From the IMG/VR virus record IMGVR_UViG_3300045988_113120, positions 24,222 to 88,221 of that record: a stretch of DNA of 64,000 nucleotides; one strand, written 5' to 3'. The position numbers were made by a program, and so were the translations under genes. Every line of letters starts with the position of its first letter. Position 1 is the stretch's first letter. Shown piece by piece: positions 1-64,000 of the stretch. The DNA comes from a virus. The notes beneath the pieces were generated by a model. The model was not told where the DNA came from, did not search any database, and saw nothing but the letters and a program-made list of their open reading frames with translations.

Positions 1-2133
1 GTTATCAAGCAATTTGTAATGTGTGTTGTCAATAATGCCAATTACAGTTTGAGCAGCCGATCCTTGAAGCTTATGCGTTGTTAATGCATATGCCAATTGA
101 AGTTGTCCTAACTGAGCAAAAGAATATTCAATCATCTTTTCTTCAATATTTGCATTCATAGATACCAAACATATTTCTTTTTCTTTATCAATTTCTGTAA
201 TATATCCAATATCGCCATTGAACACATCTCGCTCGTAATCATTTGAGGTCTGTAATACCTTATCTCCTAAATAGTATTTATGATCTTTGAATTCAACAAA
301 TGGTTTATTACTACTAGCAAATAATTCTTTCTGTACTGCTTTGTTCAATTCATCTGTACTGTTCGTACAATTACTTCTTCGTGGAGAAATAATCACAACA
401 TTGTCAATCCCTTCCTCTTTAACAGATTTGATATACTGCTTTACTGCCATATTAAACAATGACTCTCTATTCTTCCTGAACAAATAAAACATATCATTTA
501 GTTCACCATGAACAATTTTTAATTGTGGGCTATCCAATGGATTAATCCCTCTGCGAATCTTTCTTGCATCCGTTAAAATACCAGATTTTTCTGCTTGTCT
601 CATCGGTTTGGTAAGTTGCACACTATTTAAACCTTTCTTTTTTAACAGATCCGAGAAAATATTACCAAATCCAATTGGTGGCAACTGCATATAGTCACCA
701 CAAAAAATTAATCGTGTTCCTGGTCGAATTGCTAATAAAAAATTATAGAAAAGACTCGCATTTGTCATGCTACTTTCGTCCATAATTACTACATCAGCAG
801 GTAATGGGTTATCTTGGTTATAACAAAAACTATCAATACCTTCTGCTACAAGTAACCTATGAATAGTCCGTGAGTCTAAGCCTGTTGCTTCTTTAATTCT
901 TTGGGCTGCTTTTGCAGATAAAGCACACGCAACAATGCTATTATTTCTTTTTTGGTAGCATTTAATAATTGGTTTCAGAATTGTTGTTTTACCAGTTCCA
1001 GCTTCTCCAGAAATAAACACAACTTGGCAATTTAATGCTTTGTTAACTCCTGTAATTTGCTCTTCTGAAAACATAAACCCTTCTTCATCTTCAACTTCAG
1101 AAATCGTCTGACTAATCTCACTACCTGTTATTGGTTTATAATCTGTTATATTCCCAAATGAATATTTCTCCATATCTTTAATCAGTTCGTAAATATCCAT
1201 TTCAATTGTATAATACGATTTCAGACCAATTTTATCTCCAGATGTATATAAATAATTTGGTATTTTTTTATCTGATTCTTCATCAAGCCATTCGTCAAAT
1301 ATAGGTAGGCATTCAGACGCTGCATTACTAATATCGCTTCTTAAATTTTTGATATATACATATGTATGTCCATCATTATCACCAACTTGATGCAAGTCGT
1401 AAGAAATAAATGCATTTAACCGTTGATTTGAGCATCGCAATTCTGGTTTTAATTTGAGCGCAATATCATCAACTCGTTTAAACCCCATGCCCTTTACTCT
1501 AGTGAGTATATATGGATTTTGTTCAATCTGTTTTTTTAAAACACTTGGATTAGGTTCAGATTTCAACAATCTTTCAATCGTTGGTAATGTAACTCCATAT
1601 GGTTGTAACATTACAACAATATCAGAAATCACATAATTTTTAATAATTTTATCTCTAAGTTTCTTCCAAGTTTTATCTCCTAGTCCTTTGATTTCTGAAT
1701 GGTCAATCATCTCTAACTGACCATTCATTACATCTTCAACAACATTAGGATATTTCGCAATTAACTGATCTGCGATCGCTGCGTTCGTCTGTGTTTTTAA
1801 AAATACCTTTTGTGCTTCAAAAGTTTTAGGAACTTCAGCAACTATAGAAAGTGGTTTATATTGATATTCATTGTATTTCTTAGAATATGTCATATTGGCT
1901 TTAACCTTATATTTCGTTCCTAAATACAACTCCTGCATATTACCAACCAATTTGCCACATTTGTTCATTTTTTTATCGGATAAGTCATCAAAATCATTAT
2001 TATTATATGGTTTACATTCTGGTAAATCTTCTGCTGTACAGAATGTGTAAATCCCAAATAAAGATTCTTCATTATAATAAATCTGATATAATGGGACAAT
2101 CTCAAACTCATATTCTTTTGTACTATCCACCAC
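1..2133 (-). CDS. RecD/Dda-like superfamily-1 DNA helicase; N-terminal part only, C-terminus lies beyond position 1
   Basis: Minus-strand translation is continuous from about 2133 (GTG/TTG start just downstream of an AGGGGG RBS) to the window edge, more than 710 aa. It shows a Walker A (GEAGTGKTT), a Walker B-like MDESSM and the RecD-family motif LTKPMRQ. The layout is an N-terminal helix-hairpin-helix-like region followed by the ATPase core. Confidence 0.75.
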   Translation of the reverse strand, partial: MVDSTKEYEFEIVPLYQIYYNEESLFGIYTFCTAEDLPECKPYNNNDFDDLSDKKMNKCGKLVGNMQELYLGTKYKVKANMTYSKKYNEYQYKPLSIVAEVPKTFEAQKVFLKTQTNAAIADQLIAKYPNVVEDVMNGQLEMIDHSEIKGLGDKTWKKLRDKIIKNYVISDIVVMLQPYGVTLPTIERLLKSEPNPSVLKKQIEQNPYILTRVKGMGFKRVDDIALKLKPELRCSNQRLNAFISYDLHQVGDNDGHTYVYIKNLRSDISNAASECLPIFDEWLDEESDKKIPNYLYTSGDKIGLKSYYTIEMDIYELIKDMEKYSFGNITDYKPITGSEISQTISEVEDEEGFMFSEEQITGVNKALNCQVVFISGEAGTGKTTILKPIIKCYQKRNNSIVACALSAKAAQRIKEATGLDSRTIHRLLVAEGIDSFCYNQDNPLPADVVIMDESSMTNASLFYNFLLAIRPGTRLIFCGDYMQLPPIGFGNIFSDLLKKKGLNSVQLTKPMRQAEKSGILTDARKIRRGINPLDSPQLKIVHGELNDMFYLFRKNRESLFNMAVKQYIKSVKEEGIDNVVIISPRRSNCTNSTDELNKAVQKELFASSNKPFVEFKDHKYYLGDKVLQTSNDYERDVFNGDIGYITEIDKEKEICLVSMNANIEEKMIEYSFAQLGQLQLAYALTTHKLQGSAAQTVIGIIDNTHYKLLDN

Positions 2134-2134
2134 T

Positions 2135-5100
2135 TTAGGCGACAACCCCCTTCACTTTCTTAATATCTTCTAGCCATTGTTTATATGGTTTAATTTTCTT
2201 TGCGATAACCTTCTCGTCTGAATCTTTTCTGCATAACATCGCAATCTGATTTCCTTTGGCAATCATATCTTCATATTCTTTTAATTGCGAATGCCAGACG
2301 ATTGCCTCAGTCAATCCAAAACTAGAATATAAATTCACATACGCAAATGTCTTTTTATTTTTGTCTTTCTTTTTATCAACTTTAGCGATCACTGCAACCA
2401 CAGTGCAATCATCTCCATTTTCAACATCTTGAAATTGTTTTGACATATACTTGTATGCCTGATCAAATGGGTTATCGTTGATAAAGATTTGCAATGCTTC
2501 AAATTCCCAAAAATCTTCATTCTCAAGATATTTTTGATTCTGTGCGATAAATTTCTGAAATCGTTCTTTTTCCTTATCTTTGTACAATTCATACTTTTTA
2601 TCGTTATAAGCTTTCAATATTGCATCTTTGTCGTAATCATATTTCTTCTCACCTATACGGTAATCTTCAGCGTCAATATCCCATTTAATAAGTAATTGTT
2701 TGTAACTCGGTGCTTTTGCAACTGGCTTGAATGTTGTTGGCTGATACATAGATTTCAAATACTGAATTAAAGTTTTACGTTTATTCTTTGTTGGAATTGC
2801 ACCTGCTTTGATCAACTGAATAACCTGTGATTTACTTGGATTAATACGTTCGCAAAAGTTTTCAAATCCTATGAATTTACCATTTTTATCACGGTCTTCA
2901 AGAATTACCTTTGCAATTTTTTCTCCAATACCACTGATAGCCGATAATCCAAACAATATATACACATCGTCAATACTGAAATTCATCATTGATTTATTTA
3001 AGTTTGGTGGTAACACTTGAATCTTAAACGCCTTGGCATCAAGAATATATTTATTTACCATTCCTGCCTTATCTTTATTGCGATTCAATAATGCCTTAAA
3101 AAAACACAACGCATAATGTTTCTTTAAAAACGCTGTTTGTAAGCATAATACAGCGTATGAGTACGCATGACTTTTATTGAATAAGTATCCCCCTTTTTGA
3201 GATAACGTCTCGCTAATCTGTTTTGCAATTTCTTCGGGGTATCCATTCTCAATAATCTCGTAATAAAGTTTTTTAGATTCAGACTTCACAAGTTCAATAT
3301 TCTTTTTACCAATCGCTTTACGGAATAAGTCGGCTCCTCCATAACTTCGACCACCAAATTTACGAACAATATCAAGTAATTGCTCCTGATAAATCATACA
3401 TCCATACGTTTCCTTTAAGATTGGCTCCATATCTGGATGGATATATGTAATTTTCTCTGGGTGATGTTTGTACTCAATAAATTCTTCTAAGACATCCATT
3501 GCATCTGGTCTATACAGTGCTAATACAGCTGCCAACTCTTCCATGTTTGATACCTGTAACCTAACCAACAAATCCTTCATGCCAGCACTTTCAACTTGGA
3601 AAACACCATTCGTCATTGCACTACGCAATAATTCATATGATCCTTTATCCATTTCAAACTTTGGATTGTTAATATTTACATCAAACTCAGTTAACCCTGC
3701 GTCAATTTCAGCTTCTTTTACAGTGTTTAATGTGGCAACACCCAGAATATCAAATTTAATAATTCCAATTTCTTCAACGATACGTTTATCTACTTGAATA
3801 ACGTGCTCTCCGTCAGTTCCAAGCTTCATTGCCATATAATCGCTAATATCTGTATCTACAATTCCTACACCACCTGCATGAGAAGATACTGTTTTTACTC
3901 TGCCTGCAAGATGTGATGCAACATCAAAAAGTTCTTCATATCTTGGGTTCTCTGCTAAATCTCTGTTATTCCACAAAGATTCTTCAATTGTGTCATATAC
4001 GAATTTTTTACTTAATTTGTCCATCTCGTGATAATTGAACCCTAAGACCTTACCAACATCTTTGATCGCTACAATTGGAGTAATAAAACTGAAATTGATA
4101 ATCTGGCATACTCTGTTGTCGCCATACTTATCGATCAAATATTGGATAATCTCATCTCGTGTACCAACATCTGTATCTGTATCTGGCATTGAAATTCGCT
4201 CTGGATTCAAAAATCTTTCAAAAATTAGTCCATATTTGATAGGATCTAAGTCTGTAATTGTAATCGTGTAACACACTAAACTACCTGCACAACTACCTCG
4301 ACCAGCACCAATTGGAATACCATTTTCTCTTGCAAAATTGATAAAATCCCATACAATTAAGAAATACCCATCGAATCCCATTGAATGAATAATATCTAAT
4401 TCATAATCAATTCTTTCTTTTCTGAGTTTCTGTTCTTCTTCTGGTAATTTATCGAATCCTCGTTTTACCCACCCTGTATCAATCAGATACTTTAAATAAG
4501 AATAATTATCTTCAAACCCTTCTGGTAATGGAAAAGATGGTAACTGAGGTGCCTGAAATGGCATGTGGATTTCATCAATTAAATCTGCAATCCTATCAGT
4601 TTCTTCAAGTCCTTTAGTTACTGCGTCTTCTCCAATTTGACTATCCATAATTGCATGAATTTCATCATCAGATTGCAAATAACATCCTTCGTAAATTTCT
4701 GCTGCGGTTTCAGTATCGTGAGCAAGTTTTACATGCCAGTTCTGATAATATAAATCTTCTTTTCTAGCAGCGTGACTATCAGTTGTGATAATGTATGGTG
4801 TATTAGTGTCTACTGAAAGCTGTAAGATTTTCTGATTATATACCATTTGATCCTGATGTGAATGTGACTGCATTTCTAAATAAAAATGTGGAAAAATCTC
4901 TTTGTATTCACGAACATATTCAACACATTTCTGGTAATCTGGCTCTCTGGCAAGTTTAGATGCTAAACAAGCACTACTTACAATCAAATCCTTAGCATAT
5001 GGTTTCAATGCGTTCAGATCAATTCGTGGTTTGTAGTAAAATCCATGAAAATTTGAATCAGTTACCAATTGATTAATTGCTTTTCTACCATTCTCATTCT

Positions 5101-5368
5101 TTGCCAATGCAATTAAATGGAAATATTTGCTATCCTTATTCTGTTCTGTCATATCAAAGCATTCATAAAATTCAACTCCAAAAATCAATTTAACACTTGG
5201 ATATTTCTCATGAAGCTTATCATAATAGCACCAACTATACTCATTGCCATGTTCTGTGATAGCCAGGGCTTTTAGTCCTATCTCTTCTGCTCTTTGTAAG
5301 TTTTCTTCAGGTAATGCATATCCATCTAACAATGAATAATGCGAATGTGTATGTAATGAACTGCTCAC
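2135..5368 (-). CDS. dnaE: DNA polymerase III alpha subunit (DnaE-type)
   Basis: 1077 aa. It has the N-terminal PHP domain signature (HTHSHYSLLDGYALPEENL...LAITEHGN) and the DnaE catalytic core motif (GRGSCAGSLVCYTITITDLDPIKYGLIFERFLNPERISMPDTDTD). A fingers/OB region follows. Confidence 0.9.
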   Translation of the reverse strand: MSSSLHTHSHYSLLDGYALPEENLQRAEEIGLKALAITEHGNEYSWCYYDKLHEKYPSVKLIFGVEFYECFDMTEQNKDSKYFHLIALAKNENGRKAINQLVTDSNFHGFYYKPRIDLNALKPYAKDLIVSSACLASKLAREPDYQKCVEYVREYKEIFPHFYLEMQSHSHQDQMVYNQKILQLSVDTNTPYIITTDSHAARKEDLYYQNWHVKLAHDTETAAEIYEGCYLQSDDEIHAIMDSQIGEDAVTKGLEETDRIADLIDEIHMPFQAPQLPSFPLPEGFEDNYSYLKYLIDTGWVKRGFDKLPEEEQKLRKERIDYELDIIHSMGFDGYFLIVWDFINFARENGIPIGAGRGSCAGSLVCYTITITDLDPIKYGLIFERFLNPERISMPDTDTDVGTRDEIIQYLIDKYGDNRVCQIINFSFITPIVAIKDVGKVLGFNYHEMDKLSKKFVYDTIEESLWNNRDLAENPRYEELFDVASHLAGRVKTVSSHAGGVGIVDTDISDYMAMKLGTDGEHVIQVDKRIVEEIGIIKFDILGVATLNTVKEAEIDAGLTEFDVNINNPKFEMDKGSYELLRSAMTNGVFQVESAGMKDLLVRLQVSNMEELAAVLALYRPDAMDVLEEFIEYKHHPEKITYIHPDMEPILKETYGCMIYQEQLLDIVRKFGGRSYGGADLFRKAIGKKNIELVKSESKKLYYEIIENGYPEEIAKQISETLSQKGGYLFNKSHAYSYAVLCLQTAFLKKHYALCFFKALLNRNKDKAGMVNKYILDAKAFKIQVLPPNLNKSMMNFSIDDVYILFGLSAISGIGEKIAKVILEDRDKNGKFIGFENFCERINPSKSQVIQLIKAGAIPTKNKRKTLIQYLKSMYQPTTFKPVAKAPSYKQLLIKWDIDAEDYRIGEKKYDYDKDAILKAYNDKKYELYKDKEKERFQKFIAQNQKYLENEDFWEFEALQIFINDNPFDQAYKYMSKQFQDVENGDDCTVVAVIAKVDKKKDKNKKTFAYVNLYSSFGLTEAIVWHSQLKEYEDMIAKGNQIAMLCRKDSDEKVIAKKIKPYKQWLEDIKKVKGVVA

Positions 5369-5379
5369 TAACTTTCACC

Positions 5380-7128
5380 TCAATCCCAAATATCTTCGTC
5401 TAATTCTTCATCTGTTGTGATGCTCAGAACATTAATATCATCAACCGCAATTTGATATTGTCTAATTCCGTTAAAGATATTAGTCTGTGCAGTTCCTACT
5501 AATTCAAATGTAACTGTGCCTTCGTCAGAAAAATCGTTCATAATCCAATCATAAATCTTATTTTGTTCATCGCATCTAAACATCACGCATGGAATATCAT
5601 TAATCTTGAATTGCATTGTATCCATTTTCTTACCAACAACATTAATTTCTTCCTTATTTAATGTTATATTCTCGACAGCAATCATCGGATCATCAATGCC
5701 CTGCCCACGAATATCATCCAATTTAGACATTTCCTGTAGTAGTTCAAAATCTAATCTGCAAGCATCTACAATGAAATCAACTCTATAAGTTGCATCATAT
5801 TTAATATCTTTCAGCTTGTCGTTTAATTCTGTGATTGCTCCAGAGATATTATCTGTCGAACATCCAAATGCATTGGCGTGACCTTTTGCCCATAAAAATG
5901 AATTTGTTTCGGATATCACATCTTTCAAACTATCAATCGGGCTATGATCTACATTCCTTGCGCTACCACTCATTTCTACTAATCCTGTTTCTGGATTAAT
6001 ATGTTTTCGTAATAACAAACATGGTCTGTTCATATCTTCAGCAATCTTAATAGCAACCAATCCTGTCAAACTGCTATCTAATGTTTCTGTAACATCAAGA
6101 ATAGTAATCTTGCTATCTTTATCTTTTTCAGCCTCTTTCATAATGATTGGAACCATCTTTTTCTTTTGACGATCCTGTTTGCCTTTAGCATTTTTGCATA
6201 ATCGAGCAGCACGATCGTAAATATTCTCTTTGATTACTTCCGCAGGGTTGTTTTTTGTTGCTCTTTTCTTATAGTCAAATACCTCATAGTCTTCAATAAA
6301 TGCTCTAAAAACTAATTCTTTATCTTTCAAAGAACCAAATCGTACCATACCATTGATAATTGGAACGATATACCACTGAACATTATGAATATTAACAATA
6401 CTATGCATTGAATAATCTTGTGCATTGATCAGCGCTTTGAAGCATTCATTCTGAATATTCTGTATTCCTTTATTGACTAAACGACGTGTTTCAAAGGATC
6501 TCATATCCATCACATCACCAATATTGGCTAATGCACATAAATCTAAATAATCATCTGCATAATTAATCCATAATTCATCATCCATTGCCTGTAAAAATCT
6601 ATAAACAACGCCTGCCCCACATAAGTCTTTGTTCTTATAGCGTGGACTGCACTGGTTATTTACAATTACAACTTCCTCTGGCATTTTAATTTCAGATTCT
6701 TCTTTTTCATGGTGATCAAGAATTACAATCTGTACGCCACGATTTGTAAGTTCTGCACACTGTGTTACATCGTTGGTGCCTGCATCTGGGATTATTAAAA
6801 GTTTTACGTCTTCAGGTATAGTAATATCTTCACTTAATCCGTGAGCTTTTGCTTTTTTATGCAATAAGTAACAAATGTTACTCTTGCTGTCATAAAGTTC
6901 ATTATTAATACGATTTAAGTACATGTATGCCATTGAAGCTGAGCAAAATCCGTCTACGTCCTCGTCAATTAAAATACCGATTTTATGTCCATTTTCAAGT
7001 GCAAAAATCGTTGTATTTACTGCGTTTTTGATACCCTCTAAATCGGCATAATCTTGAATTACGCTATCATCGAGGTTCAAATACGTTTCATAATCATCAA
7101 TCCCTCTATTTCTTAAAATTTCTGGCAC
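5380..7128 (-). CDS. recJ: RecJ-like single-strand DNA exonuclease (DHH family)
   Basis: 582 aa with DHH-family motifs: DEDVDGFCS, IIPDAGTND and ILDHHE. RecJ-like length and its position among replication genes support the call. Confidence 0.65.
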   Translation of the reverse strand: MPEILRNRGIDDYETYLNLDDSVIQDYADLEGIKNAVNTTIFALENGHKIGILIDEDVDGFCSASMAYMYLNRINNELYDSKSNICYLLHKKAKAHGLSEDITIPEDVKLLIIPDAGTNDVTQCAELTNRGVQIVILDHHEKEESEIKMPEEVVIVNNQCSPRYKNKDLCGAGVVYRFLQAMDDELWINYADDYLDLCALANIGDVMDMRSFETRRLVNKGIQNIQNECFKALINAQDYSMHSIVNIHNVQWYIVPIINGMVRFGSLKDKELVFRAFIEDYEVFDYKKRATKNNPAEVIKENIYDRAARLCKNAKGKQDRQKKKMVPIIMKEAEKDKDSKITILDVTETLDSSLTGLVAIKIAEDMNRPCLLLRKHINPETGLVEMSGSARNVDHSPIDSLKDVISETNSFLWAKGHANAFGCSTDNISGAITELNDKLKDIKYDATYRVDFIVDACRLDFELLQEMSKLDDIRGQGIDDPMIAVENITLNKEEINVVGKKMDTMQFKINDIPCVMFRCDEQNKIYDWIMNDFSDEGTVTFELVGTAQTNIFNGIRQYQIAVDDINVLSITTDEELDEDIWD

Positions 7129-7195
7129 AACATTAGAGGTATCATTTGTGCCACCTTCATATAATTTGTATTTTATATGTATAACCTGCCTGTTC

Positions 7196-8224
7196 TTATT
7201 TAAGTGTATACAAATAGTTATTTAACAATAGTTCCCATTTTTTAGGGTCATCAGTAGGTGATTCTTTTTCATCAAGGATTCCTTCTTCTGAGTTATCCAT
7301 AATGTATGAAATCGGAACTCCATCAATAAAACGATCGCCAAACTTTTGAATCTCTTCTAATTCAACATCTTTGTCAAAAATAAATACTACTTCAACTCCG
7401 AGTCTTGTTAACATGTCAATTTGCTGTCTTGAAACTTGCTTGCCGCCAGTCGCCACAACATTTTGATATCCATATGACCATAGCTGCATGACAGCTTTTT
7501 CTGCTTCTGCAACATATACTCTCCCAGCCCTTTCTATATAAGGTAGAGTTTTATTCAATCCGTATAAGATTCTTTGTCTAGCGCATGGCTCAATATATAA
7601 ATATTTCAAATCATGTTTATCTAACTTTTTCTTGAACAATCGTCCTTTAACACCTACCAAATCACCAATTTCAGAAAAAATAGGTATTGTAATTCTGTTT
7701 GTATCTTCGTCATAGCCAATATTAAATTCCTTCTGCGTTAAATAACTAATATGATCATCGTAAAATAAATCGTTTACATAATCCTTATAATAAGAAAGAA
7801 TTCGTTTTGAAATTGGTTTGACGGGTTTATCTTCTTCGGTTTCTATATTTTCTTTCATATCATGAATCAATTGAGTGATCTGCAAACTTTCTGGCAGTTG
7901 CTCATTAAAATCATGATAATAATCTATGCCGATCAAATTGGCTAGATATTTTAAACCGTCTGGGAAAGACAGACTTTTTGTAAAGCATACCAAGTCAATT
8001 AAATCTGTCTGTCTTTCTTTTGCTGTCATTTTTCTTGTATAATTTGTGCAATTTAGGTTTTCGTTGTTATATGTAATAACTGCGGATTCATTATCCCCAT
8101 CTTTATTTGCACAGCTCCAATATCCAGACGAATGATATTTAATATGATGACAGCCTATATCTTTCAGAATATTTTCTACATAATTATTGTCGTATATATA
8201 TTCTTTTAGCTGTGCTACATCCAT
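7196..8224 (-). CDS. dnaG: DnaG-like DNA primase (zinc-binding N-terminus plus TOPRIM)
   Basis: 342 aa. The N-terminus is Cys/His-rich (CHHIKYHSSGYWSC) like a primase zinc-binding domain. A TOPRIM-like region (VYVAEAEKAVMQL...VVFIFDKD) follows. Confidence 0.6.
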   Translation of the reverse strand: MDVAQLKEYIYDNNYVENILKDIGCHHIKYHSSGYWSCANKDGDNESAVITYNNENLNCTNYTRKMTAKERQTDLIDLVCFTKSLSFPDGLKYLANLIGIDYYHDFNEQLPESLQITQLIHDMKENIETEEDKPVKPISKRILSYYKDYVNDLFYDDHISYLTQKEFNIGYDEDTNRITIPIFSEIGDLVGVKGRLFKKKLDKHDLKYLYIEPCARQRILYGLNKTLPYIERAGRVYVAEAEKAVMQLWSYGYQNVVATGGKQVSRQQIDMLTRLGVEVVFIFDKDVELEEIQKFGDRFIDGVPISYIMDNSEEGILDEKESPTDDPKKWELLLNNYLYTLK

Positions 8225-8227
8225 AAC

Positions 8228-9781
8228 CTACGCTCCGTTTTTCTCTCGTTTAATGACATATCCTATTTCGTCCCAAGTATTTAAATCCAAATTGATTTCA
8301 AAAATTGGAATAACATTCTTGTTACCACCTCGGTTTTTATCAACCTTAATACAGAAATATGTCTTGTCCTTTTTTAGATCGTGCGCCTGTGGTTCTCCCC
8401 AATCGCTAATTGATATATACTGATATTTGTAATATTCGTCAGGATGTAATCTTTTACCAAGCATTAAGATGTCAGCAACGTGCTTAATCTGTTTTGCATT
8501 GGCAATATTATTACTACTTAGCTGGAATATATCTGTATACACCGTATCATCAGTTAACTGGAATACAGAGAAACAAAACATATGAATTTCTTTCATAAGT
8601 TCTTTAATTTTTGTGGCTGTCTGTTTCACCGTTTGCCAATCATCAATACGATAACCTTTTAACGTGTCATAACCACAATATTTCACGTCATATAACATAC
8701 GATGTTTTCTAAATTCAAACTCTAATGCTGAGTCTGAGTAATCAGAGCCAACATCTTTGAAATATAATTTCCCTTGACGTTTCTGATCAACCCATTTTGC
8801 AACTTGCATAACTTTTTGAAACTCATCTGATGTAGTAGCCACTCTATGTTTGTATTCCTCTTCTGTTTCAATAAAGTCTCCATTTTCATTTGTTTTTCTT
8901 TCAACCACATTGCCATTGTTATCTCTGTAAATACCAAGAACTATTTCTTCTTCTGGCTTTTCAATATCAATCCCATGAAGCTCTTTGAAGCATTTGTTGT
9001 TGATTACTGTAACGACTAAGCAATTTCGCAAATCGTCTTCATCCATCTCATTACTGAGTAATAAAAATTTCTCGTCCATTGCCAATACTATATATGCAAT
9101 CAACAACATCATATTTCTTGATTTTCCTTCATTGCTTAAGAATCCATTAAAAATTACCTTTCCAAGGCGACATCCTCTGAACATCTTATTGAGAATCGCC
9201 CAAGGTAAAGGAATCCCTAAATCTGGTTTTGATAAAAATGATTCAACCTGTGATTCAACACCACTATTCAATAAGACAGAATCTTCGCCTGCGCTAATAA
9301 CAGTGTTAATTTTGTCTGCCTGAGATCGAATCACTCTATAAATATCTTTTGCTTCCCATTTTTCAAATAACCTATGGTTTAAAATTCGTTGAACAGGATA
9401 TCCATTTCTGTCATACTCTCTTACAAGAGAATATTTCTTAACGAGATTATAATATTTTTTAAAATCATCACAATCTGCAACCTGCATCCATGATGAAATC
9501 GTCTTCCACCCTTTGTATCTTTTGTATGTCCTAAGTCTTTCATCTGATTGACTCATGAACATATTTACCTTATCCTCCTCAATCGTCTGAGTAAATGTTT
9601 TATACATAATCTCAAACATATCATAGAAGAATTTACATGCCTCATCGCTGAAATCATACTGACTTCTCATATATCCACCATAAGAAACATATAAATCTGG
9701 CTGTTTATACAAAGCACCGATAAACATCATTTCACTCTGAATGTTAGTTACACTTTTACGTTCTACTGCTTCTTCTGTCAA
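8228..9781 (-). CDS. Putative replicative helicase/ATPase partner of the primase (DnaB-like, degenerate Walker A)
   Basis: 517 aa immediately upstream of, and coupled to, the primase gene. The motif GFLSNEGKS is Walker-A-like but not canonical. The function is inferred mainly from gene context. Confidence 0.35.
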   Translation of the reverse strand: MTEEAVERKSVTNIQSEMMFIGALYKQPDLYVSYGGYMRSQYDFSDEACKFFYDMFEIMYKTFTQTIEEDKVNMFMSQSDERLRTYKRYKGWKTISSWMQVADCDDFKKYYNLVKKYSLVREYDRNGYPVQRILNHRLFEKWEAKDIYRVIRSQADKINTVISAGEDSVLLNSGVESQVESFLSKPDLGIPLPWAILNKMFRGCRLGKVIFNGFLSNEGKSRNMMLLIAYIVLAMDEKFLLLSNEMDEDDLRNCLVVTVINNKCFKELHGIDIEKPEEEIVLGIYRDNNGNVVERKTNENGDFIETEEEYKHRVATTSDEFQKVMQVAKWVDQKRQGKLYFKDVGSDYSDSALEFEFRKHRMLYDVKYCGYDTLKGYRIDDWQTVKQTATKIKELMKEIHMFCFSVFQLTDDTVYTDIFQLSSNNIANAKQIKHVADILMLGKRLHPDEYYKYQYISISDWGEPQAHDLKKDKTYFCIKVDKNRGGNKNVIPIFEINLDLNTWDEIGYVIKREKNGA

Positions 9782-10473
9782 TCAAGTCCCTCACCAAAAA
9801 TATCACTTAAAATGTCGTCCATGTTATCGTCTTGTGTGGCTGTTACTACAGTTTTCTGAGTTGTGATATTATTTGTTTCAACAAAAGATTTTGCAAATTT
9901 TTCATTATTCTTTTTGTCTACTTCATTTAATTTCTGTTTCTCTTTCCATCGTAAATAACTATCATACTTTCCTACTAAAACTGCCAAATCATAATTAACC
10001 TGGTGCGTTGGATTATCTTCATCCATCGTTCCTTTTTGTATCAAAAATGTTCGATTTTTCTTAAGATATTTCATTTGACGCTTCCACATATCTAAAAGAT
10101 CACTTGGTGGAATTGGTTTCGCCAGACCACGATATGTACCTTTATAAATACTTTTCAATTTTGTAAAAACATATGCTGGTACAGAACCAATGTAGTTATA
10201 ATTATCAAGAATAAACCGATATACTTTGTCTTCTAACAATCTTGGTTCAAGTAACACTCGTGCTTTCTGATTATATTCATCAATCTTAGACAATGCAGAT
10301 AACCATTTGTCATGTTTAGTATTTTTGGATAATAATTTTGCTTCACACATTTTGCGGAAACATTCTTTGTGATAATAACTATTGTCATATTTAACAATCT
10401 CTTGCACTTTATCTAAATCAAGTTCAATTACTTCTTTACAATAAGCGCATTTTACTGTTAAAACATCTGCCAT
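9778..10473 (-). CDS. Hypothetical protein with N-terminal CxxC...HxxC zinc-finger-like motif
   Basis: 231 aa ORF whose start overlaps the upstream gene by 4 bp. Motif: CAYCKEV...YYHKEC. Confidence 0.5.
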   Translation of the reverse strand: MADVLTVKCAYCKEVIELDLDKVQEIVKYDNSYYHKECFRKMCEAKLLSKNTKHDKWLSALSKIDEYNQKARVLLEPRLLEDKVYRFILDNYNYIGSVPAYVFTKLKSIYKGTYRGLAKPIPPSDLLDMWKRQMKYLKKNRTFLIQKGTMDEDNPTHQVNYDLAVLVGKYDSYLRWKEKQKLNEVDKKNNEKFAKSFVETNNITTQKTVVTATQDDNMDDILSDIFGEGLD

Positions 10474-10552
10474 GCTACAGTTACTCCTCGTCCAATATCA
10501 AAGGATTAGGTAGCCAAAATGGCTACCACATAAACCCTTTTGTAATTTCACC

Positions 10553-11767
10553 TTATCCTTCCTGATCTTCTTTGATTTTTTTCACTAAGATTTCTTCAAT
10601 CTTCTTTAGCTGAGCAAGATCATTAAGACGACTAAAGGCGGTAGGTAATCCTTCTTTGGCGAGCTTATCTTTCATTTCCTGTCGTTTTGGAGGAGCTAAT
10701 TTTTTGATTCTGTCAGAAATTCGTTTTTTTACATCCTGAACAGAATCTTTTTTACTAGATGATTCACTGGATGACACACCAGATTCTTCTTTTTCGGCTT
10801 CCTCTTCGGAAACTGGCTTACCTGCTTCTCCAAGAATTTCTCTCTTATAGATTTTCTGTTCAACATCTACTGCTTTTGTAAGAGCATTACCAAGTGTAAA
10901 CTCTTTGTTTCCAACAGAATTATCAATAACTTTCTGCCAAGCTAACATCTGTGGATCTTCTACAATCTCATTCTTTTTATATGTATGCGTTCTATCTTTT
11001 ACAATCTGAGCACAAACCATGTCAGTTTCATTATCAACGAATGTACGAATTACTGTTTTTGCGTTATAATCCATACCTTTAAATCCATCAATAATCTTAC
11101 GACCTGTCGTAACAGTTTCTCTTTTACCGTCAATCATCTTAGATTCTGTTTCATCTTTTTCTCTTGCTGTTACAACACAATGTGCTCCAGAAGCTAATAA
11201 ATCAAGGATTAAATCCTGACCTTTAAAGTTTACAGTCTGGTAATCTTTTAATTCCATACCTGCACCTTCAATCTTGACAAGTCTGGCTTCACCTGTCATA
11301 TTTGCAGCATCCGCTTTTACACGATTTCTTTTCTTAGAGAACTCAATCAATCCCTGTTTTGTAGTCAGATTTAAGATTGTTGATCCATCCACAACAATTG
11401 CGTCAGCTCTAAATGGAAGACCATCTGCGTCTAAAACTACATCATCAGTTTCTTCTCCATCGTCATCAAGCTCGTAGAAGTCACCGTTTGTTTTAACTGT
11501 ATCAATATAATGTCTTACTTCTCCTAAGCTCTGAGTGTAAACAATGTAAATGTTTTCGAGATTTACACCATTTTCCTCTAATTCTGGTAAATAATCATCA
11601 ATACTTCCTGATTCAGAGTCTAGGTATAAGACTCTGAAAGGCTTCCCATCTGGGCGTTTAAAATACGCTAACTGCATTGCCAGTGTACTTTTACCAGTAA
11701 AAGGTTCTCCATAAATAATAGTCATCAATTTACTCTGTGTTTTTGCTGCTTTTCTTGCTTTTGCCAA
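10553..11767 (-). CDS. Phage AAA_24/RecA-like ATPase (Sak4-like recombination/replication ATPase)
   Basis: 404 aa with Walker A YGEPFTGKSTLAMQLA and Walker B-like VLYLDSES. It is paired with a downstream SSB-like gene, as in many phage replication modules. Confidence 0.6.
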   Translation of the reverse strand: MAKARKAAKTQSKLMTIIYGEPFTGKSTLAMQLAYFKRPDGKPFRVLYLDSESGSIDDYLPELEENGVNLENIYIVYTQSLGEVRHYIDTVKTNGDFYELDDDGEETDDVVLDADGLPFRADAIVVDGSTILNLTTKQGLIEFSKKRNRVKADAANMTGEARLVKIEGAGMELKDYQTVNFKGQDLILDLLASGAHCVVTAREKDETESKMIDGKRETVTTGRKIIDGFKGMDYNAKTVIRTFVDNETDMVCAQIVKDRTHTYKKNEIVEDPQMLAWQKVIDNSVGNKEFTLGNALTKAVDVEQKIYKREILGEAGKPVSEEEAEKEESGVSSSESSSKKDSVQDVKKRISDRIKKLAPPKRQEMKDKLAKEGLPTAFSRLNDLAQLKKIEEILVKKIKEDQEG

Positions 11768-11831
11768 ATGTAAAACTCCTTTATGTATATATTGTTTTGT
11801 TATTTATTTGTGAAATGATTTAGAATTGTTC

Positions 11832-12953
11832 TTACCAAACATCGCCTTCAGTATCATCTGAAGAATCATCAAAACCAGATCCCCATTCATCATCTGTAGA
11901 AGAGCTACTTGTCTGTTCGTCATCAGACTCACCGAAATCACTTCTTGCTGCTTCTGCCTTTTTAATAGCTTCAATCGCTGCATCAATTGCTTCTCTGGTG
12001 TATGTTTCTGAATCAATACTATCTTTGCTTGCGCCAGTGATAATAAGTTCTTTTCTTGCAGAATCTACGACTCTCTTTGTAGGATCTGCTTCTCCCCATC
12101 CATCATCTTCTACTTCAACTTCTTCTGTCTGAATTTCTGTCTTAATATGTCCCCAAACTTCGATAGATGAATATGGCTTAACATTCTTCTTAAAAGTTTT
12201 TGCTAATTTCTTATTTGTCATATAGAATTCAGCATCATTAACAGATGAATAACCAATAATCTTTCCATAAACGATAAAACGTCCTGTTGGCACATCATCT
12301 TCTTTTTCCTGTTCAATATTTGTAAAAACCATTGTCTGTTTAAAATCAGATCTTACCTTATGCTCCTCATTATCAAGATCAATTTCTTTACTTGTTAAAC
12401 TAATCTGTGTTGGAGACATTCTTGACCACTGGCGTTTAGTTCCGTTTTCCCCAGTAAAACTTCCATATTCAATATCTCCTTTAATGAATACACTCTGGTT
12501 ATCTGCCATGTGTTCTGAAGCATATTTTGTTAAATCAAATGGATCTAATACCAGTTTTTTGTTAACGACCTGTCCTTTATCATTAGTCTCTTTCTCAAGA
12601 CCAACCCTTGAACCAATCAATGACCAATCATCTCCAAGCCCAAGCTCCTTAACAGATTTAAAACGGTCAGCCCAAGGAATATCCTTAGTTTTGTATGTAG
12701 TTTTTTTACCGTTCTTTTCTCTTTTAAGGAAATAAACTTTTGGTTTTTCAAATGCCTGGATTTTACATCTAACTTTTACGTCAGGTTCTACTTTAACTCC
12801 GAAAGATAACGTTCGTTTATCTTTGCCTTTCTGCGTTTTACCTTCCTTATAAAAGTCGTCTTTTGCACAATCAGTGATTAATCCTTCTAACTGAAATGTA
12901 CCTTTAGTTTCTGGTAAGTTGAAAAGTCTTTTAGATTTTGTGTTTTCTGCCAA
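11832..12953 (-). CDS. Putative single-stranded DNA-binding protein (DUF2815-like) with acidic C-terminal tail
   Basis: 373 aa with a TTG start and AAGAGG RBS. The C-terminus is strongly acidic and Ser-rich (SDDEQTSSSSTDDEWGSGFDDSSDDTEGDVW), typical of SSB partner-binding tails. It lies adjacent to the AAA_24 ATPase. Confidence 0.45.
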   Translation of the reverse strand: MAENTKSKRLFNLPETKGTFQLEGLITDCAKDDFYKEGKTQKGKDKRTLSFGVKVEPDVKVRCKIQAFEKPKVYFLKREKNGKKTTYKTKDIPWADRFKSVKELGLGDDWSLIGSRVGLEKETNDKGQVVNKKLVLDPFDLTKYASEHMADNQSVFIKGDIEYGSFTGENGTKRQWSRMSPTQISLTSKEIDLDNEEHKVRSDFKQTMVFTNIEQEKEDDVPTGRFIVYGKIIGYSSVNDAEFYMTNKKLAKTFKKNVKPYSSIEVWGHIKTEIQTEEVEVEDDGWGEADPTKRVVDSARKELIITGASKDSIDSETYTREAIDAAIEAIKKAEAARSDFGESDDEQTSSSSTDDEWGSGFDDSSDDTEGDVW

Positions 12954-13107
12954 ATAAATTTACCTCTTTCTGTTATTAAATTTGTTTAGTTAGTTTTTAG
13001 TTTGTAAATAAGTCATCAATTTATATCCACTGTCAACTCTGCCAAAGCCAACAGGAACAAAAAATAATTTTATCTGATCGGCTTATATTGCTATAATCGT
13101 TCTAGTA

Positions 13108-13155
13108 CGTTTATAACAAATGCGTCAAAAAAAATAATAAAAGCAAAAAGCTTTT
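13108..13155 (-). terminator. Rho-independent terminator downstream of sigma factor gene (minus strand)
   Basis: On the minus strand, the hairpin AAAGC-TTTTT-GCTTT is followed by a T-run just after the stop of the 13163..13702 gene. Confidence 0.4.
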
Positions 13156-13162
13156 TTTGAAA

Positions 13163-13702
13163 TTATAAGGATGGGATTAATTTATTTTTAATTTTTTTCA
13201 ATTGATATTGAATTGCTTGATATGTAACACCAAGGGTATTTCCTATTTCTTCGTTCGTATACCCTTTTGCCTTTAAATTAACAATTAACCTGTCCTTATT
13301 ATTTAGTATTCGCATTTGCTCATCAAAACACAAAAAGAAAATTAATTTTTTTTCATTATTTTTTTTATCAGCCAACAAAAAAGAATATTCTTTTTTGTCT
13401 TCATCTAAATCATTCATTAACTGATTGTACGATAATGTAAGTCGTTCATCTCTTTTATCTGCAAATCTCCATCGAGTATATGCTATAATTTCTTTTTGCA
13501 TACATTTATATGCATATGTAGAGAATGATTTAGCTTTGGATTCATCATAATCAATTGCTGCCTTACACAACCCAATGGCAGCGAATCCATAATAGTCATC
13601 AAAATCTTGTCTGCGGATACCGCATTTTGTCATAGCAGAGTAAATCAAATTATGATTTTGTTCTACCAAGTTTCTCTGTTCGTCATTTAATTTCAACGAC
13701 AT
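13163..13702 (-). CDS. Phage-encoded RNA polymerase sigma factor (sigma-70 regions 2 and 4)
   Basis: 179 aa. Region-2-like segment: YGFAAIGLCKAAIDYDESKAKSFSTYAYKCMQKEI. C-terminal region-4 HTH: KGYTNEEIGNTLGVTYQAIQYQLKKI. It is a paralog of 20030..20581. Confidence 0.65.
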   Translation of the reverse strand: MSLKLNDEQRNLVEQNHNLIYSAMTKCGIRRQDFDDYYGFAAIGLCKAAIDYDESKAKSFSTYAYKCMQKEIIAYTRWRFADKRDERLTLSYNQLMNDLDEDKKEYSFLLADKKNNEKKLIFFLCFDEQMRILNNKDRLIVNLKAKGYTNEEIGNTLGVTYQAIQYQLKKIKNKLIPSL

Positions 13703-13731
13703 TTTCTCCTTTATTTACTTGTGTTTATGTG

Positions 13732-14007
13732 TTAATCATGAACAAATGGTTCCCATTCTCTGGGTGGAGCATTTAGCTTCCAATATTTCGGTAATGAAAC
13801 TCTTACCCTGCAACCTCTAACTACATTATAAAAATCACAATTTAAGCAATTCTCATAATCGACACTTCTACTTCCCATATCATGAACTCTGTTTGCCTTA
13901 CAGATATTTTGAACTACGCTTAAAGCATCATATATCTCATCAGGTGTATATTCTTTATAATTTTTCTCGCTCACAATATCACCTCCTACTTCTTGAATGC
14001 TCGCCAT
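13732..14007 (-). CDS. Small hypothetical protein, paralog of the next gene
   Basis: 91 aa. The stretch YTPDEIYDALSVVQNICKA aligns with HTPKEILNALHVIQDTCEY in the adjacent ORF. Confidence 0.45.
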   Translation of the reverse strand: MASIQEVGGDIVSEKNYKEYTPDEIYDALSVVQNICKANRVHDMGSRSVDYENCLNCDFYNVVRGCRVRVSLPKYWKLNAPPREWEPFVHD

Positions 14008-14219
14008 ATAGTATCTGGATCATCATCAATTTCCCAATTACAAGGGTCAAGGTCTCTAGGTGTACAAGTCGGGGCTTCACCCATCATCGTGCATAAAGGA
14101 CAGGCTTTACAATCTTCGTCTGTTCCATCAAGATGGTATTCGCACGTATCCTGAATCACATGCAGTGCATTTAAAATTTCTTTTGGCGTATGTAATTTAC
14201 TTTTCTTTTCTTTCTCCAT
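13986..14219 (-). CDS. Small Cys-rich hypothetical protein, tandem paralog
   Basis: The start was reassigned to the internal Met (MEKEKKSKLHTPKE...) because it is preceded by an AAGGAGA RBS and aligns with the paralog's N-terminus. The C-terminus carries a Cys cluster (CKACPLC...C..C). Confidence 0.45.
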   Translation of the reverse strand: MEKEKKSKLHTPKEILNALHVIQDTCEYHLDGTDEDCKACPLCTMMGEAPTCTPRDLDPCNWEIDDDPDTIWRAFKK

Positions 14220-14706
14220 TATATTTCTCCTTAATTGTATCAATTGCAAACTGCAACGCCTCATCTTGAATTGTTGTATAATCATTTATGGAAATCATAT
14301 CATTTAATACATGGATGTACTGTGCCGCATTGGTTTTAGTAGATAGTAGCTTTTCGGAATCTCGATTCTCTATATCATTCACAGTCAATGTATCGCACGC
14401 ATTAAGACACGAATCCACCAATTCGTTCCATAACGACAAAACAAAATATCTCGCTGCAATCGGATGACGTTTTAGTTCATCAACTAGCGGTTTCGTCAGT
14501 TGAAACGTATCAAGTAAACTACATATATTATAATATTTTCGAAGTATATGATCTTGCTTATTTGATGATTCAACCTCGCCTATTGAAAGTGCTAAACTAT
14601 TTCTTAATTCTTCTAACTGCCCGTATGTAAATACTTTATTATTTTCTTTTTTCACTCTGTCTTTCCCATTCCTTTCTCCAATAATCATCTTCTTTGATAT
14701 TGCCAA
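14197..14706 (-). CDS. Hypothetical protein
   Basis: 169 aa ORF. The exact start is uncertain (TTG at 14706 or ATG at 14688). Confidence 0.4.
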   Translation of the reverse strand: MAISKKMIIGERNGKDRVKKENNKVFTYGQLEELRNSLALSIGEVESSNKQDHILRKYYNICSLLDTFQLTKPLVDELKRHPIAARYFVLSLWNELVDSCLNACDTLTVNDIENRDSEKLLSTKTNAAQYIHVLNDMISINDYTTIQDEALQFAIDTIKEKYNGERKEK

Positions 14707-15280
14707 GTTTCACATATTGATCTGGTTTAATTTCTCCTAAATCAATCATATCAGAACCATAAACAGATAACATCTGCCACGCCAAATCTTCATCATTATA
14801 AATAATCAAATATACGTCTTCGTCATCATCAACCAATTGTACAACATCATATTCGAATTCATTTTCTCTGCCAGTTGATTGACAAATGGTATCTTCTTTT
14901 ACTTGACACCCATACATACCACTATGGTCTGCTGGTTCACATCTTGGGAATAATAACCATCCTTTACCGATGTATGTCCCAGTAATCCACTTATTAGTAT
15001 CATAATTCTGTGCCTTGCAGTACATACCACAATTTTGATAGGTTTGATTCATTGCTAAATTCCCCTTTCGCTCTTTTGTAATCCGATATACTCTGTCCAT
15101 AGCTTCCATGTTATGATCATGTACCTCTGGAATAAAAATTTCCCTTCCACAAATCTTACAAATACCATATGTCTCTGCAAACGAAATTCTTTCACCTATC
15201 ATTGGAACAATTGTAAACCTTGTTTCAAGTTCATAATCAACTAGCTTTCGACAATATGCGCACAAAAGTTTCTTCTCCAT
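14639..15280 (-). CDS. Hypothetical protein with N-terminal zinc-ribbon-like CxxC...CxxC
   Basis: 213 aa. Motifs CAYCRK and CKICGRE. Confidence 0.45.
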   Translation of the reverse strand: MEKKLLCAYCRKLVDYELETRFTIVPMIGERISFAETYGICKICGREIFIPEVHDHNMEAMDRVYRITKERKGNLAMNQTYQNCGMYCKAQNYDTNKWITGTYIGKGWLLFPRCEPADHSGMYGCQVKEDTICQSTGRENEFEYDVVQLVDDDEDVYLIIYNDEDLAWQMLSVYGSDMIDLGEIKPDQYVKLGNIKEDDYWRKEWERQSEKRK

Positions 15281-15285
15281 CTACA

Positions 15286-15693
15286 TTACTCTCCTAACTC
15301 AATACCGCAAATTTCTTTTGCCAGTTCTCGTACTGCAACACGACTTACCCAATCTGTCTGCCAACCATTTATATGTGGTGATGACCAATTTGTGAGATCA
15401 TTGTCATACATAAATTTCAGCAAATCTTCTAAGGTATGAATGTCTTTTTTAACCTCATTTACCTTGCCATAAAACTCTCGTTTTAGAACCGCTTTTATTT
15501 CTGATTCAGTGCGATATATCTCTTCTAAAAGAACCATATATAAACCATGCGTTATACTGTCTTGTATCATTACATATATTAGATCGCCAAGACATTTAAT
15601 CTCCGTAATGATTCCAGACTTAACAGTATATGGTTCATCGTACCAAGCAAAATACACTTCGTTTCCAACTTTGAAATCGCCCATCTTTATCAC
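15286..15693 (-). CDS. Hypothetical protein
   Basis: 135 aa ORF in the operon. Confidence 0.45.
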   Translation of the reverse strand: MIKMGDFKVGNEVYFAWYDEPYTVKSGIITEIKCLGDLIYVMIQDSITHGLYMVLLEEIYRTESEIKAVLKREFYGKVNEVKKDIHTLEDLLKFMYDNDLTNWSSPHINGWQTDWVSRVAVRELAKEICGIELGE

Positions 15694-15699
15694 CTCTTT

Positions 15700-15903
15700 C
15701 TAACACCAAGCCCACAAAATTACTCCAATTAAGCATGATACATGGAACATAACCCATAAGAAAAATATCCTACATTCAGTTAAATCCCAATTATATGAAT
15801 CATCACAACCAGTAATTATGAACCAAACCCAAGCAGCTACATACAACAATACGCACACAGCAATTGAAAATATTCTGATTGTTAATTTAACATTATCTAT
15901 CAT
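15700..15903 (-). CDS. Small two-TM membrane protein
   Basis: 67 aa with two hydrophobic helices. Confidence 0.4.
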   Translation of the reverse strand: MIDNVKLTIRIFSIAVCVLLYVAAWVWFIITGCDDSYNWDLTECRIFFLWVMFHVSCLIGVILWAWC

Positions 15904-15912
15904 TGCATCCTA

Positions 15913-16452
15913 CTATTCATTGACTTCAACTGGCTCTAATGTGTCTTTATTTTTAACAAAATCCAACATGACTTCTTCTTGTATATCTTCATATAATTTG
16001 TCATAGTATGTTTTCTTTAATTTAAAAAATGCTACTTTCAAATCTTCACAATAAAACCTACCTCTTTGCCCATTTTTAATTTGCCGATAAGGATTTTCAG
16101 GGTGCTCATACACAACAGAAATTGTTCCATCTCCATCATATGTAGTCTCCATCGAAATACTACCATTCTTAAGAGCATGATACATAACCTGATTATCTTC
16201 AATAAACCCATATGGATGCCACTCATAATCATCAGGAATAACAGTTGGTTCAATAACATCAAAATATTTCTCTAATTCATCTCCAGACATCACACCAAGA
16301 TGCACTCCATTCGCACCAAATCTAAAATTGATAACATTTTCATCTGTATCAATCTTAACAATCTCGCATACCTCGCCAAGATTATCGAAGCATCCCATTG
16401 GTTTCTTTAATTTAATCTTATGGTCTGTTGTCAATTCATTAATATTAATCAT
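15913..16452 (-). CDS. Hypothetical protein
   Basis: 179 aa ORF whose start overlaps the next gene by 4 bp. Confidence 0.45.
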   Translation of the reverse strand: MININELTTDHKIKLKKPMGCFDNLGEVCEIVKIDTDENVINFRFGANGVHLGVMSGDELEKYFDVIEPTVIPDDYEWHPYGFIEDNQVMYHALKNGSISMETTYDGDGTISVVYEHPENPYRQIKNGQRGRFYCEDLKVAFFKLKKTYYDKLYEDIQEEVMLDFVKNKDTLEPVEVNE

Positions 16453-17480
16453 ACTGCCACCTTACCTTTCTTGCTAAAATGTTCATTCCATGCATCGACC
16501 GCTTCTTGCTGATCAGCGGTTAGAGGATCATTGAATCTTTGCAGTGCTTGTACGATTCGTCCATTTTGTATTTCAATCGTCACTAACGATTTTTCTGGTT
16601 CTTTTACTCTTCTCAAGAACATAATATGGCATTCGCCATCAATGACTCGATCTATGTAACTTGCCACACAATTATTCTGCTGTACCGCTTCGTCTTTAAT
16701 GTCTTGAGTGGAGTCTGGATAAAAGAATCTCAGTCCTTTATATGTAAATTCGTATTCTTTATTAATACGGCTCTTAAAGACTTCTTCCGAAAATTCTTTT
16801 TGTAATCTTTTGTAATTTCTTGTGGCAATATCCATTGTTGTTTTGAAATGTCTTGGATATCTATCAAATTTATGACTGATTGCGTCCATCATACGGGCAT
16901 AATCACGCAATTCTCTGAGCAACCAATTTATAGCAACAATTGCTTCAAACGTCATTATCTTATCCATATAAACAAATACATCTGCGAGATTATATCCATA
17001 ATCCTTATTTAAAGACGTTAATATTTCCATATAATAATCTGTGCTACGATTAGCAAAAAAGAACATTAAGTCGGATTGAGTCACTGTCATATATTGTGTT
17101 TGAAGAATTGTTTGAACATAATCTGGATATTTTTTGTAAAAATCAACAAACTTGTTATTTAATAAGCGGTTCATCTTCACACCAATACAATAATTTCTTA
17201 ACCATTTTGGTACTTCATTAATTGAATATCTGAAATCTTCTGCAATTTGTTTGTGCGTAAACCCTATAGCGAAGAACTGCTCACATACTGAATATTGACT
17301 TGCATATTCAAACAAAGTTCCCAAATTATAATCAATGAAGCCACATGTAGTTCTTCCCATTTCACAATTTCTTCGCCAATTTACATATTTTAGAAACTCT
17401 GCATAATGTGGATCGGACACAAACAATTTATCCAATTCATCAGCTGAATGTCCAGACAGAATATTATTTAAAGCTTTCAC
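16449..17480 (-). CDS. PcfJ-like protein (tentative)
   Basis: 343 aa. The C-terminal region (NNCVASYIDRVIDGECHIMFLRRV...TIEIQNGRIVQALQRFND) resembles the PcfJ-like family common in phages and conjugative elements. GTG start. Confidence 0.35.
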   Translation of the reverse strand: MKALNNILSGHSADELDKLFVSDPHYAEFLKYVNWRRNCEMGRTTCGFIDYNLGTLFEYASQYSVCEQFFAIGFTHKQIAEDFRYSINEVPKWLRNYCIGVKMNRLLNNKFVDFYKKYPDYVQTILQTQYMTVTQSDLMFFFANRSTDYYMEILTSLNKDYGYNLADVFVYMDKIMTFEAIVAINWLLRELRDYARMMDAISHKFDRYPRHFKTTMDIATRNYKRLQKEFSEEVFKSRINKEYEFTYKGLRFFYPDSTQDIKDEAVQQNNCVASYIDRVIDGECHIMFLRRVKEPEKSLVTIEIQNGRIVQALQRFNDPLTADQQEAVDAWNEHFSKKGKVAV

Positions 17481-17622
17481 TTTCTTACCACTTTTGCCAT
17501 AACAATCACCATTTGATAAATCATATTTGCAAGTTTTACCATCATCCAGATGGAAAATAATAAACTTGCCTTGTTTTTCTGCTGTGATAGTGCTTCAACT
17601 CCTTTCATTTTGCCTCAAATTC

Positions 17623-18105
17623 CTATTTTATCATCACGTTATGTTCCCAATTATAATGTTTCATCTCCAAGTAGAAATCTGTAACATAATCGCATAAACT
17701 GTCAGAATCTCTAAACACTCTATCAGACATCTCAATCCACCAAGCATGTAATGGTTCAATATCTTTGTTCAAAATCAGTACAGGAATATGATGTTCATAT
17801 GCGATCGCAATCTCCATAGACGTTCCAATGCTTTTCTGATCATTTGCATTAACAATTACAAGATCGCTGTTTCTAACAAAGTTGGTATCAAATCGCATCA
17901 CTTCTTTCTCTGTATCGAATAATTTTTCTTTAAAATTATAATAATCTACAGGGTTAATAATATTCATTGGCTTGGTATCGGCACATGTTTTTTTACATCG
18001 ACTGATAAGTGATTTACGAATTTTTTCTCGCCACTCATTTTGTTTTGTAAACGATAAGTTTTGCATACCGCCTGCAAGATAAATCTGAAATACATTATTT
18101 TGCAT
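17623..18105 (-). CDS. Nucleoside 2-deoxyribosyltransferase-like protein
   Basis: 160 aa. It begins IYLAGGM (Rossmann-like flavodoxin-fold start) and has an acidic active-site-like region (SIGTSMEIAIAYEHHIPVLIL) typical of this family. Confidence 0.45.
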   Translation of the reverse strand: MQNNVFQIYLAGGMQNLSFTKQNEWREKIRKSLISRCKKTCADTKPMNIINPVDYYNFKEKLFDTEKEVMRFDTNFVRNSDLVIVNANDQKSIGTSMEIAIAYEHHIPVLILNKDIEPLHAWWIEMSDRVFRDSDSLCDYVTDFYLEMKHYNWEHNVMIK

Positions 18106-18433
18106 TTAATTTCTCCTCCACTTTCTTTGTTAAGTAATCCAAAATGTCTTTATCGATTTTAAATGTCTGAATGTCTTTTACAATTCTCTCTGCACTAAGG
18201 ATACACTGATTCATCTTTTTAAAATTATCTACTGTAATATGTGAGAAAAATCTAGCATCATCTTTGACAGACGCAGGACTCTCACCTGTCTTCGCATAAT
18301 GAAACTCCTCACAAATCAGTAACATATCTTTACCGCTTTGAAGCCCACCCATTCTAAACGAAAAATGAGCCACACGATAAATTGCTTTTGGATTGAATTT
18401 ATTCTGCCAAAAATCACCAATATGTATATCCAT
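18095..18433 (-). CDS. Hypothetical protein
   Basis: 112 aa ORF. Confidence 0.4.
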   Translation of the reverse strand: MDIHIGDFWQNKFNPKAIYRVAHFSFRMGGLQSGKDMLLICEEFHYAKTGESPASVKDDARFFSHITVDNFKKMNQCILSAERIVKDIQTFKIDKDILDYLTKKVEEKLNAK

Positions 18434-18945
18434 TATTTCATTTCTCCTTTCACAACATAGGACTCAATCAATCCTTTTCTTAGTCGATCATTCATATCCT
18501 GAATCGCTTCCTCAATTGTCTTAAATTTACATGAACAAATATGCTCTTTTGTCAAATTAACAAATGAATATGTGCCATCAGATTTGTTCTTAAAAATAAC
18601 CACCACTGATTCTTCCTCATTTGGTTTTTTGACAATGAATCGAAGTGAACCTTTTGCTGCTTTATTCGGCTTCTGTTTTTGATATTCAATACAGATATTA
18701 TAATCCGTTCTTGAGCCTCTACGGACTGCATATGCCTTTTTAATCTTATGATCTTCATTGTCTGATGCAACATAATATCCTGCCGTATCATATTCTAATT
18801 GTTCAATACGCTTCGCATTATCATAAATATTGATATATCCCCAATCCCCAATTCTTGTTTGCATCATTTCTTCAATAAATTCTTTAACGGTATATTCCTT
18901 GTCAAATTTTACATCACTTTTCAACAAATTAAACATCTCTACCAC
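18433..18945 (-). CDS. Hypothetical protein
   Basis: 170 aa ORF. Confidence 0.4.
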   Translation of the reverse strand: MVEMFNLLKSDVKFDKEYTVKEFIEEMMQTRIGDWGYINIYDNAKRIEQLEYDTAGYYVASDNEDHKIKKAYAVRRGSRTDYNICIEYQKQKPNKAAKGSLRFIVKKPNEEESVVVIFKNKSDGTYSFVNLTKEHICSCKFKTIEEAIQDMNDRLRKGLIESYVVKGEMK

Positions 18946-19198
18946 CCACTTTCTTATTAAATGTTTCTTGTAAATTTAACCAGAACTGTCCATCATCAGC
19001 AAACCCATAATGGTCTGCCATTGTTTTCGCAAATTCTTTTGTAACACTTTGTGATCCGTTAATCAGCCCTTGCACATAATCAACATCCATGCCAATTTGG
19101 CTTGCAAGCTGATAAGAAGTCATACTGCAAGATTCAATAAATTCTTCTAAGCATTCGCCAGGATGAAAAGCAATTTCATCTCCAATCTTTACATACAT
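18929..19198 (-). CDS. HigA-like XRE-family HTH protein (antitoxin-like)
   Basis: 89 aa. HPGECLEEFIE...SYQLASQIGMDVDYVQGLINGSQSVT...FWLNLQETF matches the HigA pattern HPGEIL...FWLNLQ. Confidence 0.6.
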   Translation of the reverse strand: MYVKIGDEIAFHPGECLEEFIESCSMTSYQLASQIGMDVDYVQGLINGSQSVTKEFAKTMADHYGFADDGQFWLNLQETFNKKVGGRDV

Positions 19199-19199
19199 A

Positions 19200-20033
19200 T
19201 CACACCATCTCTCTCACAATTCGTTCATTTGTTGTCATCAAGAAGTTATTGATACGATCCCAGTCTGGTTCGTCTGGCAAATCAGTATTCATATAATCAT
19301 AATCAAATTGATAAAGTAATCCTTCAATAAAAACATCGTATGACTGATTTGGGAAATATTCTGTATGCTCATTGTGTTTGCCAAATCTATATGTTTTATG
19401 CGTACTATTATATCCTTCTTTGATCTTTACAAGATCTTTTCCTATGTCATCCATAGATCCTAACATTGTTCCGTTATGTAATAATTCAATGCCCTGTAGC
19501 AATAATCGAACTGCATGCATCATTGATTTATTAGCGTATCGTTCTGCCCTTTGCTTTTCTTTCTCTGAATCTTTATTTTTATAATACTTAAAACTCGTTC
19601 GAGTCAGACAATCACAAATATATCCTTTATATGCATGATAAACTCTCTTAGATAAGAACATATCTCTATTTTTGATCAACTCCATACCAATATCGGATAC
19701 ATACAAATAGCGGTCTGGTGCAAAGTATAGCAACTCTAAAAATGTAGGATTACCCTTGGCAAGCATATTAATCATCTTAATATGCGAATGTAACACGGTA
19801 TCAATGTCTTTATGATCATCGGTCTTCTCAAGATTGTTCTGATTATTATTCAACAAAATCTCTCTTTTATCACTAAGGAAAACACCACGTAAATCAATGT
19901 CAGAATCCTCTGTATTTGTTCCGTAAGCATAACTTCCACCTAGTGTGAGAAAAGCGATTTTATGAGGATAATCTCGCAAAAAATCATACTCTGTAGACGA
20001 GTTTATGTAATCTTTCACTTCTTCAATTGTCAT
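19200..20033 (-). CDS. Pol-beta-superfamily nucleotidyltransferase (minimal NTase; OAS/CD-NTase/AbiEii-like active-site motif)
   Basis: 277 aa. GGSYAYGTNTEDSDIDLRGVF matches the G[GS]x9-13DhD nucleotidyltransferase signature. It lies immediately upstream of the HigA-like gene with a 1-bp gap. Confidence 0.55.
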   Translation of the reverse strand: MTIEEVKDYINSSTEYDFLRDYPHKIAFLTLGGSYAYGTNTEDSDIDLRGVFLSDKREILLNNNQNNLEKTDDHKDIDTVLHSHIKMINMLAKGNPTFLELLYFAPDRYLYVSDIGMELIKNRDMFLSKRVYHAYKGYICDCLTRTSFKYYKNKDSEKEKQRAERYANKSMMHAVRLLLQGIELLHNGTMLGSMDDIGKDLVKIKEGYNSTHKTYRFGKHNEHTEYFPNQSYDVFIEGLLYQFDYDYMNTDLPDEPDWDRINNFLMTTNERIVREMV

Positions 20034-20581
20034 GATCTCACCGCCTTTGCCCTATGCATTATTTTTTTAATATTACCAAGTTGCCAACTTACCCATTGAA
20101 TACTCTTTCCAAATTCTTTGGCTATGTATTTATGCTCAATATCATCAAGTAACATATATATAATTTTCTTCTGCTTGTCTGATAATTTGTTAAATTCTCC
20201 TTGATAATATACTGTTGTTAGTGCTTGACTCTCTATGTCATCGTTACTCACAAGCAAACTACCAATTGTTAATTCTTCTGCGTCAACTCTTTCGTCAACA
20301 GGTGCATCCAATGATTCCGCATTTCTGTTCATTTTCTCTGTTGGGCTATGCCATTTTATATAATATTTATTAATTTCTGACTGTAATACCCATCTAAAAT
20401 ACGTCCCAAAATTACCTTTAGACTCATCCCATTTTAATGCTGCTTTGCAAATTGCCATACGACCAAGATCCATATATGTATCAAAATCTTTAAATTTTGT
20501 AAAATACTTCTCATGCAAATGCCAAATCAAAGAATAATTATCTTCAATCAGCTTTCGCTGTTCATCATTTAGTTTCTTCAC
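20030..20581 (-). CDS. Phage-encoded sigma factor, paralog of 13163..13702
   Basis: 183 aa. Its N-terminus (MKKLNDEQRKLIEDNYSLIW...MDLGRMAICKAALKWDESKGNFGTYFRWVLQSEI) aligns with the other sigma factor. A C-terminal HTH is present. Confidence 0.6.
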   Translation of the reverse strand: MKKLNDEQRKLIEDNYSLIWHLHEKYFTKFKDFDTYMDLGRMAICKAALKWDESKGNFGTYFRWVLQSEINKYYIKWHSPTEKMNRNAESLDAPVDERVDAEELTIGSLLVSNDDIESQALTTVYYQGEFNKLSDKQKKIIYMLLDDIEHKYIAKEFGKSIQWVSWQLGNIKKIMHRAKAVRS

Positions 20582-21368
20582 ATTTCTTAGCCTCCTGTTC
20601 TTTAATAAATTGCTCTACTTCATCTGTATAATCTAACCCAAAATAATACTCTGCATGTCTTCCAGGATGAGGCACAATCATATCTATAGCATTTGGGACT
20701 TCTTTGTTTATTTCTTTATAAATATCACCACTGCATTTTAATGTACCCATTACTAAATCATGTATAGAATATTTATTTTTAATACATGGAATTGGAGGGT
20801 CGTTAAACAAGTGGCTAATAAAAGGATGTATGCTTCGTTCATTTCTTGCTTTTATATACGCTTTGTCCATCATATCTTTCATTATATGTATAGCCTTGCA
20901 AACATCTTTACTAGCCAATTCATAAACTAATGCTTTAGTAGATTCATAATATACATCATCTGTATATGTACTATTAGAATATAATTTATAAACTTCATTG
21001 CCATTTGATTTATCAATACATATGTTATCAATAGAAATTTTCTCACCGTTTTTTAATACAATTTCATCACAACACAATATTGCAGGAGATGTAATATGCA
21101 TTGTTTCGATTGGCACATAATCTGTATATTCATACAAATAAGACTGCATAAGTATTTTTAAATTATAATCAAAACAATAATACATTTCATCTAACTCGTC
21201 ACAATTTTTGTATTCTAAAGACTCAATTTCAGCAAACTCATCTCCCAGACAAATACCACGCACTACTTCGAACTTTCTTCTTCTATAAATTTCCACATCG
21301 GCTTCCCAATCTGGATCTCTGTTTTTACTAAAAGCAAGTTCAATTTCTCTTGTATTTTTCCTTGACAT
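20565..21368 (-). CDS. Hypothetical protein
   Basis: 267 aa ORF. Confidence 0.4.
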   Translation of the reverse strand: MSRKNTREIELAFSKNRDPDWEADVEIYRRRKFEVVRGICLGDEFAEIESLEYKNCDELDEMYYCFDYNLKILMQSYLYEYTDYVPIETMHITSPAILCCDEIVLKNGEKISIDNICIDKSNGNEVYKLYSNSTYTDDVYYESTKALVYELASKDVCKAIHIMKDMMDKAYIKARNERSIHPFISHLFNDPPIPCIKNKYSIHDLVMGTLKCSGDIYKEINKEVPNAIDMIVPHPGRHAEYYFGLDYTDEVEQFIKEQEAKKCEETK

Positions 21369-21371
21369 ACA

Positions 21372-22325
21372 TCACACTCCTAATACATATTTATCACATC
21401 TGAACCCAGCTGCATTTGGATGACCGCCACCACCATATTTCACAGCAAGCTCATACACATTTACTTTATCTTGTTCTGCGGATCGTAGCTGATATTCCCA
21501 CATACTTCCATTGAATGAAAAACCGATAAACATATCGTATTTAGAAGCATCAATAGATTCGAAGAAATCAGAATTGATTAACGCTCTGTTGATTGCATAG
21601 ACTTTATGTCCCTCAAATATGGTTTCAAAACCATATGCTCTAAGATATTGTTCTGCATTTGCTGCTAAATACTCAATAATTGATAAGCCATCTGCTATCA
21701 TATCACCAATAATTTTTGCTGCTTCATAAATTCCTTGATCTTTATTTAACGTGTTTAGCAATGGACTTAACGCATCAAAATCATACGATTCAAATGCATA
21801 GTGAAATGCTTTTACGAATTGTTTTGACGTTTCACCAAAATAAAATGTATCCCACATGGCTGTATATTCTGCCAGTTTTGGATAATCTGCTTTATATTTA
21901 TATATATTGAGTAATCTTTTTACATTTTTCTCATCCGTCCTCTCAATTTGCTCCCAATTTTCATCACACATATATTTAAAATATAACCATGTCAAATTCG
22001 CTCCTGAAATACCCGCTCCAGTAATTCTGATTCCTTTTACATCACACTTGAAATCTTTATACGCTTCAATCGTAGACTGATGATGGTCGATCCAAAATAC
22101 ATTCTTTGTAATACTGAGCAACTGCCACATCTCTTCTGGCTCAATACTGTAGTCTACAATAAACACAAATTCATCCTGCTCAATGTCATGAAACGGGAAT
22201 TTCATGCCGTAATTAATTTTTCGGAAGTCTTCTGGTTTAAACTCTAAACCTCGCTGTTCGCAAGCTTTTCTGACATAGAAACCAGATACGATGCCGTCCT
22301 GATCAACATGATAAAAACATTTCAT
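21372..22325 (-). CDS. DHH-DHHA1 phosphoesterase (NrnA/oligoribonuclease-like)
   Basis: 317 aa. DHH motifs: HVDQDG and IDHHQS. The C-terminal DHHA1 motif is GGGGH (KYGGGGHPNAAGF). Confidence 0.6.
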   Translation of the reverse strand: MKCFYHVDQDGIVSGFYVRKACEQRGLEFKPEDFRKINYGMKFPFHDIEQDEFVFIVDYSIEPEEMWQLLSITKNVFWIDHHQSTIEAYKDFKCDVKGIRITGAGISGANLTWLYFKYMCDENWEQIERTDEKNVKRLLNIYKYKADYPKLAEYTAMWDTFYFGETSKQFVKAFHYAFESYDFDALSPLLNTLNKDQGIYEAAKIIGDMIADGLSIIEYLAANAEQYLRAYGFETIFEGHKVYAINRALINSDFFESIDASKYDMFIGFSFNGSMWEYQLRSAEQDKVNVYELAVKYGGGGHPNAAGFRCDKYVLGV

Positions 22326-22331
22326 TCTTCT

Positions 22332-22745
22332 TTACCCCTTTCGTTTATTCATTAAGTTAAGAAAATCTGCAACATCCTGCATAGCATGTACGCCAGAATA
22401 TACTTTAATACGATTTTCTTTCAATAAATTTTCGACTGCTTTTAAACTGTGGCTCATCTGCTTAGATTCTTTATTCTTTTGTTCCTGATAGAGATTAAGA
22501 AAGATCACTTTATCTGGTCGCTTATGAGAATCATCAACTACTTCTGCAATACTGTATACTCCTTTAATACCATTCGTAATGCCATACAGAACATAGTCAG
22601 ATTCTTCTCTTTCCTTGACTTCCCGCAGTCGGTCTTCTTCACTCCAATTTTTTACGATTGGATTATAATAATCACAATCCAACATCTTCTGTAGCTGGTC
22701 TCTCCACTTCCATCCAGAGCATGTTCCGCCTAAAAACACTTTCAT
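22332..22745 (-). CDS. Small nucleoside 2-deoxyribosyltransferase-like protein (tentative)
   Basis: 137 aa beginning VFLGGTCSGWKWRD with a NP...DYVLYGI pattern, reminiscent of the same fold as 17623..18105. Confidence 0.35.
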   Translation of the reverse strand: MKVFLGGTCSGWKWRDQLQKMLDCDYYNPIVKNWSEEDRLREVKEREESDYVLYGITNGIKGVYSIAEVVDDSHKRPDKVIFLNLYQEQKNKESKQMSHSLKAVENLLKENRIKVYSGVHAMQDVADFLNLMNKRKG

Positions 22746-23041
22746 TCTTCTTTCTCCTTCACCTTTGCTTTTGATTGATTTGGCTTTTTAACCGATTCAA
22801 CATATATTTCCCAGTCATCTGCATATACATCTTCCGCAAGAGGTATCCAAACTTCTGCGTTTTCTTTATCAAATAAAAAAATAATTGAATCTGGCTTATA
22901 TTCACCCATATCATTACACTCAAAATAAACATTAGTTAATTCTGACGAATAAATTTTCAAATACTTTTCCTTTCCCCAAATGCCTCTTCTTATAGTAGTT
23001 TTGTCTTTTTTTATTGCGATCATTGCTTTTATAAAATTCAA
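22742..23041 (-). CDS. Hypothetical protein
   Basis: 99 aa ORF with a 4-bp overlap. Confidence 0.4.
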   Translation of the reverse strand: MNFIKAMIAIKKDKTTIRRGIWGKEKYLKIYSSELTNVYFECNDMGEYKPDSIIFLFDKENAEVWIPLAEDVYADDWEIYVESVKKPNQSKAKVKEKEE

Positions 23042-23049
23042 TTAATTAT

Positions 23050-23361
23050 TCACCTCTTCCTTTTACTGTTAAAATCCCATCCTTGCTCAACCCAATCATT
23101 TGCGAAAATATCCTCTTGTGTAGGCAACCATCCCAATGTTATAACTCCATTTTGGTCTCTACATAAGAGTGGTTTCATTTTATATTTTTTATCAAATGGA
23201 ATAATCTCATTTAATTCTTCTTCGCACATCATAAACACATAATCATAAGTTGTTCGTGTCTTCTTCCACGAACTACGACGATACAATTGCCTTGGATTAA
23301 TTTCCATATTTTGCATCATCATTTCAAACGACATTCCTTGTTTCTTTTTTGCCATTGGCAT
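23050..23361 (-). CDS. Hypothetical protein
   Basis: 103 aa ORF. Confidence 0.4.
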   Translation of the reverse strand: MPMAKKKQGMSFEMMMQNMEINPRQLYRRSSWKKTRTTYDYVFMMCEEELNEIIPFDKKYKMKPLLCRDQNGVITLGWLPTQEDIFANDWVEQGWDFNSKRKR

Positions 23362-23666
23362 TATTTCTCCTTTACAATCTTAACTTTATAACCAAGTTCC
23401 TTTTCAATTTCTGCAACCGTCATTTCTTTTGGCGGTGATAAACTCATATTTAAACTATCAATATCAGATTCCATATTCCAAACGCTTCTGTAGATCAATC
23501 GTCCCGTCAAAATACAAATTGCTTTCTTAACTTCGTCTGCCGTCGGTGGATAATGATCTAATGATGAAATAATATGTTTGTAATTTTCTTCATTCAATAA
23601 AACACGTTTAGAATCGAGGGATGTATTCTCTTCTTCCCGTGATTCAATATATAAGAAGTTGTTCAT
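23361..23666 (-). CDS. Hypothetical protein
   Basis: 101 aa ORF with a GGAGAG RBS. Confidence 0.4.
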   Translation of the reverse strand: MNNFLYIESREEENTSLDSKRVLLNEENYKHIISSLDHYPPTADEVKKAICILTGRLIYRSVWNMESDIDSLNMSLSPPKEMTVAEIEKELGYKVKIVKEK

Positions 23667-23833
23667 TATATCTCTCCTTTCTCAATTTCTTCTTTAATAA
23701 TTCTATATGCAAGAGCCTCATCAGACTCTTTGTCATTAATTCCATTTCTTTCTAACAGCCTGTCCAATTCACTGGGACTCAGCCGATCAAAGAATCGTTT
23801 TATCTCTTGTTTTCGTTGTTGTCTCGATTTCAT
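23667..23833 (-). CDS. Small charged helical protein (55 aa), translationally coupled to the downstream gene
   Basis: Minus-strand ORF MKSRQQRKQEIKRFFDRLSPSELDRLLERNGINDKESDEALAYRIIKEEIEKGEI. Its TAA stop overlaps the ATG of the next gene (taATG). It is below the 60-aa cutoff of the ORF track. Confidence 0.35.
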
Positions 23834-23847
23834 TTTTTTTGTTTAAT

Positions 23848-23950
23848 TTCCTTTAATTATGTTATTTTTTATAGTTACCAAACTGTTTCCAGAGTGGGAT
23901 GCGACAACGTAGTAGTTTTGTACCTATGTTATTTTTTATAGTTGTCAAAC
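23848..23950. CRISPR. Mini-array I: 2 x 36-bp repeats (first one degenerate) flanking one 31-bp spacer
   Basis: Repeat at 23915..23950: gttttgtacctatgttattttttatagttgtcaaac. It shares its first 15 and last 6 nt with the repeats of array II. A degenerate copy sits at 23848..23883. Spacer at 23884..23914: tgtttccagagtgggatgcgacaacgtagta. Confidence 0.4.
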
Positions 23951-23988
23951 CCAAAATAACATAAATCCGACAAAATAACATAGATTTT

Positions 23989-24019
23989 AGTGAGTGCCAT
24001 AATAAGCCTCACTTTTGGC
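23989..24019. ncRNA. Conserved hairpin element copy 1 (AGTGAG-loop-CTCACT + TTTTGGCG); candidate tracr/omegaRNA-like scaffold or terminator
   Basis: The 6-bp stem agtgag/ctcact is conserved in three copies, with variable loops of 9-13 nt, and is always followed by ttttggc. It is preceded by inverted partial copies of the repeat core (aaaataacata, twice). Confidence 0.35.
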
Positions 24020-24086
24020 GTACTCAATATTATTTGAGCAGAATATTTTATATATTCCCAAAACACACCAAATATTTTAAAATTTT

Positions 24087-24115
24087 TATTTTATTGAGTT
24101 TATAATGTGAAATCA
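24087..24115 (-). promoter_or_regulatory. Sigma-70-like promoter on the minus strand (TTGATT-17-TAAAAT) reading into the module-I leader and array I
   Basis: On the minus strand, TTGATT is followed by a 17-nt spacer (tcacattataaactcaa) and TAAAAT. Downstream lie the conserved box, the hairpin, the anti-repeat and array I. Confidence 0.4.
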
Positions 24116-24154
24116 AATAAGTACAAACGTTCTTTCTTGTACCTAATACTTCAC

Positions 24155-24256
24155 GTTTTGTACCTATGTAAAACTAAATAGGTATCAAACAGGCTTCTCA
24201 CTGCGAAATATTGATGATGAGTTTTGTACCTATGTAAAACTAAATAGGTATCAAAC
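24155..24256. CRISPR. Mini-array II: 2 identical 36-bp repeats flanking one 30-bp spacer
   Basis: Repeats at 24155..24190 and 24221..24256: gttttgtacctatgtaaaactaaataggtatcaaac, with the internal palindrome tacctat/ataggta. Spacer at 24191..24220: aggcttctcactgcgaaatattgatgatga. Degenerate repeat-like sequence flanks both sides. Confidence 0.5.
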
Positions 24257-24303
24257 CTCAAATTCTTTTGTCCAATTTTTGCTACCTAATTTACATAGAT
24301 TTT

Positions 24304-24333
24304 AGTGAGTATCTTACAATCTCACTTTTGGCA
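24304..24333. ncRNA. Conserved hairpin element copy 2
   Basis: agtgag-tatcttacaat-ctcact followed by tttggca. It is preceded by the segment tacctaatttacatag, which resembles or complements the array II repeat core. Confidence 0.35.
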
Positions 24334-24392
24334 TAGCCACAATTCAGTGACCAGAAATTTTAATTGGAATAAAATTTCCCAAAACATGCCAT

Positions 24393-24497
24393 GTATTTTA
24401 CTTGTGTAATTTAATATGGTTCTAAAACTGAGGCATAGTGGGTAAAAATATTGTAGTTTCAGTTTTGTACTTGTGTAATTTTTAATGGTTCTAAAAC
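24393..24497. CRISPR. Mini-array III: 2 near-identical 36-bp repeats flanking one 33-bp spacer
   Basis: Repeats: gtattttacttgtgtaatttaatatggttctaaaac (24393..24428) and gttttgtacttgtgtaatttttaatggttctaaaac (24462..24497). Spacer at 24429..24461: tgaggcatagtgggtaaaaatattgtagtttca. Both arrays II and III are followed by cctcaaat. Confidence 0.5.
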
Positions 24498-24558
24498 CTC
24501 AAATCTTAATTATGTATACAATACGGAACTTTATGTTCTACTTCATTACACAAATTTT

Positions 24559-24586
24559 AGTGAGTGACTTCTCCTCACTTTTGGCG
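24559..24586. ncRNA. Conserved hairpin element copy 3, adjacent to the 3' end of the nuclease gene
   Basis: agtgag-tgacttctc-ctcact followed by tttggcg. A second hairpin GGAGGGA-gtacggaac-TCCCTCC lies at 24608..24630, between the first hairpin and the nuclease stop codon. Confidence 0.35.
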
Positions 24587-24644
24587 CAACCACTTTATTT
24601 ATGGTTGAGGGAGTACGGAACTCCCTCCAAAACACACCAAATAT

Positions 24645-26276
24645 TTAAGCAGCTTTTTTATTATCATTATTTTTATCATCTTCTAATATAATTCCATAAT
24701 AATCTGCCGCAGCTTGAATCGTTTCTTTTGAACATTTAAATTTATCGTCTGTAAATTGTGTTGACATTGCGATGTTTCTAGCCGCATTATAGTCTGCGTT
24801 TACAGTATATAATTTGTGGCTTTTACAATTAGGATTCTTGCATTTAAATGTTGCCTGATCTTTTCTTTGTTCCTTTTCCCAGTGCCCACAAAAACTACAT
24901 ACTTGGGATGTAAATGACGGGTTGATTTTTCTAACTATGATTCCACATTGTTCTGCTTTATATGTAATATATTGTTGTAGTTTGTAAAAGCTCCAGTTTC
25001 TTAAAACAAATTCGCTTGAGTCATACCCTTTTAAATTTTCTATGTTGATATATTTTGCCCTATGTTTAATTGCGTAATCAACGACTGTTTTACTAACTCG
25101 ATGGCAATATGTATCAACAAAATTCTTTTCTTTTTCTTTTAACCTCTCTAAAGCTAATAATTTTCTTTTCCTTCCATGCCCACCTTTTGCTAATTTTAAA
25201 GCTTTTTGTAACTGCGTATATTCATTTTGAAATTTTGTTCTTCTTGTAACAAGATCATTTCCACTGCCGATATATTGTTTATCGTATTCGTTATTATTTA
25301 AAGCACACACAGCAGGAACAGCAAGTCCTAAATCAACTCCAACAACAGTATTTTCATCTAAATCCATTTTTTGTTTCTGCATTGTTATACTTAAATTCAT
25401 TTCAATTTTATCGTCATCAATGCCAAAGGTACTTCCACCGACTGAATACTCTCCTGTGAAAATCTTGATAATCGTTGAAATTAATTCTGTCTTATTCTTA
25501 TTTTGTTTATGCCCAAAGTTAATTTTGAATTTAGCAATCGTTGGGGAACCATTCTTGCCTAAACACACATATACTGGACATGTAGGTTTACCAATATTCT
25601 TTTTTAATTCTGTTATATCTTTGCAATCTGTAAAAATACCGAAATCCTTATTGGTTAAAGTAAAAGGAGAATCGAATTTGTAATTTGGAACAGAAACTTT
25701 TCCTTCCAATACTCCATCTTTAATTAAATTCTTAATCTTGCTGGTAAACGCTTGTTTGAAATCAGATCCATATCCTGCTAATGGATTATCAATGTCAACA
25801 TTTGTAAAGATACTACCATTCTTATTACCTGCTTTACGATAACACTCTTTTACATTATCACTCACCCATTTATTCTTTTCTGTAAGAGTCGGTAAATTTG
25901 CCACTTCTTCTTGTATCATTTTTGTATATATGTAAGATAGAATATAGTTCTTTCGTCTTGCTTCACTCTCCATTGCCTTTCTTACAATATCGTATGTATA
26001 ATCACTTGCTATTTTATGAGTGTATTCTTTAATTCCATTTTCTTTGAACTCTTCATATTGCTTTTCTAATTCTGCAAGCTGTTGTTTATATCCATCTTTC
26101 CGTTCTGGCTTACTTGTGTTTTTAATCTGTCTTTTTTTAGATTCAATTTTCTTCGGAAAATCCTTTTCTAAAAAAGCATTAACTCTTTTCTTCCATTTAT
26201 CATTGTCGCTTGCAACGGGAATCAAAGTAATCTTCCTTGCGATTGTCATTGTGTTGTCGTCTTGTTTCTTAGCCAT
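24645..26276 (-). CDS. TnpB/Cas12f-like RNA-guided endonuclease (RuvC split domain plus C-terminal zinc finger)
   Basis: 543 aa with RuvC-I (VVGVDLGLAVPAVCA), RuvC-II (YINIENL), a Zn finger (CSFCGHW...CKNPNCKSHKLY) and RuvC-III (NADYNAARNIA). The start overlaps the upstream gene's stop by 4 bp. The stop abuts the repeat/hairpin modules. Confidence 0.8.
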   Translation of the reverse strand: MAKKQDDNTMTIARKITLIPVASDNDKWKKRVNAFLEKDFPKKIESKKRQIKNTSKPERKDGYKQQLAELEKQYEEFKENGIKEYTHKIASDYTYDIVRKAMESEARRKNYILSYIYTKMIQEEVANLPTLTEKNKWVSDNVKECYRKAGNKNGSIFTNVDIDNPLAGYGSDFKQAFTSKIKNLIKDGVLEGKVSVPNYKFDSPFTLTNKDFGIFTDCKDITELKKNIGKPTCPVYVCLGKNGSPTIAKFKINFGHKQNKNKTELISTIIKIFTGEYSVGGSTFGIDDDKIEMNLSITMQKQKMDLDENTVVGVDLGLAVPAVCALNNNEYDKQYIGSGNDLVTRRTKFQNEYTQLQKALKLAKGGHGRKRKLLALERLKEKEKNFVDTYCHRVSKTVVDYAIKHRAKYINIENLKGYDSSEFVLRNWSFYKLQQYITYKAEQCGIIVRKINPSFTSQVCSFCGHWEKEQRKDQATFKCKNPNCKSHKLYTVNADYNAARNIAMSTQFTDDKFKCSKETIQAAADYYGIILEDDKNNDNKKAA

Positions 26277-26278
26277 AT

Positions 26279-26608
26279 CTACTTCACTCCTTTATCTTCC
26301 ATTTCTTCATATAACTCTCTGAATTTTCGAAAATCATCCACACTACCACCATTGTCTGGATGACTTTTCTTCATTGCATACTTCACTGCATCCTTAACAT
26401 CTGAACGAGTTTCTTCCTTATTATATGTACCATTTTCTTTGTCGTTAGTATCTGACATGAACGACATCTTATCTAAGATCAGATTTACATTTTCCTGCCT
26501 CATCCGATCCATCTTTCTTTCGTATCTCAGGAATACAATCACTCCAACGATACAAAACCCAATCGCATAGCCAATGGCAAACTTAATATTAGCTCCCATG
26601 TTAATCAC
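26279..26608 (-). CDS. Membrane-anchored J-domain (DnaJ-like) protein
   Basis: 109 aa. It has an N-terminal TM helix. The C-terminus has an HPD motif in J-domain context (AVKYAMKKSHPDNGGSVDDFRKFRELYEEM). Confidence 0.5.
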   Translation of the reverse strand: MINMGANIKFAIGYAIGFCIVGVIVFLRYERKMDRMRQENVNLILDKMSFMSDTNDKENGTYNKEETRSDVKDAVKYAMKKSHPDNGGSVDDFRKFRELYEEMEDKGVK

Positions 26609-26614
26609 CTCACT

Positions 26615-26941
26615 TTACATAAAACTCAGATTACACATTCTAGTCAGTAATTCTTTTACAATTTCTCTATCTTCGTCTTTAACCTTTTTTGATTTTGTTG
26701 TTGCCATAAACTCTAACCACTCTTTTCTCATTTTCTTTTCGTCATCATTTAAGTGTTCGATTACAATTAATTGCTTAGAATTAAGTTTGTCGTGACTAGA
26801 AATATAGTTATTCCATCCGTCTTTCCAAAACAACTTGTTTGAGATAACTAATGCATATCCCATCAATGTTTCTCCATTTACTATTCTTGATCTAAAACAC
26901 AGGTTTCCATTTTCAATTGGATTATTTCTCATATCTTTCAT
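26615..26941 (-). CDS. Hypothetical protein
   Basis: 108 aa ORF. Confidence 0.4.
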   Translation of the reverse strand: MKDMRNNPIENGNLCFRSRIVNGETLMGYALVISNKLFWKDGWNNYISSHDKLNSKQLIVIEHLNDDEKKMRKEWLEFMATTKSKKVKDEDREIVKELLTRMCNLSFM

Positions 26942-27120
26942 TCATTATCACCTTCTTCTGGTCTTAACATAATTCCAAGACCTGTGCACATACCTGTAAG
27001 TTTCTTGTCCATTGCCTTGATTCTTTTGTAGTTGTAATATGTCATATATGGTACTCCAACGCCAATTGCTACGATTACCATAAACGCCAATACCCAAATT
27101 ATGTAAAACAAAACGTCCAT
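26938..27120 (-). CDS. Small membrane protein
   Basis: 60 aa with an N-terminal TM helix and a 4-bp overlap with its neighbour. Confidence 0.4.
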   Translation of the reverse strand: MDVLFYIIWVLAFMVIVAIGVGVPYMTYYNYKRIKAMDKKLTGMCTGLGIMLRPEEGDNE

Positions 27121-27143
27121 TTTATCTTTCTCCTTTTCTACTA

Positions 27144-27464
27144 CTATCTCCTAAAATCGAACCACCATACTGTGTAAAAATTCTTCTGAAAATATGTATC
27201 GTCTCCGTCATCAAGTTCTTTAAAATATTTTCTGCCTCGTTCTTTAACATCGTCTTCATTGAAATAACTATATGCCCATGCAGGAATTGTGTAAGATTCC
27301 TTATCTTCTAAGCAGAGATTCAACAAATCTTTGATCATCATCTGCAATTCTTCTTCATCATATCCCTGCGTCATTACATCAAAATATGGGATATATGCCA
27401 TATATGGAACTGAGTCATTTTCATCTTTCAGAACTACGACAGGAAATGTTAGATTGTAATTCAT
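27144..27464 (-). CDS. Hypothetical protein
   Basis: 106 aa ORF. Confidence 0.4.
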   Translation of the reverse strand: MNYNLTFPVVVLKDENDSVPYMAYIPYFDVMTQGYDEEELQMMIKDLLNLCLEDKESYTIPAWAYSYFNEDDVKERGRKYFKELDDGDDTYFQKNFYTVWWFDFRR

Positions 27465-27468
27465 GTTT

Positions 27469-27690
27469 TTAATCCTCTTTTTTACTGGGCTTCTTATGTT
27501 TCTTTTTGTATGGTGTACAATAATCGGATGAGACCCATCGCCAACAATTTTTTCTATAAATTAAAAAATCTGCATAATGTTCGAATTTGTAACCTTTCGT
27601 ATATCTATCTGAGCATACCCCATACACTTTGTATGGCTTACCTTTATATAAAACTTTCATACTATTCATCCACCTCACAATCAACATCAA
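27469..27690 (-). CDS. Small basic hypothetical protein
   Basis: 73 aa with a Lys-rich C-terminus. Confidence 0.35.
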   Translation of the reverse strand: MMLIVRWMNSMKVLYKGKPYKVYGVCSDRYTKGYKFEHYADFLIYRKNCWRWVSSDYCTPYKKKHKKPSKKED

Positions 27691-28195
27691 ATAGATATTT
27701 CATGATGCGTTTTGTACCGATTTTGTTGGCAGCATCCTCTGCAATTTCTGGAGAAGTAAAATAAATGCCATTGATTGTTTGTGATGCATATAAATATGCC
27801 GTTGTTAAATCTCTATCTACAATGTCATACCTAATACAACAATGCTCATTTTCACCATCCCAAATTAGTTTTTCCGAATTATTGTGTTCGTCAGCATATC
27901 TCTGCAACTCAACATTAACCTTCTGTTTTTCAATAGCAAACTCTGTATCCTTTTCAGTCTTAAATACATTACCTAAAGCTAATCTTCTCAAATCTGATGC
28001 TCTACCTTGCCATTTTGCAATACCGATCTGTCCATCATTAGTGATGTAATAATACTCATCTCCGTTCTTTAACCCACATGGATTTGTTTCTTCTTTCTGT
28101 TCTGATCTCTCGCAGAACTGCTCAAATAATGATTTAAATAAATTCTGCTGTGCTTCAGATAATTTTGAAATATCAATTGTCTTTGCTATACCCAT
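27662..28195 (-). CDS. Hypothetical protein, tandem paralog A
   Basis: 177 aa. Its N-terminus MGIAKTIDISKLSEAQQNLFKSLFEQFCER and the stretch LGNVFKTEKDTEFAIEKQKVNVELQRYADEHN match the adjacent gene. Confidence 0.45.
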   Translation of the reverse strand: MGIAKTIDISKLSEAQQNLFKSLFEQFCERSEQKEETNPCGLKNGDEYYYITNDGQIGIAKWQGRASDLRRLALGNVFKTEKDTEFAIEKQKVNVELQRYADEHNNSEKLIWDGENEHCCIRYDIVDRDLTTAYLYASQTINGIYFTSPEIAEDAANKIGTKRIMKYLFDVDCEVDE

Positions 28196-28211
28196 TTTCT
28201 TTCACCTCACT

Positions 28212-28724
28212 TTATGCTCCAAAGATGTATTTAATGATTCTGTCTCTTCCGATTGCTTCAATTGCATCAACTAAAACATCTTTTGATGTAAACATAACTG
28301 TACCCTGTATTTTTGTTGTAGCCAATGTATCGCAAAGAAGTCTTTTTCCGTCTTCTTCACATCGAATACAATAACAACGATTGGCAAATTCTGTGCCGTT
28401 GTGTTCCTTTGCATACCGCTCAAGTTCAACTTCTACTTTTCTTTTCTTTCTTGCAAATACTGCTTCTTCTTGTGTTTTAAATACGTTGCCTAATACCCAT
28501 CTACCGTTATCGACAATGCTATTAAACCATATTGCGCTATAAATAGATCCGCTACCATCAATGTAATGATATCTTTCACCGTATTTTGGTTTCCAAACTT
28601 TAGACCCTGAATTAGTTTTTTCTTTTGGTTTCGCTCTTTCACAACATTTATCAAATAATGCTTTTATTAGATCCTGTTCTGCCTCTGGCAGCACTGAAAT
28701 ATCAATTGTTTTTGTTGTACTCAT
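28212..28724 (-). CDS. Hypothetical protein, tandem paralog B
   Basis: 170 aa. MSTTKTIDISVLPEAEQDLIKALFDKCCER...LGNVFKTQEEAVFARKKRKVEVELERYAKEHN. Confidence 0.45.
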   Translation of the reverse strand: MSTTKTIDISVLPEAEQDLIKALFDKCCERAKPKEKTNSGSKVWKPKYGERYHYIDGSGSIYSAIWFNSIVDNGRWVLGNVFKTQEEAVFARKKRKVEVELERYAKEHNGTEFANRCYCIRCEEDGKRLLCDTLATTKIQGTVMFTSKDVLVDAIEAIGRDRIIKYIFGA

Positions 28725-29117
28725 TTATTTCCCCTCACTTTTAAACTCTTCAATCTCTCTCCACGCCAAAACACTTTCGTCGTTATAGTATAAAATGTTA
28801 CTGTTACGCCTTCTCCATCCATGAGAATCGTGCCATGACCTATGAGTGCATTCACCTTTTATAAAAACCCAAACGTACTTAATATCTTCTGGCAGATCAT
28901 CAGGATTCTTTCTTAAGTCATGCCATCTATACTTTTCTTTATATTCTTTTAACTCTTTCAATTCTCCCAGCCACTTCGCAAGTTGCTCATGATTTAAGGC
29001 ACAGTCAATCAATCCATCAAGTTCTTCATCGTCTGGATTCGCATGACACAACATGGCTTCTGTGTATTTCTTTGTTGTCATATCATTTGCGCATTTGATA
29101 GTTTCTTCTAAATTCAT
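28725..29117 (-). CDS. Hypothetical protein
   Basis: 130 aa ORF. Confidence 0.4.
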   Translation of the reverse strand: MNLEETIKCANDMTTKKYTEAMLCHANPDDEELDGLIDCALNHEQLAKWLGELKELKEYKEKYRWHDLRKNPDDLPEDIKYVWVFIKGECTHRSWHDSHGWRRRNSNILYYNDESVLAWREIEEFKSEGK

Positions 29118-29132
29118 TTGTTTCTCTCCTCT

Positions 29133-29420
29133 CTAATCAATATCTGCGATACTCTCTACAAAACAGTTATAATAAATATATCTCTTACCTTTGTAGTCAA
29201 ACTTGACATATCCACCATCATTTGTATCAATATCAATTTTTCCTTTATATTCAGCAATCTTCTTACCGTCTGCCGTGTATACTGTAATGACTCTATTCAT
29301 ACCACCATTCCAATTGCTTTTCATATCAACAACTCCTCTTTTGAATCCTGCGGTACATCCTGTCATTGATCCTAAGCAAATCGTTGTTCCTAGAACCGTT
29401 GCCAAAATTTTCTTTCTCAT
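29133..29420 (-). CDS. Lipoprotein
   Basis: 95 aa. Signal peptide with a lipobox (LGSMTGC). Confidence 0.5.
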   Translation of the reverse strand: MRKKILATVLGTTICLGSMTGCTAGFKRGVVDMKSNWNGGMNRVITVYTADGKKIAEYKGKIDIDTNDGGYVKFDYKGKRYIYYNCFVESIADID

Positions 29421-29828
29421 TTATTTCTCTCCTTCTTCCTTATAGTAATATCCATACAAGCAACAATCTCCAGAATCCCATGTGTCGTAATAACAACCGT
29501 CTGAAATTGCAACTACATGATTCGCAACATTTACCAAGTAATTGCCTTGTTTATGATCTTTTGCAAAACTTTCAACTGTTGGTCGTTTAGATCCTTTTCG
29601 GTTGCTAATACCTTGATAAGCAAACCCATTATCGAATAAATATTCTTCGTAACATTTTCGCTCTGATGGCATACACTGCATATCCCTTGCGTATGGTAAC
29701 AAATCATCAAATGTTGTTAACCATTCTTTATCAAGCACTTTTGTTAATGCTCTGATCACGCAATCTGAATGATTGTCTTTTGTATCTTTATCGTTTGGTT
29801 GATAATATCTGTAAATTTTATTTGACAT
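29421..29828 (-). CDS. Hypothetical protein, possible papain-like Cys/His fold
   Basis: 135 aa with the motif NHSDCVIRAL. The assignment is tentative. Confidence 0.3.
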   Translation of the reverse strand: MSNKIYRYYQPNDKDTKDNHSDCVIRALTKVLDKEWLTTFDDLLPYARDMQCMPSERKCYEEYLFDNGFAYQGISNRKGSKRPTVESFAKDHKQGNYLVNVANHVVAISDGCYYDTWDSGDCCLYGYYYKEEGEK

Positions 29829-29994
29829 TTTCTCACTCCTTCATATTTCATTTTCTTGAAGTTTACCTTTCATTTGTTGAATATAATATACCACTTCTTG
29901 CACATAGTGTCAATACAAAATCTTCAACTTCTTGAATATTTTATTTTACATCCTGTATATAATATGTTACAATATAGATGTGGAGGTATATCAT

Positions 29995-30198
29995 ATGATA
30001 AGTTATAAACCGCTTTTCGTAACTTTAGCGAAAAAGGGTATGACAAAATCTGATTTACGAACCGCTTTAAATATGGGGTCTGGTACAATTGCCAAGATGG
30101 CAAAGAATCAGTATATCAGTCTCGAAAACATTGACAAAATTTGCTTATATCTTGATTGCAAAGTTGAAGATGTTATCGAGGTCATACCAAACGATTAA
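29995..30198 (+). CDS. XRE-family helix-turn-helix transcriptional regulator (only clear plus-strand gene)
   Basis: 67 aa from ATG 29995, preceded by a GGAGG RBS. HTH: LAKKGMTKSDLRTALNMGSGTIAKMAKNQ...LENIDKICLYLDCKVEDVIE. The upstream promoter-like sequence is TTGAAT-n17/18-TATAAT. Confidence 0.65.
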   Translation: MISYKPLFVTLAKKGMTKSDLRTALNMGSGTIAKMAKNQYISLENIDKICLYLDCKVEDVIEVIPND

Positions 30199-30203
30199 CC
30201 AAA

Positions 30204-30236
30204 AAGACTTTAACCATTTAGGTTGAGGTCTTTTTT
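30204..30236 (+). terminator. Rho-independent terminator after the XRE gene (likely bidirectional)
   Basis: aaagac...gtcttt stem followed by tttttt. Confidence 0.5.
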
Positions 30237-30237
30237 A

Positions 30238-30381
30238 GTGGAAACAACAGGAATCGAACCTGTGTCGGCAATTTATATGTGATGAAAATTAAATGTAAAT
30301 AAATAAAAATACTTATATGGAGGTAGAAAAATGAATGTTTATGTATTGCCTGCTCTACCAACTGAGCTATGTTTCCATGAC
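30238..30381 (-). tRNA. tRNA-like gene (possible anticodon CAT) interrupted by a ~67-74 nt AT-rich insertion in the anticodon loop
   Basis: On the minus strand: acceptor GGAAACA/TGTTTCC (7/7), U8, D-arm GCTC-AGTTGGTA-GAGC, anticodon stem GGCAA...TTGCC, T-arm ACAGG-TTCGATT-CCTGT. There are 74 nt between the anticodon-stem halves. The insert starts with TACATAA (loop-like with CAT) and is flanked by ACATAAA / ACATATAAA direct repeats. A TTGAAC...TATAAA promoter-like sequence lies upstream. Confidence 0.4.
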
Positions 30382-30506
30382 TGGCACTTTATACAACTAT
30401 ATATAGTGGTTCAATAATTGGATAATCACTATATATTGTGTTTTATAGAGTCATAAAATGCCAGTTTTATGTTTGTGAAATTAATTTTTGTAGATGAATT
30501 TATCCG

Positions 30507-31241
30507 TTATTTGCGAGCGTTTTTCATTTGATCTAATATGGCTTTAGCTTCTTGCTGTCGCTCTTCTTGCTCCATATGATAATCCAATGTTTCTGCACTA
30601 GATTCATACGCAATAGCAACGCCTTTGGATTGTTCGCTAAGTTTCTTTGCTCCTTCTCGAACCTCTTCCAAACCTTCCTGAGCAGCATTTAAACTATTGT
30701 ATTGGTCTAAATTTTTCTGCAATTCTGCAATCTGCTGATCTGCTTCCATCTGGAGAACCACAGTATCTTTTTCACCTTTTAACTTAATGAGCTGATCATA
30801 TGCTTGGTTTTTAATTTCTTCTTGTTTATCTTTTGTTGCTTGCAACTCTGGGATTTTCTTTTCGTACACTGATTTCTGTGCCTTGAGCGTGGCTAATTTT
30901 TGAGCATAATACATTGCTTTTTTATCATCATTGTTATCAATATACTGGTTGATCATTGCCTCGGTTTTAGAAATTTCTTCTTTTGTTTCTTTGAGGTTAT
31001 CTTCCATTGTTGCCAATCGACCAGCTACCATTGTGTATGTACCCATTGTTTTCTGGTAGAAATCCTGCTTATCTTTAATTGCAGTATTATATCTGGCTCT
31101 TGCTCCCTCTGGAGTCATTGCATTTTCTTTGATTTTTTCTGTAACTGTTCCAGATGCCACATTTTTAATCTGCTTTCCATTTTTAGTAAATTGTAAATAT
31201 GCGATAATCGCTACAATTACACAAATAATAATAATTGTCAT
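30507..31241 (-). CDS. Membrane-anchored coiled-coil protein (partner of flotillin-like gene)
   Basis: 244 aa. N-terminal TM helix followed by a long charged alpha-helical region. Confidence 0.4.
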   Translation of the reverse strand: MTIIIICVIVAIIAYLQFTKNGKQIKNVASGTVTEKIKENAMTPEGARARYNTAIKDKQDFYQKTMGTYTMVAGRLATMEDNLKETKEEISKTEAMINQYIDNNDDKKAMYYAQKLATLKAQKSVYEKKIPELQATKDKQEEIKNQAYDQLIKLKGEKDTVVLQMEADQQIAELQKNLDQYNSLNAAQEGLEEVREGAKKLSEQSKGVAIAYESSAETLDYHMEQEERQQEAKAILDQMKNARK

Positions 31242-31255
31242 AATAATTTCTCCTA

Positions 31256-32716
31256 TTAGAACTCACGGTAATCTGCTGGCTCTGGTGTTCCAAGATTTTC
31301 ATTATCTGTAGATTCTACTTCTTTATCTTCAGAAACAAAATCTTTTAGCATCTTTGCAAGATCAACACCTGTAGATCCTTTAACACCATCTGATACCTGA
31401 TTCACAACATTCATAATATCTTTTGTTAATTTTGTTGTGTTTCCTTCTCCATACATAGTGATACTTCCTACATTTCCTAATGGTGCGGCTGCATTTTTAA
31501 CTGCTTCTGGGAACATCTGGCACATCATTTCTACAATAGAAGCTTTACCCATCTGTTTCATAGCTTCTGCTTTCTTTTCGATTGCTTCTGCTTCAGCAAT
31601 ACCTTTAGCTTTGATTGCCTCGGCTTCTGCTACACCCTTTGCACGAATACCTTCAGCTTCCTGTTCCATAGCATATTTTGTAGATTCAGCTTCTTTTTCT
31701 TTAGCATATTTATTAGCTTCTGACTCTTTCTGTCTCTTATATAAATCTGCATCTGCTTTCTGCTGAGAGGCATATCTTTCAGCCTCTGCCTGTTTCTTGA
31801 TCTGTGCATCTAATGTCTGCTCTGTTACCTCAACGTCTTTACGTTTCAGTTCAATTTCTTTTTCCTGACGCATAATATTAGCATCCGCAGTTACAATTTC
31901 AATTTCTTTACGTGATTTTTCTTCCTGAATCTTGTATGCTGCATCTGCCTCAGCCTTCTTTGCTTTTGAAATCTTCTCAAGTTCAGATTTTTTAATTTCC
32001 AGATTGTTATTCTTTTCTGCGATCGCTGTTTCTGACTCAACCCTTGCATCATTCGCTTCTTTTTCAGCCATTGCTTTTGCTTTTTCAATATCTCTTTCGC
32101 TTTCAGCTCTGGAAATTGCAGCCTTCTTCTGAATTTTAACAACATTATCTACACCAAGATTTTCAATAACATCATTATCATCCATAAAATTCTGCACATT
32201 AAAACTGATGATATCTAATCCCATTGCAGCAAGGTCTGGCTTCGCATTTTCTGTAACAAGCTGTGCAAATTTCTGACGATCAGAAACCATTTCTTCGAGG
32301 CTCATCTTTCCAACGATCTCTCGCATATTACCTTCAAGGACTTCTCTTGCGACCTGTCCAATATCGCCTACTGGCTTATTTAAGAAGTTTTCTGCTGCAA
32401 GTTTTAATCTTTCTGGATTACTGCTAACCTTTACATTGACCGCTGCATCTACATTGATATTGATATAATCTGCTGTAGGCACAGAACTTGATGTCTTAAC
32501 ATCAATTGGAATTAACTCAAGATTAAGATGATCTGCTTTTTCAAAGAATGGGATTTTTAACCCTGCCTTACCAATTAATGTCTTAGGTGTCTTTCTAAGT
32601 CCAGAAATAATATAAGCTTTATCTGGACTTGCTTTGACATAACCGCTACCGATAATAGCTCCTACGCCACCTACCGCAATAACCACTGGTACCACTGTTC
32701 CAATTACTTCAATCAT
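31256..32716 (-). CDS. Flotillin-like SPFH/band-7 domain protein
   Basis: 486 aa. It has an N-terminal hydrophobic anchor, an SPFH domain, and a long Ala/Glu-rich coiled-coil (AEAEAIKAKGIAEAEAIEKKAEA) typical of flotillins. Confidence 0.65.
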   Translation of the reverse strand: MIEVIGTVVPVVIAVGGVGAIIGSGYVKASPDKAYIISGLRKTPKTLIGKAGLKIPFFEKADHLNLELIPIDVKTSSSVPTADYININVDAAVNVKVSSNPERLKLAAENFLNKPVGDIGQVAREVLEGNMREIVGKMSLEEMVSDRQKFAQLVTENAKPDLAAMGLDIISFNVQNFMDDNDVIENLGVDNVVKIQKKAAISRAESERDIEKAKAMAEKEANDARVESETAIAEKNNNLEIKKSELEKISKAKKAEADAAYKIQEEKSRKEIEIVTADANIMRQEKEIELKRKDVEVTEQTLDAQIKKQAEAERYASQQKADADLYKRQKESEANKYAKEKEAESTKYAMEQEAEGIRAKGVAEAEAIKAKGIAEAEAIEKKAEAMKQMGKASIVEMMCQMFPEAVKNAAAPLGNVGSITMYGEGNTTKLTKDIMNVVNQVSDGVKGSTGVDLAKMLKDFVSEDKEVESTDNENLGTPEPADYREF

Positions 32717-32781
32717 AAATATCTCCTTTGTTATAAAATTTATTTATCACAACACCATATATAGATGTCATAATCTTGTTA

Positions 32782-33114
32782 CTAAATACATCCGCCACAA
32801 GAATTAGTGCGAAAATCCTCTTCATTGATTGCTTTGAAGATCTGGCGCTGAACATCAATATCTTTTGTAATTTTATCTAACCAATACTTATTAGCCTCAA
32901 TCCACTCATCTTGTTTCAGTCCGTCATAATATGATTCCCATTCTTCAACCCAGTCCTTAAAATACCATCGCTCATATCTTTTATATGTATTCATAGGTTC
33001 TGTGCGTAAGTCTTCTGGAATCTTATCGGTAACATCTTTGCCATCAACATCAAGCTTCCATTCTCCAATACAGAGTGCAAAACCACGACCTGTCCATTTT
33101 GCTTTAACTTCCAT
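32782..33114 (-). CDS. Hypothetical protein
   Basis: 110 aa ORF. Confidence 0.4.
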   Translation of the reverse strand: MEVKAKWTGRGFALCIGEWKLDVDGKDVTDKIPEDLRTEPMNTYKRYERWYFKDWVEEWESYYDGLKQDEWIEANKYWLDKITKDIDVQRQIFKAINEEDFRTNSCGGCI

Positions 33115-33116
33115 AT

Positions 33117-33887
33117 TTAATCATCCAACTCCATTCCTGCCTCGATCCACATGCCAGATATAAATTTAGGCATTGGAGCAAGTTTAAATACATTCTTCTC
33201 ATGCATCTCGTCAATGATCTGTCTCACTGCTTCATCTTTACATACTCCAGTTCTCAGATATTCGTCTAACATATCATATGTAAATCCAAGATTATCTTCA
33301 TCTGTCTTACCGCATAATCCATCAGTAGGTGTTTTTTCGATTAACTCTGTTGGAAGTCCCAGAACTCTACCAATTGCTTTAACTTCTGTCACAGTCAGAT
33401 CACTTAATGGACTAAAATCTCCGGCTGAATCTCCATATCTTGTTGCATATCCGACCCAATCTTCAGATAAATTACATGTATTTGCTACTCTTCCATTCAT
33501 ACTCTGTGCAAAAGCATACAATGTAGCCATTCGGATACGAGCAGGTAAATTTGTGGCACTCTGTTTACTCCATTTACCGCCTAATTCATCTCTGATTTCA
33601 TGTTTAATATCTCTGCAAGCATTAAAAATATTAACTGTGTAATGTTCAATTCCTAGATGATCACATAGCATCTGAGAATACTCAATATCACTCTGCACAC
33701 CCTGTGGCATCATAATTCCAATAACTCGATCTTTACCTAGTGCTTCGACACATAAGGCAGCGACAACTGATGAATCTTTACCGCCTGAAATTCCTACAAC
33801 GGCATTACACCATCTTCCATTAACTTTAAACCAATCTCTAATCCACTGTACTAATCTGTCTTTGGTTTCTGCTGCATTAAAACTCAT
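33117..33887 (-). CDS. nadE: NH3-dependent NAD+ synthetase
   Basis: 256 aa. PP-loop motif VGISGGKDSSVVAAL. NadE-like length. Confidence 0.75.
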   Translation of the reverse strand: MSFNAAETKDRLVQWIRDWFKVNGRWCNAVVGISGGKDSSVVAALCVEALGKDRVIGIMMPQGVQSDIEYSQMLCDHLGIEHYTVNIFNACRDIKHEIRDELGGKWSKQSATNLPARIRMATLYAFAQSMNGRVANTCNLSEDWVGYATRYGDSAGDFSPLSDLTVTEVKAIGRVLGLPTELIEKTPTDGLCGKTDEDNLGFTYDMLDEYLRTGVCKDEAVRQIIDEMHEKNVFKLAPMPKFISGMWIEAGMELDD

Positions 33888-33904
33888 GTTTTATATCTCC
33901 TCTC

Positions 33905-35374
33905 TTAAAATTCTCCTTCGTTTAAAACTCTTCTAATTTCCTGTAATGACTGTTCTTTTACCAATTTGCCATCTCTAAATACTGTCTCAAGCAGATTATT
34001 CATTGGAAGATTTTCTGAAGTATATCCATCTTTAAATGTCAATTTACCGTCTAATCCTGTATAGACATGACATAAACCTCTCTGAGATTTCTTAAATCCG
34101 CCATCTTTTGGATTCTTGAAAATTGGATATGGTTTGCCATCAATCTCACAATACGTTGCTTTAATACAACTGCTAAATGTATCTCTTGTAAATGGTTTCA
34201 AAACTCCATTTTCTTCAATACACTGGAATGAGAATGATCCGACGCCAAGTGCAACATTGCTTGCTGCGAATCCATTTTTCTCTAAAATGTCATAAATCTG
34301 CTCACATCTCTGCACTGTAATTGAATCTCCGTAAATTGCTTTTACATGAGGATCTAATACTTTATATCCTTTACTATTCGTAGTTCCGCCAAACTCTTCC
34401 CATAACTTGAATACCGTTCTGGTTACTACATCTACACAATCTCCTGAATCCCCTCTTACAAGAAAACATCCATTGTGATTCATAATCTCATTCTTGAGTT
34501 TTGGAAGAATATTCTCTACAACGTTCCAATAATCATATGAATCCAATACTGCGGAGAAGCTTGTGTTTCGATAAATCTCTGTAAGTAATCTTTTAATCAG
34601 AGTCTCTTCATCTCCGTCAATCGCATAATTACTACACGCAACCGAATGTTCCGTTGACGGGCTACCAAAAGCAACTGGTTCTTTCGTACAATCACAGTTA
34701 TAATTTCTCTCTAAATATGGAATTGTTGGAACTGTTGCTGTATTTAAGAATGATAAACACCATCCTGCCCCTGCTTTAACCGCAGACTGTAAACATTCTT
34801 CGCCACGAAAATCGAAAGCCCCTAATGCTTTAGATTTTGGAATATCGTCATCACAAGTCATTTCATAAAACTTATTAACGATCTGTCTATATGTATGCCC
34901 GACAGTTGCAGCGATCATCGGATGCCACATTTCTGCGGAAATTAAGCTTTCTAATGCCTGTGGCAACCATGCAAAATCTTTATGTGTATTCTCAATACTA
35001 AACATCGGCACATGCATTGGTACTAAAGTTCCTTCAGGAAGAGCCTTAATCTCAATTGGAAGATAGCCAAGATCATATAAATCTTCTATTTTCTGTAATC
35101 CATATGTACCTTCTCCAAGAGCTGCATCCATTACTGTCTTATAAGTACCAATTGCTTTGTTTCTATATTCAAAGAAAAAATACTCATTAAAATAATCGAC
35201 CAAATACTCTTTAATGAATCCTTGTAATCCAAACATGGCTACTTCATTCCATCGTTTTACTCTGCTCATACGTGGAGTAAAATAAGAAACAGATTTTGTA
35301 ATACCTTTTGGTAACATTTCAGCATGAACTGCTTTATAAAAATCAATTAATAACATTGGATTTGTCTGTTTCAT
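33905..35374 (-). CDS. Nicotinamide phosphoribosyltransferase-like enzyme (NAMPT/NadV family; could be a Namat-type ADPR-PP transferase)
   Basis: 489 aa. Its N-terminus NPMLLIDFYKAVH and the stretch LPIEIKALPEG closely match NAMPT (NILLATDSYKVTHY; LPIEIKAVPEG). The start overlaps the Prs-like gene by 4 bp. Confidence 0.75.
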   Translation of the reverse strand: MKQTNPMLLIDFYKAVHAEMLPKGITKSVSYFTPRMSRVKRWNEVAMFGLQGFIKEYLVDYFNEYFFFEYRNKAIGTYKTVMDAALGEGTYGLQKIEDLYDLGYLPIEIKALPEGTLVPMHVPMFSIENTHKDFAWLPQALESLISAEMWHPMIAATVGHTYRQIVNKFYEMTCDDDIPKSKALGAFDFRGEECLQSAVKAGAGWCLSFLNTATVPTIPYLERNYNCDCTKEPVAFGSPSTEHSVACSNYAIDGDEETLIKRLLTEIYRNTSFSAVLDSYDYWNVVENILPKLKNEIMNHNGCFLVRGDSGDCVDVVTRTVFKLWEEFGGTTNSKGYKVLDPHVKAIYGDSITVQRCEQIYDILEKNGFAASNVALGVGSFSFQCIEENGVLKPFTRDTFSSCIKATYCEIDGKPYPIFKNPKDGGFKKSQRGLCHVYTGLDGKLTFKDGYTSENLPMNNLLETVFRDGKLVKEQSLQEIRRVLNEGEF

Positions 35375-36207
35375 AAATCTAACACCTCAACTTTCTCATG
35401 TTCTTTCGTAAAAATACTACGTGTTGTAAATACTTTTTTAAACAAACTATCTTCCTTTAGTAATTCGCCATCAAGAATTGTGTTTTCACAGTGAGTAACG
35501 TACAAATACATATCTTTACAACCGTATTTGTTTAATTCTTTTGATCCGTAGTAGAATGTGCCACCCTTACTACAAATATCATCAATCATTAGAATTGCTG
35601 TATTCTCATCTAATTTATCTGTATCTCCATGAATCTCAATACCAAGAATTTCTCCTGTCTTCCAATCACGATTTTTAATTCCATAGACAATCGGATAATC
35701 ATCTGATACAAATTCAGAATATCTTTTTAGTGATCCGCTATCTGGAAAATAAATTACAAGATTTCTTGATGACTCTGCTTTAAGGACTTTGCAGCAAGTT
35801 TGTGTGATATATGATGCTCCACGAATTACTTCTACATGATCAATCAATGCAGTAGATACATCGGAATGTGGATCAGTTACAATAACTCGTACAAATCCCA
35901 GACTATTAATAATTTCTGCAAAATATTTTAATGTAAAGCATTCGCTTGGCTCTTTTACTCTGTCAAATCTTGCATTTGGTATATACGGCATCACTAATGC
36001 TTGTTGTAACCACGGAAAATGTTCTTTAATATTTTTAGAAATACACAACAAAGAAAACAACTCTTGATCTGACTCATATAACCATGTGATATACACTGTC
36101 TTGTTTTCTATGATTTCTTGAGATATCACACCTAACGAAAAATCAATTTTTTGCGTTCCATCTGGAAAAGATTCTGGAACAATTGGGACTCCACCAATAC
36201 TAATCAT
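35371..36207 (-). CDS. Ribose-phosphate pyrophosphokinase (Prs)-like enzyme (candidate ADPR pyrophosphokinase Adps)
   Basis: 278 aa. PYIPNARFDR resembles the Prs motif PYFGYARQDR. A PRTase-type PRPP-binding loop is present (ILMIDDICSKGGT). Confidence 0.65.
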   Translation of the reverse strand: MISIGGVPIVPESFPDGTQKIDFSLGVISQEIIENKTVYITWLYESDQELFSLLCISKNIKEHFPWLQQALVMPYIPNARFDRVKEPSECFTLKYFAEIINSLGFVRVIVTDPHSDVSTALIDHVEVIRGASYITQTCCKVLKAESSRNLVIYFPDSGSLKRYSEFVSDDYPIVYGIKNRDWKTGEILGIEIHGDTDKLDENTAILMIDDICSKGGTFYYGSKELNKYGCKDMYLYVTHCENTILDGELLKEDSLFKKVFTTRSIFTKEHEKVEVLDL

Positions 36208-36221
36208 TTTTCATCACCCCT

Positions 36222-36773
36222 TTATTCATTAATTACTTCAATTTGACACATTTTCATTGCTTCGAGTGCGTTCTTATGACTCTCTGGCGTTACACCAGCA
36301 CAGCAGGAAGCATCTACGATAATCTTTGCTTCTGGTAACGCTGCTTTTAATAACATTGCGTTTGAAATTACACAAATATCTGTACAAAGACCGATTAATG
36401 TAATACTTTTAATTATTTCTTTTTGTTCTTTGTGTAATAAACAATAATCAAAAAACAAGTCGGTAGACCCAAAAGACATTTTATGATAGTCATTCAAACC
36501 ATTATATTCCCATCCATTTGTCTGCAAAGCTTGTTGTACGTCTGGATGGAGCTGCCACCCATTGGTGCCAAGAAGACAATGTTCTACTGGTAATTTTTGA
36601 CCTTCCTGTGTTGATAGATAATCTTCAAAATGAGTATCATATGTTGTAATAAGACGCCCATCGAACGAATTTATCTTCTCAACAACTTTTGGAACGATCT
36701 CCTGTGCTTCTTTGGTTCCAAGGCTTCCGTCGATGAAATCATTCTGCATATCGACGACAATTAATATTTTCAT
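36222..36773 (-). CDS. Isochorismatase-family hydrolase, nicotinamidase (PncA)-like
   Basis: 183 aa. The N-terminus ILIVVDMQNDF matches the cysteine-hydrolase family. A conserved Cys lies in LIGLCTDICV. Confidence 0.65.
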   Translation of the reverse strand: MKILIVVDMQNDFIDGSLGTKEAQEIVPKVVEKINSFDGRLITTYDTHFEDYLSTQEGQKLPVEHCLLGTNGWQLHPDVQQALQTNGWEYNGLNDYHKMSFGSTDLFFDYCLLHKEQKEIIKSITLIGLCTDICVISNAMLLKAALPEAKIIVDASCCAGVTPESHKNALEAMKMCQIEVINE

Positions 36774-36804
36774 AAATTTCTCCTTCCTTTAAATTACTGT
36801 TTTA

Positions 36805-37272
36805 TTAATCAAATAATCCATACCCAAAGTGCTGTCTCAGTTCATGATTCCAACTATTAATCGATTCAACTTTTCGCTCTTTGACAAGCTTATATCGAAA
36901 ATCTTTAGGCATAGACAATACGATAAAATTCATAATAAGTTTTGCACAGTCTTTCCTTTCTTCGATATAATACACGCCATCTTCTTTATAGAAATCAACC
37001 TCTTTAAAACACCCAGAATTATTTAAAATTTCAAATGCTGTTTCGCTAATTTCTGATTCTTGATACTCTGTCCAAATCAGTCTCTCACTTCTACAACCAA
37101 GACCTAGCCCCGTATAATCTTCATTACAATTAAAACCTACTCCTAGCTTTTTACAGCTGTCTTTATACGCTTGTCGAATTTTATGAATATCATAGTTACA
37201 ATCAAATAAAAAACTTTCTGATATTTTATGCCCATCTTCCGACCAGTCGCCTAATTCTAATTTATAAATCAT
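36805..37272 (-). CDS. Hypothetical protein
   Basis: 155 aa ORF. Confidence 0.4.
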   Translation of the reverse strand: MIYKLELGDWSEDGHKISESFLFDCNYDIHKIRQAYKDSCKKLGVGFNCNEDYTGLGLGCRSERLIWTEYQESEISETAFEILNNSGCFKEVDFYKEDGVYYIEERKDCAKLIMNFIVLSMPKDFRYKLVKERKVESINSWNHELRQHFGYGLFD

Positions 37273-37329
37273 TCCAGTCTCCTTTCTTTAGGCACCCACC
37301 CGTCAAATATGACGAGCAGGTATATCATC

Positions 37330-37719
37330 TTAATCTTCTAAAGAATCAATCATCGCACGTAATTCTGCTTCTGACATCTTCTCAATAGCCTCATCCTGTT
37401 TCTTGGAAAGAGCATCAATATATTTTCTCTGTGTCAGTTTCTTATTAATACGTTCCTTCTCAGCAAGTCTCTCATTACGTTTTGTTATAAAGATATACTT
37501 CACAATACCAATCGCAGCTGTTAACTTTGGATCAACATTTGCATCATCCAACAGACTTTCTTCTGAAGATTTAACTTCCTGATCTTTCAGATTTTTATAA
37601 ACCACGTCTAAATCTTTATCAGATAAATCCCATAAATCTTCTACGGATAATTCGCCCTTTGTTGATGGGAATCTCAATTTACTTCTTGTTGCCATTTCGA
37701 ATAAATTTTCTGTTGTCAT
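37330..37719 (-). CDS. Hypothetical protein
   Basis: 129 aa ORF. Confidence 0.4.
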   Translation of the reverse strand: MTTENLFEMATRSKLRFPSTKGELSVEDLWDLSDKDLDVVYKNLKDQEVKSSEESLLDDANVDPKLTAAIGIVKYIFITKRNERLAEKERINKKLTQRKYIDALSKKQDEAIEKMSEAELRAMIDSLED

Positions 37720-37739
37720 AATTCAATCTCCTTTTTATA

Positions 37740-39809
37740 TTAAAATTTAATTTTAAGAACTCTTTCAGTAGCGCCCTTGACTTTGACGATCACATCATCT
37801 CGTTTTGTAGAACTAAAACCAATTCCTGATAACTGGTTTTGATCATCTGCGACATGCATCTTACTTCCTAAAGCCTCGAATACTCTCTTGTGCTGTACTA
37901 ATTCCTGTTTCAAGAACTCATTGAAGAATCCATTTGGAGTATCTTCATTTACACATCCGTTTAACATGAACAGATAATGTTTGTGTCCAATACCTGTCTG
38001 TTCATCCCAATAGTTAGGCGAATAACACATTACTGTTACTGGCACAAACTGATTTGTATTGATTCCCCAGATTTCTCTTGAAGATGTTGTTGATGGAAGT
38101 TTCTCTTTGATTGTGAATACTCCATCTTTTAATGTAACTGTAGCCACTGGTACGTTCTGTCCCTGTCTTAAAGGTTTATCATATTCAAATTCGTAAATCT
38201 GACCATCAAATTCAATCTCTGCTGTAAATCCTGATGTACCGTTGCTATGGCAATAATTATGTACGAAAAATTCATAATCTCCATCAACCATTTCAGATTT
38301 ATCCGCCCATGTAATATTTTCTACAGCAGGTTTTCCTTTTTCTGGATTGATTACATCAACATCAAGTCTGCCTCGTGTCACGTGATCAACCATATGGCTA
38401 AAGAAAATATGCTGACAAGGTGTTTTACAATGTGCATCAAAATCATCCCTATTCCAATCTTTTCCTGCATTCCACTGAATTGAAAATCTTAAGACTCCAT
38501 CGACTGCTCCACCTGCGTTCTTAACTCTTTCTTTCATTTCGCTATCTGTCATATTTCCTGTGTATGCCCAACTGAAAGGATTACTCCACTTCATCATGTT
38601 CTTAGCATCTTTATTTACAGGTGCGATCAGTGAAACCATATTCTTCTTGTGACGATTTTCAAACAGAACTTCTAATTCTTTTGCCGTTGGAAGTACATCT
38701 GATACGAATTTCTCTGCACTGATTTCTTCGACTTTAGAGAACTTCTTAGGATTTACAGCAACTTCCTTACTCATCTCATCGAAAATATCTAAACCGCCCT
38801 GAATACGTGGTGCTGCATCACGATTACAAAACAGGATATTGTTGACTGTAATATCATCAAGTTTCGCAAATCTACGCTGTAATGAATCCATATATCCTAA
38901 ATCAGTCACAGTTTTCTTTGCATCCTCAAGCATTTTCTTTGTAAAAATTGCCTTTGGTCGTTTGTAATTCGCAGGAGCTACAACATTTTCATAAGCCTTA
39001 ACCGCATTATCTAAGTCCATATCCTCACTGATATTTACAAGCAATGTACCAATACTATGGTTTCTAATACGACCAATTACATCTCCGATCGTCATGGCTT
39101 TTGCCCATGTGTATGTATCTTTCTCTTCATCGGATAAACTATTGTATTCTCGCTGATATTTTCTAAAGTCCTTTAAGATTCTTTCCCATTCCTGTCCTCT
39201 ATAAAGAGTATTTGAAGCGATCAGTTCTAATACCGTATCAACAGCTTCTTCTGTGATTTCATCAAGCGATCTTTTGAACACGCTCTTTCGATCTCTAACT
39301 TTTGCTTTTGCTGTAGGAATATCGGATTTTCTTTCTAGTAATCTCTCTGGAATCGGTGTATACATATGAGTCCATTTGATAATCTGCTTATCTTCTGTAT
39401 ACTCATTTGTACTTTTTACTCCAACTGTATTTGTAAAATGTCTCCAAATATCTTTGATTGGCTTTGATTCTACATATGTTCGTAAAGCATCAACTACTGG
39501 CTGAAATACGACATCATCAGTGTCGATCTCCCAGATCGTATGAATCTTACCGTCAACAATTGTCACAGCTCCACCGATTGTTTTAATAAAGTTTCGACAA
39601 TGACCACAGTCATATTCTCTTCGCTTGCGATACATTTTGTTAGTTCCTTCAGGGAAACTACTCAGATATACTTCCCAAAGTTCATCCTTATCAATATCGG
39701 TTTCATACAATGTAGAATTGTTTTTCTCTACATAGTCGAGCATTTTATTTAAACGCTCTGACAATTTGCTTAAAAAGTTACTCCAGCTTTCATTCATTGG
39801 TGTACACAT
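37740..39809 (-). CDS. Large hypothetical protein (689 aa)
   Basis: Long ORF with no motif I can assign. The N-terminus is Cys/His-containing (CGHCRNF). Confidence 0.45.
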   Translation of the reverse strand: MCTPMNESWSNFLSKLSERLNKMLDYVEKNNSTLYETDIDKDELWEVYLSSFPEGTNKMYRKRREYDCGHCRNFIKTIGGAVTIVDGKIHTIWEIDTDDVVFQPVVDALRTYVESKPIKDIWRHFTNTVGVKSTNEYTEDKQIIKWTHMYTPIPERLLERKSDIPTAKAKVRDRKSVFKRSLDEITEEAVDTVLELIASNTLYRGQEWERILKDFRKYQREYNSLSDEEKDTYTWAKAMTIGDVIGRIRNHSIGTLLVNISEDMDLDNAVKAYENVVAPANYKRPKAIFTKKMLEDAKKTVTDLGYMDSLQRRFAKLDDITVNNILFCNRDAAPRIQGGLDIFDEMSKEVAVNPKKFSKVEEISAEKFVSDVLPTAKELEVLFENRHKKNMVSLIAPVNKDAKNMMKWSNPFSWAYTGNMTDSEMKERVKNAGGAVDGVLRFSIQWNAGKDWNRDDFDAHCKTPCQHIFFSHMVDHVTRGRLDVDVINPEKGKPAVENITWADKSEMVDGDYEFFVHNYCHSNGTSGFTAEIEFDGQIYEFEYDKPLRQGQNVPVATVTLKDGVFTIKEKLPSTTSSREIWGINTNQFVPVTVMCYSPNYWDEQTGIGHKHYLFMLNGCVNEDTPNGFFNEFLKQELVQHKRVFEALGSKMHVADDQNQLSGIGFSSTKRDDVIVKVKGATERVLKIKF

Positions 39810-39830
39810 ACTTTATCTCCTTTTTATGTA

Positions 39831-41156
39831 TTATTTAATTGCTACAAAAATTTCATCGTTCTTGTTACCATTCACATAAATTTCTTTACCCTGAAGTTCT
39901 GGAAAATATTTCTTGGCAAGTTTTTTGAATTCATTAACATACTTCATATCACAGTTTTTGTAAATCAGTTTACCAGCAACAGAACCACCTGAAAGCAAAC
40001 CTATTCTTCTTAAGAACTTCGCATGAGGTAAACCTTTCTGATCATCTTTTCTATACTTATCTTTCTCCAGAATCTTTTCCAATTTACATAAGTTTTCTGT
40101 CACTTCAATACAGCTGCTTGGATATTTCACATATTTGTTTGTCCAGAAATCAACTGCATCATAAGCCCCTGCGTTGCCGCAAAGGTATTTTAATACACAG
40201 GTTTTGAAGCCATTTTCTCTGTCATACACATCATTTCCTTCTACATACGCAACAGTTTCCGCTCCAGAAGTCCATAAGATTTTAACCATTCCATGATAAT
40301 GTTTTACTTTAAACACTGGTTCGCCATCTTTTTCAATCTGTTTACCGTTATTGTCTAACATTGGTTCTTTTACTGTAATTTCTTTATCAACATAAATCGG
40401 TCTCTTAATCATTTCTTTTAGATTTTTTATATTCATATCTTTCTCCTCTTCGTTTCCTGTAAGTTCACTCATGATTTCATCCAATTTTTCTGACGCAAAT
40501 GTTAAAGTTGCACTCATTTCACCATTCCAATCATCAAGTGTTGGTGCGTCTGCTCGTAATCCACGTTCAGTTTCGGATCCTCCACAACATTCTTTCCACC
40601 AATTCTTTTCTGCTTCTGACGTTGCGGTAATTGGTTTTTGCTGATAGTGTGGCAGAACAGACACTCTTCTTTCTGAAAGTGGTGGTGGGGCTAATGTTCC
40701 AATTTTTATTTCGTCAGCTAAAATCGTACCTGTATGAATCTCAAGATCCTCATTCATTGTTCTTACTGATTCCTTTCTTGTTATAGTAATGCTCGCTTCT
40801 GTTGATCGTATGCACTGATTTCTATACTGTTCTTTTTTATACCATGGTGGAACAATAACCAATATCTTATCATTGATGTACACATCCATTTCGATTGATT
40901 CAGCATCATGAAGTGCAACATATCGCCAAGGATGTGTTGTTCTAATAATCTTACCTTGAGGTTTTATTGTGTAAGTAGCAACAATTCGTGAAGCATTTTT
41001 TAATTCAACAATCTCAATTTTAAATTTTGCATATACATCATCATTATCTACTTCGACAATATCTCCTACATCAAATAATTTCATCATACGTGAATTATAT
41101 TTAAGTTCTTGTCCATTTTTAGTCCGTATCCAAACGCCCGTTTTATTTTCGTCCAT
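39831..41156 (-). CDS. Hypothetical protein (441 aa)
   Basis: Long ORF with no recognisable motif. Confidence 0.45.
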   Translation of the reverse strand: MDENKTGVWIRTKNGQELKYNSRMMKLFDVGDIVEVDNDDVYAKFKIEIVELKNASRIVATYTIKPQGKIIRTTHPWRYVALHDAESIEMDVYINDKILVIVPPWYKKEQYRNQCIRSTEASITITRKESVRTMNEDLEIHTGTILADEIKIGTLAPPPLSERRVSVLPHYQQKPITATSEAEKNWWKECCGGSETERGLRADAPTLDDWNGEMSATLTFASEKLDEIMSELTGNEEEKDMNIKNLKEMIKRPIYVDKEITVKEPMLDNNGKQIEKDGEPVFKVKHYHGMVKILWTSGAETVAYVEGNDVYDRENGFKTCVLKYLCGNAGAYDAVDFWTNKYVKYPSSCIEVTENLCKLEKILEKDKYRKDDQKGLPHAKFLRRIGLLSGGSVAGKLIYKNCDMKYVNEFKKLAKKYFPELQGKEIYVNGNKNDEIFVAIK

Positions 41157-41170
41157 TCTTTGTCTCCTCT

Positions 41171-42001
41171 CTAAGCTGATGCACTCTGTGAGGCAAAGTA
41201 TTGTGCTAATTTCTTTGCCAAGTATAATTGCCCTTTGCCAGTCACATATGTTTTGGTGATCAACTTGTTTCCATTCTTAGTTTCAACTTCACTTTCTGTT
41301 AATTTGAAAATGCCCTGCTTAACATATCTTTCATATGGGGTATTATCTGACATGAGATACCCTTCTTTTCTTAACCACGCAAATAATTTGTTTCTGCCCA
41401 TATGAATATCTTGATTTTCTTTCTCAAGAAGCTTTGCCATTGTTTTCATATCAACCATTGTTGGTGTGGCACTGACCGTATTGGCAAAATCAACAAGTGG
41501 CTTCTGTTTACTGATAACTTCTTCTTTCTGGGCTAATAGTTCATCCTTTTGTTCCAAAGTGTTTTGCATAATATTCAATGCTTTCGCCATGATAGTTAAA
41601 TCATCATCGTCTTTTTCAATTGGAATATATCCGCCTGTCTTACGAATCTGCGGAAGAACTTCTGATGTTACCCAATGCTTGAATTCTTTTGCCTTATCAA
41701 GCTTACTTCCAAAGATTAATGCATAAAGTCCTGACTCATTAATAAACACTGGGTATTGAACTCTCCCTAATTTGTCTGTTATAGATGGGGTAACGTTTCG
41801 TTCCCCCATAATTTTATCTTCATCGTCAACATGATCTCGAATTGCTTTCTTCGAATTTGTATAACCAAGACACTCAGCTACATCTTTCCCTACGAACCAC
41901 GGGTTATTATTTAAGATTACCGTTCTGATATTCCCAAATTCATCATTATTAAACACCAATGTGTTTAATCCTTCATTTACCATATTCTTTTCTTCTGTCA
42001 T
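41171..42001 (-). CDS. Bro-N / KilA-C antirepressor-like protein
   Basis: 276 aa. N-terminal Bro-N-like segment FNNDEFGNIRTVILNNNPWFVGKDVAECLGY...AIRDHVDDEDK. A C-terminal KilAC-like region follows. Confidence 0.6.
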   Translation of the reverse strand: MTEEKNMVNEGLNTLVFNNDEFGNIRTVILNNNPWFVGKDVAECLGYTNSKKAIRDHVDDEDKIMGERNVTPSITDKLGRVQYPVFINESGLYALIFGSKLDKAKEFKHWVTSEVLPQIRKTGGYIPIEKDDDDLTIMAKALNIMQNTLEQKDELLAQKEEVISKQKPLVDFANTVSATPTMVDMKTMAKLLEKENQDIHMGRNKLFAWLRKEGYLMSDNTPYERYVKQGIFKLTESEVETKNGNKLITKTYVTGKGQLYLAKKLAQYFASQSASA

Positions 42002-42084
42002 TAAATACCTCCTAAGTTATAATTTTACATTTTAATTTTGCACAAATGCCTGTGCGAGTCATCATATATAATAAGGAAGAAACT

Positions 42085-42735
42085 CTACCCGATTATATTC
42101 TGGATCAGCTCATAATACTTTGTTCTACCGACATAAGGTTTATGCTCTGCATCTTTTAATTCTTTCTTCAAAGTACATATGTCTTTCTGATTATCCATGC
42201 AATTTTGCATCACTTCTATGTATCGAATACAATTCTTGATCTTTCTGTGTAATTCTTGTAAGGTTTTAAGATACCCAACAATCACTGCACGTTTCGCAGC
42301 ATCAATCTTTTTAAACTCAATCGCATGAAGAATATCACTTCTGGCAGAGTCGGCATATGATAACGCCTGCTCTAATTCAAACTTCTTTTCTCCTAATTGA
42401 TCTGAGTCATATGCTAAAAGCCCTACTATAGCTCTTTCCTCAGTCTCTATGTTGTCGATCAATGTATTATCACATTCCCAGTCCATAAAGCAATTTCCAT
42501 TACCTTTTCGCATTATTTCGCTAGATTCCATGGGTTTTCCAACTTTACCTAGCTCAATTTCTCGGGCATAAAATCCGTCTTTCATCCACGTATATTTATG
42601 CTTCAAACCTAAAATGTGCTTTGCTTGCTTAGAGGTAAATTGAGTAGCTTCAGACTTACGATTATCACGAACGTATTTATTTCTTGCATGATCTCTTTTC
42701 ACATAGAACTCTCCATTCGTAATTATGTATTTCAT
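42085..42735 (-). CDS. Hypothetical protein
   Basis: 216 aa ORF. Confidence 0.4.
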   Translation of the reverse strand: MKYIITNGEFYVKRDHARNKYVRDNRKSEATQFTSKQAKHILGLKHKYTWMKDGFYAREIELGKVGKPMESSEIMRKGNGNCFMDWECDNTLIDNIETEERAIVGLLAYDSDQLGEKKFELEQALSYADSARSDILHAIEFKKIDAAKRAVIVGYLKTLQELHRKIKNCIRYIEVMQNCMDNQKDICTLKKELKDAEHKPYVGRTKYYELIQNIIG

Positions 42736-42781
42736 ACATCACTCCTGTATTTAATTGTAGTTTTTTGGAAAAATTTTCATG

Positions 42782-42810
42782 TTGACGAACATGTTTAGAA
42801 TTGTTATAAT
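42782..42810 (+). promoter_or_regulatory. Consensus sigma-70 promoter on the plus strand (TTGACG-17-TATAAT)
   Basis: TTGACG at 42782..42787, a 17-nt spacer, and TATAAT at 42805..42810. It points against the prevailing gene orientation. Confidence 0.55.
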
Positions 42811-42816
42811 GATTTT

Positions 42817-42912
42817 AAGGATAATAATATCCTTATCTATTAAACAATTCTAAATATCAAATTCGATTTTCTATCGTGCTGCCAACACGGTAGATTCAAA
42901 AAATCTTTTTTT
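42817..42912 (+). ncRNA. Candidate small noncoding RNA (~95 nt) from the consensus promoter to an intrinsic terminator
   Basis: There is no RBS or ATG after the promoter. Internal hairpins ggatAATAATatcc and ctatcgtg...cacggtag are followed by the terminator agatt-caaaaa-aatct + ttttttt at 42892..42912. A second hairpin plus T-run lies at 42959..42993. Confidence 0.4.
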
Positions 42913-42928
42913 GTTATCTATGATTTGT

Positions 42929-43294
42929 TTAGTTGAAATTTTTAGTTTGTGTGAAAGTAGAAGTTTTACCAAAGACTTCTGCTTTCTTTTTTATTGTCTG
43001 TATTTTTATTCCAACATTGTATCTCTCTTTGTATGTAAATTGCAGGCATTTGATTATGTCAAATATGTCGTCCTGCCTAATATGAGAGAACAAATTCTCA
43101 TCTTGAATAAATTCGATCCAATGATATGAAAGATCTTTATCTTTGCCATAGATCTTCATCTTTCTATCATCTGCTCGAATCTTATATTCGCTCAGAAACC
43201 ACGATGACATTTCTGATGAGTGTAAATCAAGTACATCAATATGCATTTGATTTGATTGATTCGCTACCAATGTTTTTAATATTTGATTGTCCAT
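42929..43294 (-). CDS. Hypothetical protein
   Basis: 121 aa ORF. Confidence 0.4.
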   Translation of the reverse strand: MDNQILKTLVANQSNQMHIDVLDLHSSEMSSWFLSEYKIRADDRKMKIYGKDKDLSYHWIEFIQDENLFSHIRQDDIFDIIKCLQFTYKERYNVGIKIQTIKKKAEVFGKTSTFTQTKNFN

Positions 43295-43308
43295 ACATAT
43301 ACCTTCCT

Positions 43309-44337
43309 TTATTCTGTCATAATTTGATGTACACGATAATTCTTATAGTCCTCATCTTTATATAAATAACCAATAGTTTTACCAATTACAGTTTGACGAT
43401 CACTAAATTGTTTCTTTTTTAATCTATATGATATATAATAATTATAATAAAATTCAATTGCAATTTCACTAAATTGACGTGCGATTATAGATCGTGCGAT
43501 TCCTTCTTTTGATTTAATATAATATAAATCTGCAATTGCCTTGATATCCATTTTAGATTTTAAATATTGTATAAAACCAGAATTAATAACATCAATGGTT
43601 GTCAATTTCTCATAAGATAAAGTGTTACCAGTTAATTCTAATTGAGACTGCACATTATTATATATCCTCTTTTGCTCTGCTTGATATTCTTCTATATTAT
43701 TACATTTTTTTCGTGGTATTAATACAAAATCATCATATATATTCGTATCTCCCATTTTCAATTTATATTCATTCAATGTCTCGATAAAATCTTTGGAGAC
43801 TGGTTTCCCAAAAATTGTTAAATCATTTTGATTAATATCTGAGAATTTTAGATTTCTTAACTCCTTTCCATTTATCCCATTATATAAACTCACAATATGA
43901 AATCTAGTATTCAATTTGGTATCGGCTGATGCATTGCACGACATCAGATTCGAAATAAACGCATTTATTTTATCTGGTGTAACATAATTAACATTAACTC
44001 TATTTGAAAAATATATATCAACTGCTAATTGCAAGTTTATAAATTTATCATTAACAAATGGATTATATTTAATGTAATTTTGTTCATATGCATAAGTATA
44101 TAGTTTGACGAGCTGGTCATATCTTTTTTTAATAGAATTCATACTTTTGGTTTTTTTACCTCTAGTATCTGATAATATAGCCTCTTGGATTGTACCTGGT
44201 GCATACGTTAACCCAGATTCATTGTCGTCCGCAATATCAGAATCTAATAACCAATTCCATGTTGGGCGACGTGATTCTGATACGTGAGAATCTATATAAT
44301 TTTGTATCAATTCTTTATTATTCATAATATTCTCCAT
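43309..44337 (-). CDS. Hypothetical protein
   Basis: 342 aa ORF. Confidence 0.4.
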   Translation of the reverse strand: MENIMNNKELIQNYIDSHVSESRRPTWNWLLDSDIADDNESGLTYAPGTIQEAILSDTRGKKTKSMNSIKKRYDQLVKLYTYAYEQNYIKYNPFVNDKFINLQLAVDIYFSNRVNVNYVTPDKINAFISNLMSCNASADTKLNTRFHIVSLYNGINGKELRNLKFSDINQNDLTIFGKPVSKDFIETLNEYKLKMGDTNIYDDFVLIPRKKCNNIEEYQAEQKRIYNNVQSQLELTGNTLSYEKLTTIDVINSGFIQYLKSKMDIKAIADLYYIKSKEGIARSIIARQFSEIAIEFYYNYYISYRLKKKQFSDRQTVIGKTIGYLYKDEDYKNYRVHQIMTE

Positions 44338-44339
44338 TT

Positions 44340-44825
44340 CTAGGATGCCATTGCATTCATGTACGATAACATGCCGTTTTGTATTAAAATGCCATGTCCT
44401 ATTTTTAACATTAAAGATAGATCAGATATTCTTCCCCAATACTCTAAAAGATTATTCTTTGGAATTGTTCTTCCTTGCTCTAAATACACCTGTGATACCA
44501 TTTTTAATCCATTACTGGTATTTGGATAAATGGTCACATGTGTCGGTATCCAGTTCCTTAATTTTTTTGTAATTGGATACACGTTAATCTCGGTGCTCGT
44601 ATTATTACAAATATTATTAGAATATACGATGACTGGTCTTTTCCCATGCAAGATGTGACTACCTTCAATTTTCGGCAAATCTGCAAAATATATTCCCCAA
44701 ACTTGAGGATTTTGATATTTGCCATATACATATTCTTTTCTTTTTCTGTTTCTGTTATCGTTTCCTTTTCTTTCTTTGTTAGTATATCCGTTCATTTTAC
44801 GTCCCTCAACTTTCCCCAGTTGCAT
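44340..44825 (-). CDS. Hypothetical protein
   Basis: 161 aa ORF. Confidence 0.4.
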   Translation of the reverse strand: MQLGKVEGRKMNGYTNKERKGNDNRNRKRKEYVYGKYQNPQVWGIYFADLPKIEGSHILHGKRPVIVYSNNICNNTSTEINVYPITKKLRNWIPTHVTIYPNTSNGLKMVSQVYLEQGRTIPKNNLLEYWGRISDLSLMLKIGHGILIQNGMLSYMNAMAS

Positions 44826-44954
44826 TTTTTATTTTCATGAATTAAATATACCATACTTTTTGCACCCTGTCAATAGGTGCAAGAAAGAAAGTTAATTTTT
44901 ATTGTGAACAAAGAATCTCTACATTTCTTATTATAATGCTACTATAGAACAAAA

Positions 44955-45275
44955 TCAAGATATTTTTCGAACAAATGTTCCCTTTTTGTTCGAACACTTT
45001 ACTTTGTGCTTACTTGGAAGTGGGAAATACTGTCTAACTTTATGAGGCTTATCCAGTTTCCACTTCTTTTCCTCAAAGTCATAGTCGCAAAAATCAAGCA
45101 CTTCATCCACGCATCCGTCATTATATTCGTAATCTACAATCACAGGATATGTTTTATATCTCATATAACGTGATGCGTTATCTGGTTTTAGCGGTGGAAT
45201 CTCTGCTGAAATCCACATAAGATTCTGGTTTACTTTCTTTTCTTCTTTATTTTGTCTAATTGTATTTATCTTCAT
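44955..45275 (-). CDS. Hypothetical protein
   Basis: 106 aa ORF. A 10-bp perfect inverted repeat (ttcgaacaaa / tttgttcgaa) lies in its 3' end. Confidence 0.4.
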   Translation of the reverse strand: MKINTIRQNKEEKKVNQNLMWISAEIPPLKPDNASRYMRYKTYPVIVDYEYNDGCVDEVLDFCDYDFEEKKWKLDKPHKVRQYFPLPSKHKVKCSNKKGTFVRKIS

Positions 45276-45287
45276 ACAAAATTCTCC

Positions 45288-46034
45288 TTATGAAATTCTA
45301 ATTATCTGTTCGTAAATTGCAATCGCATTATCCCACAGAAAATTTTTATTAACGTGCATATGCCCAAAGAACCATTTTTGATAAATCACTTTGTCCTTTA
45401 TTTGCTGTAAATAATCCGTTAACTTATCAGATTGGTACAACCCTGCTCCGCCATCCATTTGTCTTAAAACAGATGTGTATGGGCTATGTGTAATAACGTA
45501 ATCTACTTGAAAGTCATTTTTCTCCAAATTCATCACACCCTCTGCCATCTCTTTATCAGATGGCAATTCTTCTTTCCACCAGCTCACATGATTAATCCTA
45601 AACATTTTGTCATAATCTCTGTACCATTCATTAATTCTTGGATCGTCTGGCTCTAAAATTCCATCTTGCACATCATGGGAACTGGCACCGCCAAATGTAA
45701 AGAATTTCTTTCCTTGAATCTCAAACACCTGTCCACGCATAAGATGAAATACAGAGTCTTTGATCTTGTGAATCTTTCCGCCACACCATTTCTCTACAGG
45801 ATATTGATATAAGCGGTCGTAATTTTCATGATTCCCACATACAAACAATGTAGTAAATGGCTTGTTATCTAACCATTCCAGATTATATCGTTCTTCTTTT
45901 GTGTCATGCCACAGCCCAAAATCTCCGCAGATAATCACATAATCATCTTTGGTTAACTCAACTCCCTCTGGGAAAGAACGACTGTTTAATCGAGTCATCC
46001 AATCCCCATGTGTATCTCCTGTTACAAATATCAT
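45288..46034 (-). CDS. Calcineurin-like metallophosphoesterase
   Basis: 248 aa with motifs MIFVTGDTHGD, IICGDFG and GNHEN. Confidence 0.65.
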   Translation of the reverse strand: MIFVTGDTHGDWMTRLNSRSFPEGVELTKDDYVIICGDFGLWHDTKEERYNLEWLDNKPFTTLFVCGNHENYDRLYQYPVEKWCGGKIHKIKDSVFHLMRGQVFEIQGKKFFTFGGASSHDVQDGILEPDDPRINEWYRDYDKMFRINHVSWWKEELPSDKEMAEGVMNLEKNDFQVDYVITHSPYTSVLRQMDGGAGLYQSDKLTDYLQQIKDKVIYQKWFFGHMHVNKNFLWDNAIAIYEQIIRIS

Positions 46035-46981
46035 ACAATTACTCCTTCCAATAACTCTTCTAATGCCTGCATATTATCTTCATGTACTCTATCATCTTGA
46101 TCTGCATCATCTTTGCCAGTCTTATAAGCAAACTTGATAATCTCCATAACTCTATCATAACTCACATTAACAACATTTTCCTTCAATCCGTTAAAAGCCC
46201 CACTGATAATTTCCTTGTATGTCTGCGCAATATCATCAAACAATACATGAGTTTCTTCCTCTGTGATTGTTGCATACAGAAATGTCATTGCAGGGCTACT
46301 ATGATTCAATAATCTCATAAGTGTATACAATACGTTCTGATCATCTTTATGATCGACAAGTGTCCAATACACAAAGTTCTTTCGTAATGTATGCGTACCA
46401 ATATTGTCCTCAATTCCAACTGCTTTAGCACCTTTTTTAACAAAATCCAAAGCATTTGCTTCAGTCATGTGTCCTGATCCAGACTTACATGTTCCAAAAA
46501 CATAATCATCCATTGGCACTTCGCCATCAATCTTGACATCATATTTAGTTCCTGCAACAGCTTCAAAGAAAATATCCACTGCTTCAGTTACCAAATCGTT
46601 AAAGTATACAGTTCTGAATTTCTTTGTTTTCTTTTCCTGCTTACGAGTCTTATCGTCTAATAAATCGCCCCATTTGAGTCTGACGATATCAGAGATACGA
46701 TATGCTGTATTGTTTCCAACTGCAACCAAAAGATTGTTTCTGGCAGCTACATATCGTTTGTACTCTGTGTACGATTTATCAATCTGGTCTCTAAAATATG
46801 CATTAAAGGCTGCAAATTTTTCTTTGTTCTTAATTGGATACACTAAAGATGATACGCCTTTTTGTTTATTAGATCGAGTCCATTTAGGATTTCCGTCCTT
46901 ACGTCTTTTGATCTTTGCTTCAGGTTCTTCTGCGTTATTATTGTTTGCTGTTTTAATAACTTCAAACTGTGTTGCTGCCAT
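46031..46981 (-). CDS. Tyrosine recombinase / phage integrase family protein
   Basis: 316 aa. The catalytic core has an R (RISDIVRLKWGDL), an HxxR (GTHTLRKNF) and the nucleophile Y context (LLNHSSPAMTFLY). The start overlaps the phosphoesterase gene by 4 bp. Confidence 0.65.
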   Translation of the reverse strand: MAATQFEVIKTANNNNAEEPEAKIKRRKDGNPKWTRSNKQKGVSSLVYPIKNKEKFAAFNAYFRDQIDKSYTEYKRYVAARNNLLVAVGNNTAYRISDIVRLKWGDLLDDKTRKQEKKTKKFRTVYFNDLVTEAVDIFFEAVAGTKYDVKIDGEVPMDDYVFGTCKSGSGHMTEANALDFVKKGAKAVGIEDNIGTHTLRKNFVYWTLVDHKDDQNVLYTLMRLLNHSSPAMTFLYATITEEETHVLFDDIAQTYKEIISGAFNGLKENVVNVSYDRVMEIIKFAYKTGKDDADQDDRVHEDNMQALEELLEGVIV

Positions 46982-47007
46982 GATAATCTCTCCTCTCTTA
47001 ATTATTC

Positions 47008-47340
47008 TTACACTCTCTTAATTACTTTTTCTATTTCCTGTGCCAACAGAAAATCATTTATTGCATTTTCATCGTCAGTAATCAATGTATATTTCCATAC
47101 TGGGGAACCATGATATGATATATCTTCAACCTTAAATAATGCTCTTTTACCAGTGTTATTTTCTCTATGATCTGACTCCAATAACTCTGTATGAATTCCC
47201 CAACTATCATATAGATGTCCATCGTATAGTATTTGAGCCGCAGCTATTAATATATTATATTTACTCACATCAACCTCTGTATTCACTGTTCCGTATAATT
47301 TCATTGTTCCAATCTCCTCTCTAATTATTGCACTGTTCAC
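47008..47340 (-). CDS. Hypothetical protein
   Basis: 110 aa ORF. Confidence 0.4.
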   Translation of the reverse strand: MNSAIIREEIGTMKLYGTVNTEVDVSKYNILIAAAQILYDGHLYDSWGIHTELLESDHRENNTGKRALFKVEDISYHGSPVWKYTLITDDENAINDFLLAQEIEKVIKRV

Positions 47341-47457
47341 GTACTTCTGGTCTAATTTCTACTTCGATTAATTCCATAATTCTTACTCCTATTCTCTAAA
47401 TTTAGGCAAAATAAAAAGAAGCCATAAGCTTCTCAATCTCATTCTGTTATTCAATTT

Positions 47458-47922
47458 CTACAATGGTCTAATAATATCAGGATTCATGATCAGAATACTA
47501 TCACAATCCCAACCGTAAAGCTCATAATATAACTCATAATCACCTTTGGATAAATTAAGCTTAATTGCATCAACTCCATCTTCGACCATCTTCTCAAAAT
47601 CTGGCACAACGCCCATTGTATCAAATAAATATTCTGGGAGATATCCCGATAGATCTTGCGTTGGAACCTGCTTTAAATCGGCTTTCGCTGTCCATTCAAC
47701 AATATTTGCCGAATCATCCAATGTAAATTTAAAGTTTTTGTCTAGTTTATCAATTCTAAAATCATTATCAATACACCATTTCTCCCACGGCTGATCCGCC
47801 TTTATATCCGATGCCCATAAACCTCCAAATGGTTTGTTAATCATGTTTCTGTTCACAATTGACATAAACAACTCTTTCTCAAACTTATCACTTCCGTAGT
47901 GAATATAAATATTTTCTGACAT
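47458..47922 (-). CDS. Hypothetical protein
   Basis: 154 aa ORF. A terminator hairpin lies downstream at ~47395..47430 on the minus strand. Confidence 0.4.
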   Translation of the reverse strand: MSENIYIHYGSDKFEKELFMSIVNRNMINKPFGGLWASDIKADQPWEKWCIDNDFRIDKLDKNFKFTLDDSANIVEWTAKADLKQVPTQDLSGYLPEYLFDTMGVVPDFEKMVEDGVDAIKLNLSKGDYELYYELYGWDCDSILIMNPDIIRPL

Positions 47923-47943
47923 TTTTCCATCCTTTCGTCAAAC

Positions 47944-48663
47944 TTATCCTGTCATCTGCTTCTCAAACAACTGTCTTTCCAACGCACCAAAATCATAATC
48001 ACGATCACATTCCAAGTGTGCAAGGTTCGTTACCTTTGGCTTTTGTTTAGCGTTCATCTTAGCCTGATTTCGTTCCCAGTTTCGTACTGCTGCCTTCCAG
48101 TCTTGCATCTTGCTATTGCCCATCATCCAATCTTTGGCTGTGTAATAATCCACAAACTCTTCTGGATCAATCCCATTGTTTCTTTGTTGACAATATCTGG
48201 AGACTTGCTCGCAATCAGGCGGTGTGAATCGCTTTATATTATTATTATATTTATTATTATTCTTTACTTTCTTTTTATGTGTCGCTTCTGCGTCGTTTTG
48301 GTGTCGTTTCTGTGTAGTTTTTTCATCTACAAAACCTTGATAAACACTGTAATTTACTATGGTTATGACTGTCTTTTTAGTGTCGCTTTTTACATGTATG
48401 ATACTGTCGTTTTCCAGTGTCTTTAAAAATTTGACAACCTTTGAATTACTCCATCCCCATCGATCACACAATCTTCTGATCGAAGTAACTACCGATCCTC
48501 GCTCAACTGTTTCTAAATTTCCATCAATGTATTTCGATTGATCATTATATCCTGCGAGAATCAATAAGTCAATCATTGCTTGTCCTCTGGCAAATGGTTT
48601 GTCTTCCCATAGCCAATGATCTGTAATTTTCCGATGGAGTTTAATCCATCCTGTGTTACTCAT
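47944..48663 (-). CDS. Putative phage replisome-organizer / replication-initiator N-terminal domain protein (HTH)
   Basis: 239 aa. The N-terminus WIKLHRKITDHWLWEDKPFARGQAMIDLLILAGYND...VERGSVVTSIRRLCDRWGWSNSKVVKFLKTLE resembles phage Rep-organizer N-terminal wHTH domains. Confidence 0.35.
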   Translation of the reverse strand: MSNTGWIKLHRKITDHWLWEDKPFARGQAMIDLLILAGYNDQSKYIDGNLETVERGSVVTSIRRLCDRWGWSNSKVVKFLKTLENDSIIHVKSDTKKTVITIVNYSVYQGFVDEKTTQKRHQNDAEATHKKKVKNNNKYNNNIKRFTPPDCEQVSRYCQQRNNGIDPEEFVDYYTAKDWMMGNSKMQDWKAAVRNWERNQAKMNAKQKPKVTNLAHLECDRDYDFGALERQLFEKQMTG

Positions 48664-48692
48664 GGCATCGCTCCCCTCTATATGTGGAGATA

Positions 48693-48952
48693 AAATTCTC
48701 CTTTCACTGTTTTAAATGCTTACCTGTTAATTCATCAATTGCATAATGTGTCATAAATTCATCATAACTCATTATACGTTTACCACAGTCACAGCATGTC
48801 ATACATTTATTATATGTACAGCATTCAATAATTTCTTCATCTTGAAAATGTCCATCAAAACTATATATATATCGGTTCCAGTAGCTTTAAACCTAACAGC
48901 CATTCCACGATCACTTCCGCAGTGCGGACATTTTGTTATTGGGTTTCTCATT
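48693..48952 (-). pseudogene. Zinc-ribbon protein gene split by a frameshift at a (TA)5 run
   Basis: The minus-strand ORF MRNPITKCPHCGSD... stops after ~56 aa. The +1 frame continues ...EEIIECCTYNKCMTCCDCGKR...ELTGKHLK. The junction falls at ctatatatatatcgg (48868..48882). Confidence 0.3.
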
Positions 48953-49334
48953 TAGCACCTTCTTCTAATTCTATCTCTTCAATCTCATTTTGTTTTATCC
49001 AACGATCAGAAACTTCCATCATCATATTAATATACGAGATAGGGAAATTTCCATTATAAATTTCTTTTCGTTCCTTATAAAATTTCAACAACTTATCATC
49101 GCTCCAGCTTTTGAACTGATTACTCACGATATTTTCTTTCTTCATATTTTCATGTTCTCGAATCCATCGCTTGCCGATTTCTTCCAAGACTATATATTGT
49201 TCTAAAAAAGTTCTATCGTCTCTTATTCCATGTGATCTTACCTGAATGTCTAACTTTCCCTGCTCCAACAGTTCATCATCTGTATATTCAAACGTACATT
49301 TGTGATCATTCAAATCCACCATTCGTACCACCAC
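48948..49334 (-). CDS. Hypothetical protein
   Basis: 128 aa ORF. Confidence 0.4.
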   Translation of the reverse strand: MVVRMVDLNDHKCTFEYTDDELLEQGKLDIQVRSHGIRDDRTFLEQYIVLEEIGKRWIREHENMKKENIVSNQFKSWSDDKLLKFYKERKEIYNGNFPISYINMMMEVSDRWIKQNEIEEIELEEGAK

Positions 49335-49350
49335 CTATCAAATTTTCGTT

Positions 49351-50079
49351 TTATTCTTCATCAAGTTCCATATGATTTACATCAACAGGATTCTCTAATT
49401 TTAAAATATCTTCTTTCTGTTCTACAAGAGCCCGTTGAGCTATTGCATTAATTTTATTCTGTGCAAAAGCCTCGATTTCTCCTTTAGCTTCTGTAATTGT
49501 TTTGTCTATCTGATTTTGGAATTGATCAAAGATAAATTTTGAACTAGATTCAATACCTTGAGTCACGTTGGCAAGTCTTCTCAGGATCATTTCTCGATCG
49601 CCTTTTCCAATAGATTTCTTCGTAGTAAAAAGCTCCTTGACTTCATCATAAAATTCTTTTGCATCGCTCATACGCTCGTTCATAAACTCTTTAAATTCAT
49701 TTGTTATCTGCTGTCTTTTATTGATAAAATCCGCTTCGTTAATACGTCCTTTACCACGTAAATATTTAATAGTACATGGAATACCTGTTCCAACATTCAT
49801 AGAAGTAATTAATTCCGCAAATTGTGATTGCGACATTTCTACTTCCAGAATCTCATCTTCTCCAACATACCTATCATCATTGAGTCCCCTTATAACCACA
49901 CCTTCCTTTAATACCATATGGATTGTATCGTTATGCTGAATGCTACTGCCAAATAAATTGCTATGCCCGCCATGAGTACGATTGAATGATAACATTCCAA
50001 ATGATGGGTGTTTATATGATGTTCCAAGAACATCTTCTGATATTATATAATCTCCTTCTTTCCTAATATTTTTTTCCAT
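49351..50079 (-). CDS. Hypothetical protein
   Basis: 242 aa ORF. Confidence 0.4.
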   Translation of the reverse strand: MEKNIRKEGDYIISEDVLGTSYKHPSFGMLSFNRTHGGHSNLFGSSIQHNDTIHMVLKEGVVIRGLNDDRYVGEDEILEVEMSQSQFAELITSMNVGTGIPCTIKYLRGKGRINEADFINKRQQITNEFKEFMNERMSDAKEFYDEVKELFTTKKSIGKGDREMILRRLANVTQGIESSSKFIFDQFQNQIDKTITEAKGEIEAFAQNKINAIAQRALVEQKEDILKLENPVDVNHMELDEE

Positions 50080-50171
50080 TTATTTCCTCTTCTTTCCTAT
50101 ATTTTTATTTGTATTTTTAAAGCATACCAAAAAATGATATGCTTTAATTTATTTCATCTTATTAAGTTACT

Positions 50172-50957
50172 CTAAAATTCATCCCATTCTTCATCAATTA
50201 TTAACCCAAATGCAGGATGATATTCTGCCTCGCAAACTACATGATCTTTATACATTCTATATCCTTTTTCAAGCACATATTTAACAGGAAATGGACATTC
50301 AAACATATCCAAATCTCCATCTTTAATTGCTTCGTCTAACTTACATTCTGGAATTGCAAGAATAGAATGTCCACAATCCACAAAGTAATAATTGAATTCT
50401 TTTAATTCCTCTGGAAGTCCTTCGTAATTATCTTTCTTTACTCCATGAAGATCTGCTACACTTCTACGAATTGTATTTGTTTCTACTTCTTCCTCTGCTG
50501 TCTGATCATCTTTGTCATCAAAAACCGACCATGCTAAGGTTCTGCAAAAATCTCCTGACCAGTTTGAAATTATGGCACAAAATGGCGTTGGAATATCCAC
50601 AATAAATGGCAATTCAGGATGATATTCACCCAAGGATTTTCCAAACAAATCTTTGTAAGCACACTCTATTGATTTCATTGCAAGGGATAATCCGCTTCTA
50701 TCTTTGCATCCTACTGTTGTCAGCAATACAATATTTTCGCCTTCAGCCTCTAATATAACTTCTGCACAATAGAAAGCTCCATCCGCAGTAATATGCAATT
50801 TAGTTCCATCCATAAACGGTACTGTGTAATTAGATGATACATTCCTATCAAATTCAATAAGCTCTCTCATTCTAGTTCTTATTTCACTACTGATTTCCTC
50901 TGAATAAGATTTTCTCATATGCCCTGTCAACAGAGTATAATGATTAATATATTCCAT
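50172..50957 (-). CDS. Hypothetical protein
   Basis: 261 aa ORF. Confidence 0.4.
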   Translation of the reverse strand: MEYINHYTLLTGHMRKSYSEEISSEIRTRMRELIEFDRNVSSNYTVPFMDGTKLHITADGAFYCAEVILEAEGENIVLLTTVGCKDRSGLSLAMKSIECAYKDLFGKSLGEYHPELPFIVDIPTPFCAIISNWSGDFCRTLAWSVFDDKDDQTAEEEVETNTIRRSVADLHGVKKDNYEGLPEELKEFNYYFVDCGHSILAIPECKLDEAIKDGDLDMFECPFPVKYVLEKGYRMYKDHVVCEAEYHPAFGLIIDEEWDEF

Positions 50958-51946
50958 TACTTGTCCACCTTAACCCTTCTCATTTCTCTGACTTCTTTTT
51001 TATACTGTTCGATAGCATCAAGTGCATTTTCAGTATAACAAAAATCATACCTTTTCGCAAAGTTATTTACAGACCTGTAATTGACTATAGGTACTTCCAC
51101 GCACCCTTTGTCTCGATTATATCGATTATTCACAATTTTCCTTGAAGCGTTGTAAATTTCATTACTCCTTGCACTCCAACGCAATGTTAGAACTTTATCT
51201 TTTGAATCGTAATTAATCCAACGAGTGTTTTCTTTTTTATAGTTACCGCTGATTGCCATTTCTGTGATTTCGCTATCATGAATACAAATAGCAAACCCAT
51301 TTTGTAATAAACTGTGTCCAATTTCTGCTGCTCTGTCAGCATAATTTCCGCTTTTCTCGGTCAGACAACGACACCAACAACAATCATCTTCATTCCATCT
51401 ATAATCTTTTGATTTAACCAAATTAATGAAATCCTGATCTTTCAGGTAAAACAAGCATATTTTATCAAGTTTTTTAACAATTTCCACAACACCTTCATGT
51501 TCTAGTCTTTCTGGTGCCACAGCATCAATACTAATGATTCTTTCTCGACGCTCTTTCTCCCTCTTAGTTCGTTTATATTTTCGCAGAAAATCTTGTTTAC
51601 TAATAAATCGATCTAAGTCTAACCAAAAAGAGGCTGTCGTTTCATTTTCTATAATTTCCTGTACTGTTCTGTCGTTTTCAAACTCATTATAAACATCCAA
51701 TCGAATTGTATTAGCCCACGCTACTTGTTTTTTTGTTCCTGTCAATTCTGGAAATCCATATTCTTTTGATAGTGCCTCAGAGTTTTTGTTTTCTTCTGTA
51801 ATCTGTTTTTCTCTTTCTTTTTTTTCACATTGTGGACATAGATGAGAAAAAGCATAGTCAACTTTTCTCTGTCTTTCACTCATTTTTCCAATAACATTTA
51901 CTACTCCATCATGCCCACAAGCGTAAGTGCCTTCATATTTAGCCAT
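50957..51946 (-). CDS. Hypothetical protein with N-terminal zinc-ribbon-like motif
   Basis: 329 aa with the motif CGHDG...CPQCEKK. Confidence 0.4.
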   Translation of the reverse strand: MAKYEGTYACGHDGVVNVIGKMSERQRKVDYAFSHLCPQCEKKEREKQITEENKNSEALSKEYGFPELTGTKKQVAWANTIRLDVYNEFENDRTVQEIIENETTASFWLDLDRFISKQDFLRKYKRTKREKERRERIISIDAVAPERLEHEGVVEIVKKLDKICLFYLKDQDFINLVKSKDYRWNEDDCCWCRCLTEKSGNYADRAAEIGHSLLQNGFAICIHDSEITEMAISGNYKKENTRWINYDSKDKVLTLRWSARSNEIYNASRKIVNNRYNRDKGCVEVPIVNYRSVNNFAKRYDFCYTENALDAIEQYKKEVREMRRVKVDK

Positions 51947-52122
51947 ACTTATCCCATTTCCTTTCCATCAAAGTTTCATTTTATTCTTTGCAGGCTACAA
52001 TGCAAGTTGGATAACTGTAATCAAACAATTTTCTGGCAGGCATTGCCTTAATAATCGTGTTAACAATTTGGATTTTCCAATACCTTTTAATGTTAATATT
52101 TCCATTTCCATCACCTCAATTT

Positions 52123-52707
52123 CTAAATTCTAATACCATGCTCTGCCTCATATCTACACCAGCAATCAATATATCCATCTTCATCATTAACATCTAAATA
52201 CTGTTCGTATTTATCCATGAGTGGATACATTTCATTATAACAAATATCTTCGTTGATAAAGCTCCAAATATCAATATAAATTGTATTATAAAAATCTTCT
52301 GGGACATAATCATATACATCTGCACAGATGATTTCTACCTTATTACTCAATGGCAACTGACTTGCTACCAAATCAATAACTTCCTGATTCTTTTCCACTA
52401 CAGTTATCTTATCTACCATTGGATCATCTTGAATCGCAAGTAAAATCAAGCCAATTCCAAGTCCACCAATAAGAACTTTCCCATGAGCATTTGTTACAAA
52501 ATCTTCATTTGTTCTTTTTTCCATTGGTGTATTAGACATTAAGACACTTCCTCTATGTTCTAATCTCACATAATCTCCTGGTGCAATTCCATGACACATG
52601 GCGTATCCATCATGGTTGCTTATTGTAAAATGAGACAATTTAAAATCTCCAATCTGTCTATCTTTTAAAATTTTTCTCATATCTTCATACATATATCTAT
52701 CTTCCAT
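52123..52707 (-). CDS. Class-I SAM-dependent methyltransferase / spermidine-synthase-fold protein (tentative)
   Basis: 194 aa. The pattern KVLIGGLGIG...KITVVEKNQEVIDL...IICADVYDYV...YIDIW parallels aminopropyltransferase/MTase motifs I, II and III. Confidence 0.35.
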   Translation of the reverse strand: MEDRYMYEDMRKILKDRQIGDFKLSHFTISNHDGYAMCHGIAPGDYVRLEHRGSVLMSNTPMEKRTNEDFVTNAHGKVLIGGLGIGLILLAIQDDPMVDKITVVEKNQEVIDLVASQLPLSNKVEIICADVYDYVPEDFYNTIYIDIWSFINEDICYNEMYPLMDKYEQYLDVNDEDGYIDCWCRYEAEHGIRI

Positions 52708-52760
52708 TTACTCTCATTCCTTCTGATCAAATATTTGTTTTATTTTATCATATCTCTTTC

Positions 52761-53387
52761 TTAGTTGTCATTACCATCTCTTTTATCTTTTCGTTCACGA
52801 GACTTCATAATAAATTTATAATAATCTTCATAATCTTTAAATGACTTATAGTTTCCAGTATAAACATCAAAACACTGTTCATTTCTAACCATTGTATAAT
52901 CGTTAGCAGATACAATAAGGTAAACATCTAAAGGTTCTTCTAATACAATATCAAATAAATCCATTTTAATTTCATTTATGGTATCTACGCTTAATCCACT
53001 ATCGACTGCATCAATAAGAATAAATAATTCTTTTTCATCCTTCGTTTTGCACACAGCAACTGTATTTCCAATTTGTCCTGCAAGTCTACCGATGTTTTGA
53101 ATAATTCCTTCTCCCTCAGATGAACAATATTGCTGTGCTACTATATCAAAATTTCCAAGATATACAGCATCTGCTATTGTATTATGCTTGTTATCAGATA
53201 CATTATCATAGTTTATACAGCTAATACCTTTGTCTGTAACGATTTTTTTAATCTGTTGTAACAAAGTTGTTTTTCCACTACCATTGCACCCAACTAATAC
53301 GGTTAATCCAGGATTAATTTCAATATTCTTTTTCCGAAACATTGTTTTCTTGTTTCCATAAGGATTTGTTTCAATTTTAAATTTCAT
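52761..53387 (-). CDS. Minimal ABC-type/AAA ATPase
   Basis: 208 aa. Walker A VLVGCNGSGKTTLL, a Q-loop-like QQY, and a Walker B-like LFILIDAVDSGLS. Confidence 0.5.
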   Translation of the reverse strand: MKFKIETNPYGNKKTMFRKKNIEINPGLTVLVGCNGSGKTTLLQQIKKIVTDKGISCINYDNVSDNKHNTIADAVYLGNFDIVAQQYCSSEGEGIIQNIGRLAGQIGNTVAVCKTKDEKELFILIDAVDSGLSVDTINEIKMDLFDIVLEEPLDVYLIVSANDYTMVRNEQCFDVYTGNYKSFKDYEDYYKFIMKSRERKDKRDGNDN

Positions 53388-53402
53388 TATTCTTCCTCTT
53401 TC

Positions 53403-54500
53403 TTATTCACTAATAATTTCCACCGCAGCCTCATAAAATCTATTGTATAAAGTTGCATTTGTTTTAATAAGCTGGGATTTAGACAATCCATGAGCATACT
53501 CATCCCAATTAACGCCATTCTCTGTCATCTTAGTATAAATTTTCCGATAAACAGAAGTTCCGCCTTTAGATTTATTTCCAATATGATTAGCATAATTAGT
53601 AATCTTAATTTTCATTTCTTCCCAATCAGGCTGTGCATTTTCTTTGCGGAACTGTCGCAGAAGTTTTTCCAATGAATTGACTAGCAGATCAGGGTACTTG
53701 TCATAGCAAAGATCAATCGTTGGCACGTTACCTCTTTCCCCGATATTATATTTCTCTTTGTATTCTTTCCGATCCTGCTCCCACACAATTCCATATGTGT
53801 TAGTAAGATACCTGTATGCTTCTCTGAGAATATCTCTCGTAGTAGTCCCTAATTCATCAGATTCTTTTAGAATATCATCAATGATTGAATAGACGTTAGA
53901 CTTCCATTCATTGAGTTTGTATTCTGCGATAACACTTTCCGTATCCACTACTGGAATATCTTTCGTAGGTTTACCGATCTGCTTATACAGTTCTTTCCGT
54001 TCGGCTTTCATTTCTTTAACAATATCTGCCAGCTGATTAAATCCCTTGATAGTAACCTTATACAGGCGTTCATTGTTTCTTTCCATCTGCCTCATAAGTT
54101 CTGTCTGTTCTGTAAGAAATTGCTCCACTGTTGTTACAGGAGTTCCTGTTCTTAAATTCCCATGACGATAAGCTTTGATAATATTCCATGCCCAATCCAT
54201 AAAGGCATCTGCTTTTGGTTGACGACTTAACCTACATATCTCAAATACTCCCAGCTCATTATATACAACTGTTTCCCTATTCCTTCCATCAACCGTCCTC
54301 GTTTTGAGGACACTTGATTTTCCAATAAACCGAGCCTTGTTCTTGTCGTGAATATTTTGGATTGCTTTTCTTGGATCTGCATATTCCAGTGCTTCTCCAA
54401 TTTGATTTCTTGTCATCCAAATATCGTCCTCATAACTATAAAAATCACACGATAAATCGTTAAAATTTTCCGTTTTACTAACTGTAGGTTCATTCTTCAT
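53403..54500 (-). CDS. Bro-N/ORF6N-like antirepressor-family protein (tentative)
   Basis: 365 aa. N-terminal DIWMTRNQIGEALEYADPRKAIQNIHDKN resembles KilA-N/ORF6N domains. Confidence 0.35.
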   Translation of the reverse strand: MKNEPTVSKTENFNDLSCDFYSYEDDIWMTRNQIGEALEYADPRKAIQNIHDKNKARFIGKSSVLKTRTVDGRNRETVVYNELGVFEICRLSRQPKADAFMDWAWNIIKAYRHGNLRTGTPVTTVEQFLTEQTELMRQMERNNERLYKVTIKGFNQLADIVKEMKAERKELYKQIGKPTKDIPVVDTESVIAEYKLNEWKSNVYSIIDDILKESDELGTTTRDILREAYRYLTNTYGIVWEQDRKEYKEKYNIGERGNVPTIDLCYDKYPDLLVNSLEKLLRQFRKENAQPDWEEMKIKITNYANHIGNKSKGGTSVYRKIYTKMTENGVNWDEYAHGLSKSQLIKTNATLYNRFYEAAVEIISE

Positions 54501-54754
54501 CTTCCTTTCTAAACTGTCTTATTTTTCTCTACACTCATTATTTTTGTATAACTGTATTCCGTAAACCAATAGGAATAAAATCAACATTTAATTCCAACTA
54601 TTAGTGTGCCAATCTTAATAGAAACCTATTCTATTCCTATTAGCTCTCTATGTAATCAACACCTTATCCATTAACATTTATATGCTTAGTGAATCATTAG
54701 TTTGTGTATAATAAATTTGACAAAGAACCGACCTGCCAAATCGGTTCCTGTCAA

Positions 54755-54800
54755 ATATTTCCGTAAAATAAAAAGAACCTTCCGTTCGGTTCTTTGCCAA
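54755..54800 (-). terminator. Hairpin terminator downstream of 54816..55055 (minus strand)
   Basis: On the minus strand, aaagaacc-gaacggaa-ggttcttt is followed by a T-rich tract. A related imperfect hairpin (gaaccga/tcggttc) lies at 54722..54755. Confidence 0.4.
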
Positions 54801-54815
54801 AATTATTATATGGAA

Positions 54816-55055
54816 TTATAAAATAAATGCCGTTCCTATTTTCATAATAAACCAAGTCCATAAAATAATAGTAGTTGGTTTATCAATAACATTTATTATA
54901 TCCTCTAATAAGTTTGTATACTTCTTATAAGCTATTGTAGAATATTTTCCATTAATTAATATCAAAAATTCATTTGCAATCATAACTATGACTTTGAATG
55001 TAATCATTACTCCTACAAATACATCTGAATACCGAATAATCTGTTCTAATTCCAT
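54816..55055 (-). CDS. Small membrane protein
   Basis: 79 aa with two hydrophobic helices. Confidence 0.4.
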   Translation of the reverse strand: MELEQIIRYSDVFVGVMITFKVIVMIANEFLILINGKYSTIAYKKYTNLLEDIINVIDKPTTIILWTWFIMKIGTAFIL

Positions 55056-56422
55056 ACTTCATCATCCTCACTTTCTTCATTATCATATAAGTTTTCCACT
55101 GGTGCTGTCTGCTGGAACATATCGGTTGGAGATAGATTTCTTGCTTCACACATTGCACAAAAGACTTTTAATACCTTATCCCATTCATGCTCCTGAATCC
55201 ACTGTAGAAATGGTTTCTTCCCACGTTTCTTAACATCAATCTGATATTTGTATTGCAAGTTCTTATAAAGCTCGTTCCACATAACAGAGAATTGTGTTCC
55301 TGTAACCGCAGCCAACTTTCTAATCCCAGCGTTCATCTTGTTTCGATCATCCCACGTTAAAATTTCCGCTGCTAATAGCTTATTATCATTCTGCAATTTC
55401 TGATTCTCTTCTTTGAGTTCTTTGTTTTGTGTTCGTAAATCAGTTACCATAGCAAGCTTGACATCCTCAGAAAATGATGGGAAGTAGTGTTCAATGAACT
55501 GTGACTCTTTCCCAAAGTCAACTGCACCGCCTGTCTTACGGATGTTTCTAAGGTATTCTTTGATCTGCTTCTTCATCTGCTTGGCAATCGGTTTGCGTGA
55601 CTGCATACACACTTCATAAAGCCCATCTTCTGTGAGAAACCAAAACGGATCACGACTCTTTCCATTTGAATCAGTAGGTATAGTTTCTTGACTTAAATTT
55701 TTGGTAGGAACATTATTCACACCTAAAATTTTGGTCTTATATTTTTCATCAGAATCAATGGTTTTTAACATTTTACTGACATTGTATTTTCCATCAGTTT
55801 GGTTGTAATCAATCCATTCCGCTACATCTCTCGCAAGGAATAACGGATCTTCAATACTTCTATACAGATCAATTCGTCTGCCTAAAATTTCCGTTGTGTC
55901 AACAAGCTGCACACCTGCCTCTACCTGTTCTTGTTCCCTCTGTTCTTCTATCGTGATATAATCATTAATGAAAACATAATATCTTACGCTCTCAGCAAGA
56001 TTTGAAGTTTCCATCAGCAAAGACAATCTGATCAAGCATTTAAGAGTAAACACCTTAGCACCCTTGTAACCGAATGAGATATTCAATCCGTTCGGATACG
56101 TTACCATGATTCTTCCCTTCTGTTTTTCCGCTGTTGCGTTCTGACCATCAATGATCTCCTGCACTGTCTTAACTTCCATTCCATCTGCTAAAAACTCTTT
56201 ACGATACTTCGTACACAACCTCTTGACTTCATCAACATCCCCGTCAAAGAATCGTGCTACCTGTTCTGTAGTGATATAATCTCGTCCAGGAAGCCACGGG
56301 ATCGGCTTGATTGTAACCTGTTTTAAAAGTTCTGTGTTCTGCACTAACTCATCCCTCTTTGCTTTATCCAAAATTGGATCGCAAGGGATTTCCATTTCGT
56401 TTAGATTCATAATTAATTCCAC
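55046..56422 (-). CDS. Hypothetical protein (458 aa), possibly antirepressor-like
   Basis: Long ORF with a central coiled-coil (KELKEENQKLQNDNKLLAAEI). There is no firm motif. Confidence 0.4.
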   Translation of the reverse strand: MELIMNLNEMEIPCDPILDKAKRDELVQNTELLKQVTIKPIPWLPGRDYITTEQVARFFDGDVDEVKRLCTKYRKEFLADGMEVKTVQEIIDGQNATAEKQKGRIMVTYPNGLNISFGYKGAKVFTLKCLIRLSLLMETSNLAESVRYYVFINDYITIEEQREQEQVEAGVQLVDTTEILGRRIDLYRSIEDPLFLARDVAEWIDYNQTDGKYNVSKMLKTIDSDEKYKTKILGVNNVPTKNLSQETIPTDSNGKSRDPFWFLTEDGLYEVCMQSRKPIAKQMKKQIKEYLRNIRKTGGAVDFGKESQFIEHYFPSFSEDVKLAMVTDLRTQNKELKEENQKLQNDNKLLAAEILTWDDRNKMNAGIRKLAAVTGTQFSVMWNELYKNLQYKYQIDVKKRGKKPFLQWIQEHEWDKVLKVFCAMCEARNLSPTDMFQQTAPVENLYDNEESEDDEVWN

Positions 56423-56503
56423 CTTTCTTATGTAAAAATTTGTATTAAAAAAGACACTCTGGAATTTCCCATAAGTGTCCTAGTTACCTATATTAATTTG
56501 TAT

Positions 56504-57043
56504 TCATTCTAATTCTAGTTCATCAATTTCTGGCGTATCAGAATGTTCCATTTCCATTAACCCTTCGATACTTGTTCCAAGCAAAGTAAGAGCCGACTTA
56601 AATCGGTTCGGATCAATATATCCTGTAGGTCTATGCCAAAAATTTTTAGCAAAATCTGGATCTTCTTTTTCCAATTCATATGCTATGTGATCGGCTTTAT
56701 CGTACAATAGCCTTGCTCGTGTTGGCAGTTTCATCGGTTCATATCCTCTACTCTGCTGTCTGTAATCTTCTATTATGTTATCCCAACTAAGATCATCAGG
56801 GATCTTTTCTATTATATACACTTCCTGTAAAGCTTCCTCTGGTACATCAGGATAATGAATTAGAGCATACCTCTCTTTTCCATTCTTAACATATTTATAT
56901 ACTTCATGTTCAAGATCTGGAAGTGCTACATATTCTAATCCGTTTTTCTTTAGTCCATCTACCCAGTTTGTTTCTGTAAATGTCTGAACCCATACATCTT
57001 TCCCATAATGCTTGAATTTATTCATATTCATAACTCCTTCCAT
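56504..57043 (-). CDS. Hypothetical protein
   Basis: 179 aa ORF. Confidence 0.4.
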   Translation of the reverse strand: MEGVMNMNKFKHYGKDVWVQTFTETNWVDGLKKNGLEYVALPDLEHEVYKYVKNGKERYALIHYPDVPEEALQEVYIIEKIPDDLSWDNIIEDYRQQSRGYEPMKLPTRARLLYDKADHIAYELEKEDPDFAKNFWHRPTGYIDPNRFKSALTLLGTSIEGLMEMEHSDTPEIDELELE

Positions 57044-57077
57044 ATATAATCTGCTTTATCAAATAATATTTTCCATT

Positions 57078-57248
57078 CTATCTTCCATTCCAAAGATCGG
57101 AAAAGAACTTATAAATACCATACAGAATAGCAACAAATGCTATAACCATTAAAATTCCATAACCACCACCTAAAATAGCTCCTAACATATATTCCAAAGT
57201 GTCCTCTGGAACGATAAATATAATTATTAATAATAAAACCAATGGCAT
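57078..57248 (-). CDS. Small two-TM membrane protein (56 aa)
   Basis: MPLVLLLIIIFIVPEDTLEYMLGAILGGGYGILMVIAFVAILYGIYKFFSDLWNGR, preceded by an AAAGGAGAG RBS. It is below the ORF-track length cutoff. Confidence 0.4.
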   Translation of the reverse strand: MPLVLLLIIIFIVPEDTLEYMLGAILGGGYGILMVIAFVAILYGIYKFFSDLWNGR

Positions 57249-57355
57249 AATTTACTCTCCTTTGCTCTGTTCTTTAAGTTTTTTGTTTGTCTTGTATCTC
57301 AACTAATATGTATATATTATCATCTTCTCTGACTGTAGTAAACAGTCCATAAAAA

Positions 57356-57562
57356 TTACACTTCGCTTTCCTCTACCTCACTTGCAAATAACTCGTACTC
57401 ATAGTCGTAACCACCGCCATCACAAGGAATATCAATATCTCCTGTATTAATCTTTTCCGCTACAATATTTCTTGCTTCATCCTCTGTTTCTGCTTTAATT
57501 TCAACTGATCTCTTATATGTTTCTACAACATCTATTATATATTTTTTCATGTAAATTTCCAT
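57356..57562 (-). CDS. Small acidic hypothetical protein
   Basis: 68 aa ORF. Confidence 0.35.
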   Translation of the reverse strand: MEIYMKKYIIDVVETYKRSVEIKAETEDEARNIVAEKINTGDIDIPCDGGGYDYEYELFASEVEESEV

Positions 57563-57567
57563 CCTTC

Positions 57568-57921
57568 CTATTGTTTTTCTAGTGCTTCAATAAAAGTCTT
57601 ATACATAAGAATATCTTGCTTAAGACAGTTCTCAAAGACCACTTTGCCTTTTTGATTAAGAAATAAATCAGAAGAAAGATTTTGTAATCGTATTTCATAA
57701 TTTTTCTTTCGTCTATTTAATTTTTCCAACAATTCTTCTCGTGTTCCACATTGTCGGATGTCGGGACCTAAGCTACTATTTAATTCCATATCATTTCCAT
57801 ACCAATAGAAATTTCTTTTTGAGTCTGGGCTGCATACCAATTTACATACTACACCAAGACCATCTGGTTTGGTCGTTGTTCCATAATTTGATTCTACTAA
57901 AACTCTCATGATTATTTCCAT
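57568..57921 (-). CDS. Hypothetical protein
   Basis: 117 aa ORF. Confidence 0.4.
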   Translation of the reverse strand: MEIIMRVLVESNYGTTTKPDGLGVVCKLVCSPDSKRNFYWYGNDMELNSSLGPDIRQCGTREELLEKLNRRKKNYEIRLQNLSSDLFLNQKGKVVFENCLKQDILMYKTFIEALEKQ

Positions 57922-57948
57922 CCTTCCTACGATAAAATTGACATTCTA

Positions 57949-58179
57949 TTAATTAATAGATCCATCTGCATTGACCAATCTATTTTCCATATCTGCGTTG
58001 TTATCTGCAATATTCTGCAATACATAAAACAGTGGATCATTTGCCTTAGATAATTTTCCAATGCTTTCAGTCAACATTTCCATATCTTCTTTATAATCAT
58101 CTACAAACGTGTCATAGCCCATGTCTAAAGACATATTGAATAAAATGTTTGCAATTCTTTTTACTTCGTTATTTTCCAT
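57949..58179 (-). CDS. Small hypothetical protein
   Basis: 76 aa ORF. Confidence 0.35.
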   Translation of the reverse strand: MENNEVKRIANILFNMSLDMGYDTFVDDYKEDMEMLTESIGKLSKANDPLFYVLQNIADNNADMENRLVNADGSIN

Positions 58180-58193
58180 AACTAATCACTCTC

Positions 58194-58388
58194 CTATTCT
58201 TTAATCTCATTTGCAATGTCGTTTCTTGTTCCTCTGATAGAGCATCCTTCTGTATCATGTCGCATCAGGATCTCGTAAATCTGTTCTTCCTCTTCCTCTG
58301 TTAAGGAAAATCCTCCCCAGTATCCATAATCATTCTCTCCGTGACACATAACGATTCCGATAATTTCCTGTTTTGTTTCTGTATTCAT
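58194..58388 (-). CDS. Small hypothetical protein
   Basis: 64 aa ORF. Confidence 0.35.
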   Translation of the reverse strand: MNTETKQEIIGIVMCHGENDYGYWGGFSLTEEEEEQIYEILMRHDTEGCSIRGTRNDIANEIKE

Positions 58389-58423
58389 AATCTCTCACTC
58401 CTGTTCTGTGATAAAACTTTTCT

Positions 58424-58470
58424 TTTAACTCAAAAAGCGATACCTATAATAGATATCGCTTTCTAAGTAT
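58424..58470 (-). terminator. Rho-independent terminator after 58493..59206 (minus strand)
   Basis: On the minus strand, agcgata-loop-tatcgct is followed by ttttt. Confidence 0.45.
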
Positions 58471-58492
58471 TTTTATTTAATTGTTTCCGATT

Positions 58493-59206
58493 CTACTTAT
58501 GTTCTTTATATTCCCATTGTAAAATCCATAACTCTGCAATTCCACCAACCATATATTGCGGATTAAGGTCTTTATAAGAACCACATCCAAACTTATAACA
58601 AAAGTTCTGCCATAAGTTTTTAAAATATGTTCGGCTCTTTTCCTTATACTCAGGTGATTTAGCACCACCTAAAAGATCCGCAACTCTCATTCTGGCTGTC
58701 TTAAGCAAAATCTGCTGTTGCTTATAATTGATCGTTGAATAATCAATCATAGATTTGAATGTGTCTGCACAAGATACAATACTCTCTACAGCTTCTTCAA
58801 ATTTTCCAGTTGATAAAACCATTCCATTCTCAACAGGCTGTAAGTTTTCCATTGTTTCTTTGAACTTAAAATATGTATTAACTAATTTCCGTTGCACATC
58901 CCATGCAAGATCATCCGTAAATGATTTCACGATTAACAGATAACCACTTTCTGTTAAAAGCACAATATCTTGATGTAATCTTTCTGACACATACATGATG
59001 TTGTGTCGACGAATTTCGTCGGGACAAACTTTAAAGTAATCCTCGTTCTCAATTAAATGATTTCTATTCTTTCTAAAGTTTCTCCCTGCCGTTCCGTCAG
59101 GTCTTTGATGAACTCTGTCAATATCTTTGAATGTAACAACTCTCTGCCCATTCCATTCTTTGACTTGTAAATCATTTTCTCCGATCTTAATACTGTTTGT
59201 TTCCAT
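58493..59206 (-). CDS. ORF6N/Bro-N domain protein (antirepressor family)
   Basis: 237 aa. The N-terminus VVTFKDIDRVHQRPDGTAGRNFRKNRNHLIENEDYF matches the ORF6N/KilA-N pattern. Confidence 0.5.
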   Translation of the reverse strand: METNSIKIGENDLQVKEWNGQRVVTFKDIDRVHQRPDGTAGRNFRKNRNHLIENEDYFKVCPDEIRRHNIMYVSERLHQDIVLLTESGYLLIVKSFTDDLAWDVQRKLVNTYFKFKETMENLQPVENGMVLSTGKFEEAVESIVSCADTFKSMIDYSTINYKQQQILLKTARMRVADLLGGAKSPEYKEKSRTYFKNLWQNFCYKFGCGSYKDLNPQYMVGGIAELWILQWEYKEHK

Positions 59207-59503
59207 CTTATCTAAGTCCTTTCTGTAAAAATATAATTTCCATCACTCTTGTATACTTCACAGCTTTTAGATGTTTCGGCTTTTCGTAGCTTCCGTTCTC
59301 AGGTACCTACTAAATACAAGATATTCAATTCTCAATGTGCTATTAAAACAAATTGGAATATGTGAAAATGAATATTTCCACTTGAAAGAATTGATAATTT
59401 GATATATACTCAATTTGTTCGGATTGGGTATATATCTTTCCATTCGTGGAAGATATCTTACACATTCTTTGGTGGTAAGTTCCAGCTTGCCACCTTTTTT
59501 GTT

Positions 59504-59695
59504 TTACAAGGTTTTAGGCGTTACAGTGTATTTCATTTCTACTCGAACGTCAATTTTCCCATCAACATACGACTGCAATAATGCTTCTGCAACATCACTA
59601 TATTTTAATGAATTACACTTGCATTTCAGCTTAAAACTTTCTTGTAAGGTTTCTTCGATTTGGATCGACATTGGTTTTCTTGCCATTTCTCTCAC
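59504..59695 (-). CDS. Small putative ribbon-helix-helix DNA-binding protein
   Basis: 63 aa. The N-terminus KPMSIQIEETLQESFK resembles the RHH beta-strand-plus-helix arrangement. Weak call. Confidence 0.3.
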   Translation of the reverse strand: MREMARKPMSIQIEETLQESFKLKCKCNSLKYSDVAEALLQSYVDGKIDVRVEMKYTVTPKTL

Positions 59696-59850
59696 TCCTT
59701 ACAATGATATAATATCACTTTTTTAATTGCTCGTCAATAACTTTTTTAATTATTTTAAAGTAATTAAATCTGCATTTTATTTTCCATTAAAAAAGGAAGA
59801 TACATCTCTGCATCTTCCTAGATTACCTTGTTCTTGTATTAAATTTTCCG

Positions 59851-60195
59851 TTATTCTTTTTCCCCAATAAGCTGGATGATACAACCAAAATCTCCAGCAC
59901 GATATACTCTAATTTTGTCTGCACTATAATCTTCTGTTAATCCTTCATCGTCATAAATTTTAAGCCATGCTTTGAACCCTGATGATGTTTCGAATTCCAT
60001 CTCTAAGGTATAGTGATCTCCGATCTTTACGTTCTCATCTACGACATAAGCATTATATCTTCCATCAGAGCCAAAATTTAAGATGTTCGCTTTTAATCCG
60101 TCTTTTGTTGTGCCTACAAAAATTAAAGCTGCAATATCACTATCTCCGATAAACTGTCTTTCGTATTCTTTATATGATTTCATATTTTCCACCAT
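59851..60195 (-). CDS. Hypothetical protein
   Basis: 114 aa ORF. Confidence 0.4.
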   Translation of the reverse strand: MVENMKSYKEYERQFIGDSDIAALIFVGTTKDGLKANILNFGSDGRYNAYVVDENVKIGDHYTLEMEFETSSGFKAWLKIYDDEGLTEDYSADKIRVYRAGDFGCIIQLIGEKE

Positions 60196-60202
60196 CCTTA
60201 TT

Positions 60203-60667
60203 CTATAAACAATAACTAATTAACCATTCTCTTCCATCGTACTTTACAAAACTATACCCATCCATTGGAATTTTTGTTTCCAACATCTTCTTAATTTTCT
60301 TATCAGCTTCAATTTCATCTGCATCTTCATGAAAATTTTTCATAAATTCAAAATTTTCTGTAAAATCTTCTAATGTATAAACAACTGTGCCATTGTTTAA
60401 ATGCTTTTCTGCTTCTTTTCTAGTACAGCCATCTTCCATTAAAATTTCAACATTTTTTTCCATAGCCCAGAGTTCTTTTAAAAGCTGGATCACAAATTCT
60501 GGATATTCCATAAAGTAATACCATTCATAAGCTGATTCTATCTGATCCATTTCTTCTCTAGTGAGATCTTCATAGTATTCGTCGGTATATCCGTTTACAT
60601 TTGCCCACGTTTCAAAATCCATTGCTGTTCTCTGGAATTCTTTTACCTTGTCACTAATTCGTTGCAA
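60203..60667 (-). CDS. Hypothetical protein
   Basis: 154 aa ORF. Confidence 0.4.
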   Translation of the reverse strand: MQRISDKVKEFQRTAMDFETWANVNGYTDEYYEDLTREEMDQIESAYEWYYFMEYPEFVIQLLKELWAMEKNVEILMEDGCTRKEAEKHLNNGTVVYTLEDFTENFEFMKNFHEDADEIEADKKIKKMLETKIPMDGYSFVKYDGREWLISYCL

Positions 60668-60676
60668 GTCATTTTT

Positions 60677-60922
60677 TCAATTTGTGATCAAAGGTTTTCC
60701 ATAATCATCATAAAGATCTTCCCATAAGTCGTTATTCCATTTTGATTTTGGTTCATGCTGTATGTAAATGTTTGTTGATCCATTTATATTCCAGCCCGTT
60801 GTAGCAACTAATTTTCCACTTTCTTTTTCTACTCCATAAAACATTCCAGGCTTCACGCAAAATCCAGCGTATGAAGCATGGTTAAAATGTTCTGGCAAGA
60901 TCATTTCTTTAAATTCGTACAT
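60677..60922 (-). CDS. Small hypothetical protein
   Basis: 81 aa ORF. Confidence 0.4.
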   Translation of the reverse strand: MYEFKEMILPEHFNHASYAGFCVKPGMFYGVEKESGKLVATTGWNINGSTNIYIQHEPKSKWNNDLWEDLYDDYGKPLITN

Positions 60923-60976
60923 AATTTCCAGCCTTTCTGCCTATTTAGGACTTTAAAATATTAACTGTTCTCTTAT

Positions 60977-61005
60977 ATTATACACGATAATTTCCATCGT
61001 GTGAA
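60977..61005 (-). promoter_or_regulatory. Consensus-like minus-strand promoter (TTCACA-17-TATAAT) with an operator-like palindrome in the spacer
   Basis: On the minus strand: TTCACA, then cgatggaaattatcgtg (17 nt), then TATAAT. The spacer contains the perfect inverted repeat CACGAT-ggaaatt-ATCGTG. It sits upstream of the 60677..60922 gene. Confidence 0.5.
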
Positions 61006-61007
61006 GT

Positions 61008-61065
61008 GGCGGAGTGGAAATTGAACCCACCGATAAAAGCACTCTTTTATCTACCATACGCCACC
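61008..61065 (-). other. tRNA 3'-half-like sequence (T-arm plus acceptor 3' strand) preceded by an 8-bp hairpin; possible tRNA remnant or att-core-like sequence
   Basis: Minus strand: GTGGG-TTCAATT-TCCAC (T-arm-like) followed by TCCGCCA-C. Upstream, TGGCGTA could pair 6/7 with it. Between them is gataaaag-agtg-cttttatc. The total is only ~58 nt, too short for a tRNA. Confidence 0.25.
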
Positions 61066-61220
61066 GTTTTTCCGTTCCAATACGTCACTACCATCAACCA
61101 GTAGTACAGTCATTCCGTTCATTTAAAGTAACTATTAGCTTCAATAGTCGAGTCTTTCCGTTAGGGTGTATACTCATATCATCATGAGTAGTAAAAGCCT
61201 TTAATTGGCTATGTAATAAG

Positions 61221-61484
61221 CTATGCACGGCATACAGAGAAGTTGAATAGATTAGTTGGATCTTCTTTTAAAATTTCTGTCATTCCGTCAATTGCTTCTT
61301 GCTGTGTTCTGTATTTCCGAAAAGTTCCGAACGTGTTCTTATACAACAAGAAATATCTGTATCCAAACAAATCATCGTTAATTCCAACGTTCGGAGGATT
61401 TTTTGTAAAGTATAACGTGTTATACTTTCGTTCTACGTGACACGCTAATGATTCCATAGTTGTTCTGCGACTCATTCTTTTCAC
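61221..61484 (-). CDS. Hypothetical protein
   Basis: 87 aa ORF. Confidence 0.4.
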   Translation of the reverse strand: MKRMSRRTTMESLACHVERKYNTLYFTKNPPNVGINDDLFGYRYFLLYKNTFGTFRKYRTQQEAIDGMTEILKEDPTNLFNFSVCRA

Positions 61485-61491
61485 CTACTTT

Positions 61492-61689
61492 CTATTCTTC
61501 TAAATTTTTAGAATAAACATCAACATTACGTTTGTTATCACGACTCCAGCCCCACCCATAATATTTTCCACTCATCCCGCAATCTTCAAGATCGTACTCA
61601 ATACTAAGATCCCAGTATTCATCTGGATTTGTACAGAAAATTTCCGTTCTACCATCGGGATATGTATTTCTTGTTATCATAATTTCCAC
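61492..61689 (-). CDS. Small hypothetical protein
   Basis: 65 aa ORF. Confidence 0.35.
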   Translation of the reverse strand: MEIMITRNTYPDGRTEIFCTNPDEYWDLSIEYDLEDCGMSGKYYGWGWSRDNKRNVDVYSKNLEE

Positions 61690-61697
61690 CTTCCTTC

Positions 61698-62306
61698 TTA
61701 TCTGATTTTTCCATTATCTGTCACGGCTTCTACGTCATCGCAGTAACTATTGCAAGGATTCCATACACAATAGCTTGTTACGTGCTTTCCTTTGCGTACA
61801 CGTTTGTTATATGCAATGTAGTAGTTTTTTCCATACGTTCCATGTCTACCACCAGCAGAAACACTTTTGATAATTTCCACGTAAATCGTATGCTTTACAG
61901 CACGTTCACGGATCATTTTATCGGTTAGTTTGTTTGTACTGATATATTTAACCTTGTAGGCGTTTAAATCGTAATTTCTACGTATATAATCGTTTACAAG
62001 TTGTATATTTCTATCCTTTGCATTGATCTTTACGATCGAATCATCGAGCTTGTTTCTAGTGCCATGAGTGTTAAAATTTACAGTTATGAGTGTAGTCCCT
62101 GGATAGGCATATGATTCCTTACGAACTTTCCAGCAATGACCATCTGCCGTATCAATTGTACCGTCACTGTTATAAATACCGTTTATAGTTCTGCACGTGT
62201 TTCTTTTTGTCTTTGCGTGTATAGTATTTTCCAGCATTAAAAAAACCGTAAACATGAGTGCTACGGTTAATAGGATCTTGATTGTTTTATTCTGTTTTGT
62301 TTTCAT
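61698..62306 (-). CDS. Secreted/membrane-anchored hypothetical protein
   Basis: 202 aa with an N-terminal signal/anchor (ILLTVALMFTVFLMLENTIHA). Confidence 0.45.
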   Translation of the reverse strand: MKTKQNKTIKILLTVALMFTVFLMLENTIHAKTKRNTCRTINGIYNSDGTIDTADGHCWKVRKESYAYPGTTLITVNFNTHGTRNKLDDSIVKINAKDRNIQLVNDYIRRNYDLNAYKVKYISTNKLTDKMIRERAVKHTIYVEIIKSVSAGGRHGTYGKNYYIAYNKRVRKGKHVTSYCVWNPCNSYCDDVEAVTDNGKIR

Positions 62307-62326
62307 TGCGTTCTGTACCTTCTTTC

Positions 62327-62551
62327 CTATTCTTCTATATCTGTATCATCAAAAAATCCAACGCAAGCAAGCATATAGACAGCGGTAATCATTACCAATA
62401 ATGCTTCTAAAATGAAGGCTTGCGGTATTCTTATAAACGTAACAATAGCCGTTACAATCCATACAATCGCAACGGCTATATCTGTTAGTTTTGGTTTATG
62501 TAATTGTGTTTTTTCCATTGTTCTTTCCTCCTGGTTTTCTAATCGTTCCAT
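62327..62551 (-). CDS. Small two-TM membrane protein
   Basis: 74 aa with hydrophobic helices. Confidence 0.4.
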   Translation of the reverse strand: MERLENQEERTMEKTQLHKPKLTDIAVAIVWIVTAIVTFIRIPQAFILEALLVMITAVYMLACVGFFDDTDIEE

Positions 62552-63177
62552 ACTGTACCATCTGCCAAAAATTCCATATCATCAAGAAACGGATCAGCTT
62601 CTTCTCTATCAATTTCATAGAAATAATCGTATCCGCTTTTTTCAAACATTCCACAAATATTTTCAAAATATTCTTTTACAAGTTTGTCAAACTTTTTAAG
62701 AATATCTTTATTGATTATAAAATCAATTTCATTTTCTTCCATTTCATTTTCCAAACAATCAATCATATAATCATATATATCCATCTCAAAAGCTCGACAA
62801 AAAGATGATCTGTCATTTCTCAATAAATCGAATTCATAAAAGTCTGCGATGTCATCAGCTTTCTTAAGATATTCAATTTCTGATTCTGTCAAATTATCCT
62901 TGATACGTTCTAAGATGTCTAAAAATTCGATTTTTCCATAAAGGTTGAATCCATCCCCTTGACAAAAATTCAAGGAATATTGAAAGTCTAGATCTTCCAG
63001 CTCATAAATGTCATCCAACGTATCACGAACCATCGTTGAAAAATCTTCGGTCGTGTGATACGTTTCTAAGTACCATTTATCCGCCCTTTCTCGTGCTTCT
63101 TTGGATAGTTCGTTATATCTATACACTTTATATTCTTTCGTTGCTATTCTCATATCTTTCCACCTCCTACTCATCAA
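62539..63177 (-). CDS. Highly acidic hypothetical protein
   Basis: 212 aa, rich in D/E/Y/F (e.g. DDIYELEDLDFQY; EEADPFLDDMEFLADG). Confidence 0.4.
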   Translation of the reverse strand: MMSRRWKDMRIATKEYKVYRYNELSKEARERADKWYLETYHTTEDFSTMVRDTLDDIYELEDLDFQYSLNFCQGDGFNLYGKIEFLDILERIKDNLTESEIEYLKKADDIADFYEFDLLRNDRSSFCRAFEMDIYDYMIDCLENEMEENEIDFIINKDILKKFDKLVKEYFENICGMFEKSGYDYFYEIDREEADPFLDDMEFLADGTVWND

Positions 63178-63418
63178 CTTTTTCTATCATGAAGTTACCA
63201 CCGTGGTATAGATTGAGTCCGTGATTTCCACCAGTAATATACATATCATCAGTGATTCCATCACGTTCTATATCTTCATCTGTAATGAATACACCCATAT
63301 TTCCATCAGATTCTAGTTGATCGATCGCAAGATCTAAAATTGTACCATAGTCCGTTGTAGGTTCGTCAACTGTTACAAGTTCGCTGAAATAACCAAAAAT
63401 CACTCTATATTTTGTCAT
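63167..63418 (-). CDS. Small acidic hypothetical protein
   Basis: 83 aa ORF. Confidence 0.35.
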   Translation of the reverse strand: MTKYRVIFGYFSELVTVDEPTTDYGTILDLAIDQLESDGNMGVFITDEDIERDGITDDMYITGGNHGLNLYHGGNFMIEKVDE

Positions 63419-63513
63419 AATATCCTTCTTTCTGCCCTTTACGGGACTTTATTTCTATTTATAAGTTCAACAAAATAGACAAGCCGTGTTTTGACTTGTC
63501 TATAATATTCAAT

Positions 63514-63876
63514 CTATAAATACACCACAAACTCTGAAAAATCAACAGTATCATATAAGTTCTTGATTTTCTCATGATACACGTTATCCAGTTCTTCTTG
63601 AGTATCTACCCACGGCATACCATTAAAAACCTTCTCAGCTTCTTGTAAAATATACTGTTTTGCTAATGGTTGTAAATCACATACAACCGTTTCTGCTTCT
63701 TTATGTGGGCAGAACGCTTCAATAAGATCCATTCTTATATTATCTTGAATATAATCATCTAAACTTGAACCGTTCTTTTTATCATCCGATTTATTAAAAA
63801 ATTCTAACAGTTGCCCAACCGTTAGAATTTTAATTTCATTATCATCATATTCATCTGCATATAAATATTGTTCCAT
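63514..63876 (-). CDS. Hypothetical protein
   Basis: 120 aa ORF. A terminator-like hairpin lies downstream at ~63440..63480 on the minus strand. Confidence 0.4.
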   Translation of the reverse strand: MEQYLYADEYDDNEIKILTVGQLLEFFNKSDDKKNGSSLDDYIQDNIRMDLIEAFCPHKEAETVVCDLQPLAKQYILQEAEKVFNGMPWVDTQEELDNVYHEKIKNLYDTVDFSEFVVYL

Positions 63877-63900
63877 AATTCAAACACTCCTTTTATTTCT

Positions 63901-64000
63901 CTAATATGGCTTAACAATAGTTCCATAGATTGCATGGAACAAAGTATTTTCATACTTTTCATTTTCACAACCACTTAATTTTTTTAGCTGATTTCTCATA
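63901..64000 (-). CDS. Partial CDS (C-terminal end only; N-terminus beyond the window)
   Basis: The minus-strand frame is open to the window edge and ends ...LFHAIYGTIVKPY with a TAG stop at 63901..63903. Confidence 0.3.
   Translation of the reverse strand, partial: MRNQLKKLSGCENEKYENTLFHAIYGTIVKPY

Follow-up and report, generated by a model that had tools for sequence, protein, structure and literature searches.

The window analysed here is a stretch of 64,000 nt (64 kb) from a viral genome of roughly 125–170 kb. It contains, on the minus strand, a gene for a miniature type V effector, followed on its 3′ side and on the same strand by three guide cassettes. Each cassette is composed of a tracrRNA-like scaffold of ~100 nt, a leader and a mini-array of 36-nt repeats and 30–33-nt spacers, of which the last repeat is degenerate. 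The locus belongs to a large gut-type phage, where it lies within an operon of small early or counter-defence genes. Its features are the following.

24645–26276, minus strand: cas12f1 (V-U3 branch) effector gene, 543 aa, with matches in Pfam, PDB and PADLOC
24540–24641, minus strand: tracrRNA-like scaffold 1, cmsearch with model R1 99.9 bits, covariation in alignment A1
24498–24539, minus strand: leader 1, ending in ATTTGAG (24498–24504) directly before the first repeat
24393–24497, minus strand: mini-array 1, with repeat 24462–24497, 33-nt spacer 24429–24461 and degenerate last repeat 24393–24428
24285–24393, minus strand: tracrRNA-like scaffold 2, cmsearch 94.9 bits, anti-repeat CUAUGUAAAUUAGGUA
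24257–24284, minus strand: leader 2, ending in ATTTGAG (24257–24263)
24093–24256, minus strand: mini-array 2, with repeat 24221–24256, 30-nt spacer 24191–24220, repeat 24155–24190, a 26-nt decayed spacer-like segment 24129–24154 and degenerate last repeat 24093–24128
23951–24072, minus strand: tracrRNA-like scaffold 3 region, scaffold proper 23970–24072, cmsearch 101.2 bits
23848–23950, minus strand: mini-array 3, with repeat 23915–23950, 31-nt spacer 23884–23914 and degenerate last repeat 23848–23883

For the 543-aa protein, a complete split RuvC domain and a zinc finger had been predicted, and all motifs were found. The RuvC motifs are GVDLG (D315), NIENL (E413) and NADYNAARNIA (D495), which line up with the corresponding motifs in Cas12f chains of known structure, and the zinc-finger cysteines are C460, C463, C479 and C484. 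The catalytic triad is intact and, like the cysteines, invariant in the alignment of 14 family members (A3). Profile and structure searches gave CRISPR-type Cas12f as the best match in Pfam (Cas12f1-like_TNB, 1.1e-17; OrfB_IS605, 1.5e-9), in PDB (8hr5_A, 1.2e-57; Cas12f 9nzr/9nzo, 2.1e-57; 7wju, 7e-42) and in PADLOC (Cas12u3, 2.4e-95; Cas12f, 4.4e-92). The 8hr5 entry, a 497-aa chain deposited as 'Transposase', is presumably CnCas12f1. NCBIfam guided_TnpB matches the protein as well (153.9 bits, cutoff 100). The NCBIfam Cas12f2 model reaches only 109 bits against a cutoff of 450, and the effector is therefore not Cas12f2. Its size, tri-split RuvC and zinc-ribbon (TNB) domain fit type V-F1 (V-U3) Cas12f. 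Judged by sequence, ORF 24645–26276 is a Cas12f1 of the CRISPR type (V-U3) and not a transposon TnpB; the effector itself is a further member of the known Cas12f1 kind. The gene is under purifying selection, with a dN/dS of 0.07–0.10 at a dS of 0.36–0.49 in comparison with six relatives. Its start had been thought to overlap the upstream gene, but the TAG stop codon of the latter (26279–26281) is 2 nt away from the cas12f ATG (26276); it is the AAGGAG ribosome-binding site of cas12f that lies inside the 3′ end of the upstream gene.

The original prediction described three units of ~300 bp, each ending in a repeat, a 30–33-nt spacer and a second repeat. The three copies and this layout hold; the units, however, are not uniform but about 225–300 nt long, and the additional 26-nt segment and third repeat of module 2 had been missed. 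A repeat finder detected five copies of the 36-nt repeat, with start-to-start distances of 66 and 69 nt within modules, and three copies of each conserved scaffold block, 250–320 nt apart; a fuzzy search added the sixth repeat copy, which is the degenerate last repeat of module 3. Elsewhere in the 64-kb window, the scaffold, repeat and leader motifs have no further copy except for one 10-mer that matches by chance. Between scaffold and first repeat there is a leader of 20–45 nt, and the layout is therefore one of tracrRNA, leader and mini-array, without direct fusion of scaffold and guide. Of the two guide formats proposed earlier, TnpB omegaRNA and Cas12f sgRNA, the assignment to Cas12f stands and omegaRNA does not: the 5′ scaffolds are tracrRNAs pairing with the repeat.

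Scaffold 1 begins 4 nt past the cas12f stop codon and comprises a closing stem (UGGUGU/ACGCCA), GUUUUG in the junction, two hairpins, a GUGAG...CUCAC hairpin, UAAAAU and the anti-repeat UUGUGUAAU. Mini-array 1, which gives a sub-threshold Rfam match to CRISPR-DR22 on the minus strand (20.8 bits), has a last repeat with a mutated 3′ end (GTAAAATAC) that supplies a TAAAAT −10-like box for scaffold 2. When cassette 2 is folded as a single transcript, its anti-repeat and repeat pair in cis (z = −3.1). In cassette 3 the TTTGAG leader motif is absent and the anti-repeat is duplicated (CUAUGUUAUUUUG and UAUGUUAUUUUG; duplicated block D7, inverted repeats I3/I4); its array ends in a last repeat that extends into the ribosome-binding site preceding the next gene (ATG at 23833).

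Covariation across related phages supports four helices, the anti-repeat:repeat duplex and a GUUUUG:CAAAAC pseudoknot. In an RNAalifold analysis of 22 scaffolds, 14 of the 25 pairs showed compensatory changes, 97.1% of the cells were paired against 34–47% when the partners were slid by 1–3 columns, and the observed score was reached by 0/500 shuffles. About 46 cells of the scaffold alignment are G-U pairs that would be A-C mismatches if read on the opposite strand. As computed, the scaffold carries its anti-repeat 3′-terminally, and this segment pairs with the 3′ half of the repeat. The duplex with the own repeat was the most stable one within its locus in all seven cassettes tested; in the window it amounts to −11.8 kcal/mol for scaffold 1, −17.3 for scaffold 2 (versus −3.7 and −9.9 with the other repeats) and −16.1 for scaffold 3. 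The pseudoknot covaries in 8/9 variant cassettes, as GTTTTG/CAAAAC, GTTTCG/CGAAAC and GTTCTG with CAGAAC or CGGAAC. The modelled RNAs are thus predicted to be tracrRNAs with an anti-repeat and a repeat-end pseudoknot, as in type V-F1.

This organization is common among relatives. A search of the window and of 80 IMG/VR loci of Cas12f relatives with covariance model R1 yielded 179 matches, every one of which lies on the same strand as cas12f. At least one scaffold was matched in 78/80 IMG/VR loci and at least two in 65 of the 79 sources with matches (window included), most loci having 2–3 scaffolds and some up to five. A detectable repeat pair follows 130/176 scaffolds, and cassettes may sit on both sides of cas12f. 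Synteny of the locus is retained in relatives with as little as 70% protein identity. Spacers, in contrast to the conserved scaffolds and repeats, change between near-identical phages: among relatives with 91–94% identical proteins they vary both in sequence and in number (1–3 per cassette), and terminal repeats are degenerate.

The leaders resemble those of another CRISPR type. In type II-A group 1, an ATTTGAG leader end precedes a 36-nt repeat starting with GTTT, with spacers of ~30 nt (PMC5382924), and the arrays of the window fit this signature, having an ATTTGAG/GTTT junction at 24494–24504 and 24253–24263. TTTGAG occurs at the junction of leader and first repeat in 63/99 unique cassettes and at the second repeat in none of these. 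The system had been described as free of an adaptation module, which holds for the window: Cas1, Cas2 and Cas4 do not occur among the 25 top PADLOC and Pfam families listed for its 87 ORFs. V-U3 loci in general are without adaptation genes. Spacer acquisition probably uses host machinery in trans.

Two of the three spacers match an outside target. The module-2 spacer (24191–24220) has a 30/30 match in eight metagenome contigs of a ~13-kb circular replicon, and the module-3 spacer (23884–23914) matches three contigs of this replicon (L019, L020 and L021) at 30/31 positions, with the mismatch at spacer position 27. The latter spacer recurs with one change in an orphan array of a relative (L008). 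For the module-1 spacer (24429–24461), no target was found in any collection searched. At least 11 confident spacers from relatives, whose Cas12f is 61–94% identical to that of the window, match the same replicon family, on both strands. This gives about 17 spacer matches in all and at least 13 confident spacer–target pairs, from clades with a Cas12f 61–100% identical to that of the window.

Four of the target contigs, of 12.9–13.1 kb, have identical ends of 55 or 79 nt and are therefore circular. The replicon encodes ParA, an Arc-like protein, a DnaD-like initiator, a serine recombinase and a Rep_trans-like protein of 403 aa, its G+C content matches that of the phage, and the protospacers fall in its replication and partition region. 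It was not found in PLSDB, INPHARED, IMG/VR or the GTDB representative genomes. In some variants of the replicon, a 63-bp copy of the sigma-like gene of the phage is present within a 43-aa ORF.

A conserved flank is found only on the repeat-proximal side of the protospacers, without any motif at the 3′ flank. In the clade of the window this 5′ flank has T at −4 and R at −2 in 11/11 cases, and in sister clades it reads TTTA, TTTG or TTCG. The flanks are consistent with a type V-like 5′ PAM, about T-H-R-N for the clade of the window and similar to TTTR for the sister clades. This estimate is drawn from 11–17 protospacers, and the flank by itself would equally suit a 3′ PAM if the guide came from the opposite strand.

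The locus very likely represents a phage-encoded type V-F (Cas12f1, V-U3 branch) CRISPR-Cas system, consisting of one effector gene and three self-contained guide cassettes. Each cassette would be transcribed on the cas12f strand, possibly from a TAAAAT/TTAAAT −10-like box that lies 5 nt ahead of the conserved GG at which the scaffolds begin; a promoter scan scored no better than shuffled sequence. The transcript may then be processed to a ~100-nt tracrRNA and a short pre-crRNA (repeat-spacer-repeat). As covariation shows, the tracrRNA pairs with the 3′ half of the repeat of its own cassette, through an anti-repeat duplex of 9–19 bp and the GUUUUG:CAAAAC pseudoknot, which would rebuild the guide scaffold known for Cas12f. 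Solved Cas12f relatives form a dimer on one guide, and an asymmetric homodimer on one guide RNA is likewise assumed here. From homology, Cas12f would recognize double-stranded DNA bearing a 5′ T-containing PAM and would cut it with its intact RuvC site. The natural target would be the family of ~13-kb circular, plasmid-like replicons that the spacers match. Because of these matches, the system is taken to serve a phage-versus-plasmid (or satellite) conflict, which bears out the earlier suggestion that competing mobile elements are attacked. The system looks functional, and the phage appears to direct it at a rival in a conflict between mobile elements.

There is a small chance that the effector binds and silences its targets without cleavage, like Cas12m or TldR-type repressors. 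Some miniature type V effectors borne by mobile elements do act by binding alone, according to the accessible part of PMC11013384, and protospacers in a replication and partition region would suit such a role. However, the catalytic residues D315, E413 and D495 are all present and do not vary within the family, and the closest solved relatives are active nucleases.

Somewhat less probable still is that the mini-arrays hijack a type II-A Cas9 of the host instead of serving the phage Cas12f, with the scaffolds as Cas9 tracrRNAs read from the plus strand. The 36-nt repeats starting with GTTTTAGA or GTTTGA and ending in CAAAAC, the type II-A group-1 junction with its 36-nt repeat and 30-nt spacers, and a protospacer flank that could serve plus-strand guides as a 3′ PAM (N-Y-D-A) would all agree with this. 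Yet the G-U pairs and every match of the covariance model demand the minus strand, as does the orientation of the leader. An anti-repeat at the scaffold 3′ end that pairs with the repeat 3′ half is typical of type V, unlike type II, and a pseudoknot with the last six bases of the repeat is a Cas12 feature. Moreover, the cassettes always accompany cas12f, no Cas9 or Csn2 is among the PADLOC matches listed for the window, and the leader-distal (3′) side of the protospacers has no motif.

It is very improbable that an IS200/IS605-type TnpB with its omegaRNA was inserted in the phage, its units being omegaRNA scaffolds with transposon-end-defined guides that were duplicated by transposition. Both OrfB_IS605 and guided_TnpB match the protein, and TnpB genes are common in phages, but this reading is largely refuted by the repeat-bracketed, variable guides, the foreign-replicon targets and the Cas12f-type effector. 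The best matches of the protein are CRISPR-type Cas12f, the guides differ from one relative to the next while their syntenic position stays fixed, and they match a foreign replicon rather than flanking DNA. In addition, the scaffold starts after the stop codon without overlapping the gene 3′ end, a leader and a repeat stand between scaffold and guide, and no transposase family, Y1 included, is among the window-wide Pfam matches listed.

There is a negligible probability that the repeats serve as iterons of a replication origin or as other sites of protein binding, and that the conserved blocks are regulatory DNA instead of RNA genes. A non-coding stretch with AT-rich, partly palindromic repeats at short distances would suit such a role, but this reading is refuted by hypervariable spacers that match an external replicon with a conserved flank, by repeats that pair with covarying anti-repeats, and by the compensatory changes, strand-specific G-U pairs and single-strand distribution (179/179) that indicate RNA.

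The phage-borne Cas12f1 system can be compared with several known systems. Its effector family is that of the type V-F1/V-U3 Cas12f1 of Clostridia and Bacilli (8hr5; AsCas12f, 7wju/8dzj; Cas12f-MG119-28, 9nzr), with which it shares the small size, the tri-split RuvC, the zinc ribbon, a tracrRNA between gene and array, and a repeat whose 3′ part is bound by an anti-repeat and a pseudoknot. The protospacer flanks are consistent with a 5′ PAM of the kind those systems use. Those systems have one tracrRNA and one array, whereas the phage family has 2–5 cassettes with diverged cognate tracrRNAs, each cassette with its own leader, a 1–3-spacer array and TTTGAG at the leader end. Furthermore, the system is carried by a large phage, and in relatives cassettes flank the gene on both sides. 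TnpB–omegaRNA of IS200/IS605 has a homologous RuvC core and likewise combines a structured 5′ scaffold with a 3′ guide, but here the guide is bounded by CRISPR repeats and variable, and the scaffold is a separate RNA segment pairing with the repeat.

Among phage-borne systems, the type I-F CRISPR of Vibrio phage ICP1 is similarly focused on one family of small host-resident mobile elements, the PLE satellite, which related phages target with different spacers. The system of ICP1, however, belongs to class 1 and includes Cas1-Cas2/3 and long arrays, as opposed to a miniature class 2 system in which no adaptation genes were detected, and PLE is a chromosomal satellite with proven anti-phage activity, while the target here is a circular ParA/Rep replicon. 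The Cas12r-CRISPR of Thermus Lalka phages is also a phage-borne miniature type V system without adaptation genes and with diverse spacers against other mobile elements; its authors tentatively propose the host adaptation machinery as spacer source (bioRxiv 10.64898/2026.04.20.719267). Unlike the system of the window, Cas12r works without a tracrRNA and from a single array; its PAM is A-rich, its TnpB ancestry is a different one, and its targets are integrative elements instead of a plasmid-like replicon. For the 'Cas12 hacker', a phage miniature Cas12, the accessible part of the preprint describes an AAAC:UUUG pseudoknot between the tracrRNA 5′ region and the repeat end (bioRxiv 10.1101/2025.01.20.633832), and the pseudoknot of the window agrees with this pairing reported for Cas12 tracrRNAs. 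That effector belongs to another Cas12 family, depends on host thioredoxin and has a single guide architecture; its natural target family is not reported in the accessible part of the same preprint. Virus-borne mini-arrays that use host Cas proteins have 1 or 2 spacers and are involved in mobile-element conflicts, as here, but they copy host repeats and lack an own effector (PMC11656645), whereas the phage of the window provides its own tracrRNA and effector.

The multiplied cognate tracrRNA–array cassettes and the type II-A-like leader motif set this system apart from the known Cas12f1 systems, and a full-text literature search found no description of multiplexed cassettes with diverged cognate tracrRNA/repeat pairs. 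Several short cognate cassettes form a natural solution for multiplexing a tracrRNA-dependent miniature nuclease, and their compatible and incompatible scaffold–repeat sets are directly usable for engineering orthogonal Cas12f guides. The system also adds a clear metagenomic case of a phage CRISPR dedicated to one small-replicon family, next to the known precedents of ICP1 against PLE (experimental) and the Cas12r preprint (targets deduced from spacer matches).

A more extensive model is doubtful and proposed only tentatively. Here, tandem plug-in cassettes, each with promoter, tracrRNA, leader and mini-array and with diverging repeat/anti-repeat/pseudoknot triplets, would be loaded by the type II-A Cas1-Cas2-Csn2 of the host and direct the destruction of a phage-antagonising replicon. 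If true, each cassette would behave as a natural single-guide-like unit, the mimicked ATTTGAG/GTTT junction would create a cross-type chimera in which type II adaptation supplies a type V effector, and the element to be eliminated would be a resident plasmid or satellite of ~13 kb. A conserved type II-A-like leader motif before type V arrays, in a window where no adaptation genes were detected, makes spacer acquisition by orphan viral arrays directly testable, and the natural protospacers yield a PAM prediction for a compact nuclease of 543 aa.

The nuclease of the locus is followed on the same strand by three cassettes, each composed of a tracrRNA-like scaffold, a leader and a mini-array.

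Window 24645–26276 (−): cas12f, ORF encoding 543 aa
Window 26279–26281: TAG stop codon of the upstream gene
Window 23848–24641 (−): modules (cassettes) 1–3, 3′ of cas12f

Since cas12f starts 2 nt past the upstream stop, the two genes are tightly packed without the overlap that the original prediction had claimed. The predicted TnpB/Cas12f-like character of the protein is borne out and narrowed down by profile searches, as PADLOC scores it as Cas12u3 (2.4e-95) and Cas12f (4.4e-92) and its Pfam matches are Cas12f1-like_TNB and OrfB_IS605. Solved Cas12f chains match it down to 1.2e-57, the best being the 497-aa chain 8hr5, which we take to be CnCas12f1; the AsCas12f and Un1Cas12f structures match likewise. 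The RuvC triad is intact: D315, E413 and D495 are present together with four zinc-finger cysteines, and none of these residues varies in an alignment that adds 13 family members of 46–70% identity. Compared with six IMG/VR relatives, the dN/dS of cas12f is 0.07–0.10 at a dS of 0.36–0.49. By the profile and structure matches, the invariant residues and the low dN/dS, the effector is a conserved member of Cas12f1/V-U3 with intact catalytic residues. The V-U3 group has been described as typical of Clostridia and Bacilli and devoid of adaptation genes (PMC7229846). Expression, processing and cleavage by the Cas12f-cassette system are predicted. A TIGR-Tas reading was rejected, since the protein has no scores other than those for RuvC/TNB-type Cas12f/TnpB and its Pfam matches include no Tas-type family; readings of the locus as a TnpB transposon, as iterons or as host-Cas9 arrays were rejected as well.

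Downstream of cas12f, a repeat finder detected five 36-nt repeat copies and each conserved scaffold block three times, while module 3 is closed by a sixth, degenerate repeat. The original description of three diverged units, each with a spacer between two repeats, was correct, except that in module 2 it missed a decayed spacer of 26 nt and a degenerate repeat, the third of that module. Tandem Repeats Finder reported nothing at the locus because the units are too diverged, Rfam returned no scaffold family and only sub-threshold CRISPR-DR22 matches on two repeats, and a promoter/terminator scan was uninformative in this AT-rich DNA. The scaffold structure was derived from an alignment of 22 sequences, comprising the three paralogues each from the window and five IMG/VR relatives, plus more distant loci. 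RNAalifold predicts four helices, i.e., a closing stem UGGUGU/ACGCCA that leaves GUUUUG unpaired (helix 1), the first and second internal hairpins (helices 2 and 3) and a GUGAG...CUCAC hairpin (helix 4). Support for this structure is strong: compensatory changes occur at 14 of the 25 pairs, 97.1% of the alignment cells are paired, vs. 34–47% when the partners are slid by 1–3 columns, and the observed covariation was reached by none of 500 shuffles. The structure includes many G-U pairs, and on the opposite strand these would read A-C.

Directly 3′ of a conserved UAAAAU lies a cassette-specific segment that is complementary to the repeat of its own cassette.

Anti-repeats of the window's cassettes and the repeats with which they pair
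Module 1: anti-repeat UUGUGUAAU, repeat AUUACACAA
Module 2: anti-repeat CUAUGUAAA, repeat UUUACAUAG
Module 3: anti-repeat CUAUGUUAUUU, repeat AAAUAACAUAG

In every row of a 7 x 7 matrix of duplex energies, the cognate anti-repeat/repeat combination is the most stable one within its own locus. When cassette 2 is folded as a single RNA, its anti-repeat and repeat pair in cis (z = −3.1). The unpaired GUUUUG of the scaffold is additionally complementary to CAAAAC, the six bases with which the repeat ends. This pseudoknot covaries in 8 of 9 variant cassettes, with GUUUCG facing CGAAAC, and GUUCUG facing CAGAAC or CGGAAC; the partners were read directly from the variant cassettes, as degenerate terminal repeats make recurrence-based detection unusable. 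Cas12 tracrRNAs have been described to pair in these same two parts, through an anti-repeat duplex and an AAAC:UUUG pseudoknot (bioRxiv 10.1101/2025.01.20.633832). Module 3 carries its anti-repeat in two tandem copies, CTATGTTATTTTG and TATGTTATTTTG, 19 nt apart (window 23952–23985). The degenerate last repeat of module 1 (window 24393–24428) ends in GTAAAATAC instead of GTACAAAAC, which gives rise to a −10-like box (TAAAAT) at a distance of 5 nt from the GG with which scaffold 2 starts. At the same distance from the GG start, scaffold 1 has TTAAAT and scaffold 3 TAAAAT, so each cassette may have its own promoter.

At least 24 contigs, derived from many samples, encode the exact 543-aa protein; one of them, 125 kb long, has an array identical to that of the window. 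Three independent assemblies with identical Cas12f (L111, L112 and L113) all stop inside the first module-2 repeat, at locus position 3050, which suggests that assemblies break at the array through repeat collapse or within-population spacer differences. IMG/VR further contains 80 loci with Cas12f relatives that are 38–94% identical, mostly on viral contigs of 50–210 kb. With a covariance model of the aligned scaffolds, 179 matches were obtained in the window and these loci, every one on the cas12f strand, with at least one match in 78 of the 80. Window included, one scaffold is present in 14 loci, two in 37, three in 23, four in 3 and five in 2; 85 matches lie upstream and 91 downstream of cas12f, and a detectable repeat pair follows 130 of 176 scaffolds. 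By hand inspection, a relative with 70% identity (L009) has four cassettes of the same layout, and in L012 and L027–L029 (46–53%) cassettes flank the gene on both sides. In the hand-inspected loci, scaffolds upstream of the gene are shorter, and their GUUUUG is exposed in the loop of a hairpin. The covariance-model counts and the hand inspection therefore establish that several cognate tracrRNA-array cassettes are a trait of the window's phage Cas12f clade. No natural locus with several tracrRNAs or tandem tracrRNA-array units was found described in full-text searches of an open-access library, and having several cognate tracrRNA-leader-array cassettes around a single cas12f thus appears to be new.

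Spacer searches, proposed with the original prediction, did identify a target. A single metagenome scan, run with the module-2 spacer, retrieved eight contigs in which the spacer is matched perfectly (30/30) outside any array context. Four of these measure 12.9–13.1 kb and have 55- or 79-nt identical ends, with the protospacer at different offsets; because of these identical ends and differing offsets, these four are circular replicons of about 13 kb. The replicon has 34% G+C, and its copies are 86–94% identical to one another. All collected spacers were then searched again against the replicon contigs.

Matches between phage spacers and the replicon (identical positions/length)
Window, module 3: 30/31
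L001: 30/30 and 28/30
L002: 32/32 and 29/30
L004, L005 and L007: 31/31
L006: 29/31
L009: 29/30 and 27/30

The matches lie on both strands and all round the replicon, and matches this good are not expected by chance in about 100 kb of target sequence. Anti-replicon spacers also occur in clades with a Cas12f 61–67% identical to the window's (L037/38, L040 and L063); in more distant relatives (46–52% identical) the spacers have no replicon match. The window and the flanks of its relatives contain no match to any spacer that would indicate self-targeting, exact-pattern scans of IMG/VR with six spacers returned nothing beyond the arrays themselves, neither the locus nor 23 concatenated spacers had a blastn match in INPHARED, and neither the module-3 spacer nor the module-2 protospacer matched the GTDB representative genomes, so that no host was found there.

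The replicon encodes ParA, an Arc-like protein, a DnaD-like/HTH_36/DUF6017 initiator, a serine recombinase, an HNH endonuclease, a radical-SAM protein, a SprT-like protein and a 403-aa protein without known family, whose gene contains the module-2 protospacer. The latter family has only 12 clusters, all on contigs of at most 15 kb; its AlphaFold model (pLDDT 80) weakly matches RepD/RepDE rolling-circle initiators and TBP-like folds in Foldseek, with probability 1.0 but a TM of 0.26–0.36. The replicon carries no structural phage genes, PADLOC recognises no defence system on it beyond a weak radical-SAM core match, and it was not found in IMG/VR, PLSDB, INPHARED or GTDB representative genomes. 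Its proteins have only remote matches, to Bacillota (Firmicutes) plasmids. This specific target was not found described before. Phage-borne CRISPR in conflicts between mobile elements has precedents in ICP1 (vs. PLE), in Cas12r, which lacks adaptation genes (bioRxiv 10.64898/2026.04.20.719267), and in viral mini-arrays (PMC11656645). The replicon's effect on the phage and the identity of the host are matters of inference. A 63-bp patch is shared at 62/63 identity between window 13290–13352, inside a sigma-factor-like ORF (13163–13702, −), and 6471–6533 of replicon contig L019 (also in L018, more diverged in L020), where it is part of a 43-aa ORF, MYETKKLIFFLCLDEQMRILNNKDRKNFFELHVDFCESDEYTK, in an intergenic region of about 1 kb. 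Possible readings of the patch are a recombination scar, a decoy peptide or a regulatory RNA; under any of them, its sharing suggests that phage and replicon were once in the same cell.

Protospacers matched by the window's clade are preceded on the 5′ side (crRNA sense) by the tetranucleotides TAAT/TAAG, TAAT, TTGC, TCGC, TCAT/TCGT, TTAA, TTAC, TTAC, TCAA/TCGA, TTAT and TTAT, i.e., T at −4 in 11/11, never G at −3, and at −2 a purine in 11/11. Sister clades have TTTA, TTTG, TTTA and TTCG, and the 3′ flank shows no motif. Taken alone, a conserved flank could also be a 3′ PAM for an opposite-strand guide; the pattern agrees with a 5′ PAM of type V and with the crRNA polarity proposed here.

Spacers are completely different among relatives with 91–94% identical Cas12f and near-identical scaffolds, three near-clonal contigs excepted. 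Each cassette holds 1–3 spacers, and its last repeat is degenerate. Cas1, Cas2 and Cas4 are absent from the PADLOC and Pfam matches listed for 87 window ORFs. In modules 1 and 2, ATTTGAG|GTTT directly precedes the first repeat. Among 99 unique family cassettes, the leader/first-repeat junction contains TTTGAG in 63 and TTGAG in 71, compared to 0 and 2 at the second repeat and a background rate of 4%; the motif was scored in a 28-nt window, as automatic repeat boundaries (130 arrays) are off by a few bases. In group-1 type II-A systems with 36-nt repeats, ATTTGAG/GTTT is the conserved leader-anchoring junction needed for spacer integration (PMC5382924). This likeness suggests that host type II-A adaptation proteins may load the phage arrays, comparable to the host type I-E adaptation proposed for phage Cas12r arrays (bioRxiv 10.64898/2026.04.20.719267). 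Against type II-A loading, however, the protospacer motif is only leader-proximal and there is no Cas9-type 3′ PAM. A II-A-like leader motif in a type V setting was not found described and appears to be new. Module 3 lacks the TTTGAG motif, yet its spacers differ between relatives.

In the related phage L008 (IMGVR_UViG_3300045988_130367, 3680–3930), cas12f, module 1 and all scaffolds are missing at the locus, and an orphan hybrid array consists of two module-2-type repeats, the window's module-3 spacer with one change, module-3-type repeats and another spacer, which points to deletion or recombination between cassettes. In the relative L006, module 1 contains a 62-nt ‘double spacer’ without intervening repeat (6810–6871), and the spacers of modules 2 and 3 (7080–7110 and 7323–7353) are 22/31 identical and match homologous sites in different replicon variants, the outcome to be expected of an arms race in which escape variants arise.

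The window belongs to a large phage; its DNA is AT-rich (about 33% G+C), its GC skew is strongly negative, and nearly all of its genes are on the minus strand. Encoded are a DNA polymerase III alpha-like protein, closest to those of Bacillota (Firmicutes) phages and human faecal phage contigs (33–36% identity), a RecJ-like nuclease, a DnaB-like helicase, NAD-salvage enzymes, Bro-N/Ant anti-repressors, two Tad2-like anti-Thoeris proteins and sigma-like factors. Probable counter-defence genes surround the CRISPR locus (22742–23361, 33905–35374 and neighbours).

Window 23050–23361: Tad2-like (anti-Thoeris) ORF
Window 22742–23041: probably the second, adjacent Tad2-like ORF, by synteny with L009
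Window 33905–35374: NAMPT-like enzyme (NAD salvage)

NAD synthase and NAPRTase matches were also found in the window, and nucleoside deoxyribosyltransferase-like proteins and a PemK-like toxin are encoded near the locus. Lastly, Rfam calls a tRNA at window 30239–30376 (−; 46.4 bits, 138 nt span), which ARAGORN does not report; its acceptor, D and T arms can be recognised, and with an insertion of about 67 nt at the anticodon region the tRNA may be intron-containing or disrupted.

What the first reader, a model, noticed from the sequence alone, without database searches (positions are those of the whole stretch)
23951..24650. Each module carries anti-repeat segments, a conserved AGTGAG/CTCACT hairpin with U-tract, and a conserved box: tracrRNA/omegaRNA-like scaffold, triplicated
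Downstream of each mini-array on the plus strand there are short inverted partial copies of that module's own repeat core. Module I has aaaataacata twice. Module II has ctatgtaaattaggta. Module III has gttctac...attacacaa. These can base-pair with the repeat in a single transcript.

They are followed by a hairpin with an invariant 6-bp stem (agtgag/ctcact) and loops that vary from 9 to 13 nt. The stem is conserved while the loop changes, which points to RNA structure rather than a protein operator. Then comes TTTTGGC(G/A), and then an A/T-rich box: cccaaaaca(c/t)(a/g)cca(a/t)(a/g)tatttta.

On the minus strand, a TTGATT-17-TAAAAT promoter at 24087-24115 reads box, then hairpin, then anti-repeat, then array I. 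This is the order scaffold then guide, as in Cas12f sgRNAs and TnpB omegaRNAs. Module III additionally has a GAGGGAG/CTCCCTC hairpin right after the nuclease stop.
Basis: seen in the sequence. Interest (0 to 1): 0.7.

Follow-up and report, generated by a model that had tools for sequence, protein, structure and literature searches.

The report
Three tracrRNA–mini-array modules, phage Cas12f
A large phage carries one small Cas12f-type RNA-guided nuclease followed by three tandem guide-RNA cassettes, each a structured tracrRNA-like scaffold plus its own short CRISPR array, and each scaffold's pairing segments have co-evolved with that array's repeat.

Summary
Immediately downstream of a 543-aa Cas12f1-like nuclease (24645-26276, minus strand) lie three paralogous modules. 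On the minus strand each reads: closing helix P1, a GUUUUG strand, two variable stems, the AGUGAG/CUCACU hairpin, an anti-repeat, a short linker, then a 36-nt repeat, spacer(s) and a degenerate terminal repeat.

On 40 modules from 14 related phages aligned without reference to structure, six helices are 99-100% paired, with 226 compensatory cells against 76±11 in shuffles. G·U pairs (123, against 4 A·C) assign the RNA to the nuclease-sense strand. A second set of 24 distant modules gives the same result.

Corrections:
- The 'U-tract' is the complement of the P1 3' strand plus an A-rich junction, not a terminator tail.
- The GAGGGAG hairpin is the module III version of a stem present in every module.
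- The promoter is only a consensus match.

Two to four such modules per nuclease are common in this phage clade, and a Clostridioides difficile relative has two. My literature searches found no description of this layout. No RNA, activity or spacer target was shown.

The parts
24645..26276 (-). 543-aa Cas12f1-like (TnpB-derived) nuclease. RuvC D315/E413/D495 and the CxxC...CxxxxC zinc finger are invariant in the family alignment.
   Evidence: Pfam Cas12f1-like_TNB plus OrfB_IS605. NCBIfam guided_TnpB 154 bits. PDB best hit 8hr5 CnCas12f, E 1.2e-57 single sequence and 1.6e-95 profile. Invariant columns in alignment A2.
24531..24640 (-). Module III scaffold (tracrRNA-like). P1 24634-38 with 24583-87; pseudoknot strand GUUUUG 24628-33; stem S1 24607-27 (the GAGGGAG hairpin); stem S2 24588-606; hairpin 24559-79; anti-repeat 24546-55.
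   Evidence: Column-to-coordinate mapping. Pair counts on A3. MFE -51.0 kcal/mol on the minus strand against -42.7 on the plus strand.
24393..24497 (-). Module III mini-array. Repeat 24462-97 (its last 6 nt, 24462-67, are the pseudoknot partner); spacer 24429-61; degenerate terminal repeat 24393-428, which runs into the start of module II.
24278..24392 (-). Module II scaffold. P1 24386-90 with 24330-34; pseudoknot strand 24380-85; S1 24353-79; S2 24335-52; hairpin 24304-26; anti-repeat 24291-300, with a second pairing segment UUAGGUA extending to about 24284.
   Evidence: The RNA fold at -46.1 kcal/mol (z = -4.3) recovers P1, S1, S2, the hairpin and the repeat:anti-repeat duplex, and leaves GUUUUG and CAAAAC unpaired.
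24093..24256 (-). Module II array. Repeat 24221-56; spacer 24191-220; repeat 24155-90; 26-nt spacer 24129-54; degenerate terminal repeat 24093-128.
23951..24071 (-). Module I scaffold. P1 24065-69 with 24017-21; pseudoknot strand 24059-64; S1 24040-58; S2 24022-39; hairpin 23989-24013; anti-repeat 23974-85; a second anti-repeat copy at 23951-64.
   Evidence: MFE -48.1 kcal/mol on the minus strand against -33.1 on the plus strand.
23848..23950 (-). Module I mini-array. Repeat 23915-50; spacer 23884-914; degenerate terminal repeat 23848-83. It is followed directly by the ribosome-binding site and start codon of the next gene.
   Evidence: The same spacer occurs in the array of a related phage, L092.
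24088..24116 (-). Promoter-like TTGATT-17-TAAAAT upstream of module I, lying inside the degenerate terminal repeat of module II. Status uncertain.
   Evidence: Consensus scan, 9 of 12 matches; 11 sites found in the region against 6.0±2.7 expected. The element recurs in variant form in L001-L007.

Best explanation
The region is the guide-RNA part of a phage-borne type V-F1-like (Cas12f1 / V-U3 lineage) CRISPR system without adaptation genes. It is organised as three tandem cassettes on the nuclease strand.

**What each cassette encodes.** Each encodes a compact tracrRNA-like scaffold of about 95-110 nt, followed 13-50 nt later by its own array of 1-2 spacers (1-3 in relatives).

**Shown by comparative analysis.**
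- The scaffold folds into a closing helix P1, two variable stems S1 and S2, and an invariant AGUGAG/CUCACU hairpin.
- Directly after CUCACUAAAAU comes an anti-repeat that pairs with the 3' half of that cassette's own repeat.
- The GUUUUG strand next to P1 forms a pseudoknot with the last six bases of the repeat, the bases that abut the guide.

**Inferred.**
- The nuclease recognises the parts common to all cassettes: the P1/pseudoknot geometry, the hairpin and the A-rich junctions.
- It tolerates the cassette-specific repeat:anti-repeat duplex.
- It uses the spacer 3' of each repeat as the guide, as in Cas12f and TnpB.
- Because scaffold, anti-repeat, repeat and first spacer are contiguous and co-oriented, the first spacer of each cassette can be used in cis as a natural single-guide RNA. 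Further spacers would need pairing in trans.
- Transcription is probably read-through from the nuclease operon, perhaps with an internal promoter for module I, followed by processing.
- Divergence of repeats with compensating anti-repeat and pseudoknot changes makes the cassettes partly orthogonal and less prone to recombine.
- Targets are probably competing mobile elements or host defences, given the counter-defence neighbourhood.
For: **Nuclease.**
- Cas12f1-like by Pfam, NCBIfam and PDB.
- The catalytic D/E/D residues and the zinc finger are invariant in the family alignment.

**Real CRISPR arrays.** Seven phages with 91-94% identical nucleases keep the same three modules but carry different spacers, 1-3 per module. 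The terminal repeats are degenerate at the end distal to the scaffold.

**Structure, close set.** MAFFT alignment A3 holds 40 modules from 14 loci and was not fitted to any structure.
- P1 is 100% paired, the pseudoknot 99.1%, S1 99.0%, S2 99.1%, the hairpin 98.9%, and repeat:anti-repeat 99.5%.
- 22 pairs show changes on both sides.
- 226 compensatory cells against 75.7±10.7 in shuffles (0 of 500 reach the observed value).
- Controls with the 3' partner slid by 1-3 columns are 32-51% paired.

**Structure, distant set.** Alignment A4 holds 24 module types from nucleases 41-53% identical to the window's.
- P1 97%, pseudoknot 96.7% (4 of 5 pairs compensatory), hairpin 99%, repeat:anti-repeat 86%.
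- 119 compensatory cells against 34±4.5 in shuffles.
- A repeat:anti-repeat helix that I mis-registered by one column scored 35%.
- Pseudoknot variants read from the sequences: UUUUG/CAAAA, UUUCG/CGAAA, AUUUCA/UGAAAU, UUCAG/CUGAA, UUUGG/CCAAA, CCUUUU/AAAAGG, UUCGAU/AUCGAA, GUUCUG/CGGAAC.

**Strand.**
- 123 G·U against 4 A·C cells.
- All 95 hairpin-plus-array modules detected in 84 loci are co-oriented with the nuclease.
- Minus-strand folds are 8-15 kcal/mol more stable.

**Cognate pairing in the window.** Duplex energies (kcal/mol) are I:I -18.3 (against -10.1 and -4.4), II:II -17.3 (against -9.9 and -3.7), and III:III -13.8 (against -6.8 and -12.4).

**Precedent.**
- A pseudoknot between guide-adjacent nucleotides and the 5' part of the scaffold is conserved in TnpB and Cas12 guide RNAs (PMC10097598; 10.1101/2025.01.20.633832).
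- Published Cas12f1 sgRNAs and a Bacillus V-U3 locus show the same logic of a P1 loop pairing with the repeat end.

**No adaptation genes found.** None within ±3 kb, none among the 20 large ORFs (244-1077 aa) of the window that I scanned, and none in the syntenic locus L008.
Against: - No transcript, RNA end, ribonucleoprotein or cleavage activity was observed. Everything is inferred from sequence.
- No protospacer was found for any spacer tested, so targets and PAM are unknown.
- The promoter evidence is at chance level.
- Orthogonality is only partial: the module III anti-repeat pairs with the module II repeat almost as well as with its own (-12.4 against -13.8 kcal/mol).
- A4 is built from concatenated pieces (scaffold core plus the 3' part of the repeat), and I chose which modules went in.
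- Many rows of A3 come from closely related phages, so cell counts overstate the number of independent events. The variation is between module types: three in the window and several more in L008, L018-L022 and L044.
- The protein passes only the generic TnpB NCBIfam cut-off, not a Cas12f-specific one.
Confidence: 0.85

Rival explanations
1. Only one module is functional. The others are decaying duplicates carried along by descent.
For: - Mini-arrays of one spacer with degenerate terminal repeats look minimal.
- Some modules in relatives show defects. L008 module b has hairpin arm CTCTCT and junction CCAACAG. L021 module b has a pseudoknot strand GUUUCG opposite a repeat end CAGAAC.
Against: - In every module type all six helices stay 99-100% paired, through compensatory changes specific to that type.
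- All three modules are kept in the same order in 7 of 7 close relatives, each with its own spacer turnover.
- Two to four modules recur across distant branches of the family.
Confidence: 0.07
2. The modules are omegaRNAs of a TnpB transposon (IS200/IS605-like) that was triplicated. They are not CRISPR units.
For: - The protein passes only the generic TnpB family threshold.
- The first scaffold begins at the nuclease stop codon, as omegaRNAs do.
- Scaffold and first guide are contiguous.
Against: - Guides are flanked by 36-nt repeats.
- They number 1-3 per module and differ between phages whose flanks are 91-95% identical.
- No TnpA or other transposase is called in the neighbourhood.
- The locus is syntenic in many phage genomes rather than dispersed.
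- The best solved relatives are CRISPR-associated Cas12f1 proteins.
Confidence: 0.03
3. The hairpins act on the plus strand as terminators or attenuators, or at the DNA level as protein operators. The complementarity to the repeats is incidental.
For: On the plus strand each hairpin is followed by TTTT. The plus strand also folds better than shuffled sequence, z = -3.5.
Against: - No terminator-like site is called on either strand.
- All genes in the region are on the minus strand.
- 123 G·U pairs would become A·C mismatches on the plus strand.
- Compensatory changes in six helices, one of them a long-range pseudoknot, are not expected of an operator.
Confidence: 0.02
4. The cassettes mainly serve to exploit or jam a host system, for example as decoy guide RNAs for a host Cas12f or as bait for host Cas1-Cas2, rather than to arm the phage nuclease.
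For: - A related phage, L092, has lost the nuclease and most scaffolds but keeps an array containing the same spacer as the window's module I.
- Phage-encoded guide-RNA mimics that subvert Cas9 have been reported (abstracts of 10.64898/2026.06.01.729453 and 10.64898/2026.06.03.729762, listed).
- No adaptation genes are present, so spacer gain must rely on something in trans.
Against: - The hairpin motif is found next to the nuclease in 75 of 85 loci examined, and every module detected is on the nuclease strand.
- The catalytic residues of the nuclease are intact.
- Full-length relatives are almost absent from bacterial genomes, so a matching host effector is not evident.
Confidence: 0.03

Closest known systems
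Type V-F1 / V-U3 CRISPR-Cas12f1 with tracrRNA (CnCas12f1, PDB 8HR5; also Al3Cas12f, OsCas12f1, RhCas12f1, uCas)
   Same: - Nuclease homology: profile E = 1.6e-95 to CnCas12f.
- Small size, and no adaptation genes in many loci.
- A tracrRNA encoded between nuclease and array on the same strand (uCas preprint).
- A 5' hairpin whose loop pairs with the repeat's 3' end, a GAG/CUC-type hairpin, and an anti-repeat at the 3' end.
   Different: - The scaffold here is shorter: the anti-repeat follows the hairpin directly.
- It sits 13-50 nt from the first repeat.
- It is present 2-4 times per nuclease, each copy with its own diverged repeat.
- The N-terminal ~170 aa of the protein do not align to solved Cas12f structures.
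- The context is a 85-210 kb phage genome.
- The exact AAAGTGAG...CTCACTAAA motif did not turn up in the supplementary files I searched of two Cas12f ortholog papers or of the Karvelis 2020 Cas12f paper.
TnpB omegaRNA (ISDra2) and transposon-CRISPR intermediates (TranC)
   Same: - Scaffold and guide lie on one strand in the order scaffold then guide.
- A pseudoknot forms between guide-adjacent bases and the 5' part of the scaffold (PMC10097598).
- The first unit of each module is contiguous, like an omegaRNA.
- The split of omegaRNA into tracrRNA and crRNA is regarded as the key step from TnpB to Cas12 (PMC13565253).
   Different: - Repeats flank the guides, and spacers turn over between strains.
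- There are no transposon features.
- LaTranC structures match the protein profile only at E ~ 0.006-0.009.
Cas12p 'Cas12 hacker', a phage-encoded miniature Cas12 with tracrRNA (10.1101/2025.01.20.633832)
   Same: - Phage-borne and miniature, and uses tracrRNA plus crRNA.
- Its pseudoknot pairs AAAC with UUUG, between the repeat's 3' end and tracrRNA nucleotides 7-10. Here CAAAAC pairs with GUUUUG just after the 5' strand of P1.
   Different: - It is a different protein family: 9jfs matches the profile only at E = 6e-5, over the zinc finger alone.
- Its tracrRNA is longer, 118 nt in the solved sgRNA and 185 nt in the expression construct.
- It needs host thioredoxin.
- No multi-module layout is mentioned in the sections I read.
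Virus-borne CRISPR mini-arrays and adaptation-less viral CRISPR systems (review PMC11656645)
   Same: - Arrays of one or two spacers on a virus, with no adaptation module.
- The presumed role is in conflicts between viruses or in counter-defence.
   Different: - Classical viral mini-arrays borrow the host's effector and carry the host's repeat.
- Here the phage brings its own nuclease and a dedicated tracrRNA for every mini-array.

Membership tests
Type V-F1 (Cas12f1 / V-U3) CRISPR-Cas | Small effector (400-700 aa) with a TnpB-like split RuvC (D-E-D) and a zinc-finger/TNB domain | tested here: met
   543 aa. Pfam PF07282 plus PF01385. D315, E413, D495 and the Cys ligands are invariant in A2.
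Type V-F1 (Cas12f1 / V-U3) CRISPR-Cas | Closest characterised relatives are Cas12f1 proteins | tested here: met
   8hr5 CnCas12f at E = 1.6e-95, followed by Al3Cas12f, RhCas12f, OsCas12f and AsCas12f. The identity of 8HR5 is confirmed.
Type V-F1 (Cas12f1 / V-U3) CRISPR-Cas | Passes a curated Cas12f-specific family model | tested here: not met
   NCBIfam Cas12f2 scores 109.5 bits against a cut-off of 450. Only the generic guided_TnpB subfamily model passes, 153.9 against 100.
Type V-F1 (Cas12f1 / V-U3) CRISPR-Cas | Adjacent CRISPR array whose spacers vary between strains | tested here: met
   36-nt repeats with spacers of 26-33 nt. Spacers differ, and number 1-3 per module, in L001-L007.
Type V-F1 (Cas12f1 / V-U3) CRISPR-Cas | tracrRNA with an anti-repeat that pairs with the repeat | tested here: met
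   The repeat:anti-repeat helix is 99.5% paired with compensatory changes in A3 and 86% paired in A4. Only the pairing potential is tested, not the RNA itself.
Type V-F1 (Cas12f1 / V-U3) CRISPR-Cas | Pseudoknot between the 5' part of the scaffold and the guide-proximal end of the repeat | tested here: met
   99.1% paired in A3 and 96.7% in A4, with eight covarying sequence variants listed in this report. Precedent.
Type V-F1 (Cas12f1 / V-U3) CRISPR-Cas | Protein dimer on one guide RNA; PAM-dependent cleavage of double-stranded DNA | not testable with these tools
   Needs biochemistry or structure determination. No protospacers were found from which a PAM could be inferred.
TnpB-omegaRNA (IS200/IS605) element | A single guide at the transposon end; guides tied to the insertion site rather than repeat-flanked and variable | tested here: not met
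   Guides are flanked by repeats, number 1-3 per module, and differ between near-identical phages.
TnpB-omegaRNA (IS200/IS605) element | Associated TnpA transposase and transposon ends | tested here: not met
   No transposase family is found on neighbouring genes within about 3 kb. Transposon ends were not searched for explicitly.
Curated RNA families (Rfam 15) | Match at or above a family's gathering score | tested here: not met
   The only hits are sub-threshold CRISPR-DR22 matches to two repeats, 20.8 and 16.9 bits against a threshold of 50. Nothing matches the scaffold.
Intrinsic (rho-independent) terminator | G+C-rich stem, short loop, then a U-run on the transcribed strand | tested here: not met
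   No terminator-like sites on either strand in 23600-24900. On the RNA strand the hairpin is followed by AAAAU.
Cas12p ('Cas12 hacker') | Protein homology across the whole effector | tested here: not met
   9jfs matches only profile positions 420-500, at E = 6e-5.

The most novel reading that the evidence does not exclude
One phage Cas12f nuclease natively runs two to four partly orthogonal tracrRNA:crRNA pairs. Every mini-array brings its own co-evolving tracrRNA.
- The first spacer of each cassette would work as a natural single-guide RNA.
- Whole cassettes would be swapped between phages by recombination.

This would be a modular guide-cassette organisation not described for any CRISPR type. 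It would also be a living example of the contiguous (omegaRNA-like) and split (tracrRNA/crRNA) guide formats coexisting in one locus.
Probability: 0.4. Interest if true: 0.75.

Novelty: new variant of a known kind. Interest (0 to 1): 0.55.

Why it matters
**For CRISPR biology.**
- A single effector can be served by several dedicated tracrRNAs whose pairing segments have diverged together with their arrays. This gives a natural experiment on which scaffold parts the protein reads and which only need to pair.
- The contiguous layout of scaffold, anti-repeat, repeat and guide bears on how omegaRNAs split into tracrRNA and crRNA.

**For phage biology.** It adds a widespread family of adaptation-less, nuclease-plus-guide cassettes. 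The family is on the order of hundreds of proteins, mostly on 45-210 kb viral contigs, and here sits among counter-defence genes.

**For tools.** It offers a 543-aa nuclease with a scaffold of about 100 nt and several naturally compatible scaffold variants, which could lower recombination between guides in multiplexed constructs.

None of this has been tested at the bench.

Tried and rejected
**Spacer targets: nothing found.**
- 218 spacer segments from all loci against the window and all fetched loci gave three matches, none in the window. I did not check whether those matches lie in arrays my detector missed.
- The four window spacers, and 65 family spacers concatenated, against GenBank phages gave no match.
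- Four exact-pattern scans of IMG/VR found only arrays of related phages or nothing.

**Rfam.** No family matches the scaffold.

**GenBank phages.** No DNA match for the locus in distant mode.

**Automated pseudoknot test.** I compared cognate with non-cognate pairs across 42 modules using self-detected repeat ends. It was not discriminating (5.4 against 4.95 bp), because the boundaries are uncertain by 1-2 nt and an 81-nt A/T-rich search space gives high background. I replaced it with column-based counts.

**First idea for the box.** I first thought TTTTGG pairs with CCAAAA next to the hairpin. I rejected this because TTCTGG, TTTCGA and TTTTGA variants occur opposite a constant CCAAAA, whereas GGYRY/RYRCC (P1) and GUUUUG/CAAAAC (pseudoknot) covary.

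**Second repeat:anti-repeat duplex.** The segment UUAGGUA pairing with UACCUA is only 51% paired overall. It exists in some module types only.

**The box's own TAAAAT as a -10 element.** Unlikely, because a start site 5-9 nt downstream would truncate P1.

**Motif regex on bacterial relatives.** It found nothing. Reading the sequences showed a diverged version of the same core with a longer loop.


Full report
**Setting**

All ORFs around the finding are on the minus strand.

The ORF at 24645-26276 (minus) encodes a 543-aa protein.
- It has Pfam Cas12f1-like_TNB and OrfB_IS605 domains.
- It passes the NCBIfam guided_TnpB threshold but no Cas12f-specific one.
- Its best solved relative is 8hr5, at E = 1.2e-57 with the single sequence and 1.6e-95 with a family profile. 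8HR5 is CnCas12f, originally type V-U3.
- Al3Cas12f, RhCas12f, OsCas12f and AsCas12f follow in the hit list.
- The RuvC D/E/D residues and the zinc-finger cysteines are invariant in a 29-member alignment.

The window is a large phage genome.
- It encodes Pol III alpha, RecJ, a primase-like protein, an integrase, NadE and NAMPT.
- Two Tad2-like anti-Thoeris genes lie directly downstream of the locus.
- I found no cas1, cas2 or cas4 near the nuclease, among the 20 large ORFs (244-1077 aa) I scanned, or in the syntenic locus L008.

**The observation**

The three modules align with each other at 73% mean column identity. Read on the minus strand, each has this order:
1. the box;
2. two variable stems;
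3. GCCAAAAGUGAG-loop-CUCACUAAAAU;
4. a 9-12 nt segment complementary to the 3' half of that module's own repeat;
5. a linker ending in AUUUGAGG;
6. a 36-nt repeat, then spacer(s) and a degenerate last repeat.

Module III starts at the nuclease stop codon. Its last repeat runs into module II. Module II has two spacers, and its degenerate last repeat precedes module I.

The anti-repeat matches are not chance. A 9-mer or longer complementary to a given repeat occurs in any 20-nt slot of the rest of the window with frequency 0.003-0.01. All three modules have one in the same slot, and four of the nine helix positions differ between modules on both sides:
- CUAUGUUAU with AUAACAUAG;
- CUAUGUAAA with UUUACAUAG;
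- UUGUGUAAU with AUUACACAA.

**Real arrays**

Seven IMG/VR phages with nucleases 91-94% identical keep the three modules in the same order. They carry different spacers, 1-3 per module. A 70%-identical relative (L008) and two at 61% (L022, L044) have four modules.

Contigs from short-read assemblies often break just after the nuclease, as expected at repeats.

**RNA structure, close set**

I aligned 40 modules from 14 loci with MAFFT alone (A3). I then wrote a structure on the columns and counted pairs.

| Helix | Cells paired |
|---|---|
| P1 (GGYRY with RYRCC) | 100% |
| Pseudoknot (box GUUUUG with repeat end CAAAAC) | 99.1% |
| S1 | 99.0% |
| S2 | 99.1% |
| Hairpin, with one extension pair | 98.9% |
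| Repeat:anti-repeat | 99.5% |

- 22 pairs show changes on both sides.
- There are 226 compensatory cells, against 75.7±10.7 in shuffles (0 of 500 shuffles reach the observed value).
- Controls with the 3' partner slid by 1-3 columns are 32-51% paired.
- A second repeat:anti-repeat segment is only 51% paired, so it exists in some module types only.

The rows are related, so cell counts overstate the number of independent events. The variation is between module types.

**RNA structure, distant set**

The hairpin motif occurs in 75 of 85 family loci, always on the nuclease strand, upstream and/or downstream of the gene.

In relatives with nucleases 41-53% identical, S1 and S2 are often absent. 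P1 then closes a 6-nt loop that is complementary to the 3' end of that module's own repeat.

For 24 such module types I joined the scaffold core to the 3' part of the first repeat and aligned them (A4).
- P1 is 97% paired.
- The pseudoknot is 96.7% paired, with 4 of 5 pairs compensatory.
- The hairpin is 99% paired.
- Repeat:anti-repeat is 86% paired.
- There are 119 compensatory cells, against 34±4.5 in shuffles.
- Slid controls are 32-45% paired.
- A repeat:anti-repeat helix that I first entered one column out of register scored 35%. This is an unplanned negative control.

Three rows (the L067, L078 and L081 types) use a pseudoknot and repeat:anti-repeat register shifted by one base.

**Strand and fold**

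- The helices of A3 contain 123 G·U cells and 4 A·C cells. That gives 99.3% pairing on the nuclease-sense strand, against 91.4% if the opposite strand were the RNA.
- All 95 hairpin-plus-array modules detected in 84 loci are co-oriented with the nuclease.
- The minus-strand RNAs of modules I, II and III fold to -48.1, -46.1 and -51.0 kcal/mol. The plus strands fold to -33.1, -33.3 and -42.7.
- Each minus-strand fold recovers P1, S1, S2, the hairpin and the repeat:anti-repeat duplex, and leaves GUUUUG and CAAAAC unpaired.
- Module II scores z = -4.3 against shuffles.

- **The 'box'.** It is the 5' strand of P1 plus the pseudoknot strand.
- **The plus-strand 'TTTTGGC(G/A)'.** It is the complement of the P1 3' strand and the AAAA junction.
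- **The GAGGGAG hairpin of module III.** It is stem S1. Modules I and II have GGAAUAU/AUAUUCU and GGAAAUUUUA/UAAAAUUUCU at the same place.
- **Terminators.** None is called on either strand.
- **The TTGATT-17-TAAAAT site.** It exists, and a variant recurs in relatives, but the region has 11 promoter-like matches against 6.0±2.7 expected. It could serve module I only.
- **The box's own TAAAAT.** It lies too close to P1 to be the -10 element of that module.
- **Transcription.** Read-through from the nuclease operon followed by processing is my inference.

**Mechanism**

The pseudoknot joins the guide-adjacent end of the repeat to the 5' part of the scaffold.
- This is the feature reported as conserved in TnpB omegaRNA and in Cas12 guide RNAs (PMC10097598).
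- In the phage Cas12p it is reported as AAAC pairing with UUUG at tracrRNA nucleotides 7-10 (10.1101/2025.01.20.633832).

It implies that the spacer 3' of each repeat is the guide, which is the type V orientation.

Because the anti-repeat lies 13-50 nt from the first repeat on the same strand, the first spacer of each module can be used in cis. Later spacers need pairing in trans.

Within the window the cognate anti-repeat:repeat duplex is always the most stable:

| Anti-repeat | Own repeat | Other repeats |
|---|---|---|
| I | -18.3 | -10.1, -4.4 |
| II | -17.3 | -9.9, -3.7 |
| III | -13.8 | -6.8, -12.4 |

Values are in kcal/mol. The modules are therefore partly, not fully, orthogonal.

**Comparison with known systems**

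Published Cas12f1 sgRNAs follow the same logic.
- Os and Ob1 types have the 5' hairpin GGGCG-ACUUCA-CGUCC, with repeat end UUGAAGG.
- A Bacillus V-U3 locus (L097) reads AGGCG-AUUUA-CGUCU AAAGGGUGAGG...CCACUCACUAAGGG, with repeat end UAAAU.

In both, the loop of the 5' hairpin pairs with the repeat end, and a GAG/CUC hairpin follows. The phage scaffold is therefore best read as a streamlined member of the Cas12f1 tracrRNA lineage.

- It has no Rfam match.
- Its exact motif did not turn up in the supplementary files I searched of two Cas12f ortholog papers and the Karvelis 2020 paper.
- Cas12p is a different protein family, E = 6e-5 over the zinc finger only.
- It is not a TnpB transposon unit: guides are flanked by repeats and vary between strains, and no transposase is nearby.

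**Novelty**

The unusual point is the repetition of whole tracrRNA-plus-array cassettes around one nuclease, with repeat, anti-repeat and pseudoknot strand diverging together.
- At least 30 of 84 family loci have two or more modules, a lower bound from a strict pattern.
- L093 has one module on each side of the gene.
- A Clostridioides difficile chromosome locus (L100) has two tracrRNA-plus-array modules, 77% identical over 249 nt, flanking a 38%-identical nuclease.

Six literature searches found no description of this layout. The library lacks many subscription papers, including the main survey of virus-encoded CRISPR systems and the CnCas12f structure paper. Prior mention therefore cannot be excluded.

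**Limits**

- No RNA, protein-RNA complex or activity was observed.
- No spacer target or PAM was found.
- The host is unknown. Full-length relatives in genome collections sit on 173-181 kb MAG contigs, one binned to Treponema and one to Lachnospiraceae, and on shorter contigs binned to Erysipelotrichaceae and Lachnospiraceae; the large ones may be phage contigs.
- How spacers are gained without adaptation genes is open.

Noticed in passing
L092:3600-3960 (IMGVR_UViG_3300045988_130367); corresponds to window 23848-24280: A phage about 95% identical to the window in the flanks has lost the nuclease gene, module III and the scaffolds of modules II and I. It keeps a hybrid orphan array: type II repeats, then the same spacer as the window's module I, then type I repeats.
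   Followed up: partly
window 23950-23957, 24256-24263, 24497-24504 (minus strand), and the same position in nearly all modules of L001-L091: AUUUGAGG immediately 5' of the first repeat is nearly invariant across module types and in distant relatives, yet it belongs to no helix of the model. It could be a leader-anchoring signal for spacer integration or a processing site. Unexplained.
   Followed up: no
window 22742-23361 (minus) and 33117-35374 (minus): Two Tad2-like (anti-Thoeris) genes lie directly downstream of module I. NAD synthase and a nicotinamide/nicotinate phosphoribosyltransferase gene lie 7-9 kb upstream of the nuclease. The CRISPR locus therefore sits in what looks like a counter-defence neighbourhood.
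   Followed up: partly
L100:1900-4300 (Clostridioides difficile chromosome OX246690.1): A bacterial V-U3-type relative (38% identity) is flanked by two tracrRNA-plus-array modules that are 77% identical over 249 nt, with slightly different repeats. A type I-B-like array lies about 1.6 kb further upstream. The multi-module layout is therefore not confined to the phage clade.
   Followed up: partly
window 23951-23985 (minus): Module I carries its anti-repeat twice (CUAUGUUAUUUU and UAUGUUAUUUUGG, 19 nt apart). The duplication is kept in L001-L007. Its role is unknown.
   Followed up: no
L021:4491-4713 and L008:4855-5077: Some modules look chimeric or damaged. L021 module b combines a pseudoknot strand GUUUCG with a repeat ending CAGAAC, leaving one mismatch. 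L008 module b has hairpin arm CUCUCU and junction CCAACAG. This suggests recombination between module types and occasional decay.
   Followed up: no
L009-L011 (Logan assemblies): Contigs carrying the 66%-identical nuclease end 435 nt after the gene, inside the second module. Short-read assemblies will therefore under-report these cassettes.
   Followed up: no
window 24645-26276, residues 1-170: The N-terminal ~170 residues of the nuclease do not align to any solved Cas12f or TnpB structure in the profile search, although they are conserved within the phage family.
   Followed up: no

What the first reader, a model, noticed from the sequence alone, without database searches (positions are those of the whole stretch)
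33117..36773. Four-gene NAD+ salvage/reconstitution cluster (PncA-like, Prs-like, NAMPT-like, NadE) - candidate counter-defence against NAD+-depleting immunity
Four contiguous or overlapping genes are present:
- a Prs-like pyrophosphokinase, with PYIPNARFDR and a PRTase loop
- a NAMPT-family phosphoribosyltransferase, 4-bp overlap, with LPIEIKALPEG
- an NH3-dependent NAD synthetase, with the PP-loop SGGKDS
- an isochorismatase/nicotinamidase-like hydrolase

The adjacent Prs-like plus NAMPT-like pair matches the published phage NAD+ reconstitution pathway (NARP1) architecture: ADPR pyrophosphokinase plus nicotinamide ADPR transferase. That pathway rebuilds NAD+ from the ADPR and nicotinamide released by Thoeris/DSR/SIR2-type defences.

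The added NadE and PncA-like genes suggest an expanded or alternative route (nicotinate branch) not in the minimal described pathways.
Basis: partly seen in the sequence, partly recalled or inferred. Interest (0 to 1): 0.7.

Follow-up and report, generated by a model that had tools for sequence, protein, structure and literature searches.

The report
Nicotinate-branch NAD+ rebuilding operon in phage
A gut phage carries four adjacent genes that probably rebuild the cofactor NAD+ from its breakdown products by a route through nicotinic acid that I could not find described; the same operon also sits in the chromosomes of gut Clostridia.

Summary
Four co-directional minus-strand genes lie at 33117-36773:
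- PncA-like nicotinamidase
- Adps-like (Prs-family) pyrophosphokinase
- Namat/NAMPT-family transferase, overlapping the Adps-like gene by 4 bp
- NH3-dependent NadE

The middle pair is homologous to the published phage NARP1 pair, Adps and Namat. The transferase, however, has lost the Asp that hydrogen-bonds the nicotinamide amide (SPbetaL1 D215 = human NAMPT D219); here it is Ala213. The neighbouring contact Ala242 is Ser.

Among loci with at least 5 kb on both sides:
- 100 Ala/Ser-type viral loci: 99 carry PncA and 99 carry NadE.
- 59 Asp/Glu-type NARP1 loci: none carries either.

Best reading, inferred and not assayed:
1. PncA converts nicotinamide to nicotinate.
2. Adps converts ADP-ribose to ADPR-PP.
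3. The altered transferase joins nicotinate and ADPR-PP into NaAD.
4. NadE amidates NaAD to NAD+.

The operon is not phage-specific. Clostridia isolates carry it on their chromosomes, often next to the regulator NrtR. Phage copies often add a macro-domain phosphatase gene like the published Adpp; the window lacks one. This is a new variant of a known kind. A counter-defence role is plausible but untested.

The parts
36222..36773 (-). PncA-like nicotinamidase (183 aa). Proposed step 1: nicotinamide to nicotinate + NH3.
   Evidence: Pfam Isochorismatase 5.9e-21. The best PDB matches are nicotinamidases/pyrazinamidases: 1ilw 7.8e-12 and M. tuberculosis PncA 3pl1 7.6e-8. The catalytic triad D8/K98/C134 and the metal site D46/H48/H65 align with E. 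coli PncA. The NCBIfam equivalog cut-off is not reached (35.9 vs 174 bits).
35371..36207 (-). Adps-like Prs-family pyrophosphokinase (278 aa). Proposed step 2: ADP-ribose + ATP to ADPR-PP + AMP.
   Evidence: Identity is 38% to SPbetaL1 Adps, 28% to ICP1 Adps and 21% to E. coli Prs. tblastn gives 3e-36 to SPbetaL1 and 2e-31 to FADO, both proven NARP1 phages. It lacks the Prs C-terminal alpha11-alpha12 segment. Its PP loop DDICSKGGTFYY resembles ICP1 DDICDGAASFKF rather than E. coli DDMIDTGGTLCK. The hairpin K178-x-R180-D-x-K-TGEI matches Adps proteins. R80, H114, D156, D209 and D210 are conserved (residue roles from PMC13586617). All canonical Prs NCBIfam models score below cut-off.
33905..35374 (-). 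Namat-family transferase with an altered base pocket (489 aa). Proposed step 3: nicotinate + ADPR-PP to NaAD + PPi.
   Evidence: The top PDB hit is 9w5x/9w5w (SPbetaL1 Namat), E 9e-113 and 380 bits, against 172 bits for human NAMPT. It falls in a 100%-bootstrap clade nested among NARP1-type Namats. The ribose and phosphate contacts are conserved and the catalytic His243 is present.
34736..34738 (-). Codon for Ala213, at the position of the nicotinamide-amide-binding Asp (SPbetaL1 D215, human NAMPT D219).
   Evidence: The surrounding peptide translates to FLNTATVP; alignments. The position is Ala or Ser in all 37 representatives whose loci carry PncA and/or NadE (35 carry both), and Asp or Glu in all 51 other representatives. 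The D215A mutant of Namat loses 8.1-fold activity with nicotinamide (PMC12774641).
34655..34657 (-). Codon for Ser240, at the position of the nicotinamide contact Ala242 of SPbetaL1 Namat.
   Evidence: The surrounding peptide translates to GSPSTEH. The position is Ser in 37 of 37 Ala/Ser-type representatives and Ala in 51 of 51 Asp/Glu-type representatives.
34181..34240 (-). Modified adenine-clamp helix motif (SCH): GSFSFQC-IEENGVLKPF-TRD. It has a 9-residue insertion relative to the Namat consensus GSX-Phi-X-Phi-X-Phi-TRD.
   Evidence: The F392 equivalent (F381) and the SCL Arg (R38 = R40) are kept. The Y396 equivalent is Cys. Basal members of the clade (Clostridium spp., and separately Phass-1) keep the uninterrupted motif GSYTYQYNTRD / GAYTYQYVTRD.
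33117..33887 (-). NH3-dependent NAD+ synthetase NadE (256 aa). Proposed step 4: NaAD + NH3 + ATP to NAD+.
   Evidence: PF02540 3.5e-57. TIGR00552 scores 190.3 bits against a 63.65-bit cut-off. Identity to E. coli NadE is 32%, with the SGGKDS PP-loop at residues 34-39. It is a single domain with no glutaminase domain.

Best explanation
The four genes form one self-contained pathway that rebuilds NAD+ from the two products of NAD+ cleavage, ADP-ribose and nicotinamide, through deamidated intermediates. The steps are:
1. PncA deamidates nicotinamide to nicotinate, releasing NH3.
2. The Adps-like kinase pyrophosphorylates ADP-ribose with ATP to give ADPR-PP.
3. The Namat-family transferase joins nicotinate to ADPR-PP, giving nicotinate adenine dinucleotide (NaAD). 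Its nicotinamide-amide-binding Asp has been replaced by Ala, and a second pocket residue changed from Ala to Ser.
4. NadE amidates NaAD to NAD+ with NH3 and ATP.

This matches the classical Preiss-Handler operon pncA-pncB-nadD-nadE at its first and last steps. PncB and NadD (nicotinate to NaMN to NaAD) are replaced by Adps and the altered Namat (nicotinate + ADPR to NaAD).

The operon is native to Clostridia chromosomes. There it probably recycles ADP-ribose, possibly under the ADPR-responsive regulator NrtR that often sits next to it. It has been exchanged repeatedly with their large phages. In the phage it most likely restores NAD+ during infection, including after attack by NAD+-cleaving defence systems.

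What is shown: gene identities, homology, residue changes, co-occurrence and genomic contexts. What is inferred: every enzymatic step, the NaAD intermediate and the counter-defence role.
For: 1. The transferase belongs to the Namat lineage, not to NAMPT or NARP2. It scores 380 bits to SPbetaL1 Namat (9w5x) against 172 bits to human NAMPT. It sits in a clade nested among NARP1 Namats.

2. The base pocket has been remodelled. D215 is Ala213 and A242 is Ser240. Only 7 of 491 alignment columns fully separate the two types. Two of these are direct nicotinamide contacts; three others lie two residues from nicotinamide-site contacts (F189, D215, A242) and one two residues from the ribose contact R306. 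All ribose and phosphate contacts are invariant. The Asp is the accepted determinant of nicotinamide specificity (PMC12143786; PMC7096376, citing Khan 2006). D215A cuts Namat activity 8.1-fold (PMC12774641).

3. Co-occurrence, for loci with at least 5 kb on both sides:
- Ala/Ser type, 100 viral loci: PncA in 99, NadE in 99, Adps in 100.
- Asp/Glu type, 59 loci: PncA in 0, NadE in 0, Adps in 59.
The linkage holds across rearranged gene orders and down to 48% transferase identity. All 80 bacterial-genome relatives are Ala/Ser-type.

4. ADP-ribose rather than ribose-5-phosphate is the likely acceptor:
- The kinase has Adps signatures and overlaps the transferase by 4 bp.
- Basal clade members and Phass-1 keep the intact adenine-clamp motif together with the D-to-A and A-to-S changes.
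- 47 of 120 Ala/Ser-type phage loci carry a macro-domain protein within 7 kb, and in most it sits directly after the transferase. It resembles the published ADPR-1''-phosphate phosphatase Adpp of NARP1-AP (bioRxiv 10.64898/2026.01.28.702374).
- Bacterial operons are followed by NrtR, whose effector is ADP-ribose (PMC2330246).

5. No NadD- or NadR-type adenylyltransferase is detectable in the 64-kb window.

6. PncA releases the NH3 that an NH3-dependent NadE consumes.
Against: - No enzyme was assayed, so every step is inferred.
- In the window's own subclade the adenine clamp is altered. It has a 9-residue insertion, and the Y396 equivalent is Cys. Preference for ADPR-PP over PRPP is therefore less secure here than in the basal members.
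- Ala or Ser at the Asp position may only relax base specificity rather than switch it.
- The co-occurrence reflects one well-supported clade plus possibly one independent lineage (Phass-1, outside the clade in 72 of 100 bootstraps). That is one or two evolutionary events, not hundreds.
- The route costs one more ATP than NARP1, and its advantage is unexplained.
- Ruminococcus albus operons have no NadE within 7 kb. One phage relative (L007) also has none within 7 kb.
Confidence: 0.55

Rival explanations
1. A PRPP-based Preiss-Handler boost. The Prs-like protein makes PRPP. The altered NAMPT-family enzyme acts as a nicotinate phosphoribosyltransferase (nicotinate + PRPP to NaMN), replacing PncB. 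Host NadD makes NaAD, and phage NadE finishes the pathway.
For: - The pocket changes favour nicotinate but say nothing about the ribosyl donor.
- The adenine clamp of the window's subclade is interrupted and lacks the position-7 aromatic residue.
- SPbetaL1 Namat can use PRPP in vitro when ADPR-PP is absent (10.1101/2024.02.11.579819; PMC12774641).
- Host NadD is universal, so its absence from the phage proves little.
Against: - The kinase groups with proven Adps proteins, at 38% identity against 21% to E. coli Prs. It has the Adps-type PP loop and hairpin and lacks the Prs C-terminus. SPbetaL1 Adps gave no PRPP (10.1101/2024.02.11.579819).
- Basal members keep the full adenine clamp.
- Macro-domain ADPR-1''-P phosphatase-like genes placed directly after the transferase in many phage relatives make sense only for an ADPR-fed pathway.
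- No adenylyltransferase was found in the window, whereas 94% of NARP2 phages encode one (10.1101/2024.02.11.579819).
Confidence: 0.15
2. Ordinary NARP1 plus an independent side branch. The transferase still makes NAD+ directly from nicotinamide and ADPR-PP. PncA and NadE merely reinforce the host's own PncB/NadD salvage route in parallel.
For: - The Adps/Namat pair and its 4-bp overlap are exactly the NARP1 architecture.
- D215A Namat retains some activity, with an 8.1-fold loss rather than abolition (PMC12774641).
Against: - PncA would then compete with the transferase for nicotinamide.
- The amide-binding Asp is never retained when PncA and NadE are present, and never lost when they are absent. 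The split is 37 against 51 representatives, with no exception.
- A second pocket residue changes in step with it (A242S).
- NARP1 phages from the same habitat (25 crAss-like loci with Glu at this position) lack both genes.
Confidence: 0.15
3. This rival concerns the biological role and is compatible with any of the chemistries above. The phage copy is a host-derived auxiliary metabolic module that raises NAD+ supply for replication in general. It is not a dedicated counter-defence system.
For: - The same operon is chromosomal and outside any prophage context in Clostridium sartagoforme, Pseudoruminococcus massiliensis, Konateibacter massiliensis and Ruminococcus albus. In two of these it sits next to NrtR.
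- Phage and bacterial sequences interleave in the tree.
- The window copy has no macro or HAD-like accessory gene.
Against: - An ADPR-fed pathway is idle unless NAD+ is being cleaved (argument in 10.1101/2024.02.11.579819).
- 67 of 120 phage loci carry a macro-domain or HAD-like phosphatase-type gene near the operon, most directly after the transferase, against 4 of 80 bacterial loci. This mirrors the published arms-race extension NARP1-AP.
- NARP1 homologs protect phages from SIR2-HerA, Thoeris, DSR1/2 and SEFIR experimentally (10.1101/2024.02.11.579819).
Confidence: 0.3

Closest known systems
NARP1 (Adps + Namat; Osterman et al. 2024, bioRxiv 10.1101/2024.02.11.579819; structures in PMC12774641 and PMC13586617)
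   Same: - A Prs-family kinase gene directly coupled to a NAMPT-family transferase gene.
- The transferase is closest to SPbetaL1 Namat.
- The kinase has Adps sequence signatures.
- The SCL Arg and the F392 equivalent are kept.
- The presumed input is ADP-ribose.
   Different: - The nicotinamide-amide-binding Asp is Ala, and Ala242 is Ser.
- The clamp helix motif carries an insertion.
- The pair is always accompanied by PncA and almost always by NadE.
- The predicted product of the transferase is NaAD, not NAD+.
- It costs one extra ATP.
- It is common in bacterial chromosomes, not mainly in phages.
NARP1-AP (NARP1 with macro-domain ADPR-1''-phosphate phosphatase Adpp; bioRxiv 10.64898/2026.01.28.702374)
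   Same: Many phage relatives of this cluster carry a macro-domain gene (PF01661, phrog_335 'phosphatase') directly after the transferase.
   Different: The window itself has no macro gene. The relatives combine it with PncA and NadE, which the published system lacks.
Preiss-Handler salvage operons, e.g. nrtR-pncA-pncB-nadD-nadE of Clostridium acetobutylicum (PMC2330246)
   Same: - Same first enzyme (PncA) and last enzyme (NadE).
- Same entry compound (nicotinamide/nicotinate) and same penultimate compound (NaAD).
- The same NrtR gene is adjacent in the bacterial versions.
   Different: PncB and NadD are replaced by an Adps-like kinase and a Namat-family transferase. The ADP-ribosyl moiety would come from ADP-ribose instead of PRPP plus ATP.
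NARP2 (Nampt + Nmnat of Vibrio phage KVP40) and bacterial prs-nadV-nrtR operons
   Same: A NAMPT-family enzyme is used for NAD+ rebuilding. Bacterial prs-nadV pairs are also NrtR-linked (PMC2330246).
   Different: Those enzymes keep the Asp and use nicotinamide. NARP2 needs an adenylyltransferase, and none is found in the window. The KVP40-type sequence (PVA23) is the outgroup of the whole Namat radiation.

Membership tests
NARP1 (Adps + Namat) | An Adps-clade Prs homolog encoded next to a Namat homolog | tested here: met
   The genes overlap by 4 bp. Identity is 38% to SPbetaL1 Adps against 21% to E. coli Prs. Adps-type PP loop and hairpin are present, and the Prs C-terminal helices are absent. 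The best PDB hit of the transferase is SPbetaL1 Namat.
NARP1 (Adps + Namat) | Nicotinamide pocket with Asp215 hydrogen-bonded to the amide (D215A loses 8.1-fold activity) | tested here: not met
   Ala213 occupies this position and Ser240 replaces Ala242.
NARP1 (Adps + Namat) | [quoted passage not shown] | tested here: inconclusive
   The SCL Arg (R38) and the position-3 Phe (F381) are present. The motif is split by a 9-residue insertion, and position 7 is Cys. Basal clade members have the intact motif.
NARP1 (Adps + Namat) | Enzyme activities (ADPR + ATP to ADPR-PP; base + ADPR-PP to dinucleotide) and rescue from NAD+-depleting defence | not testable with these tools
   Requires biochemistry and phage genetics.
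Canonical ribose-phosphate diphosphokinase (Prs) | Reaches the curated family score and has the C-terminal alpha11-alpha12 regulatory/filament segment | tested here: not met
   TIGR01251 scores 88.4 bits against a 113-bit cut-off. All equivalog models are far below cut-off. The C-terminal segment present in E. coli Prs is missing.
NAMPT / NadV (including NARP2 Nampt) | Asp219-equivalent for nicotinamide; a partner NMN adenylyltransferase in the genome | tested here: not met
   Ala occupies the Asp position. No NadD/NadR homolog was found in the 64-kb window (E. coli seeds only, and the rest of the roughly 160-kb genome was not seen). Human NAMPT scores 172 bits against 380 bits for Namat.
Nicotinamidase (PncA) | Asp-Lys-Cys catalytic triad and Asp-His-His metal site | tested here: met
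   D8/K98/C134 and D46/H48/H65 align with E. coli PncA. The top PDB hits are nicotinamidases. The NCBIfam equivalog score is below cut-off (35.9 vs 174 bits), so this is a divergent member.
NH3-dependent NAD+ synthetase (NadE) | Curated NadE model score, SGGxDS PP-loop, no glutaminase domain | tested here: met
   TIGR00552 scores 190.3 bits against a 63.65-bit cut-off. SGGKDS lies at residues 34-39. PF02540 is the only full-length match; the other Pfam hits cover only the PP-loop region.
NARP1-AP | Macro-domain ADPR-1''-phosphate phosphatase gene inside the operon | tested here: not met
   No homolog occurs anywhere in the window. One is present in 47 of 120 related phage loci.
Preiss-Handler operon (pncA-pncB-nadD-nadE) | PncB-type NAPRT and NadD adenylyltransferase | tested here: not met
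   The two middle genes are Prs-family and NAMPT-family instead. No NadD homolog was found.

The most novel reading that the evidence does not exclude
The Ala/Ser-type Namat enzymes catalyse a reaction I could not find described: nicotinate + ADPR-PP to NaAD. With PncA, Adps and NadE they would define a fourth NAD+ reconstitution pathway, a 'deamidated NARP1'. Gut and rumen Clostridia would use it as an ADP-ribose recycling operon alongside NrtR. Their large phages would have captured it repeatedly as a counter-measure to NAD+-cleaving immunity, and further armed it with macro-domain or HAD-like phosphatases.
Probability: 0.5. Interest if true: 0.8.

Novelty: new variant of a known kind. Interest (0 to 1): 0.72.

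Why it matters
If the inference holds, four things follow.
- It adds a new enzymatic reaction, a nicotinate ADP-ribosyl transfer that makes NaAD, and a new complete route to NAD+. This route bypasses both PncB and NadD.
- It shows that phage NAD+ reconstitution systems can be whole host operons moved between chromosome and virus.
- It gives a simple sequence rule for telling nicotinamide-type from nicotinate-type enzymes, which current annotation lumps together. Asp/Glu plus Ala marks the first; Ala/Ser plus Ser at the two pocket positions marks the second.
- It bears on NAD+/niacin economy in abundant gut Lachnospiraceae and Ruminococcaceae.

The prediction can be tested directly with four purified proteins.

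Tried and rejected
- **Megablast of the region against GenBank phages:** no match. The nearest records were found only at protein level: a human faecal contig, MT835544, and Phass-1.
- **Promoter and terminator scan of 32-38 kb:** fewer sites than in shuffled sequence, so nothing usable.
- **tRNA scan of the window:** none.
- **PDB sequence search with the kinase:** it returned only canonical Prs structures. The ICP1 Adps structures are apparently not in this copy, so Adps residues were mapped from the paper onto my own alignment instead.
- **NARP3 (PnuC + NadR):** considered and rejected as irrelevant. No such genes are here.
- **Prophage origin of the bacterial loci:** considered and rejected for the four isolates examined. 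Flanking genes are ordinary chromosomal genes, apart from one serine recombinase about 4 kb from the R. albus 8 cluster.
- **The two flanking small ORFs (32782-33114 and 36805-37272) as part of the module:** rejected. They travel with the cluster only in close relatives, not in those at 74-78% identity.
- **NCBIfam name for the transferase:** the hit names it 'nicotinate phosphoribosyltransferase' (NF006629). I did not use this as evidence; from memory, that model's name is a legacy label for the NadV/NAMPT family.
- **Structure prediction:** not run. Alignments built from fetched loci are not accepted by that tool, and no coordinates or ligands would be returned to inspect the pocket.
- **Literature searches:** six full-text searches paired Namat, NARP1 or ADPR-PP terms, phage NAD-gene names, or nrtR/nadV/prs operon terms with nicotinamidase, PncA, NadE, NaAD or nicotinic acid. 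None found a paper describing this variant. Subscription-only papers are not covered.

Full report
**1. What is there**

The window is AT-rich (GC 0.30-0.37) with uniformly negative GC skew. Between 33117 and 36773 it holds four tightly packed minus-strand ORFs:
- 36773..36222, 183 aa
- 36207..35371, 278 aa
- 35374..33905, 489 aa
- 33887..33117, 256 aa

The second and third overlap by 4 bp (ATGA). The other spacers are 14 and 17 bp. No terminator-like or above-background promoter-like sites interrupt them.

Profile searches identify the four proteins:
- an isochorismatase-fold hydrolase (PF00857, 5.9e-21)
- a Prs-family protein that fails every curated Prs cut-off (TIGR01251, 88 vs 113 bits) but matches the phage family phrog_619 (4.7e-67)
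- a NAMPT-family protein (PF04095 and PF18127; phrog_448, 5.7e-156)
- NadE (TIGR00552, 190 vs 63.65 bits)

The neighbours have PHROG matches of unknown function. The sequence recurs in IMG/VR contigs of about 160 kb, so this is a large phage.

**2. The individual enzymes**

*PncA-like protein.* It aligns with E. coli PncA with the catalytic triad (D8, K98, C134) and the metal site (D46, H48, H65) intact. Its best solved relatives are nicotinamidases/pyrazinamidases.

*NadE.* It is a single-domain, NH3-type enzyme with the SGGKDS loop.

*Prs-like protein.*
- Identity is 38% to SPbetaL1 Adps, 28% to ICP1 Adps and 21% to E. coli Prs.
- It lacks the C-terminal alpha11-alpha12 segment, whose loss characterises Adps (PMC13586617).
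- Its PP loop (DDICSKGGTFYY) and catalytic hairpin (K178-N-R-D-W-K-TGEI) follow the Adps pattern (ICP1: DDICDGAASFKF and K185-I-R-D-V-K-TGDI). They do not follow the Prs pattern (DDMIDTGGT and DKRRPRANV).
- R80, H114, D156, D209 and D210 correspond to ICP1 R87, H121, D161, D212 and D213.

*Transferase.* It matches SPbetaL1 Namat (PDB 9w5x/9w5w) at E 9e-113 and 380 bits, against 172 bits for human NAMPT.

**3. The key finding: a changed base pocket**

In the Namat crystal structures, nicotinamide is held by F189, R192, D215, A242, R306 and, from the other protomer, D13' and Y15'. D215 hydrogen-bonds the amide, and the D215A mutant loses 8.1-fold activity (PMC12774641). The equivalent Asp219 of human NAMPT is the accepted determinant of nicotinamide specificity (PMC12143786, PMC9322656; PMC7096376, citing Khan et al. 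2006). From memory, the D219S mutant also accepts nicotinate.

In the window protein this residue is Ala213, within FLNTATVP. A242 is Ser240. All ribose- and phosphate-binding residues and the catalytic His are unchanged.

**4. Comparative test**

I collected 209 phage loci with 7-kb flanks and 80 bacterial-genome loci. I scored the residue at the D215 position against the presence of PncA, Adps and NadE homologs. For loci with at least 5 kb on both sides:

| Type at D215 position | Loci | PncA | Adps | NadE |
|---|---|---|---|---|
| Ala/Ser, viral | 100 | 99 | 100 | 99 |
| Asp/Glu, viral | 59 | 0 | 59 | 0 |

- The Asp/Glu set includes crAss-like phages from the same gut habitat, which carry Glu at this position (25 loci in all).
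- All 80 bacterial relatives are Ala/Ser-type.
- The linkage survives changes of gene order: PncA upstream, PncA downstream, Adps-PncA-Namat, and inserted genes. It also survives divergence down to 48% transferase identity.
- Of 491 alignment columns, only seven separate the two types without overlap: positions 184, 187, 213, 215, 240, 242 and 304 in SPbetaL1 numbering. Two are direct nicotinamide contacts. Four others lie two residues from pocket contacts: three from nicotinamide-site residues (F189, D215, A242) and one from the ribose contact R306.

A caveat on independence comes from a neighbour-joining tree. The Ala/Ser types form one clade with 100% bootstrap support, or 58 of 60 replicates once bacterial sequences are added. 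The clade is nested among NARP1-type Namats. Phass-1 falls outside it in 72 of 100 replicates. The pattern therefore represents one, possibly two, evolutionary events, not hundreds.

**5. Which ribosyl donor?**

The window's subclade has a 9-residue insertion in the clamp-helix motif, GSFSFQC-IEENGVLKPF-TRD. The position-7 aromatic residue (Y396) is Cys. It keeps the SCL Arg and the F392 equivalent. In the structural study, the R40A/F392G double mutant lost the most activity (16.6-fold), while single clamp mutations cost only 1.3- to 1.7-fold (PMC12774641).

Three further observations favour ADPR-PP:
1. The basal members of the clade (Clostridium sartagoforme, C. brassicae, C. aciditolerans) and Phass-1 combine the D-to-A and A-to-S changes with an intact Namat clamp, GSYTYQYNTRD / GAYTYQYVTRD.
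2. In 47 of 120 Ala/Ser-type phage loci a macro-domain protein (PF01661; phrog_335 'phosphatase') lies within 7 kb, in most directly after the transferase. In 20 others a 136-aa protein with a HAD-like DFDDT motif (phrog_1238) is present, usually in the same slot. The two never occur together. The same two cassettes occur in Asp/Glu-type NARP1 loci, in 20 and 12 of 89. A macro-domain ADPR-1''-phosphate phosphatase (Adpp) in NARP1 operons is the published answer to aRES defence (bioRxiv 10.64898/2026.01.28.702374). Such an enzyme is useful only if the pathway consumes ADP-ribose.
3. In bacteria the operon is followed by NrtR, whose effector is ADP-ribose (PMC2330246).

No NadD- or NadR-like adenylyltransferase is detectable in the window. 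This test is limited: it used E. coli seeds only, and 64 kb of a genome of about 160 kb.

**6. Not phage-specific**

The genome scan found the cluster in many Lachnospiraceae, Ruminococcus, Oscillospiraceae and Clostridium genomes. These include isolates with ordinary chromosomal flanks:

| Isolate | Gene order | Flanking genes |
|---|---|---|
| C. sartagoforme | Adps-PncA-transferase-NadE-NrtR | M60 peptidase, UvrA-like protein, MatE |
| Pseudoruminococcus massiliensis | PncA-Adps-transferase-(glutamine-dependent NadE)-NrtR | AgrB, Tim44-like protein, alpha/beta hydrolase |
| Konateibacter massiliensis | PncA-Adps-transferase-NadE | LacI regulator, two-component system |
| Ruminococcus albus | PncA-Adps-transferase; no NadE within 7 kb | ordinary chromosomal genes, plus one serine recombinase about 4 kb away |

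Phage and bacterial sequences interleave in the tree, which implies repeated transfer. The comparison with the C. acetobutylicum operon nrtR-pncA-pncB-nadD-nadE (PMC2330246) is instructive. The first and last enzymes are the same. PncB and NadD are replaced by the Adps-like kinase and the altered transferase.

**7. Proposed mechanism and its limits**

The best-supported model is a closed four-step pathway:
1. Nicotinamide to nicotinate (PncA).
2. ADP-ribose to ADPR-PP (Adps).
3. Nicotinate + ADPR-PP to NaAD (altered Namat).
4. NaAD to NAD+ (NadE, which can use the NH3 that PncA releases).

Every step is inferred. I put about 0.55 on it. The rivals are:
- a PRPP-based Preiss-Handler variant that needs host NadD (about 0.15)
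- ordinary NARP1 with an unrelated PncA/NadE side branch (about 0.15)

On the biological role, phosphatase-type accessory genes are enriched in phage copies (67 of 120) compared with bacterial copies (4 of 80). Homologous NARP1 systems have also been proven to act against defence. Both points favour a counter-defence use in phages. The chromosomal, NrtR-linked operon shows that the ancestral role is housekeeping ADP-ribose/niacin recycling. The window copy lacks the accessory genes.

Why a costlier deamidated route would be preferred is unexplained. One possibility is that strong host nicotinamidase activity makes nicotinate the available base in these Clostridia.

**8. Novelty**

Six full-text searches paired Namat, NARP1 or ADPR-PP terms, phage NAD-gene names, or nrtR/nadV/prs operon terms with nicotinamidase, PncA, NadE, NaAD or nicotinic acid. 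None found a description of this variant. The Phass-1 genome paper merely lists a nicotinamidase (PMC10607447). The published pathways are:
- NARP1
- NARP1-AP
- NARP1 combined with the RyDEP glycosidase (PMC13232231)
- NARP2
- NARP3 (PnuC + NadR, PMC13464706)

I therefore class this as a new variant of a known kind. It carries a concrete, testable prediction of a new enzymatic reaction.

Noticed in passing
Related loci, e.g. L011:8470-8880, L033:8488-8898, L001 (Phass-1):8555-8974: A protein of about 136 aa with a HAD-like DFDDT motif (phrog_1238, labelled 'phosphoheptose isomerase'; no Pfam hit) lies near the transferase, in most loci in the slot directly after it that the macro-domain Adpp-like gene otherwise occupies. 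It is found in 20 of 120 Ala/Ser-type and 12 of 89 Asp/Glu-type NARP1 loci. It never co-occurs with the macro gene. It is a candidate alternative ADPR-1''-phosphate phosphatase.
   Followed up: partly
L004-L058 compared with window 35371-36773: Among contigs whose transferase is at least 97% identical to the window's, PncA is either 98-99% or only 64-67% identical, and Adps ranges from 72% to 99%. This indicates allelic mosaicism and recombination inside the cluster.
   Followed up: no
L007:8467-15467: One close relative (transferase 99% identical) has no NadE within 7 kb downstream. It also lacks the 110-aa ORF and the SPFH gene there. The downstream block seems to have been replaced. This is the only full-length phage locus that lacks NadE.
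   Followed up: partly
window 31256-32716 (-): A 486-aa SPFH/Band-7 protein with a flotillin-like segment (PF01145, 7.8e-24; PF15975) is encoded just downstream of the cluster. This is unusual cargo for a phage. It had no PHROG match.
   Followed up: no
L110, L112-L127, L130-L132, L144, L150, L151, L156, L182: crAss-like gut phages carry a NARP1 pair in the order Namat-x-Adps. They have Glu instead of Asp at the amide-binding position (motif TSFCGSETIP). None has PncA or NadE nearby.
   Followed up: partly
window 1-64000: There are no tRNA genes. GC skew is negative across the entire window, which suggests that most genes lie on one strand.
   Followed up: no
L102:7001-8572, L070, L046, L261, L266: The insertion in the transferase's clamp-helix motif varies greatly in length, from 9 to about 40 residues. 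Examples are R. albus (IEEDDDITVTTADGQQIKGRATILKPF) and L102. This points to a tolerated surface loop at the active-site entrance.
   Followed up: no
L228:8491-10437: In many Lachnospiraceae and Pseudoruminococcus operons, the NadE of the cluster is the two-domain glutamine-dependent form (CN_hydrolase + NAD_synthase, 648 aa), not the NH3-dependent form found in the phage.
   Followed up: partly
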